From assembly GCF_964204645.1 (NCBI RefSeq), contig NC_134028.1, positions 10,788,001-10,852,000 on the forward strand: a stretch of 64,000 bases of DNA, read 5' to 3'. Under the pieces are notes generated by a model. It searched no databases, was not told the DNA's origin, and saw nothing but the letters and a program-made list of their open reading frames with translations. The stretch is from Tubulanus polymorphus. Lineage: Eukaryota > Animalia > Nemertea. Numbering within the stretch: position 1 is the stretch's first letter; every line of letters starts with the position of its first letter. Below, piece by piece: positions 1 to 64,000 of the stretch. The translations under genes were made by a program, and so were the position numbers.

Positions 1-1292
1 GTTCACTGATAAAATTTGGCATGTACATAGAGGAAGAGTTTGTCATATTGGAGATAATAGTTTTATTTTGGTCCTGGGTCCGAATCTACCTTAATTTAGT
101 CACTCAAATTCCCAGCATATTCCTGATATTGCCAGCAGATGGCGATATGTATGAGTGTACTGCATGTCACTAAGTGACTGCGTTGCTGTGTTGTGTAGGA
201 TGTTGGACTTTGACACAGTAATTGTATACATTGCACCCAATTCTTTTGAACCAAAAGGGTCACAAGACAGCCGGCTTGATTCTAGTCGACCCAATATCTT
301 TTGTGGTGCTAGGTGATACATATACATACCAAACTTCAAGATAATTGATCAAAGCAATTCAAAATTTCCCATGAAAACTTAAAATGTATACATAAGGCCA
401 AAAAAAAATTGATACCTTGTTTCTCGTTCCCCAGCGGGGTTGATAAATCGACGGCAAAACTCGTAGAAATAAAATTCTATTCTAGGCCTAGAGTTAATAC
501 CTTCTTTTTATGATGAAATAAAAACAGGCCGGTGGGTCAGTTTAAGTAGTATATCATAACGATCGATGCGGAATAGCGCAAGGTCCAACTACAACACTCC
601 CAGTCCAGTATTAAGCTGTTGTTCCGGAACCCATAACAACAACAAATTGTATATAAGTACTGATTTTTCCGAAAGTCATTGGCCAAGTTGACTATCTTGA
701 CTCGGATCGGGCCAGCAGGCCTCTAGGGAAGATGCATACATAAATAAATCGATACAAGGCCATACATCAAAGCAGATTGAAGACTTCCCAAGGAAACCAG
801 ATTCTGTCTACAGTGGAATGGATAGACTTCCCAAAGAAACTAAATTCTGTGTACAGATGAATGGATAGATAGACAATGGCAAAAAATGAACACAATAGCC
901 TGCTGGGGCTTTGCCCAAAGTGGGCTAAAATGTTCCAAATAAAAGTTTGTTACTAATGTTATGATTGTGACAGTATATGTGTGCCATAGACATTTAATCT
1001 TGCCCATAAGTGACAGCTGAAATAGAAGAAAGGTTTCAGAAAGAAGTCATGGGGACCTGAAGATATTATGTCATGCTGTCATAAAACCTATCATGACATT
1101 TGTATATAATTACAAATTACCACAAAGAAAGTTGTAAGTAAATTAGAAATTATTGCTTTTGCTTTTAGGTTGCCACCAGAGGCGTTAATATCAATCCAAC
1201 TACCATGAGTAAGCAGTATTTAATCATCTATATCTATGACTTATAGATTAGAGCCCTTCAAACCGAACAATTGAGAGCCATTCACTGAGTAC

Positions 1293-1322
1293 CTTTTTCT
1301 GATCCCGGTTTTATGTCAACGT
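1293..1322 (-). CDS. Candidate 30-nt phase-1/phase-1 micro-exon of GFAT ((D)VDIKPGSEK)
   Basis: tatttacag acceptor and AG|gtactc donor, open and frame-preserving after exon 8. It lies in the variable region of GFAT, so there is no homology support. Confidence 0.25.
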
Positions 1323-2230
1323 CTGTAAATATTTGATAACAAGAAACAAAATTCTTAATATGAACATTCCCAAATTTACATGGTGCATGTTTAATCCATA
1401 CTATCAAGATTATAACATCAGTGGGTATACTTACCTTTCTATTTAAAAGTTTTTGACATTGAGAATTCATGAAGAAATTGGAATTTTCAAACATTTGGGA
1501 AAAAAGAACTGTAAGCCTCAGGCTGGAGAGTTATAGCTTGAGTTATCATATTCCAGTATGAACAATATCTTATGGTAGCACAAACATTAATAAATACTTC
1601 CAATTTATCGATAAGTCTCAATCACTTGCTTCATTATCGAATAAAATTTAATTCAACTAAATTTGTATTTTTGAATGTAATAAAATCGAAATTGAATTGG
1701 AATATATGAAAGCATCAAAAGAATTGAGCAATTACAGATAATTTTGTGACGTTGTGATGATTAAAGGTTCATTAATGATAGGAGGTGGGTGTGATATTTA
1801 CTTAAACGTTTAAAAAAAAAAAACGAAAAAAATTTCCCGCATTTTGAATTTAAATGAAATATGTAACATTTCTGGAAAAAAACAGTGTTGTAACGTTTCA
1901 GACAGCTTTAAGTCGGAAAATTGGCTCAGTCAGCAGAAATTCTAAGGTCCAGATTTTTTCAGTTCTTTTTTCTATCAAAATCTGCCTCAAAGTCAGATTC
2001 TAGAAGTCAGAAATTCGGCTAAATCGGCTCAATACACGTTCCGAGAGTTTCAAAGTGTTAATTTCAGTTCTTTTTAAAAAGATCATCACTGGCGCACAGC
2101 GTCTATTATGTTATGGTAGATAGAGTTTTCTGTCGACGGATACATGCTAAGCACATGTTTACAATAGTAGTCGGCTATATAATAGAGTATTGACCGTGTG
2201 TCAATCAGTTGTTAGGGTTTAGTGCCTTAA

Positions 2231-3410
2231 AGGGGTCATGAAGAGGTTTTTAAGATATGGCTAAAAGTATTTTTTATCATCAATTATAACCTATTTATTG
2301 ATTTAGTGGTCAAGAAATTAATTTTTAATTTTTCTATTAGTGTTAAAACGAGACTTTTGATCGGCCGCGCTGATTCCATCCCAACCCGGAAGAGAGACTT
2401 CATTCTGAGAACCCAAACCAAACAACATGGTGTAGTGTATAGAACGGGTGATACTCACAGCGATTAAAGTGCAAAATAGTGACTCAAATACATCAGATTC
2501 CAATCAAACGTCTGAAGTTTAGGAAGCCAACAGTTGTTATTAATAGAGTCAAAATTAATCCAGTTAACTTGAACCTGATGCCTCAGAATGAAGGAATTTG
2601 TGACTATAGTACAGCATATTTCTACGTCGTGGAGCAGCAAGTTCATCATCATTTAAGTCATTCCCTCTTTGTAAAAACCACGAGGAGGGGATGACTGATA
2701 TAGACATTGCAGATAATTCTGCGGGTAGAGATATTTTAATCGAGTACTGGACCATAAAAGCGTCCTGAAACCGTAAACTTGTTCGTGAATCCCAGTCCAG
2801 GCTGCGCCATCCCAGCCGTGTAATAGTAATGTGTGCTGCATACATACAGTCAGTATGTTGTACATACTACAGCGATGTGGGTCACTGGGGAAAGCCAGTA
2901 CTATATGCAGTGGAAAGCGCGTATCTCTTACTAGGTATTTAATTCGCAAAAATAGCATCACTTGGCAGAATAAAAGGCTCTCAGATAATAAAAACATAAG
3001 TTTTGTGTATCCAAGTGTATGTGTGCTGTAATATTTGCGAGAATCCTTCTCTAAAGTGTGAAGCTAGTTTACACATAGGCCGGGTGTTTTCGCTCTTACG
3101 GTCCATCATCTTAGGGCTAAGGCATTTCAAAAGACGGTAGAATTAGCGCGATATTCAACAAAAATGAGCATTGTATTATAACGCTTCTGAGTGTCTGCAG
3201 GCGTATTCTGTATTCTCAGAATGACGTCATCAACATCATCGCGCAAACGCGAGCGTCCCGTTGCTAGGGCTGTTGTCACAGGCTTTTCTCGAGTTTGGAT
3301 AAAGATATTTAAAAATTTTTTTCATAAGACTACTATAGATGCATACAGTGAATGTTTTACACAAAAAAAAATAGATTTAAAAATTTTTTCAAATCCTCTT
3401 CATGACCCCT
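2231..3410. mobile_element. Non-autonomous Kolobok-type DNA transposon
   Basis: Perfect 16-bp TIR AGGGGTCATGAAGAGG (2231-2246 / 3395-3410) flanked by TTAA on both sides. AG termini favour Kolobok over piggyBac. Confidence 0.8.
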
Positions 3411-5791
3411 TTAATCTGTAATTAACTTTTCTGAGAAAACCTCCCAAAATCTGACTTACTCATAATCGGAACTATTTCTGATTCCGACATTTTCCCATTG
3501 TCCTAATGTGTCGGACTTAAGCCAGTTCTACTGTATAATGCTTAATTTGTTGACCTAAATTGAAAAACGCAAGATAGTCGCAAGAATTTAATAGCGACAA
3601 TGTGTCGTTATATACATGAGCCCCAAACACACTACGGCCAGCCTATCGGCATTTCATAAATCATGGCACATGATGCAATCTGTGGGTTTTTATTTGTCAG
3701 AATAAACTCCCCGCTCAGAGTCAATATCATTTACACAGCACAATTGTGTTTTCATAAGTAGCACAGATGGGGAGAGCTCATCATCATCATCCTGGTAACA
3801 AGCCTCTATCAACAGGCTGATTATTCTGCTGGTACATTTTTAGCTGACAGGAATGAATATAGGCCGCCCCATATTGATATAAAATAGGCCACCCCGATAT
3901 TTCCTAAATAATTTTTTTTTCGCTTTGACATATGGAAGCTGGGCCATTTTACCACCAATAGTCACATGGGCATCAACCAATGTTTGCTTCATATGTGCCT
4001 TTAGATATGTTTTCATTGACCACAGGTGTGTCGACATGTATCACATTTACATGTATGGGAAAGGGTTGACATAACAAGGGGTAAAATGAGAAAGGGACAA
4101 ATTGGGAAGGAACGAAACAGGAACGTGGCAGAATGGGAATGAATAATGGGCATGATGGGAATAAACCCTGATTAAATCTTTTATTCATTAAACTGTTCAT
4201 TTTTCAGGGACATCCAAGAATTTCAGCATTTCAGCTTTTTAACCGTGAATCGAGCACTTATCTTGTGCCCAGGCAGAAAGTGCTGCACCTTGAACAGATT
4301 CCTGAAATTCACAGAAAATACTCAGGAGATCTAAGTCAATGTATGAGAAAGTTAAGTACAGACTACTAGCTCCAGTGTTCTCCATAAGGGGTTTTTGAGG
4401 GGCAAGCCGCCCCTTGAAAATTTTAAAAACTTGAAAATCTGCCCCTGTTATTTTTATATAAGTAGTAGTAATTTTAAGTAGTATTTAATCACCATATTCA
4501 AGACTGATAAACGACACTCAAACATACATTTTAAAGAGGCCATTGTCTCAGTTATCATAGTAACGAATTTGAAATGCAAAATTTTTGGCCGCTAGTTCCC
4601 CAGCGTACTTGAAGTATTTAGACTAAAAATACCTTTCTTACCTGTGAAAAAAGTTATGTCATAAGGTCAATGTAGAATCTTACCATTAAATCTCTTGAGA
4701 TATAAACTGAACTTCCAAGCAATCAACAGTCAATGGCGACTTCATTAAAATTTTTAAAATATTTTTAGAGTTATATGCAAATATGCTAAAACGTGGCAAC
4801 CAATCAGCTGTTTCATTGCTTGGTTCAATTTAGAAAGACAAATGTATACAATATTGAATGTCCGCCAGGATATATACATACATTATGCCAAGCATGACCA
4901 AGTATTATTATTATTAAATTGTTAAATTTCACTCACTCCAACGATAGACCACAATAGGCCACACATGCCATGGTCCAGGGTAATACCAAAGCAATTGGGT
5001 ATCCCAAGCTTTTGACTGAAAGTTTATGCACAATCATTAATGAATCCATGCTCGTCATCTTAAATATACTTTAGACTAAAAAAGAAAATACCTTGCTCCT
5101 CATCATTTCGAAAACCCACCTACGTAAGAAATCAACATGCTAAAAAGCAGTAAAAATAGAACTTGCCCTACATGCCAATTTGCGCAATAATTATTAGTTT
5201 GAAAAAAATATAGAAAATATAGCTGCAAGGCAGCGATGACAGGTTTCTGCAAAGCCATTCAGAATGATGGGAATTGAAATAAATTGAAATGCGGGATTCA
5301 GCTTTGAAACCGAACTTACGCGGACATATAATCAACAAATATCAATTTATTCGACCAGGCGTTTATTTTGGCATTCAACATCATCATTCTGTATTTTCAC
5401 TACGCTTAAAAATGGATCCGTCCTATTAAGAACTCATCTTAAGCACCTGCTGAGTCGATAGATTGAGTAAATTTACAGATAAGAAAAGTATTATAATTTG
5501 GAATAGATTTAAGGAGTTAATCTTTTTATGGAAATATTTGAATAAATACATACATTGTAGTGTAGATTCAATCAATAAACAAGAGGCCCATGGGCCTTGT
5601 ACCTTCATGACGCAGTAGAAGTAGAATGATTCAGTATTCAAAGTTTAACAGAAAGATTTACGTTGAAACAATGTAACAAGTTTTCAAATAGTTAAGATGG
5701 TATAGGCTATGTGGCGATAATGTTCATTTTCTGTTGATATATCCTTACATGACAAGCCGATTTTAGTTGCACCAAAGATCACACTACATGA

Positions 5792-6890
5792 AACTAGGGG
5801 TCCAGGGACACCATGCCCACTTGGGAAGTGGTTCCAAATGCTCAACAATCTAACAATTTCAATATTCAACGCCCCCTGGTGACCATACAAAAACCAATGA
5901 CCTTGAAACTTACCACAATCATAGAACATGTCAGCAGCTACGATTTTGTAATTGATTTTGATAACAAAATATGCCTCGTTACCAATTTAATATGGAAATA
6001 CTAAGTTATCCTACTATTCAACACCCCCTAATGACCATATTCAAAACCCAATTACCTTGAAACTCAGCACAATCATAGAACATGTCACGAACTATAACTT
6101 TGTAATTGATCATGGTAACAAAATATGCCTAGGTACCAATATAATAAGGAAATACTAAGTTATTCTTCTATTCAACGCCCCCTGGTAACCATATAAAATA
6201 ACTAATGGCCTTAAAACTTGCCACAATCATAGATGATGTCATGAGCTACAACTTTGCAATTGATTGTGGTTACAAAATATGCATTGATACGAATATAACA
6301 GAGAAATACTAAGATATTGTATTATTCATCACCCCCTGGTGGCCATATACAAAAACCAATGACCTTGAAACTCACCACAATCATAGAACACGTTATGAGC
6401 TACAAGTTTCTAATTGATTGTGTAACAAAATATGCTTAGGTATCAATATAATGTGGAAAAACTTTTTCCCACCTACGAATGAGTAATGATGACACCAAGA
6501 TGGCTGCCAATTGCGTCATAATTGGCTGATCAAAAATACCTGTCTCAGGTATAAAAAATCCCTTTTCAAAGAATACCCATCACAAATTGCAATGAGAAAT
6601 GGCAAACCAGTAGGGAGCTCCAGGACTCAGAATTTGGGCCAAAATTGACATTTTTGGGCACTAAAAAAAGGTCATAGGATCGATTCACTTTTTGTTATGC
6701 TGATGGGCCCTGGGGGGATTCACATATAAACGAAAGATCAAGGTAATTGATCAAAGGGTCTTCAAAATTTCCCTCGAACTTCGAAATGTGTAAAAATTGT
6801 TGATTTTGGCGAACAACAATGGCTGCCAGTCGGCCATCTTGATTCTGACAGGGCCAGTTTTTGGGCTGAAGATGTGTCTAGATGTGTCTT
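5792..6890. mobile_element. Helentron-associated (HINE/DINE-like) element with ~120-bp internal tandem repeats, truncated
   Basis: Starts ACTAGGGGTCCAGGGACACCATGCCCACTTGGGA, followed by ~5 units of the CCCCCTGGTGACCATAT...CACAATCATAGA...ACAAAATATGC repeat. Collinear with the copy at 27674-28925. Confidence 0.75.
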
Positions 6891-7029
6891 TAATATCATT
6901 TAAAAGCTTTGCCTTCACATGGAACTATTTCACAGGTGCACTCTGCCGCCGTAATTCGCCCATTCAACGATAAAAACTTTCCCACGGTCTTATTATCGGC
7001 ATTTTCTAATAATTTAGGGAAATATTTTA

Positions 7030-8410
7030 AATAAATTGCCTATGGGTAAAGTGTGGTTTACCTTGAAAGCTAGAGGTTGTTTAGAATAAGGGTTGCTTGA
7101 AAAATCTTTTTAATTCGTGACTTCAAAGTTCTACAAGTTTATACGGTATTTTATCTTTCTTAAAGAATTATTTTGTAGTTAAATAAGACCAAAGATATAC
7201 ATTTGTTTACGGTCCACGTCCAAAATTTTGGAGGGTACGGGTAGGCACGGCAGGGAAACTATTTTATATTTTCAAAAAAATATGTTTCACAATATGAAAA
7301 AAATAAACAAACAAGGCCATCCCAAAATAATTGTCCGTTTGCCTTAACACCGACTCAACTTTTCAGCATAAGATGGTACGTAGGTAGCAATTTTTTTGCA
7401 AAATTTTTGGGCAACAAAAACAAATTTTCACCTTTGGGCTTTTTTACATGGAAACAATCATCTACGTTGTGCACGGGAAATTTGTCTTATAGCGTAGATT
7501 TCAAGAATTATTCTAAAATAATAACTTCGTCCAGAGCGTCATCTCTGTGTTAAAAATGAAACAGTACATTGAATATGTGCGCGCTTTTTCGTTACCAGTC
7601 ACTATTAGAATGAATGGCAGCTTATTGGAACACTGCCAGTTTCCTGGAAAACTTTAACTAGGCCACATGTCAAGACACGAGGCACACTTGAATTCAAACA
7701 TACGTAGCTCATACGTCGACAGTGGGTCGGTCGGCCGTTTTTATCAAAAATAAAATCCATTTCAATGAATCCCAGAAAAAAGTTTTAACTCAGTACCTTT
7801 GAAGTCGGGTCGGTCGGGTTACGGCAAACAGACCATTATTTTGGGATGGCCTAAAATTCATATGATGTCACATATCAGAGGGTGGCTGAATATTGACTCT
7901 TGGAAACCTCTTCCAATGTAGGCTGCGGAAGCTAAAATACTGGTACAGAAGAAATCGGCTATTAGATTTAAATCCTGGAATTTACCACTACAATATTCAG
8001 ACCTCGACAGACCTTATACGTTGCTGCTTAGTATTTTCAGGTCACAAGAAATTACAATCTATTACAAATTCTATCGAACAGAAAACACAGCGCTCATCTT
8101 CTGCTACGATTATTCAGCCTATTTTCATGTCAAACGTGCACGCGTTACAGCATCACCCTTATTAGTGTACTGTACGGAAGGTGTGTGTGTGTGTGTCGTG
8201 TAGCACTCCGCGCACACGTGGAGGCCTCGTGTAAGTGAATATTCGCTTACACCTCAATCAATGTCAATCAAAACAATCACCGGGTATTAAAATGAAACAA
8301 TACCTATGGTGGATGTATGAAATAATTATATCCTCACCGGCAATGAGCATTTGAAATTCACACGTATACGGCACCTACTCCAATGAAATGTACGCCATTA
8401 ATGGCTTTCC
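7030..8410. repeat. Interspersed repeat, second copy at ~29035-29860; this copy carries a MITE insertion
   Basis: AAATTGCC.ATGGG.AAAGTGTGGTTTACCTTGAAAGCTAGAG...CAATGAGCATTT is collinear in both places. Confidence 0.75.
7314..7852. mobile_element. PIF/Harbinger-like MITE
   Basis: TIR AGGCCATCCCAAAATAAT...ATTATTTTGGGATGGCCT; absent from the paralogous repeat near 29310. Confidence 0.75.
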
Positions 8411-9980
8411 CATAATTATTTTAGTAGCGCCGGAATTCCCTGTATATCCCAAAAACAGCCAATCCCATTCGCTCGTAGAGACAACGCCCCCCAAGCGAGG
8501 TCACTGCAATTTTATATGCGAGAGCTAAGAATTTTCCCGCCAAAAACAGTTTTTCGTAGAATTTTAACTCAGTTGACCGTGTCATCGACGGAGGTTCGCC
8601 ATGTCTTCAATCGCATCGATTATACGTCGTTTAAGCCGAGAACCAATGAAACAAATGCTCACATAAAAAAACGTTGCGCGATTTTACATGAATTGGCTTA
8701 ATGCCAACATCACATCGTTTGACAAATCTTCCTCTGAACTCCCACCAACAAGTTATAAGTGGCGACACGAAATGACGTCATCGACTCACTACCATCTTAT
8801 AATAATCACGTGAATCTCAATAGGGTTTTCTGTGAAGAAACAGAAAACCCTAATTACCCATCTACCATTGATGGTCTAATCTTCATGATCGAAATCATGC
8901 AGGGTTAGAAGCCTAATCGCTGGAGAACAGAGTTTATAGATACAAATAAGTTTTTTACAGAAATAAATAGTTTTCATTCCTACAAAAAGTCTTCACAAGC
9001 GTGAAGATGTGATAAAAATCGAGGTATCTGTTATAGCCATATTTCTATTTTCATACATCATTTTCACACTGATCACTGATTGTGGATTTGGTTATGTACC
9101 CACAATAAAAAATATAGGTAAATTGACCACCTACACATCCAAAGTAATACTGCTTTGTCCAGATATCCAAAGTATTCAGAGAGGGCTATTCAACTCTAAA
9201 TGAAAGATCACAAAGATAGAAATAAAAAGACACACTGTAATCTCATTAATTAACACCCTTTAACCAGCAAACATTTTTTAGTCTGTGACTGATTTCGGAC
9301 CACGTAAGGGGAAAAGTTAATAACTCGAGAGATAGCAAGAGATAACTCTATAAAAGTATAAATTTTCTAAAAGCTCTCTTCCATAAGCTTTCAAATGAAA
9401 CTAAGTTTGCCAACATTGGGAGTCAAATTCAGAGTCCGACCCCCTAAGTTATCCAGATTGAAGGGCCAGCCATGATGGTCATTTGGAGAATGCCCTTTAT
9501 CGGGTTTCTGTAAAACCTGCAGTAGCCCATTGGGCCCAAAAATGGGGCCCATTCTGGGGCACCATCATACAAATTTAACTGGGTTCGCTTATTAACTTAA
9601 ATTTAACTTAAAAAAACGCTTAAAATTCCGAGATATTGGTAACTAAAGTTTCCAAATCGTGGAGAATCAGATTTCTTTGGAAGACCTGGAAAACCATGGA
9701 AGTGCTGTAGGGACATGCCAGTTGAATAAGCAACTGACTACTAGCATTTTGGCAATGAGCAACTGGAATGGTCCTCCAGGTCTTCCAAAGATTTTGGGTT
9801 GCTGTACCCGGGTTGTTGTAAAAACAATGGAGCAAGTTCATTCCAAGCGAGGATGATTTCTATCTGATTAGTTTGATGTAAATGTTTGGTCATGATAAAC
9901 GGCTGATTCTAAGTTCATGGTTTTCCAATGACTGGTTCCCGGTGATCTGGCAGCTCACCTTGAAACTTTAGTTACTGATA

Positions 9981-10358
9981 CAGTCAAAGCTCATTATACC
10001 CCCATCCGTAATACCGGCAAATATACCCATACCCAAGAATTTCCTTGCGCACAGTTCATTTGGTATCTATTTGCATATGATAGCTTTCGCTATACCACCT
10101 CACATTCTCCGCCATAACACCAACAAAATCCTAGAACAGTCCTATTCAAACTCACAGAAAAAACATTTGTTATACCACCTTACGATTTTTTGTCAACTAA
10201 GACCTTTACCCTTCCTAAATTAAGATCAACTGATGTCTAATTCTTTATTTGGTTAATAGTGATGTCTTGTATACTATGTCAACTCTCACGATCGTCAATT
10301 CCCTATACCGCCAAAATTTTGACAGTCCTAGGACTGGCGTTATAATAAGTTTTTACTG
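9981..10358. mobile_element. Tc1/mariner-pogo type MITE
   Basis: TA|CAGTCAAAGCTCATTATA...TATAATAAGTTTTTACTG|TA, imperfect TIR with TA TSD. Confidence 0.7.
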
Positions 10359-11467
10359 TATTTCGGAATTTTAAGCGATTTTTAGGCCCGCTCTTCTAAA
10401 TCAGTTGATCAAAAAACTCCACTGGATTCATGAGAGCCTCCTTGATCACTGAAACCATTGTGCCCCTCTTGTGAGTCTTGTGAGCCCCTATCAATAATCT
10501 TCCTATCACTCAAGACAAGCACACAGTGCCTGAATTAAAACAATGACTAATCTTTTTTACCACGTAGGCTATGCTTTGTTGATTGTACTGAAGCATAGAA
10601 GATTTCCGCGGTTGGAGGTCCATTTTTATCATATGGAGGAAGATCTTCATCCCTGGGTCATATGCCAATGCCAGTATGCAGGCACCAACGGCTGGTTACT
10701 CAAAATTAATTTATTCTGGCATAAACCGAGCCAGCTTAGCAATGGCTATATATGTTTTTACAGGGAATGAAATATACAGCACATAACACATCAAAATACA
10801 TTTAAAAAATACACCACACGGGACACATATTGAAACCACGAAACAAATCAAACATATGGGGATTGAGTTACATTGTTTTAGACAGACACATACACAATTT
10901 GGTTAACATAAGGTATGTAATGATTGTTAGACAGCAGCAGGGCTTTGATCAACAACAGATGTGTTGATTAAACAGCTTGCTATTATTGCTCTCTATCTAC
11001 TTCATAACAACAAGTCATTTTAGTCTGAAGAATTATGAAAAATTAAAACCAAGAGACTGAAAGAATATATATATAATTATATAATTAGGAAGTATTTGGA
11101 TATATATATTTATGAAGAAAATGTACCTTTATCTTTGCAATGATGGGCTATCAATAGAAAAATCAATAATCAATCCTCAATTATCTTTTAGATTAATTAA
11201 CAACAATAATGGATGAAAAGATCCAGAGTCAGTTATAATGCCATCCTTCAAATACCAGTGCTCACTCGATGCCAAAAATCGTCACGAGAACAAATATTTT
11301 GAATCCAACTTCATTTAAAAAAAATGTCATTCTATAAAATGTTTAAATTGCTATAACGTGACGCCATATTATTCTTGGCGAAATATTTAAGCACATTCAT
11401 GCTAGTGAATATTAGGGCGGGCTAGGAAAGGCATCACAACTGAAGAAATTGTGGAATGAAAACCAAC

Positions 11468-41763
<30,296 letters not shown>

Positions 41764-42184
41764 ATTGAATTTTTAAACGGTATCGCGATCGCACTCTATC
41801 CCAATATTGTTGTCAATATTTGGTAATGAATGATGAATAGGCACTATTAATCTCAATCAACACTACACAACACAACACAACAAGCAAATTCAAGTCCTGC
41901 CACGTCCCCAGTCAAAGAAAAAATAATTCAAATCAATTTATTGAGTGACAGGAATATCAATTCAAAGAAAAATACTTTATTGACAATATTAACCGGAAAT
42001 TCAAATTCATTTATTTTTTTACGTGATATTTACAAGTCCATGATATATAAATTTGGCGATATTTAAGTATCAAAATTTGGCTATTTAGCACAAAGTATTA
42101 TTTTGTATTTTCATTTTGAAGTTTACAGTGGAGGAAAATGAGTTTCGTTGCCCAGTAGAGCATATGCGATTATTTCTGAACAAT

Positions 42185-45100
42185 CATTATGAGTTTTCCG
42201 GTTTGCTCGGCTACCCGTACTGGCGGGGTAGTCTAGATAGGCAAATGAAAGCTCCGGTTTGCTGAACTACCCCTCTTTGCGGGGATGCGGTATGATGTTT
42301 GATCTGACAGTTTCAAGTGGTTAATGGGTGTTTCAAGTGCTTACAACGATGCTTATTACTTAATGTGGTACATGGTGGTTTAAAAAAAGATTTCATAATG
42401 ATACGCTCAAAGTATAGGCCTACCGCGTGGGCTTCGTAGAAAGACCACTGCCTGTGGCCTTCCCAAATTTTAATTGTTCTGTCCGATTTGGTTTCGTCCA
42501 ATTGAAAGACTGCCTTTTCCAGTTAGGGCATTTTTGGATCACATCACTCAGGAAATGACTTACGCTTTTGGGCCCTTTCGTCGGTCCCACGTGTTTCATT
42601 TGAGCTATAGACCACATGGTGACACCATGATGGTCAGAAACTGACCAATTGAGATATTCCCGAGTCTGAACACCTGACTGCGAATTTCGGAAATTTATCA
42701 AGTCATGTTTGTTTTCAAACTACCGAGGTATCATCATTGCAAATTCATAAATTGACCATCACTGACCACCACTGACCAATTCAAACTTCTCGAATATGAG
42801 TTCGATATACCGCGTTATGGTGTCAAACTAGAAAGGATTCGCCATAGATATTGAGAATTCATAAATTTACCATCACTGACCACCACTGACCAATTCAAAC
42901 TTCTCGAATATGAGAACGATATACTGCGTTATGGTGTCAAACTAGAAAGGATTCGCCATTGAAAATTCATGAATTGACCATCACTGACCACCACTGACCA
43001 ATTGAAACCTCTCGAATGTAAGAAAGATATACCGGTACCGCATTTGGTGTGAAACTAGAAAGCATTTTCCCCATTAGAATTCATAAATTGACCACCATCA
43101 CTGACCACCACTGCCCAAGTGAAACTTCTCGAATATCGTCGAATTCGAAATTGGTTGTCGTCGTATTGTTATTTCTAGAGACCAGCAGTATGTTTTGCTA
43201 CTGTTTCTGAATGGCGTTGACATGATGGAAATATATTACTCCTAAATAGGTTACACATCTGGATCACAGCACCTCACTTGCCGCAGTGCGTAATTTTGAC
43301 TGCATAGTAATGCTAATACATAAACTTTTTTACTACTTGACTCAAAGCTTGACGCGAATCATCTGAACAGTACTGCGTTTGAAAACGAATAGAAAATGTT
43401 TGCGAGAAGCACCTGCAAATAAGTTATGATAAGATTTAATCTATGGTTAATCGATGCTTAAAAAAACAATTAAATCACAGGCAAGATGACTAACAACCGT
43501 CTTTCAACCAATCAGCGCGATGCCAATTAATTAAATCATTAAACGCATTAGGCTCCTAATATTTGTAATCATTTGTCGTTCTTTAAACTTGGCCACTTTT
43601 GTTTCAGAAAACCGCGTACTATAGTGGTCACCAAGGCATTAAAAAAGTTTTGAAAATTCGATGGTAACGATTTGTCCGTCAAAAAACTGTTTCGTTAATA
43701 TTTCAAGTTTTTTTTTAAACTCTTGTACAGAATTCACTATATGAAAAGTGTTCATAGGAATTGAAATTCGGTGTGATATCAGTCACCTGTTACCCCTTTT
43801 TCATTGTCAGTTCTTTATTGCACTATCATGCGCTCTTCTAAAATAGAAAAGAACACGTGTGTTTCGTTATAAACAAGGTTAAATTCCAAACGCACATGAA
43901 ATATCACACAATATACACATCTAGCATTTTCTCTAACTAGGCCCTTTCCAAATGGCAATTGTTTAGTTTTTTAACGGCCGACATTCAGAAGCACCTAAAA
44001 ACCAGTGGTAGCGCTTGAGATTTTCAGTGTAGGTCACATCTCACATCGACTCGGCTCGCAGTCGGTTCGTTTAATGGGAACACATCTGGTTGACACTAGT
44101 TTCACAGTTGACGAAATCAGAAAACTTTTTTTCAAATGCCTTTGATAACATCTTAAACATAGTATTCTTCTTAATTACATTTCGTTGATTCCATAGATAT
44201 GTTTTTATGAAAATTGCTCCAGTTATAACGGATTCAAACATACATGTGAAATCATTATTTTCAAAATATTCAATTTTCTCCGCTTTTGAAGAAATTCTGA
44301 CACAATATCATCTCCACTCGACACATGATTTTACTTCGGCGCCTTTAAGGGAGTGTCCCTTAAAGTTGAGTTCTTACTTAGTCAAACAAGGAGATATGCC
44401 TGATTCCTTTTTAAAATTTAGATTTCGACAGATATCATCAATTTACTAGAAAGGGACAGCAGCGTTCGGTCATCCACGAAAAATACCTAAAATGCAGTCC
44501 TAGGGTTATGGAAAAACAGGACACGAAACATACAGAAAAATCCTTTGTTTGGTTGACTGAAATTATTATTGAACTCTTAAATAGCGACATTCAGAGAAAC
44601 AAAAACATAAGAATATAATCTCGCCCACCCGTTAAAAAACATAACGTAATGATATGAGGCCATGTGTCATCTTTAATTGAAATCACATTATATTCATTCT
44701 CATGCGAGGACGGGTCTCCAAATTCATAGGATAAGGAGAATAATGGTTTGAATGATGAATACAACTGATAAAGCGCCAATTTCACTGATTCTTATATAAA
44801 TGCTCAAAGGCGCTTTACAGTAATCGAGTAAACAGGGCGTTTTTAGGAGTCTTTTGAATTTGAATTCAAATCGGGTGTTCATGACGACTATAGGCGCTTT
44901 AAAGCCGCGGACACACTGGGTGATTTCGTCGGCGACGAAATCGGCAAACAGCGCCGCTTATTTTGAAACGACCAGCTGCTAGCGCCACCTTTAATAAATC
45001 AAAGAGCCGTGATTGGCTGGTTAATACGGCGCTCGAGGCGACTGATCGCCGTACCCGGACACACTGGGCGATTCTGTCGCCGGCGACGAAATCGCCGGCG

Positions 45101-48100
45101 ACAGAATCCAACATGTTGGATTCGGGCGATTTCGTCGGCCGACTAAATCGCCGAAGGCGATTGCCCGGACACACTGGGCGATTTTACCGGCGATTTCGTC
45201 GGGCGACGAAATCGGGCGACCAAATCGCCCAGTGTGTCCGGGCCATTACGAAACTGAATCTTTGTAAATCGATTTAAGTTTCACGTTTACGGCACGCGGT
45301 TTAGTGAATCCGATTTGGTAAATCAACTCGTTTATGGACGCGGTTTAGTAAATTGATTTATTAAATCGACTAACTTGCTCGGCGAGCAAGTTAGTGGCGA
45401 TTTAGTCAGTGAAATCCAACATGGCGTCCTCTTCGACCGCGGGCTAAAGACATCTATTGCAGACCATCATCTATCAATAATTCGGTCACCATTGACGCCC
45501 ATTTTCTTTCGAATCGCGACCTATAGATTAATAAATTGATTCGACTCATTTACGAAAAACGATTCGATTTACTAATCCTTACGTTTTCCAACATCGAATC
45601 GGATTTAGCTAAACCGAATCAGATTCAATTTCGTAAAAGCGCCTTATAATTGAGCATTCTATAGAGCTGGAGCAAGAAACGTGTGGGATCGTCCGCCAAG
45701 GTATCGCTAAGGAGTCAGTCCGTGGTGGCTTTTGAAAGCGACGACCGCATATGAATGCATTGATTGAATGACATCTCAAAAGTCAGATTATATAAAATTA
45801 AACATGATATACGGATAGGTTCTTCAAATTAGGCCTATACTGGTAAAAATGAAATGACCCAATATGTGATATAAATGTTCAATCAAAAAGTAGAAAGTGA
45901 ATCCGTAATTCAGTATGGTAGGCCTATTGTTACAACAGCAAACACTCAAATTCAATCCTTTGTTGAATTGGAAGCCAGTGTAGATGAGCAAGTATCGTGG
46001 TCCCTGATTTTTGTTATCGTAATAATTCAAGCCACGTGATTTTGAACTGTTCAACAAGTTGGAGTTTGTGTAAAGATGAATGTGTTTGAAATGGAGTGGA
46101 CTTCAGATATTACTGTTTGCATGCCTATGTCTATTACTTAATCTTTTTACTAATCATAGAAAATTGTGGTAAAATATTTGACTCGACGGTTGGTTTTAGA
46201 TTGTATCTCTCCAAGCCAGAGGTAATCACGGATATCGGACTACAAAAAAATTCCTTGTGTAAAGCTCAACTTTGTAAATTCCTGGAAAAGCTCGCCTCGG
46301 ATATTTCAATAATGATTAAACATTAATTTTCCCAACGAAACACCTAAACAACCAATGTACGCTTGCTTTAAGTTTACCAATGCACTATCGTTGCTTTTTC
46401 TAGCTATTTGTACTGTTTGCCGTAAAAAGATTGCATCCTCTATTACAGGATTTAAGGATACAACTCTAAAACCAGTTAGTTTAAATTAAACATTATACAA
46501 TATGATACATGACCAAATACACTGTTAATATGAAAAAGATCCAATATGTACACATTTCAAATCTCAAACCAAGTTTTATCATTAGAAAATAACGACACAA
46601 CGTTCGATCGTTCACTAGAGATCATCTTTTTGAATTTGTACACAGTGAATTTTCGTATCGTATTATGGTATTATCAATTCTCCGCATTTGAGTGTGACTA
46701 TTCTACGAATACAAAGTTTTTTTTAGCAATGAAGTTTTAATTGTCATTTTAAATGTTAACTATCCACTGGTATGTAAACTTACTAACTTTTGGCAACTGA
46801 CCTCAAATCGTGGAATGGGCTCAGGTAGCCTGCTGATCCACTCTTTATTAATACTACTAAAGAAATATTCAGTATAAGAAGTAAAAAGTATATTAAAGTA
46901 CCATTTATCTTTATATCGCAATAATTTGTGTACGTATGATTGAAAAACGATATTCTATGGAGTCTCGTGTTACGTACTTATGATTATTGTGTATAAGATC
47001 AATAATTAGCAACCTTCCACGGATACGAAGCGGCCTAAGTTTACATCCTACCATAATTTTCTCTAAACTCTCAGCATTATATCAAGATCGGTCTTAGAAA
47101 ATATATGAAGGACGTGTTCACAGGTTAACGAGGCCAAAAATCTTCCTCAAAATTTCAAATTTTTACGAGCATGCTTTTGGTGCAGAAATAATGGATGTCC
47201 ACAAATTGCAAATTGTGTTTTCAAAGTAAACGATCCGAGTGTGGAATTGTTTCGAATTCAGGGTTCTCCCATTTACTCTCCGGTATTTTACAATGTTTCA
47301 ATAAGATACGTAAGTCGCACTTTTGTTGTGATACAGCTTTCTCTATTGGTCAGCGTTGTGATCACTTAAAATTACCCATAAGTTTGAATTCTCACTGAAC
47401 TACTACATCCCTTATAACGAATATATATTTCATATGAGGCGATTAACTTTGATGATCTGCGGTCAGTGGACAGCAGTTACGAAACATTCAAAACTACTAC
47501 ATTATCTTCCATCTATTCATTATTCATATATATGATATGATATGATATAATATCTCCTTTAGTGTTCAGTTTAAACGTCTTGAACGCAAAAGTTTGACAA
47601 GTTTCGCATAATGGTACCGATACGCACGTTCACGCGAGTGAAATGTGCACGTTACAGGCTCAAATGCGCACGTTACAATTACAAATCGAAACGTTGTTCG
47701 TTCAAAACCCGATGTGAAAATCTTTTGCATTTAGTGGGAAATTTCAAAGTTAGCTCGCTTCCTACAATAAAAATTGGACAAGACTTTTAAAACGACACAT
47801 TTAATAAGAGTAGTACTGACGAAGGATTCAGGCAATACCCCGTGTTATTTCTAAAAACATTTAACCGGTAATTAGACAGTACTGGTGTAGCTTGTACAGG
47901 TATAAGAGTTGTTATATTTACGTTCAGACCGAATGAAATTATTTGATACGAGACACGACTAAGTTGTGTCCGAAACAGATAAATATAGCTATGTGGTCAG
48001 TATTGGTCAAGATTTGGTCACTTGAATAGTTGTTAGATGAAAGCCCACACCATTTCTAATTATTTGACACCAAACACGACTGTGTTGCTTCTAGAATAAA

Positions 48101-48859
48101 CAAATTACTTTAAGGTCAGTATTGGTAAAATATTGGTCAGTTCAATAGTTGTTAGATCATAGCCCGCACCGTATCTAGTAGCTCGACGCCCAAACACGAT
48201 TTTATTGCTTTACTAAACATATAAATTACATATGGTGGGTTCTAGTTAGTGGTAACTGGTCAGTACTGGTCAAGCATTGGTCAGTTAAACAATTTTTAGT
48301 TTAATGTCCACATTATATCTAGTTATTTGACACCAAATAACTTAATTGTTTGCAAAACAGATAATTTACTATATAGCCAGTACTGGTCATGCATTGGTCA
48401 GTTGATAGACCAAGGTCCACGCCACGAGTTATTTGATACTAAACATTATTGTGTCGTTTCGGAAAATTTATCTGTTGGGCAATTTGTGGTCAGCCCTGGT
48501 TCGTTTGTTCTTATTTTGCGGGCATTTTATCTCGAACCACCGAAAGACTGAATTACTAATTAATTCAACAGATCATTAATTAATGGAAATGAAGATCAGT
48601 GTTAACTAAGTCCTTAGTCTGAATAAAATGTATGTGGTATTATATGGGTGCTATGGTGCTGTACACCGAACTGTAACTTTTTATTTTCACTACTACCGTA
48701 ATTGACTATGATGTTTTCAAGTGGTCTTAAGTACCGCTAATAGCCGAAAGTCGTTGATTTATGTGAAATTTACACACAGCGCCACCCGTTGATAGTGAAA
48801 CTAACCCGAGCAATACGGGTGTTAAATAGATACGCTAGCAAACCGGCATTCTCATAATG
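42185..48859 (+). mobile_element. 6.7-kb non-coding TIR element (CATTATGAG termini; possibly CACTA/EnSpm-like), copy 1
   Basis: TIR CATTATGAGTTTTCCGGTTTGCT / AGCAAACCGGCATTCTCATAATG. TGACCA-rich ~92-bp repeats lie near the left end and TGGTCA motifs near the right end. No TSD seen, superfamily uncertain. Confidence 0.75.
44892..45644. mobile_element. Harbinger-like MITE with a second Harbinger-like MITE (44903-45245) nested in its left TIR
   Basis: Outer TIR AGGCGCTTTTACGAAA.TGAATCT with TAT flanks. Inner TIR ...CGGACACACTGGG with TAA/TTA flanks. The empty site is seen in the inverted copy near 55290. Confidence 0.8.
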
Positions 48860-49183
48860 TGACAAAGCTGACAATCGGAAAGACAGCTATCAAAATACAT
48901 GGTCATCTGTTCACGAATGAGGGCGTCAAGGCAGACCAGTCGAAGATATGTAAGATGCCTGCACCCACAATATCAAAGGTATCAAACAGTTGTGGGGTAT
49001 GGTGCAGGGCTCGCTTTCTGCCGAACCTGGCAAGTGACCTCGAACCCATTCGTGCACTGACCAGAAATGATCCCCAATGAAATTGGTCGGTCGAGTGTGA
49101 AGCTGCGTTCGAAAAAGTCAAGCAAAGCCTGACGACCACAACTGTATTGGCGTACTTCGACCCAGCTAAACCGGTGTACTGGA
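48860..49183 (+). pseudogene. Ty3/Gypsy pol fragment (end of RT, thumb/connection)
   Basis: GHLFTNEGVKADQSK..MPAPT...RFLPNLASDLEPIRALTR..*NWSVECEAAFEKVKQSLTTTTVLAYFDPAKPV, degenerate. Confidence 0.85.
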
Positions 49184-52100
49184 CATTATGAGAATGCCGG
49201 TTTGCTAGCGTATCTATTTAACACCCGTATTGCTCGGGTTAGTTTTACTATCAACGGGTGGCGCTGTATGTAAATTTCACATAAATCAACGACTTTCGGC
49301 TATTAGCGGTACTTAAGACACTTGAAAACATCACATTATGAGTTTTCCGGTTTGCTCGGCTAGGCAAATGAAAGCTCCGGTTTGCTGAACTACCCCTCTT
49401 TGCGGGGATGCGGTATGATGTTTGATCTGGCAGTTTCAAGTGGTTAATGGCTGTTTCAAGTGCTTACAACGATGCTTATTTCTTCGTTGTACATGGTGGT
49501 TTAAAAAAAGATTTCATAATGATACGCTCACCGCGTGGGCTTCGTAGAAACACCACTACCTGTGACCTTCCCAAATTTTAAGTGTCCTGTCCGATTTGGT
49601 TTCATCCAATTGAGAGACTGCCTTTTCCAGTTAGGGCATTTTTGGATCACGTCACTCCAGGAAATGACTTAACGCTTTTGGGCCCCTTCGTCCGTTCCAC
49701 ATGTTTCATTTGAGCTATAGACCACAATGGTGACACCATGATGGTCAGTAACTGACCAATTGAGATGTCCTCGAGTCTGACCACTTGACTTCGAATTCCG
49801 GAAATTTATCATGTAATGTTTGTTTTCAAACTACTACGGAATCGTCATTGCAAATTCATTACTGACCATCACTGACCACCAATGACCAATTCAAACTTCT
49901 CGAATATGAAAACGATATACCGCGTTATGGTGTCAAACTAGAAAGGATTCGCCATTGAAAATTAATAAATTGACCATCACTGACCACCACTGACCAATTG
50001 AAACTTCTCGAATATGAAAACGATATACCGCGTTATGGTGTCAAACTAGAAAGGATTCGCCATTGAAAATTAATAAATTGACCATCACTGACCACCACTG
50101 ACCAATTGAAACTTCTTGAAAGAACGATATACCGGTACCGCATTTGGTGTGAAACTAGATAGGATTCGCCATTAAAATTCATAAATTGACCATCACTGAC
50201 CTTCACTGACCAATTGAAATTTCTTGAAAGAACGATATACCGGTACCGCATTTGATGTGAAACTTGAAAGGATTCGCCAATGAAAATTCATAAATTGACC
50301 ATCACTGACCACCACTGACCAATTGAAACTTCTTGAAAGAACGATATACCGGTACCGCATTTGGTGCGAAACTAGAAAGGATTCGCCTTTAAAATTCATA
50401 AATTGACCATCACTGACCACCACTGACCAAGTGAAACTTCTCAAATATCGTGGTCGAATTCGAAAAAGCTTGTCGTCGTATTGCTATTTCTAGAAACCAG
50501 CAGAAAGTTTTGCTACTGTTTTTGAATGGCGTTGACATGATGGAAATTTATTACCCATAAATGGGTTACACATCTGGATCACAGCACCTCACTTGCCGCA
50601 GTGCGTTATTTTCACTGCATAGTAATGCTAATACATAAACTTTTTTACTACTTGACTCGAATCATCTGAACAGTACAGCGTTTGAAAACTCAACGAATAG
50701 AAAATGTTTGCGGGATGCGCCTACAAATAAGTTATAATAAGATTAATTAATCGATGCATGAAAAACAATTAAATCACAAGGTGACTAACACCCGTCTTTC
50801 AACCAATCTGCGCGATACCAATTAATTAAATCATTAAACGCATTGGGTTCCTAATATTTGAAATCATGTGATACAATAGTTGTTCTTTAGACTTGGCCAC
50901 TTTCATTTCAGAAAACCGCGTACTAGACCAGTGGTCACCGAGGCATTAACCATTCCTTCAAGTTTTGAAAATTCGATGGTAACGCGGATTCTTCGCCTCT
51001 AAAATCTGTTTCGTTAATAGTTTTCTTTATGTGAAAAGTGTTCATAGGAATTGAAATTTGGAGTGATATCAGTCACAGCTGTAACCCTTTTTCATTGTCA
51101 GTTCTTTTTTGGAATTCAAGTAGATTAGTGAAAATATCAATGATGAAGTTCACTTATTATATCAAGTACCGTTTTTACTGTCGCATGCGAATCGAAACAA
51201 AAAGATCTATCCAACTGCATATCTTCGGGTATAAACTGTGATATCCTTCAGTATGTTATGAATATCTTTAAAAATTTGTGTTCTAGTATAATACCCGAAG
51301 GTTTAACTATCGGACACATAAAAGATTCGCCATAATCAAAGTTTTTAAGAAAATCTTTCTTCGAGAAAGAAAGATCTTTAAAAGAACGATTGGCGTCAAA
51401 CTAATCCATAATGGACTGTTGTGAATTTATTGAATAATCCACCTGAGAAATTTAAAGATTTCGAAGCGAAATTTATTCATATAAATCAAAAATGCATGAA
51501 TAACTTGACGTTATTTGCGGGTCTCATGAAACACTTTCGTGCGCTCTTTTTAAATCTAAAATAGCATAAATACATGCGTGTTTCGTTATAAACAAGGTTA
51601 AATTCCAAACGCACATGAAATATGGAGCCTGTATCACACGATATACACATCTTGAATTTTCTCTAACTACGTAGGCCCTTTCCAAATGGGAATTGTTCAG
51701 TTTTTTAACGGCCGACATTCAGAGGCACCTAAAAAACCGGTTGTATAGCACTTGAGATTTTCAGTGTAGGGCACATCTCACATCGACTCGGCTCGCGGTC
51801 GGTGGTTTAATGGGAACACATCTGGTTGTTACTAGTTTAACAGTTGACGAATTCAGAAAACTTTTTTCAAATGTCTTTGATAACTTTTTAAACATAGTAT
51901 TCTTCTTAATTACATTTCGCTGATTCCATAGATATTTTTTCATGAAAATTGCTCCAGTTATAACGGATTTAAACATACATGTAAAATTATTATTTTCAAA
52001 ATATTCAATTTTCTCCGATTTTGAAGAAATCAACAAGTTGGAGTTTGTGTAGAGATGAATGAGTTTAAAATGGAGTGGATTTTAGATAATACAGTTTGAA

Positions 52101-55100
52101 TGTCTATTACTCAATCTTTTTATTGATCATAAAAAATTGTGGTAAAATATTTGACTCAAGGGTTGGTTTTAGATTGTATCTCTCCACGCCAGAGGTAATC
52201 ACGGATATTGGACTACACAAAATTCCTTGTGTACAGCTCAACTTTTTAAATCCCTGGAAAAGCTCGCCACGGATATCAGTAATTTTCCCACAAATTCCCC
52301 CCTTCGAAAAACCTAAACAACCAATGTGCGCTTGCTCTAAGTTTGCCATCGCACTATTGTTACCTTTTCTAGCTATTTGCACTAGCTGTTTGTAGCAAAT
52401 AGATTGCATCCTCTATTACAGGAGTAAAGGATACAGCTCTGGGACCCGTTTCTCAAAAGATAGTTTAAATTAACCATCATCCAATATGATACATGACTAA
52501 ATACACTGAAAAAGATCAACTATGTACACATTTCAAATTTCAAACCAAGTTTTATCATTAGAAAATTACGACACAATGTTCGATCTCTCACTAGAGATAA
52601 TCTTTTTGAATTTGTACACTGACTTTTCGTCTCGTATTATCGTATTTTCAATTCTCTGCTTTTGAGTCAACAAGTACAAAGTATAAGACAAGGACTATTA
52701 GTTAAACACTAATCTTCATTTTCAGCAATTAACGATCTGGTGAATTAATTAGTGATTCGGTCTTTCGGTGGTTCGAGATAAAATGCCCGCAAAATAAGAA
52801 CCTAACGAACCAGGGCTGACCACAAATTGCCCAACAGATAAATTTTCGAAACGACACAATCCAATCATGTTTGGTAACAAATGTGGCGTGGACCATGGTC
52901 TTTTAACTGACCAATGCATGACCAGTACTGACCATATAGTAAATTATTTGTTTGCAAACAATTAAGTTGTTTGGTGTCAAATAACTAGATATGATGTGGG
53001 CATTAATCTAAAAATTGTTTAACTGACCAATGCTTGACCAGTACTGACCAGTTACCAGTGCTAACCAGAACCCCCATAAGTAATTTATATGTTTAGTGAA
53101 TCCTTCGTTGGTACTACTAGCTCTTACATTTAAATTTGTCGCTTGAAAAAGTCTTGTCCGATTTTTGTTGTAGGTAGCGAGCTAACTTTGAAATTCCGCT
53201 AAAATGCATAAGATTTTTACGTAGGGTTTCGAACGAACAACGTTTCCATTTGTAATTGTAACGTGCGCATTTGAGCCTGTAACGTGCACATTTCACTCGC
53301 GTGAACGTGCGTATCGGTACCAACATGCGAGACTTGTCAAACTTTTACGATCAAGACTTTAAACTGAACAAAGAAGATATCATATCATATTATATATACA
53401 TGAATAGATGGAATGATAATGTAGTAGTTTTAAATGTTTCATAGCTGCTGTCCACTGACCACAGATCAAAGCTAATTGCCTGATATGAAATATATTTTTG
53501 TTATAGAGATGTAGTAGATCAGTGAGAATTCAAACTTATGGTTAATTTTGAGTGATCACAACGCTAACCAATAGAGAAAGCTGTAAGTCCTAAGAAAATA
53601 TGCATTAAGTTTAACATATCTTTCAATATAATGATGAAGTATTCAACTGGCCATCACAACAATAGTTTGACTTATCTTATTGAAAAAACCGGAGTGTTAA
53701 TGGGAAAACCTTGAATTCGAAACAATTCCACACTCAATCGTTTACTTTGAAAACACAATTTGCATTTTGTGGACATGTATTTTTTTCTGCACCAAAAGCA
53801 TGAAGTATATTATCTTTGCTTGTAAAAATTTGAAATTTTGGGGAAGATTTTTGGCCTCGTTAACCTGTGAACACGTCCTTCGTATATTTTCTAAGACCGA
53901 CCCTTGAAATAATGCTGAGAGTTCCGAGGATAATTTTGGTAGGATGTAAACTTAGGCTGCTTCGTATCCGTGGAGGGTTGCTAATACACAATAATCATAA
54001 GTACCATGAGATTCGATAGAATATCGTTTTTCAATCATACGTACACGAATTATCGCGATATAAAGATAAATAATATGTTCATATACTTTTTACGTCTTAT
54101 ACTGTATATTTCTTTAGTAGTATAAATAAAGAGTGGATCAGCAGGCCACCTGAGACTATTCCACGATCTAAGGTCAGTTGCCAAAAGTTAGTAAGTTTAC
54201 CAGTGGATAGTTAACATTTATAATGACGATTAAATTTTCATTGCTAAAATAACTTTTTACTTGTTGACTCAAAAGCGGAGAATTGAAAATACGATAATAC
54301 GATACGAAAACTCAGTGTACAAATTCAAAAAGATTATCTCTAGTGAGAGATCGAACGTTGTGTCGTAATTTTCTAATGATAAAACATGGTTTGAAATTTG
54401 AAATGTGTACACAGTTGATCTTTTTCAATGTATTTGGTCATGTATCATATTGGATGATGGTTAATTTAAACTATCTTTTGAGAAACGGGTCCCAGAGCTG
54501 TATCCTTTACTCCTGTAATAGAGGATGCAATCTATTTGCGACAAACAGCTAGTGCAAATAGCTAGAAAAGGTAACAATAGTGCATTGGCAAACTTAGAGC
54601 AAGCGTACATTGGTTGTTTAGGTTTTTCGAAGGGGAGAATTTGTGGGAAAATTAATCATTACTGAGATATATCCGTGGCGAGCTTTTCCAGGGATTTAAA
54701 AAGTTGAGCTGTACACAAGGAATTTTGTGTAGTCCAATATCCGTGATTACCTCTGGCGTGGAGAGATACAATCTAAAACCAACCCTAGAGTCAAATATTT
54801 TACCACAATTTTTTATGATTAATAAAAAGATTGAGTAATAGACATTCAAACAGTATTATCTAAATTCCACTCCATTTTAAACTCATTTGGCCATCTCTTC
54901 ACAAACTCCAACTTGTTGAACAGTCCACATTAAAATTAGGGACCACTATTCTTGCTCATCTACACTGGCTACCAATCTAACAAAGGATAAAATTTGAGTG
55001 TTTGATGTTATAACAATATCAGACTGAAGTATGCATTCGGTTTCTACTTTTTAATTGAACATTTATATCACATATTGGGCATCATTTTTACCAGTATATA

Positions 55101-58100
55101 TTGAATAACCTATCCATATATCATCTTCAATTTTATAAAATCTGACTTTTGAGATGTCATTCAATCAATGCATTCACATGCGGTCGTCGCTTTCAATAGC
55201 CACCACGGACTGGCTCCTTATTATTTCTTTGGTGATACCATTGGCGGACGATCCCACACGTTTCTTGCTCCAGCCCTAGAATGCTCAATATTCGTCATGA
55301 ACCCCGATTTGAGTTTAAATTCAAAATACTCCTAAAACACACCTGTTAACTAGATTACTCTAAAACACCTTTATGTGCAAGAATCAGTGAAATTGGCGCT
55401 TTATCAGTTGTATTCATCATTCGTACCCACGAATCTCGTATCGTAACCTATTAATGTGGAGACCCATCCTCGTAAAGAGAATGAATAGGCTCTGTTGCGT
55501 TCATATCATTTGATATGAGGCTACGTGTCATCTTCAATTGAAATCACGTTGTTTTTTTAAAGGGTGGGCGAGAATATATTCTTATGTTTTTGTTTCTCTG
55601 AATGTTGCTATTTAAGAGTTCAATAATTTCAGTCTACCAAACAAAGGATTTTCCGTATGTTTCGTGACATGTTTTTCCATAACCCTAGGAGAGCATTTTA
55701 GGTATTTTTTGCGGATGACCGAAAGCTGCTGTCCCTTTCTAGTAATTTGATGATATCCGTCGAAATCTAAATTCTAAAAAGGAATTAGGCATATCTTCTT
55801 TATTGACTAAATATGAACTCAACAACAAGTGACACTCCCTTCAAAGGCGCCGAAGTAAAATCATGTGTCGAGTGGAGATGATATTGTGTCAGAATTTCTT
55901 CAAAATCGGAGAAAATTTAATATTTTAAAAATAATCATTTTACATGTATGTTTAAATCCGTTATAACTGGAGCAATTTTCATGAAAAAATATCTATGGAA
56001 TCAGCGAAATGTAATTAAGAGGAATACTATGTTTAAAAAGTTATCAAAGACATTTGAAAAAAGTTTTCTGAATTCGTCAACTGTTAAACTAGTAACAACC
56101 AGATGTGTTCCCATTAAACCACCGACCGCGAGCCGAGTCGATGTGAGATGTGCCCTACACTGAAAATCTCAAGTGCTATACAACCGGTTTTTTAGGTGCC
56201 TCTGAATGTCGGCCGTTAAAAAAACTGAACAATTCCCATTTGGAAAGGGCCTACGTAGTTAGAGAAAATTCAAGATGTGTATATCGTGTGATACAGACTC
56301 CATATTTCATGCGCGTTTGGAATTTAACCTTGTTTATAACGAAACACGCATGTATTTGTGCTATTTTAGATTTAAAAAGAGCGCACGAAAGTGTTTCATG
56401 AGACCCGCAAATAACGTCAAGTTATTTATGCATTTTTGATTTATATGAATAAATTTCGCTTCGAAATCTTAAAATTTCTCAGGTGGATAATTCAATAAAT
56501 TCACAACAGTCCATTATGGATTAGTTTGACGCCAATCGTTCTTTTAAAGATCATTCTTTCTCGAAGAAAGATTTTCTTAAAAACTTTGACTATGGCGAAT
56601 CTTTTATGTGTCCGATAGTTAAACCTTCGGGTATTATACTAGAACACAAATTTAAACAAAGATATTCATAACATACTGAAGGATATCACAGGTTATACCC
56701 GAACATATGCAGTTGGATAGATCTTTTTGTTTCGACTCGCATGCGACAGTAAAAACGGTACTTGATATAATAAGTGAACTTCATCATTGATATTTTAACT
56801 AATCTACTTGAATTCCAAAAAAGAACTGACAATGAAAAAGGGTTACAGCTGTGACTGATATCGCTCCAAATTTCAATTCCTATGAACACTTTTAATATAA
56901 AGAAAACTATTAACGAAACAGTTTTTATAAGCGAAGAATCCGCGTTACCATCGAATTTTCAAAACTTGAAGGAATGGTTAATGCCTCGGTGACCACTGGT
57001 CTAGTACGCGGTTTTCTGAAATGAAAGTGGCCAAGTCTAAAGAACAACTATTGTATCACATGATTTCAAATATTAGGAACCCAATGCGATAATGATTTAA
57101 TTAATTGGTATCGCGCAGATTGGTTGAAAGACGGGTGTTAGTCACCTTGTGATTTAATTGTTTTTCATGCATCGATTAATTAATCTTATTATAACTTATT
57201 TGTAGGCGCATCCCGCAAACATTTTCTATTCGTTGAGTTTTCAAACGCAGTACTGTTCAGATGATTCGAGTCAAGTAGTAAAAAAGTTTATGTATTAGCA
57301 TTACTATGCAGTGAAAATAACGCACTGCGGCAAGTGAGGTGCTGTGATCCAGATGTGTAACCCATTTATGGGTAATAAATTTCCATCATGTCAACGCCAT
57401 TCAAAAACAGTAGCAAAACTTTCTGCTGGTTTCTAGAAATAGCAATACGACGACAAACACTTTCGAATTCGACCACGATATTTGAGAAGTTTCACTGGTG
57501 GTCAGTGATGGTCAATTTATGAATTTTAATGGCGAATCCTTTCTAGTTTCACACCAAAAGCGGTACCGGTATATCGTTCTTTCAAGAAGTTTCAATTGGT
57601 CAGTGGTGGTCAGTGATGGTCAATTTATGAATTTTCAATGGCGAATCCTTTCTAGTTTGACACCATAACGCGGTATATCGTTTTCATATTCGAGAAGTTT
57701 GAATTGGTCATTGGTGGTCAGTGATGGTCAGTGATGAATTTGCAATGATGATTCCTTAGAGGTTTGAAAACAAACATTACATGATAAATTTCCGAAATTC
57801 GAAGTCAAGTGGTCAGACTCGGGGATATCTCAATTGGTCAGTTACTGACCATCATGGTGTCACCATTGTGGTCTATAGCTCAAATGAAACATGTGGAACC
57901 GACGAAGGGGCCCAAAAGCGTTAAGTCATTTCCTGGAGTGACGTGATCCAAAAATGCCCTAACTGGAAAAGGCAGTCTCTCAATTGGATGAAACCAAATC
58001 GGACAGGACAATTAAAATTTGGGAAGGCCACACTTTCTACGAAGCCCACGCGGTGAGCGTATTATTATGAAATCTTTTTTTAAACCACCATGTACCACGA

Positions 58101-58276
58101 AGTAATAAGCATCGTTGTAAGCACTTGAAACAGCCATTAACCACTTGAAACTGTCAGATCAAACATCATACCGCATCCCCGCAAAGAGGGGTGGTTCAGC
58201 AAACCGGAGTTTTCATTAGCCTCTCTAGACTACCCCGCCAGTACGGGTAGCCGAGCAAACCGGAAAACTCATAATG
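49184..58276 (-). mobile_element. Inverted copy 2 of the CATTATGAG element, containing a partial direct copy (49334-~52680)
   Basis: Both termini are present (49184 and 58276). 49334-52680 is the reverse complement of ~54255-58276 apart from a ~1-kb deletion at ~52030. Confidence 0.85.
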
Positions 58277-58455
58277 AAGTGGACAGCAGCAAGGATCGGG
58301 CTCGGAGCCGTCTTACTACAAGACAAACATCCCGTTGAATATGGCTCTCGTAGCCTAACCTCTGCCGAACGTAATTGGGCTCAAATCGAGAAGGAGATGC
58401 TGTCGATTGTATTTGCGTTGGAATGATTCGACCAGTATACGTGTGGCCGGGTGGT
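58277..58455 (+). pseudogene. Ty3/Gypsy RNase H fragment continuing 48860-49183
   Basis: VDSSKD.LGAVLLQDKHPVEYGSRSLTSAERNWAQIEKEMLSIVFALE*FDQYTCGR. Confidence 0.88.
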
Positions 58456-58460
58456 TTTTC

Positions 58461-59032
58461 TGTAAGGTGCTGCCATCTACAGTGCTCTATATTATGATTT
58501 TTGGCGGCAACCGGTCAGTTCGAGATTGGTCATCGATCAGGTGATATCTCCGGATTTGCAATATCGTAATTAAAAGTAATTATTTATACTGATATCTCTG
58601 TTGTCGCAGGTGAGGAAGTTTTTGTTACGAAATGTTTGTTGATGATTTAGAATGTGAAAATAATTGTATTTGAGATTTGTAGATATTTGTTGAAATAATG
58701 TAAGGCGCAGTTCGAGATTGTTCATCGATCAGGTGATATCTCCGGATTTGCAATATCGTAATTAAAAGTGATTATTTATACTGATATCTCTGTTGTCGCA
58801 GGTCTCTCTTTGTTTCTGCGTCTGTGGTTAGAAGTCTCTGTCGAGCAGTTGGTCGCCCGGCATCCGCATCTCCAGGACCCCAATTTAACTGTGACTCAGG
58901 GGCATCTTCACCCGTCAAGGGATTCGAACCCACTACGCTAAAGCTGTTCCCCGAACCCCGTGACCTCACGAGTCGTTGGAGCCGTTACTGTGAAAATGTA
59001 ATCATTACTTTCCACCACTAGACAGTGGAGAC
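58461..59032. mobile_element. LTR-like segment with internal ~95-bp direct duplication
   Basis: TGTAAGG...GACA ends. 58518-58610 is repeated at 58709-58802. No TSD verified. Confidence 0.35.
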
Positions 59033-59195
59033 ATCTGTTATGTTGTATGTTAACTAATGTTGGACCATATAATAAAGTTTAGTTTTAGTTGTGATATCTA
59101 AGAGAAAGTTCTTGTGTGTTAACTCTCTTGAAGCCTCCAGGATAATCATTTTCTTTAGTCGAAAGACTGGGATTGGATTCCACGATCTGCTCAAC

Positions 59196-59720
59196 ATGTC
59201 CCCTGTAACAGGTTATGGGCCCAGTGGCAGAACAAGGGCACCCATATTTGATGGGGACGAGAATAAGTTCGAACTGTGGTTGACTAAATTTGAAGGTTAC
59301 ATGCGGATTATTAAATTACATAAGATAATCGATGGGACTACTAATATTACTGGAGAAGAACTTGTAAACAAAAAAGCAGAAGCGTACGCCGAATTAGTCC
59401 AATGTTTGGACGACAGATCCCTGGCATTAGTCATGCGCGAAACGAAGAATGATGGCCAGAAAGGACTTGAATTGTTAAAGGAACATTATATGTCAAAAGG
59501 AAAACCAAAGATCATAACATTATATAGCCAGCTAACATCGCTGATGAAAAGCCCAACAGAATATTTAACGGATTATATGTTGCGGGCTGAGACCGCGGTA
59601 GCGTTGTTAAAATCTGCGGGAGAAACGGTCAGTGATAGCCTACTTGTGGCAATGACAATAAAAGGACTTCCAGAGGCATTTAATGCATTTTCAACCGTGA
59701 TGACGCAAATAGATGGTGAG
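59196..59720 (+). pseudogene. Ty1/Copia gag N-terminal fragment, 3'-truncated
   Basis: MSPVTGYGPSG...IFDGDENKFELWLTKFEGYM...AYAELVQCLDDRSLALVMRE..NDG.K.L..LKEHY..KGKPKIITLY..LTSL...DYMLRAETA...LK.AGETVSDSLLVAM.IKGLP is typical metazoan Copia gag. GGTTATGGGCCCAG lies at 59211-59224. Confidence 0.85.
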
Positions 59721-59808
59721 TTGAGTAATTGGAAGATGTGGGTTTCATACCAGAGTACTAGAGTACTAAACACCACTCATCACCACAAGTAATTTTTTTT
59801 CCTAATAA

Positions 59809-62800
59809 ATGGGAGAGAGTGAGTACCAGACAGAAAACAATAATGTTAATAAAAATCAATATTATTGCCAATATTGTAAAAAATACATCGATAAATCTAA
59901 ACATGAAAAATCTTCAAATCATATAAAAAATGTTATAGATTTTGAAACTCCAGAAAATTCCAATGAAAGAAAAGAACGATTAGAAAATATGAATGTGGAT
60001 GAAATAAAATGTGAAGTTTGTAATGAATTTATAGTAAAAAGGAATTATAATAGACATCTCGAATCACAAAAACACCATCAAAATTTGAGTAATAATGTTT
60101 TAGGAAAAGATTATTTTGATGATAAACCTCAACAAGTTCAAAAACTAAATCCATTTCAAATAAACCTTACATGGAAAATGTTAGAAATTATATTGATTCA
60201 CTAGAAATAAAAGATACAATTGAAATATTAGAAACATAACGTAGTAAAATTGGTCCTGCAGTTATTGTATTTAGATTTTTTTAAAGGTACAACAATAGAA
60301 GATTATAGTAAATTTAATGAAAAAATAGAAAAAACACTAGATTTGATAACAGATGTTGAATATCCAAAAATTAGTATCTCTGGGAAAGTAAGTTTTTTAA
60401 AGTCAGAAGATAAAATGGATTATAATATTCAAACACTCTCTGAAGAAATAATTTCAAAAACACAAATAAAAGAGAAGTTAGAAAAAATATTTAATGAATT
60501 TTAACGTCATATTGAAGAAAGATATTTTGAGGGTTCTGGCTTAACATTGAATGAAATTATATTTTTAGATTTAAATGTTTATAATACAAAAAGAAATAAA
60601 ACATCAAAAAGTAATAAAATGTTTAAAAAGGATTCAAACTTTACAACAGAAAAGGAGGATATTTAAGGATCATCTTATATTAAATTACCATTTACAACAA
60701 AAGCAGTAATAAATGTTCAAAATGAAGATAATAAATGTTTTCTGTGTGCAATTATTAGTTGCTTACATCCAACAGAAGATATTACACATAGTTTTAGAAT
60801 AACAAATTACCGGAAATATGAAACATTATATAGAATTGATCAATATCCAGTAACTATAAAAATGATTTCTAAAATAGAAAAAGTTAATAATTTAGAAATA
60901 AATGTATTCGAATTAATGCAATTACCAAAGACAAAAGGTGAAAATATTAAAGATTATACATTGGAAGCTTTATATTTAACAGAATATTATGATGATGAAA
61001 ATGCTATAGATTTGTTATATTACAAAAAAGATGAAAATGAACATTATATGTGGTTAAAACAAATTGATTTATTCTTTAGAACAGAAAGTGATCATCATCG
61101 TAAAATTTATCTATGTAGAAAATGTTTATCTAAATTAATGACTGAGAATACATTATTAAAACATAAAGAATTATGTGATAATAAAGATTTTTGTGAATTA
61201 ATAATGCCAACAGAAAAAGATTATAAATTGAAATTTACTAATCATAAATTTAAGAATATTGTTCCATTTGTAATTTATGGGGATTTTGAATCGTTGAATA
61301 AAGAATTAACTGATCAAGATAGAAAAGAAATATATAACAAAAAGCAATTATCAAAATCAATGGATAAAGGAAATGAATTAAATTAAGACACAATACAAGA
61401 CCCACCAATTATAAATACAATTAAAAAAGTTCATCAAAGAGCTGCTGCTTATGGAATTTATATAAAATCAAATTATCCTGATTTATATGAAAGTCAATAT
61501 ATTTCTTTTAGAGGTGAGGATGTAGTTAATGATTTTTGTAACAAAATGATTGAATTAGAAAGTGATTTTGCAAAATTATTAAACAAAAATAAAACAATAG
61601 TTATGACAAAAGAAGATGAAATTGATTTTCATTATGCAACTCATTGTTGTAACTGTGAAAAACGTTTTTATTCATTTGATAAAAAAGTTAGAGATCATGA
61701 TCATTTAAATTCAAAATATCGTGGAGCTGCTCATGAAGATTGCAATTTACAAGAAAGTTAATTTCGTACCAATATTATTTCATAATTTATCAGGCTATGA
61801 TACCCATCTATTTATAAAACAATTATCGGGAAAATTGAGCGCAATTAATCAAGAAATAGAAGAATATAATGCTATAAATGGTGTAAATGTAAGAAAATAT
61901 GATTTTAAACTATTAGCTAAAACATCTGAAAATTATATTTCATTTCAATTTGGTTGCATTAGATTTTTAGATTCTTATAGATTTCTAGCAAGTTTATTAG
62001 ATAATTTATCAAAAAGTTTAGTTGATAATGATTTTGTTATAACTCGATATTATTATCCAAATAAACAAGATTTTAATTTATTGAGATCAATTAAAAGAGG
62101 AGTATGTGAAGTGTTTAATAGAACATTAAATATTTGGAACCATTTTAAGATGAAAAATCATGGTGAATTAGTAGATTTATATTTAAAATCAGATGTTATG
62201 ATATTGGCTGACATATTTGAAAAATTTAGAGAAGTTAATTTGAATCATTTTAATGTTGATCCTTGTTATTGCTACTCTAGTCCTGGTTTAACCTGGCAAT
62301 GTGGTTTAAAATACACAAATGTAGAATTAGATTTATTAAAAGAACCAGACATGGTTTTATTATTTGAAAAATCAATTAGAGGTGGAATTAGTGGTGTTAT
62401 GGGAGATAGATATTTTAAAGCAAATGATGAATATAAATTATCATATATTGACGCCAATAATTTATATGGTCGGGCAATGATGCAACATCAACCATATAAA
62501 AATTTTATATTAACAGAAGTTGAAAATGATGATAAAACTGATTGGGAAAGCGCAATTGCGAGTTTAAAAGATGAAGCACCAATTGGTTATTTCTTTGTAG
62601 TTGATTTAGAATATCCTGAAAATATAAAGTTTAAAACAAGAAACTTACCTTATTGCCCAGAACATTTAACTGTAGATGATAGTTATTTAAGTGAATACCA
62701 GAAGAAAATAAAACCGAAAGATCATGTTTTACAGAAAAATTAATACTTACTCAAAATAATAAATACAATATCGTTCATTATAGAATATTAAAATTTTATC

Positions 62801-64000
62801 TAAAACAAGGAATGAAATTAAAGAAAGTACATGGATATATTGAATTTAATCAATCGAAGTGGTTAGAAAAATATATAGATTTCAATACTCAACAGAGAAC
62901 CATATCAAAAACAGATTTTGAAAAAGATTTCTTCAAATTAATGAACAATAGTTTTTATGGTAAAACATGCGAACATATTAGAAATAGAAATGATATTGAA
63001 TTAGTAAATAATTCTAAAAGATTAAGACATTTACAATCAAGTCCTAGACATTTAGGAAATAAAAGATTTGAAGATTATTTAACAGCAGTTAAATTAAAAA
63101 GAACGTCAATGAAATTTAATAAACCTATATTCATTGGTTCAACTGTTTTAGAAGTATCAAAATTATTAATGTATGATTTTTATTATAATGTTTTACAACC
63201 ACTTTTTGGGGAAAAGCATATTGAAATATTATATTTTGATTCTGTAACAGCTGACACCCCAATATTATTAAAATGTAATGATAAAATATTAATTAGAAGA
63301 ATTTCAGAAATAATTCCAAAACAAAATGAATGTTATATTTCATATGGTGAAAAAGAATTAATACAAATAAATGGATTAATGGATGTTTGGAAAAGAAATG
63401 TATGGAAAAAATTAAAGAATATTATTAGACATAAAACAAATAAGAAAATCTATAGAGTTAGAACTAAATTAGGATTTGTAGATGTTACAGAAGATCATAG
63501 TTTAATTAAACGAAATGGCGATGAAATAAAACCAACTGATATAAAAATTGGAGATGAATTATTACATAAAAGATTTTTCCAAAGAATGAATCATATGTCA
63601 TTTGATGCAATTATTGATAATATTTATAATATAGAACCTGAAACATTAGAAGAAAAAGAATATTTTATCAAAGGATTTTTCATGGGTGATGGTTCAGCAG
63701 GTTTGTATAATTATGTTTGGGGTAATAAATATTGTTGGTATTTATGCAATCAAGACTTAAAATTATTAGAAAGAATTAAGAAATTCTGTGAAGAAGTATA
63801 TCCAAATAAAACATTTAAAATCATGGATGTTATGAAATCATCAGCAGTTTATAGAATACTTGTAAATAATCCTAAAGATTTTGCTATAAAATATAATGAT
63901 GAATTCTATATTCATGCAATAGTGAAAAGTAATACTTCAACAAAAGAAAGGATAGTACCAGATTATGTATTAAATGCAAAAAATAATTTAAGAAAGTGGT
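59809..64000 (+). pseudogene. Polinton/Maverick (adintovirus-like) protein-primed family B DNA polymerase, degenerate, interrupted by an intein; runs off the window
   Basis: Motifs in order: zinc fingers; EGSG, GSSYIKLP, NEDNKCF; ExoI YGDFES (~61276); endonuclease VII-like C..C...VRDHDH...YRGAAH..CN; ExoII FHNLSGYD; ExoIII YLKSDV; RGG; motif A YIDANNLYG (~62444); motif B KLMNNSFYGK (62935); motif C first half LYFD (63229-63240). Stops at 60237, 60502, 60664, 61384 and about four frameshifts. Confidence 0.92.
63241..64000 (+). mobile_element. Intein with LAGLIDADG (DOD) homing endonuclease in PolB motif C; C-terminus outside the window
   Basis: Open frame: block A SVTADTPILL; W..L..IIRHKTNKKIYRVRTKLGFVDVTEDHSL (block B TxxH, 63487-63498); IKPTDIKIGDELL; block C IKGFFMGDG (63667-63693); ends IVPDYVLNA just before the expected block E. 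Confidence 0.93.

Follow-up and report, generated by a model that had tools for sequence, protein, structure and literature searches.

Genomic context of the locus

The DNA analysed here, a single stretch of 64 kb (hereafter the window), contains a spliced GFAT gene, several kinds of repeats and, close to its end, part of a protein-primed family B DNA polymerase (PolB) that is interrupted by an intein. GFAT exons joined by GT-AG introns lie on the minus strand at 16890..20588, with further exons near 13143 and 11543, so that a gene built of short exons is found in the same window about 40 kb from the polymerase. For three of the exons the best-matching PDB chain is human GFAT1, and the exon lengths of 108, 126, 59 and 135 nt presumably match those of human GFPT1 exons. 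A preliminary description of the locus had assigned it to a metazoan genome. The basis for this assignment is the spliced gene, closest among PDB chains to human GFAT1, and not a taxonomic call; we regard an animal host as likely and not more than that because the PDB contains few eukaryotic rivals to human GFAT1.

Three long ORFs on the minus strand at 35581-38657 (105, 560 and 381 aa) look transposase-like by eye and have no Pfam match. The region 42100-58300 holds three repeat copies of about 7-9 kb, one of them inverted, which are 90-99% alike, contain internal tandem units of 108 bp and about 120 bp and show high read depth. Fragments of LTR retrotransposons lie in 58280-59790, among them an RNase H-like piece near 58300 recognised by eye. 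A copia-type gag remnant (59076..59792, plus strand; PF14223, 48.8 bits) touches the 5′ end of the polymerase and is treated here as context outside the element, and a high-copy short repeat near 58900-59000 is found directly upstream of the polymerase.

A broken Polinton-type polymerase

From 59851 onward, the window DNA aligns with the polymerase P0009 at 41-77% identity. One piece of the window polymerase scores 44.5 bits (cut-off 25.8) with PF03175, which represents protein-primed polymerases of organelles and viruses, and a weak match to Endonuclease_7 (HNH), a domain frequent among the relatives, lies within 61387-61758. The upstream part of the gene (59851..62728, plus strand) is broken by four stops (60237, 60502, 60664 and 61384) and four frame changes (near 60150, 60278, 61750 and 62720). 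This broken state was absent from the preliminary description. Judged by its sequence, the polymerase of this copy is a dead pseudogene; because it is broken, the intein here is probably the passenger of a dead copy, and there is no sign of present activity at this locus.

Genome annotations of coral, scallop, spider and leafhopper include named relatives of the polymerase, and IMG/VR relatives at 40% adjoin an integrase and an A32 ATPase in one locus (L003) and a major capsid protein in another (L002). By its PF03175 match and the neighbours of these relatives, the polymerase is of Polinton type, in agreement with what had been proposed for it. It has a weak PF03175 match together with an HNH domain and would on these features probably belong to the Beta class of PMC8502044. 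When the 21 ORFs of the IMG/VR loci L001-L003 were compared with the window, matches were obtained for their three PolBs alone, so that the comparison revealed no further Polinton gene; the element runs past the window end and has only one of its sides within the 64 kb.

An intein in polymerase motif C

The reading frame at 62695-63999 comprises 435 stop-free codons and is still open at the window end. It carries the polymerase sequences KLMNNSFYGK (motif B), KPIFIG, VLEVSKLLMY and ILYFD, followed by SVTADTP where TDS is expected, just as the preliminary description had read it. The N-extein end (62695..63240, plus strand), which includes motif B and closes with the Asp of ILYFD, the first one of motif C, is 79% identical to P0009 over 170 aa, and P0009, P0010 and P0012, whose N-exteins are 73-79% identical to that of the window, read YFDTDS without an insert.

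The stretch that had been described as starting at 63229 is real, but Ser1 of the intein lies at 63241, and 63229 is the Leu of ILYFD. From Ser1 onward, the N-terminal part of the intein (63241..64000, plus strand) is cut by the window end and comprises 253 stop-free codons, the count given before as a minimum, with a chance of about 1e-12 at local base composition. Within this part the alignment places block A with Ser1 (SVTADTP..., 63241..63279), block B (63472..63507), whose T-E-D-H with Thr83 and His86 is near-invariant among the aligned inteins, and the first LAGLIDADG-type motif, block C FIKGFFMGDG, with its acidic residue kept (63664..63693), all on the plus strand; the TEDH block and the IKGFFMGDG dodecapeptide that had been pointed out by eye are thus located. 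Further downstream, KSSAVYRI (63835..63858, plus strand) is a likely endonuclease block, which we take to be block D, and has Arg where most relatives show Lys. The window sequence ends at 64000, and blocks E, F and G as well as the TDS junction of this copy would fall past that point.

The search with Hint and LAGLIDADG profiles that the preliminary description had suggested gave a divided answer: TIGR01445 (intein_Nterm, NCBIfam) matches the window piece over its cut-off (31.5 bits versus 24.5), whereas Pfam Intein_splicing stays under its cut-off of 35.8 (24 bits, E 3.7e-5) and no LAGLIDADG family of Pfam matches the truncated piece. The best PDB sequence match of the window intein is the intein PI-PkoII (E 5.2e-5).

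Complete relatives and predicted fold

Relatives were taken from a homologue set of 120 listed matches, each of at least 763 aa. Nine of these 120 are protein-primed PolBs (pPolBs) that contain the same intein at the same D/T site, and eight of the nine inteins are complete, with a length of 337-354 aa and an end of His, Lys or Ser followed by Asn, directly before TDS. Another four listed homologues are intein-containing PolBs of the RNA-primed type; in 89 the site is empty and reads DTDS without exception. Among 481 cluster representatives, 270 have an intein match and 31 are closest to a Polinton-type intein. The open frame, the TIGR01445 and PI-PkoII matches and the complete relatives with Asn before TDS together confirm, at the level of sequence, that the insert in the window is an intein between the Asp and the Thr of polymerase motif C, and both its identity and its site had been called correctly beforehand.

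Over the last 59 residues read in the window, the nearest fragment, P0421, has 47 identities, and it then continues through GFYAADG (the second dodecapeptide motif), YVYDL and GFPLIVKN (blocks F and G) into polymerase. Because P0421 runs on in this way, a complete intein in the window's family is likely, and we infer that the intein of this copy would be complete as well. Whereas the window piece has the first dodecapeptide motif, both motifs are found in P0001, P0003, P0005 and others, and the acidic residue is kept in both motifs of the complete members inspected. PF14528 was over its cut-off in all seven complete pPolB relatives scanned. The intein of P0001 is 62% identical to that of the window, and its predicted structure has a pLDDT of 89.7. 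With this model, Foldseek returned PI-PkoII, VMA inteins, PI-PfuI, PI-SceI and I-DmoI as the top PDB folds and giant-virus DNA polymerases as the top viral folds, so that the closest complete relative is predicted to adopt an intein fold with a LAGLIDADG endonuclease.

The insert could also be a non-splicing endonuclease or a Hint-like domain fused into the polymerase, comparable to the HNH and VSR insertions of Polinton PolBs, and nuclease insertions in Polinton pPolBs are indeed known from PMC10748475. This can hardly be the case, however, as motif C itself is divided by the insert, which begins with Ser, has Asn as its last residue before Thr, is missing without a scar in P0551 and shows, in the P0001 model, the fold of full inteins.

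In a cluster of 55 members (P0404), ORFs of 362-365 aa consist of little more than one entire Polinton-type intein, preceded by about 11 residues and followed by 4-8, on contigs of 19-825 kb among the 15 listed; here, the intein may have multiplied without a full polymerase. P0006, P0015 and the cluster of P0147 are Polinton-type PolBs under bacterial names (Thiodiazotropha, Sulfurimonas and Bartonella). These labels likely reflect host contamination, the contigs being short where their length is stated.

The gene neighbourhood of an intein-bearing Polinton was sought in viral, metagenome and genome contigs and was not found there. The viral contig searches returned three empty PolBs, 80 loci of other inteins and 15 matches to the C-terminal motif, and further ones gave no match; the metagenome contig search gave 42 matches, one of them of pPolB type on a 4.2 kb contig; and the genome contig searches gave no match. 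A phage collection yielded two partial, weak matches.

Copy number and contiguity with the host genome

Four runs under one species label contain 43-48% of the sampled words from 60000-64000. In raw reads from another sample and another study under the same species label, the polymerase is covered about 330-400x and the intein 207-272x, compared with 15-38x in three neighbouring low bins. As the read depth of the element is thus 10-25 times that of these low bins, it belongs to a multicopy family in the host species. The difference in depth between intein (about 263) and extein (about 359) in one read set (X7) was not counted as a mixture of filled and empty copies, since greater divergence fits it too, and small word shares in two other read sets (X5 and X6, the latter with patchy coverage) were discounted. 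No RNA run was found among the listed read sets containing words of 60000-64000.

Several observations could be taken to mean that the PolB-intein stretch is foreign, namely that it stems from a Polinton-like virus whose host was a protist symbiont or a food organism and was joined to host DNA in the assembly. The GC content drops at 60 kb from 35-40% to 23-24%, no contig among those listed bridges host DNA and element across the join near 59770, a marine metagenome run contains a small share of the words, and relatives occur on short contigs labelled bacterial, a contamination of the kind documented in PMC8502044. A foreign origin would nevertheless be very improbable: stops and frame changes mark the copy as decayed, like integrated relics, the independent sample of the same species label covers the element at its raised depth together with flanking host repeats, the four runs of that label each contain 43-48% of the words, and clusters of close relatives have members on contigs whose 0.1-1 Mb far exceed the length of a Polinton.

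The Polinton intein clade and its origin

Three intein trees, all of them unrooted, were calculated; the first left out 12 of 134 rows (eight near-duplicates and four that were badly cut or short), and the others contained 54 and 46 rows. Polinton inteins fall into one clade in 9 of 11 rows of the 54-row tree (support 100/100) and in 12 of 13 rows of the 46-row mixture-model tree (SH-aLRT 100). All near outsiders of this clade sit in RNA-primed PolBs. In the 46-row tree, a quick mixture-model calculation, the Polinton clade and one giant-virus subclade are joined at an SH-aLRT of 87, a junction not recovered in the other two intein trees. A one-residue deletion in block G is present in 14 of 17 Polinton-type inteins versus 37 of 114 other inteins, and of the 15 viral contigs that matched this C-terminal motif, 13 carry the label of a giant-virus MAG. 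A large group of giant-virus PolB inteins (L084-L140) has a block G deletion in common (FNxGF-PLIVKN). Taken together, trees and deletion suggest that the Polinton inteins likely came from giant-virus polymerases; we infer the direction from giant virus to Polinton because giant-virus inteins are far more numerous and more widely spread.

The intein of P0011/P0146 resides in a Polinton-type PolB, has an ordinary GIGEIIVHN end and is placed among giant-virus inteins, which makes a second invasion possible. All three trees suggested two independent invasions with P0011 separate, but a single clade was not rejected (p-AU 0.26), and we do not adopt this scenario.

The known PolB inteins of giant viruses (Phycodnaviridae, Mimiviridae and Iridoviridae) have the same D/TDS insertion point, Ser1, Asn end and two dodecapeptide motifs, measure about 330-365 aa, show 36-45% identity and include a subgroup with the same block G deletion (GF-PLIVxN). 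In contrast to them, the inteins described here sit in a Polinton-type PolB that is primed by protein and not by RNA, and they form a clade of their own; the polymerase gene of the window lies, in many copies, in the nuclear genome of a likely animal host. Iridoviridae are a family with animal hosts. The archaeal polymerase inteins, with PI-PkoII as the best PDB match by both sequence and fold, share the Hint and LAGLIDADG fold; PI-PkoII differs by its length of 537 aa, its cellular archaeal host and an identity of 14% in the fold alignment. The insertion position corresponds to what we take to be labelled the pol-c site in these archaeal DNA polymerases.

Patchy presence and signs of homing

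In an extein tree built from the 170 residues that precede the site, three empty PolBs form a group with the window (100/99), whereas P0001, which has the nearest intein to that of the window, sits on a different branch. At least seven changes are needed to account for the nine filled rows among 62. P0019 is an Alpha-like PolB with a strong PF03175 match (110.9 bits). Over 60 aa its extein has no more than 35% identity to that of the window, yet its intein is from the same clade, which points to a transfer of the intein between two Polinton polymerase classes.

Filled and empty alleles coexist in three 90% clusters: P0003 (seven filled, six empty and two not reaching the site; 15 listed from 136), P0011 (filled junction in four and empty in two of ten) and P0407 (five filled and one empty; 15 listed from 121). 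Comparing filled with empty alleles, 8-10 of 24 residues differ around the site in P0003 but 1-5% elsewhere, which holds for all six empty alleles listed; three of 24 differ at the site in P0011 versus none of 1232 elsewhere; and none of 24 differ in P0407 versus six of 722 elsewhere, that is, without local divergence. Alleles within each of these comparisons are related and therefore not independent. Divergence piled up at the site would fit co-conversion from a divergent donor or the survival of cut-resistant empty alleles.

All six listed empty alleles of P0003 read DTDA or DCDS at motif C, compared with DTDS at 25 of 25 sites in two clusters in which no intein was seen. P0421 has its intein before TDA; DTDA alone is therefore not immunity, which counts against reading these alleles as escapes from cutting. 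Non-canonical motifs C (DTDA, DCDS) were noted in P0129, P0127, P0130, P0131, P0133 and P0134 and in P0396, PolBs that otherwise look intact.

Part of this pattern could have arisen if the intein had been gained once, in the ancestor of a polymerase subgroup, and had then descended vertically with repeated precise loss, the endonuclease no longer homing and the intein being tolerated. Eight of the nine filled rows belong to one 26-row extein subtree (96/92), intein and extein of several relatives are alike in their identity to the window (for instance 62% and 62% in P0001, 51% and 50% in P0003), the change counts do not separate gain from loss, and P0551 versus P0548 is a clean presence/absence pair. 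Precise loss, however, would not heap differences at the site as in P0003, nor does vertical descent agree with an intein of the same clade in P0019, and the acidic residues of both dodecapeptide motifs are kept in the complete members inspected. We consider a single gain improbable and regard it as likely that the intein clade spreads by homing; the mobile, homing element of the preliminary description is in keeping with the patchy presence, with P0019 and with the filled and empty alleles found among the relatives.

Discussion

In our main reading, to which we assign a probability of roughly 0.78, an intein with a LAGLIDADG-type motif interrupts motif C between Asp and Thr in a broken, multicopy, Polinton-type pPolB of a likely animal genome, and this intein belongs to a Polinton-specific clade that is likely derived from giant viruses and likely homing.

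Class 1 inteins splice by an acyl shift at Ser1, transfer to the +1 residue and Asn cyclisation. In an intact copy, the acyl shift at Ser1 would be aided by Thr and His of block B, and transfer to Thr+1 of TDS and Asn cyclisation would follow and rebuild YxDTDS. In the unspliced precursor, a distance of about 350 residues would separate the two catalytic Asp. Because the insert parts these residues, an intact element would need splicing, and selection would therefore maintain the splicing domain. Another Polinton copy or a co-infecting element with an empty motif C site would be the target of the two-motif endonuclease, and repair of the cut would bring in the intein plus short flanks. As the D/TDS site is common to giant-virus and Polinton polymerases, the first jump could have taken place in a co-infected cell. 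A more far-reaching version, which we put forward tentatively and hold to be doubtful, is that a giant-virus intein invaded Polintons and now acts as a gene drive in animal genomes, where it would convert empty germline-inherited copies, cross both polymerase classes and select for escape alleles of motif C (DTDA, DCDS).

Selfish nuclease domains within Polinton polymerases have been described before. The HNH, VSR and GIY-YIG insertions in replication proteins of Polintons and Polinton-like viruses (PLVs) are likewise of this kind, but they are nuclease domains elsewhere in the protein, whereas the family of the window combines a full Hint domain, splice junctions in a catalytic motif and a LAGLIDADG nuclease. 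The Beta-type adintovirus and Polinton pPolB2 polymerases (PMC8502044, PMC10748475) are similarly divergent protein-primed PolBs with weak PF03175 matches and Endonuclease_7 (HNH) in relatives; the word intein is absent from the main text of both papers. One sentence of PMC11071308 puts HNH-type insertions in Polinton pPolBs down to “intein invasions”; its likely source, PMC10748475, speaks of HNH and VSR domains.

Inteins as such are well documented in viruses. PMC5784728 catalogues 67 viral DNA-polymerase inteins, and its eukaryote-wide survey confines them to fungi, algae, some protists and giant viruses, Iridoviridae among the latter; PMC5871332 covers giant-virus PolB inteins. The word intein is absent from the main text of PMC11131425, and PMC12220804, PMC3671162 and PMC5718144 mention inteins in general terms only. 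Inteins are called absent from metazoan genomes in reviews (PMC8529194), which agrees with the earlier statement that they are essentially unknown from animal nuclear genes. Searches of the main texts in the open literature brought up no Polinton or adintovirus polymerase described as carrying a Hint-domain intein. The earlier remark that no prior description was known accordingly stands for the open main texts, but it needs narrowing, as inteins of Iridoviridae are already listed in PMC5784728; the new part is therefore the protein-primed Polinton polymerase and the place in a nuclear genome. The intein kind is known, and it seems to be the host class, protein-primed Polinton polymerases, for which no description was found.

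If true, a family of cis-inteins in animal Polinton polymerases would be an exception to the metazoan absence of inteins, and its entry route from giant viruses into Polintons would imply that a single cell once contained both. Alleles with and without the intein that are 98-99% identical could serve directly to test homing, co-conversion and the escape of target sites in an element of many copies, and the family adds new inteins and endonucleases, for which an adaptation to animal cells would be expected. Should the gene-drive version be true as well, protein splicing would be a working part of animal nuclear genomes.

What the first reader, a model, noticed from the sequence alone, without database searches (positions are those of the whole stretch)
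63241..63990. The intein looks like the giant-virus (Mimivirus-type) PolB intein, implying a jump between polymerase classes
Strings such as SVT.DTPI, IRHKT.KKIYRV.T..G..DVTEDHSL, IKP....IG.ELLH, GFFMGDGS.G.Y, KY.W.L.NQDL..L, FKI.D.MKSS.VY and VP...LN match my recollection of the Mimivirus PolB intein at the same YxD|T site. The host, however, is a Polinton-type protein-primed polymerase only distantly related to NCLDV RNA-primed PolB. Inference: horizontal intein homing between Nucleocytoviricota and Polinton-like viruses sharing a cell, which fits a virophage-like or co-infecting lifestyle in an animal.
Basis: partly seen in the sequence, partly recalled or inferred. Interest (0 to 1): 0.8.

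Follow-up and report, generated by a model that had tools for sequence, protein, structure and literature searches.

The report
Giant-virus intein inside Polinton polymerase
A self-splicing protein insert (intein) of the kind carried by giant viruses sits in the catalytic motif of a broken DNA polymerase gene of a virus-like Polinton element in what is likely an animal genome; it likely jumped once, long ago, from giant viruses into Polintons and has likely been spreading and getting lost among them since, a host for inteins that the papers we could search do not describe.

Summary
Confirmed, with corrections. A real Ser-start, LAGLIDADG-bearing intein begins at 63241, exactly between Asp and Thr of polymerase motif C, and runs off the window (253 of about 340-355 aa). 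The host is a broken Polinton/adintovirus-type protein-primed polymerase. Its nearest exteins (71-88%) are intein-free. Its nearest inteins (45-61%, short fragments higher) sit in other Polinton-type polymerases, including one of a different polymerase class. Giant-virus PolB inteins come next (40-45%), although their exteins do not align. In an ML tree the 9 Polinton inteins form one clade (100/99) inside giant-virus motif-C inteins (AU p=0.034 against an outside position) and share a one-residue deletion with one virus subclade. So the cross-class jump is supported, but it looks old and single. Mimivirus is not shown to be the donor, and co-infection in this animal is not shown. One family has intein-plus and intein-minus polymerases with 100% identical exteins, and read depth halves at the junction in this host's species label, so empty and occupied copies likely coexist. 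Splicing and cutting are untested. Ten literature searches found no report. The scan had not noted this intein before.

The parts
59770..63240 (+). Broken N-extein of a Polinton/adintovirus-type protein-primed DNA polymerase (pPolB), AT-rich (GC 23.5%). The window copy is cut on its left at about 59770, where 494 reads of other copies continue into other sequence.
59809..60204 (+). N-terminal zinc-finger-like piece of the polymerase gene, ended by a stop
   Evidence: zf-U1 E 5e-4, below cut-off
60667..61386 (+). Piece of the polymerase N-terminal region, ended by a stop
   Evidence: similar region seen by eye in intact relatives P0144-P0146
61387..61761 (+). Piece with an HNH/endonuclease-VII-like insertion (weak here, above cut-off in relatives)
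   Evidence: E 0.016; for relatives
61709..62743 (+). Exonuclease/polymerase piece with motif A; PF03175 DNA_pol_B_2 above cut-off
   Evidence: 44.5 bits vs 25.8
62695..63240 (+). Polymerase motif B to the first half of motif C (ends YFD); 88% identical to the intein-free P0143
63241..64000 (+). Intein, pol-c (motif C) allele: first 253 residues; it continues beyond the window
63241..63264 (+). Intein block A, with Ser1 as predicted nucleophile
63481..63504 (+). Intein block B (T-x-x-H; invariant in 56 of 56 aligned sequences)
63664..63693 (+). First LAGLIDADG helix of the homing endonuclease, with its acidic residue kept
   Evidence: fold of a complete relative
59076..59769 (+). Flank, not part of the element: Copia-type gag fragment abutting the element's left break
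   Evidence: PF14223 E 7e-13

Best explanation
This is a pol-c (motif C) intein with a LAGLIDADG homing endonuclease inside a decayed copy of a multicopy Polinton/adintovirus-type protein-primed polymerase gene; it likely entered Polintons once, long ago, from a giant-virus (Nucleocytoviricota) PolB, and has likely persisted since by inheritance, precise loss and homing into empty copies. Shown: the position, the motifs, the host class, the tree placement, occupied and empty alleles with identical exteins, and its presence in a second polymerase class. Inferred: in intact copies the intein would splice itself out (Ser1, block B His, terminal Asn, Thr+1) and restore the catalytic YxDTDS. Its endonuclease would cut the empty Y-x-D-T-D-S site of an intein-free copy, and repair from an occupied copy would then convert it. 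The short shared motif, read in AT-rich codons by a relaxed endonuclease, would have allowed the original cross-class jump and the later jump into the VSR-bearing polymerase class. The window's own copy cannot make a polymerase (stops and frameshifts upstream).
For: Same site as giant-virus inteins, while the closest exteins are empty: 1 of 120 listed extein hits carries the intein. The five best single-stretch intein hits are all pPolB-borne (45-61%), then RNA-primed PolB at about 35-42%; 111 of the 120 listed long hits carry PF00136. ML tree, 69 rows, LG+C20 PMSF: pPolB inteins one clade 100/99, sister to 13 giant-virus-type inteins 98/91, inside a 51-row clade 99/98. AU p=0.0335 against placing them outside all RNA-primed-PolB inteins. 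8 of 8 complete pPolB inteins end in the shortened block G also found in 20 of 208 complete RNA-primed-PolB motif-C inteins; these include giant-virus MAG contigs L001/L002. The extein tree needs at least 7 changes of intein state in 53 rows. P0264 and P0267 are 100% identical over 573 + 169 extein residues and differ by the 339-aa intein. P0008 has a 48% identical intein but an extein that barely aligns. Both endonuclease acidic motifs are kept in all 5 complete pPolB inteins aligned. A complete relative folds as HINT + LAGLIDADG (pLDDT 90; best PDB match TliVMA intein). In genomic reads of the same species label, depth falls from about 500 to about 265 at the junction and 129 reads leave the window's sequence at exactly 63240. 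Extein relatives at 39-42% lie in elements with a double-jelly-roll capsid, an A32 ATPase and an rve integrase.
Against: The sister link to the GFPL virus subclade comes from the splicing domain (97); the endonuclease-only and window-length trees do not recover it. The AU p is only modest, and the root is a set of topoisomerase II inteins of the same family, not archaeal pol-c inteins. In all 9 giant-virus loci checked the intein is more AT-rich than its extein (e.g. 22% vs 33%), which would also fit recent arrival in those viruses from an AT-rich donor. Counting changes cannot tell gain from loss. No capsid or integrase gene was seen beside any intein-bearing pPolB, because the only such locus fetched (L045) is 4.2 kb. 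The animal host is inferred, not shown. Splicing and cutting are untested.
Confidence: 0.78

Rival explanations
1. Reverse or third-party flow: the GFPL-type giant viruses got this intein variant from AT-rich Polintons, or both got it from an unsampled reservoir such as protist Polinton-like viruses or protist nuclear genes.
For: Inteins are more AT-rich than their exteins in 9 of 9 giant-virus loci. The pPolB clade is sister to, not nested in, the GFPL virus clade. The sister changes with the partition. PMC10710043 reports viral-type inteins spreading non-allelically in a protist nucleus (passages).
Against: The family is far more diverse in RNA-primed PolB: 916 representatives at E<=1e-10, and the junctions printed for the best 150 are nearly all YGD|S. 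The deeper pol-c relatives are in archaeal RNA-primed PolB (PMC549080). AU p=0.0335. The AT shift also appears in loci outside the GFPL clade (L052, L007), so it is not specific to a Polinton donor.
Confidence: 0.13
2. A recent, local jump from a Mimivirus-like virus into this element during co-infection of this animal.
For: Same site and same allele family as Mimivirus. The nearest exteins are empty.
Against: The nearest inteins are in other Polinton polymerases, not in viruses. Megavirus matches are 22-33%. Intein GC and GC3 equal those of the extein (23.6 vs 23.5%; 0.119 vs 0.121). Intein and extein identities run in parallel within the clade.
Confidence: 0.04
3. No homing among Polintons: one ancestral insertion, then only vertical descent with many precise losses; the endonuclease is a passenger.
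For: The intein and extein subtrees are largely congruent within the HNH-bearing class.
Against: P0008, of another polymerase class, needs a lateral step. The endonuclease motifs are kept across about 50% divergence. Identical exteins occur with and without the intein.
Confidence: 0.04
4. Ancient vertical inheritance from the common ancestor of all family B polymerases, or an assembly chimera.
For: The site is universally conserved in family B polymerases (PMC549080).
Against: Inteins are 40-45% identical where exteins do not align. The junction is bridged by independent contigs and recurs in intact proteins from other datasets.
Confidence: 0.01

Closest known systems
Mimivirus PolB intein and the pol-c (position III) intein allele of Nucleocytoviricota and archaeal PolB (Ogata et al. 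2005, PMC549080; read parts 1 and 2 of 3 of the text)
   Same: Insertion between Asp and Thr of motif C, Ser start, T-x-x-H block B, LAGLIDADG endonuclease, Asn end with Thr+1 (the last seen in relatives), and length about 350 aa.
   Different: The host is a protein-primed polymerase of an integrating Polinton, not an RNA-primed Pol-delta-like enzyme. The junction is YFD/YMD/YSD/YLD/YQD, rarely YGD. The nearest viral inteins are from uncultured giant viruses (40-45%), not Megavirus (22-33%). Block G is one residue shorter than in most viral alleles.
Polinton/Maverick/adintovirus pPolB with inserted nuclease domains (Starrett 2021 PMC8502044; Jeong 2023 PMC10748475; Krupovic 2024 PMC11161782; passages read, supplements searched)
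   Same: PF03175 polymerase with an HNH/endonuclease-VII-like insertion (window class) or a VSR-like motif (P0008). Relatives lie in capsid + ATPase + integrase elements.
   Different: Those papers describe HNH and VSR insertions with no splicing domain. Krupovic only suggests they came from intein invasions. Here a full HINT + LAGLIDADG intein sits in the catalytic motif.
Non-allelic viral-type inteins of Anaeramoeba (Gallot-Lavallee 2023, PMC10710043; passages read, supplements searched)
   Same: Nucleocytoviricota-type inteins that moved into a eukaryotic nucleus and between unlike sites. The same family is seen here in topoisomerase II and in PolB motif B.
   Different: The host here is a mobile element's polymerase in a probable animal, and multicopy, not a protist housekeeping gene.

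Membership tests
Intein (class 1, with homing endonuclease) | In-frame insertion that is absent from close homologues and leaves an intact motif when removed | tested here: met
   P0143-P0146 read YFD|TDS; P0264 vs P0267
Intein (class 1, with homing endonuclease) | Block A Ser/Cys1 and block B T-x-x-H | tested here: met
Intein (class 1, with homing endonuclease) | Blocks F/G, terminal Asn and Ser/Thr/Cys+1 | tested here: inconclusive
   Beyond the window end. Present in P0134 (80% identical to the window intein over 59 aa) and in 8 of 8 complete pPolB relatives.
Intein (class 1, with homing endonuclease) | Two LAGLIDADG helices with acidic residues | tested here: inconclusive
   First motif present in the window; second lies beyond the window but is present in relatives; fold of a relative
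Intein (class 1, with homing endonuclease) | Protein splicing and DNA cleavage activity | not testable with these tools
   needs bench assays
pol-c allele of giant-virus PolB inteins | Insertion at motif C, YxD|TDS | tested here: met
   site definition from PMC549080
pol-c allele of giant-virus PolB inteins | Groups within giant-virus motif-C inteins in a tree | tested here: met
   exact sister unstable
Mimivirus intein specifically as nearest relative | Higher similarity to Mimiviridae inteins than to other alleles | tested here: not met
   Megavirus 22-33% in structure-guided alignments vs 40-45% for uncultured giant viruses and 48-62% for other Polintons. Mimivirus itself was not retrieved.
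Polinton/adintovirus element (host) | Protein-primed PolB (PF03175), not RNA-primed PolB (PF00136) | tested here: met
   no alignment to giant-virus exteins
Polinton/adintovirus element (host) | Capsid, packaging ATPase, protease and rve integrase genes, and terminal inverted repeats | tested here: inconclusive
   Not in the window (left end cut at about 59770, right side beyond 64000). Capsid, ATPase and integrase are present beside 39-42% identical, intein-free relatives.
Beta-class adintovirus PolB (Starrett 2021) | Divergent OTU-PolB that groups with the Terrapene exemplar | not tested
   Exemplar sequences not on hand. 'Beta-like' for the window and 'Alpha-like' for P0008 are inferred from weak vs stronger PF03175 scores and recalled motifs.

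The most novel reading that the evidence does not exclude
An intein family born in giant viruses has colonised Polinton polymerases of two classes and is still homing between occupied and empty copies inside animal nuclear genomes: a natural protein-splicing gene drive in a metazoan germline. Its endonuclease may also cut the matching motif-C site of giant-virus polymerases.
Probability: 0.35. Interest if true: 0.88.

Novelty: new variant of a known kind. Interest (0 to 1): 0.74.

Why it matters
Surveys place eukaryotic inteins in fungi, protists, algal plastids and large DNA viruses (PMC5784728, PMC7765530, passages read); none of the papers I could search reports one in a Polinton or in a protein-primed polymerase. 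This family gives direct sequence evidence that giant viruses and Polinton-type elements once shared a cell and exchanged DNA at an active-site motif. It also shows that inteins do invade pPolB, which Krupovic 2024 had only suggested from nuclease insertions. Because Polintons are multicopy and here come both with and without the intein, they offer a testable system for homing across very distant targets and, if the host is confirmed as an animal, for homing in an animal nucleus.

Tried and rejected
No whole genome is held for this window, so the rest of the intein and the element's other genes could not be read. Single-sequence scans of viral contigs found nothing for the intein (0 of 5 stretches), for P0008 (0 of 44) or for P0144 (0 of 3); alignment scans did. 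The fold of the truncated window intein was poor (pLDDT 46), so its matches are used only as leads; a complete relative was folded instead. Cluster look-ups gave no organism names for the key proteins. No Rfam or tRNA hits were found. A Pfam scan of 136 of the 170 frames of 62 aa or more left of the element found only an RNase H fragment (1 of 136), so no host gene fixes the phylum. No RNA holder was listed. No terminal inverted repeat was found in 56-64 kb. None of 29 further pPolB loci carried the intein (26 empty, 3 without the site). DNA likeness upstream of the site between window and viruses (8-14 of 18 bases) is not used as evidence, because both are AT-rich and codon-constrained. P0003 has YGD at the junction like giant viruses, a possible co-conversion trace, but one case is too weak. 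I dropped my early label 'pPolB2' for the host after reading that Jeong's pPolB1 and pPolB2 are both Group 2 polymerases. Look-ups of earlier scan findings by sequence and by place returned nothing.

Full report
What is there. From about 59770 to the window end the DNA turns AT-rich (GC 23-24%) and encodes, in several frames broken by stops and frameshifts, a family B polymerase of the protein-primed type. One piece passes the PF03175 cut-off and another weakly matches endonuclease VII. The last open frame (62695-63999) runs through motif B to ...EILYFD and then, from 63241, into an intein. The intein is cut by the window end at 253 residues; complete relatives are 339-354 aa. No genome is held. 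The first 59 kb are gene-poor: 1 of 136 frames scanned had a Pfam hit. A transposase-like frame at 36660-38339 resembles clusters most often recorded from molluscs and cnidarians, and named extein hits come from spiders, corals, bivalves and a beetle. An invertebrate animal host is therefore likely but not shown.

The site is exact and the insertion is optional. The extein search returned 4704 hits among 4975 candidates, and 120 were listed. Of those 120, one carries the intein, 112 match an empty-site pattern, six are visibly empty with variant residues, and one ends before the site. The four closest (88, 77, 75, 71%) read YFD|TDS. So the intein splits the catalytic YxDTDS between Asp and Thr, the position that PMC549080 (parts 1-2 of 3 read) gives for the Mimivirus pol-c allele. 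Extein relatives at 39-42% lie on 15-17 kb viral contigs. Of four scanned, three have a double-jelly-roll capsid hit, four an A32 ATPase and three an rve integrase. The host is thus a Polinton/adintovirus-type element, although the window copy itself shows only the polymerase.

Closest inteins. Among longer proteins, 265 of 1489 candidates passed and 120 were listed: 6 are protein-primed polymerases, 3 are topoisomerase II, and 111 carry PF00136. By single-stretch BLAST the five best are all protein-primed hosts (61, 47, 45, 46, 46%), followed by RNA-primed PolB at roughly 35-42% with YGD|S junctions. The near-length search added 10 more pPolB-type pieces among 19 hits. Profile scans gave 44 viral loci, 10 of them named as giant-virus MAG contigs, and 80 metagenome loci, one of them a pPolB (L045). 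The exhaustive search found 916 representatives at E<=1e-10, and the junctions printed for the best 150 were nearly all of the RNA-primed type. Neighbours of three sister-clade loci are dense, intron-free genes such as WLM, ubiquitin hydrolase and RING proteins, which from my own knowledge is typical of giant viruses. A complete relative (P0126) folds at pLDDT 90 into HINT plus LAGLIDADG. Its best matches are phycodnavirus, Pandoravirus and Megavirus polymerase inteins (26-32%) and archaeal inteins in the PDB. I could not retrieve Mimivirus R322 itself. Megavirus matches of 22-33% (rests on a poor model) are below the 40-45% seen for uncultured giant viruses.

Trees. A quick tree of 116 dereplicated inteins and a careful tree of 69 rows agree. 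I picked the 69: 62 from those 116 and 7. The pPolB inteins are one clade (100/99). It is sister to 13 giant-virus-type motif-C inteins (98/91) and lies inside a 51-row clade (99/98) when rooted on topoisomerase II inteins. Holding the pPolB inteins outside all RNA-primed-PolB inteins costs 43.7 log units (AU p=0.0335). Independently of the tree, 8 of 8 complete pPolB inteins and 20 of 208 complete RNA-primed motif-C inteins (a redundant set) share a block G shortened by one residue. Against over-reading: pPolB monophyly holds in all three partitions (97-99), but the specific sister is recovered only with the splicing domain, and the root is not an archaeal outgroup. In 9 of 9 viral loci the intein is more AT-rich than its extein, so back-flow from Polintons to some viruses is not excluded.

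The jump is old, and movement continued. Window intein versus giant-virus inteins is 40-45%, while the exteins give only chance-level scores (36-43). Within the window's polymerase class, intein and extein identities run together (62/62, 47/50, 45/51, 45/49, 52/52), and the intein's GC and GC3 equal the extein's. This points to long residence. Yet the state is patchy: at least 7 changes on a 53-row extein tree (one row dropped because no site was found). P0264 and P0267 are identical over 573 and 169 extein residues and differ only by the 339-aa intein. Of the 15 listed members of that 121-member cluster, 3 are occupied, 1 is empty, 2 hold intein parts and 9 lack the site. P0008, a polymerase with a VSR-like motif whose extein barely aligns, carries a 48% identical intein nested in the same clade; this needs a second lateral step. 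Both acidic endonuclease motifs are kept in all five complete pPolB inteins aligned.

In the host. Four runs of one species label hold 44-47% of the element's sampled words. In raw genomic reads of that label (about 12% of one run read), depth over the polymerase is about 330-420 against 13-30 in the lowest flank bins, so the family is multicopy. At the junction, depth drops from about 500 to about 265, and 129 reads (plus 63 four bases further on) leave the window's sequence there. The simplest reading is that roughly half to three quarters of copies carry the intein and the rest are empty. The run may be of a sister species, and what those reads continue into is left as an inference from the empty relatives.

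Mechanism. Shown: position, motifs, host class, tree placement, and occupied and empty alleles. Inferred from established intein biology: Ser1, block B His, terminal Asn and Thr+1 would splice the intein out and restore motif C. The LAGLIDADG enzyme would cut empty copies, and repair would copy the intein in. A relaxed endonuclease and the short shared motif would allow cross-class jumps. The same family also sits in topoisomerase II and in PolB motif B, and relaxed specificity in giant viruses is argued in 10.1101/299784 and PMC10710043 (passages). The window's own copy is dead as a polymerase.

Novelty. Ten searches found no paper reporting an intein in a Polinton or pPolB. 'Intein' does not occur in the main text of PMC8502044 or PMC10748475 or in their held supplements. 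PMC11161782 has one sentence suggesting that nuclease insertions in pPolB came from intein invasions (supplement). Supplements of PMC10710043 hold no Polinton term. Passages of PMC12220804, PMC3671162, PMC13768754, PMC5784728 and PMC7765530 add no such report. Subscription papers, figures, picture-only supplements, bioRxiv supplements and database annotations were not seen, so a prior mention is possible. Verdict: a new variant of a known kind, a giant-virus pol-c intein lineage established in Polinton polymerases; interest 0.74.

Noticed in passing
P0025, P0027, P0034, P0076; also P0307, P0388: Giant-virus-type PolBs with a second intein site two residues further along motif C (after YGDTD, Cys/Ser start). 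P0025, P0027 and P0034 carry both inteins back to back, separated by only two extein residues.
   Followed up: no
P0009, P0094, P0111, P0376: The same intein family sits in type II topoisomerases at two acidic motifs, and in PolB motif B in many viral polymerases: repeated non-allelic jumps.
   Followed up: partly
P0037, P0041, P0050, L057, L068, L085: PolB genes that begin only about 66 residues before motif C, i.e. apparently split polymerases that carry this intein.
   Followed up: no
clusters of P0126 (55 members), P0128 (14), P0006 (121): Intein-bearing pPolB families amplified to many copies on long contigs (up to 825 kb) in other unnamed eukaryotic assemblies, many of them broken.
   Followed up: partly
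P0003 junction: The only pPolB seen with YGD at the junction, as in giant viruses; its empty relatives have YLD/YQD/YMD/YTD/YFD. A possible co-conversion trace.
   Followed up: no
window 35581-38339, minus strand: Two long overlapping frames (560 and 381 aa) without a Pfam hit; resembles uncharacterised mollusc/cnidarian clusters, with a weak lead to P-element-like transposases.
   Followed up: partly
window 58903-58989: Short, very high-copy repeat (depth about 2400 vs 13-30 nearby) with a B-box-like string (recalled motif), probably a tRNA-derived SINE.
   Followed up: no
window 58229-58423 and 59076-59792: LTR-retrotransposon relics next to the element: an RNase H fragment and a Copia-type gag fragment. 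A 96-nt direct repeat lies at 58516 and 58708, and a 108-nt tandem repeat at 57492-57774.
   Followed up: no
P0147, P0150; L138-L153: Polinton-type polymerases filed under bacterial or archaeal names or MAGs, probably mis-binned eukaryotic-virus contigs.
   Followed up: no
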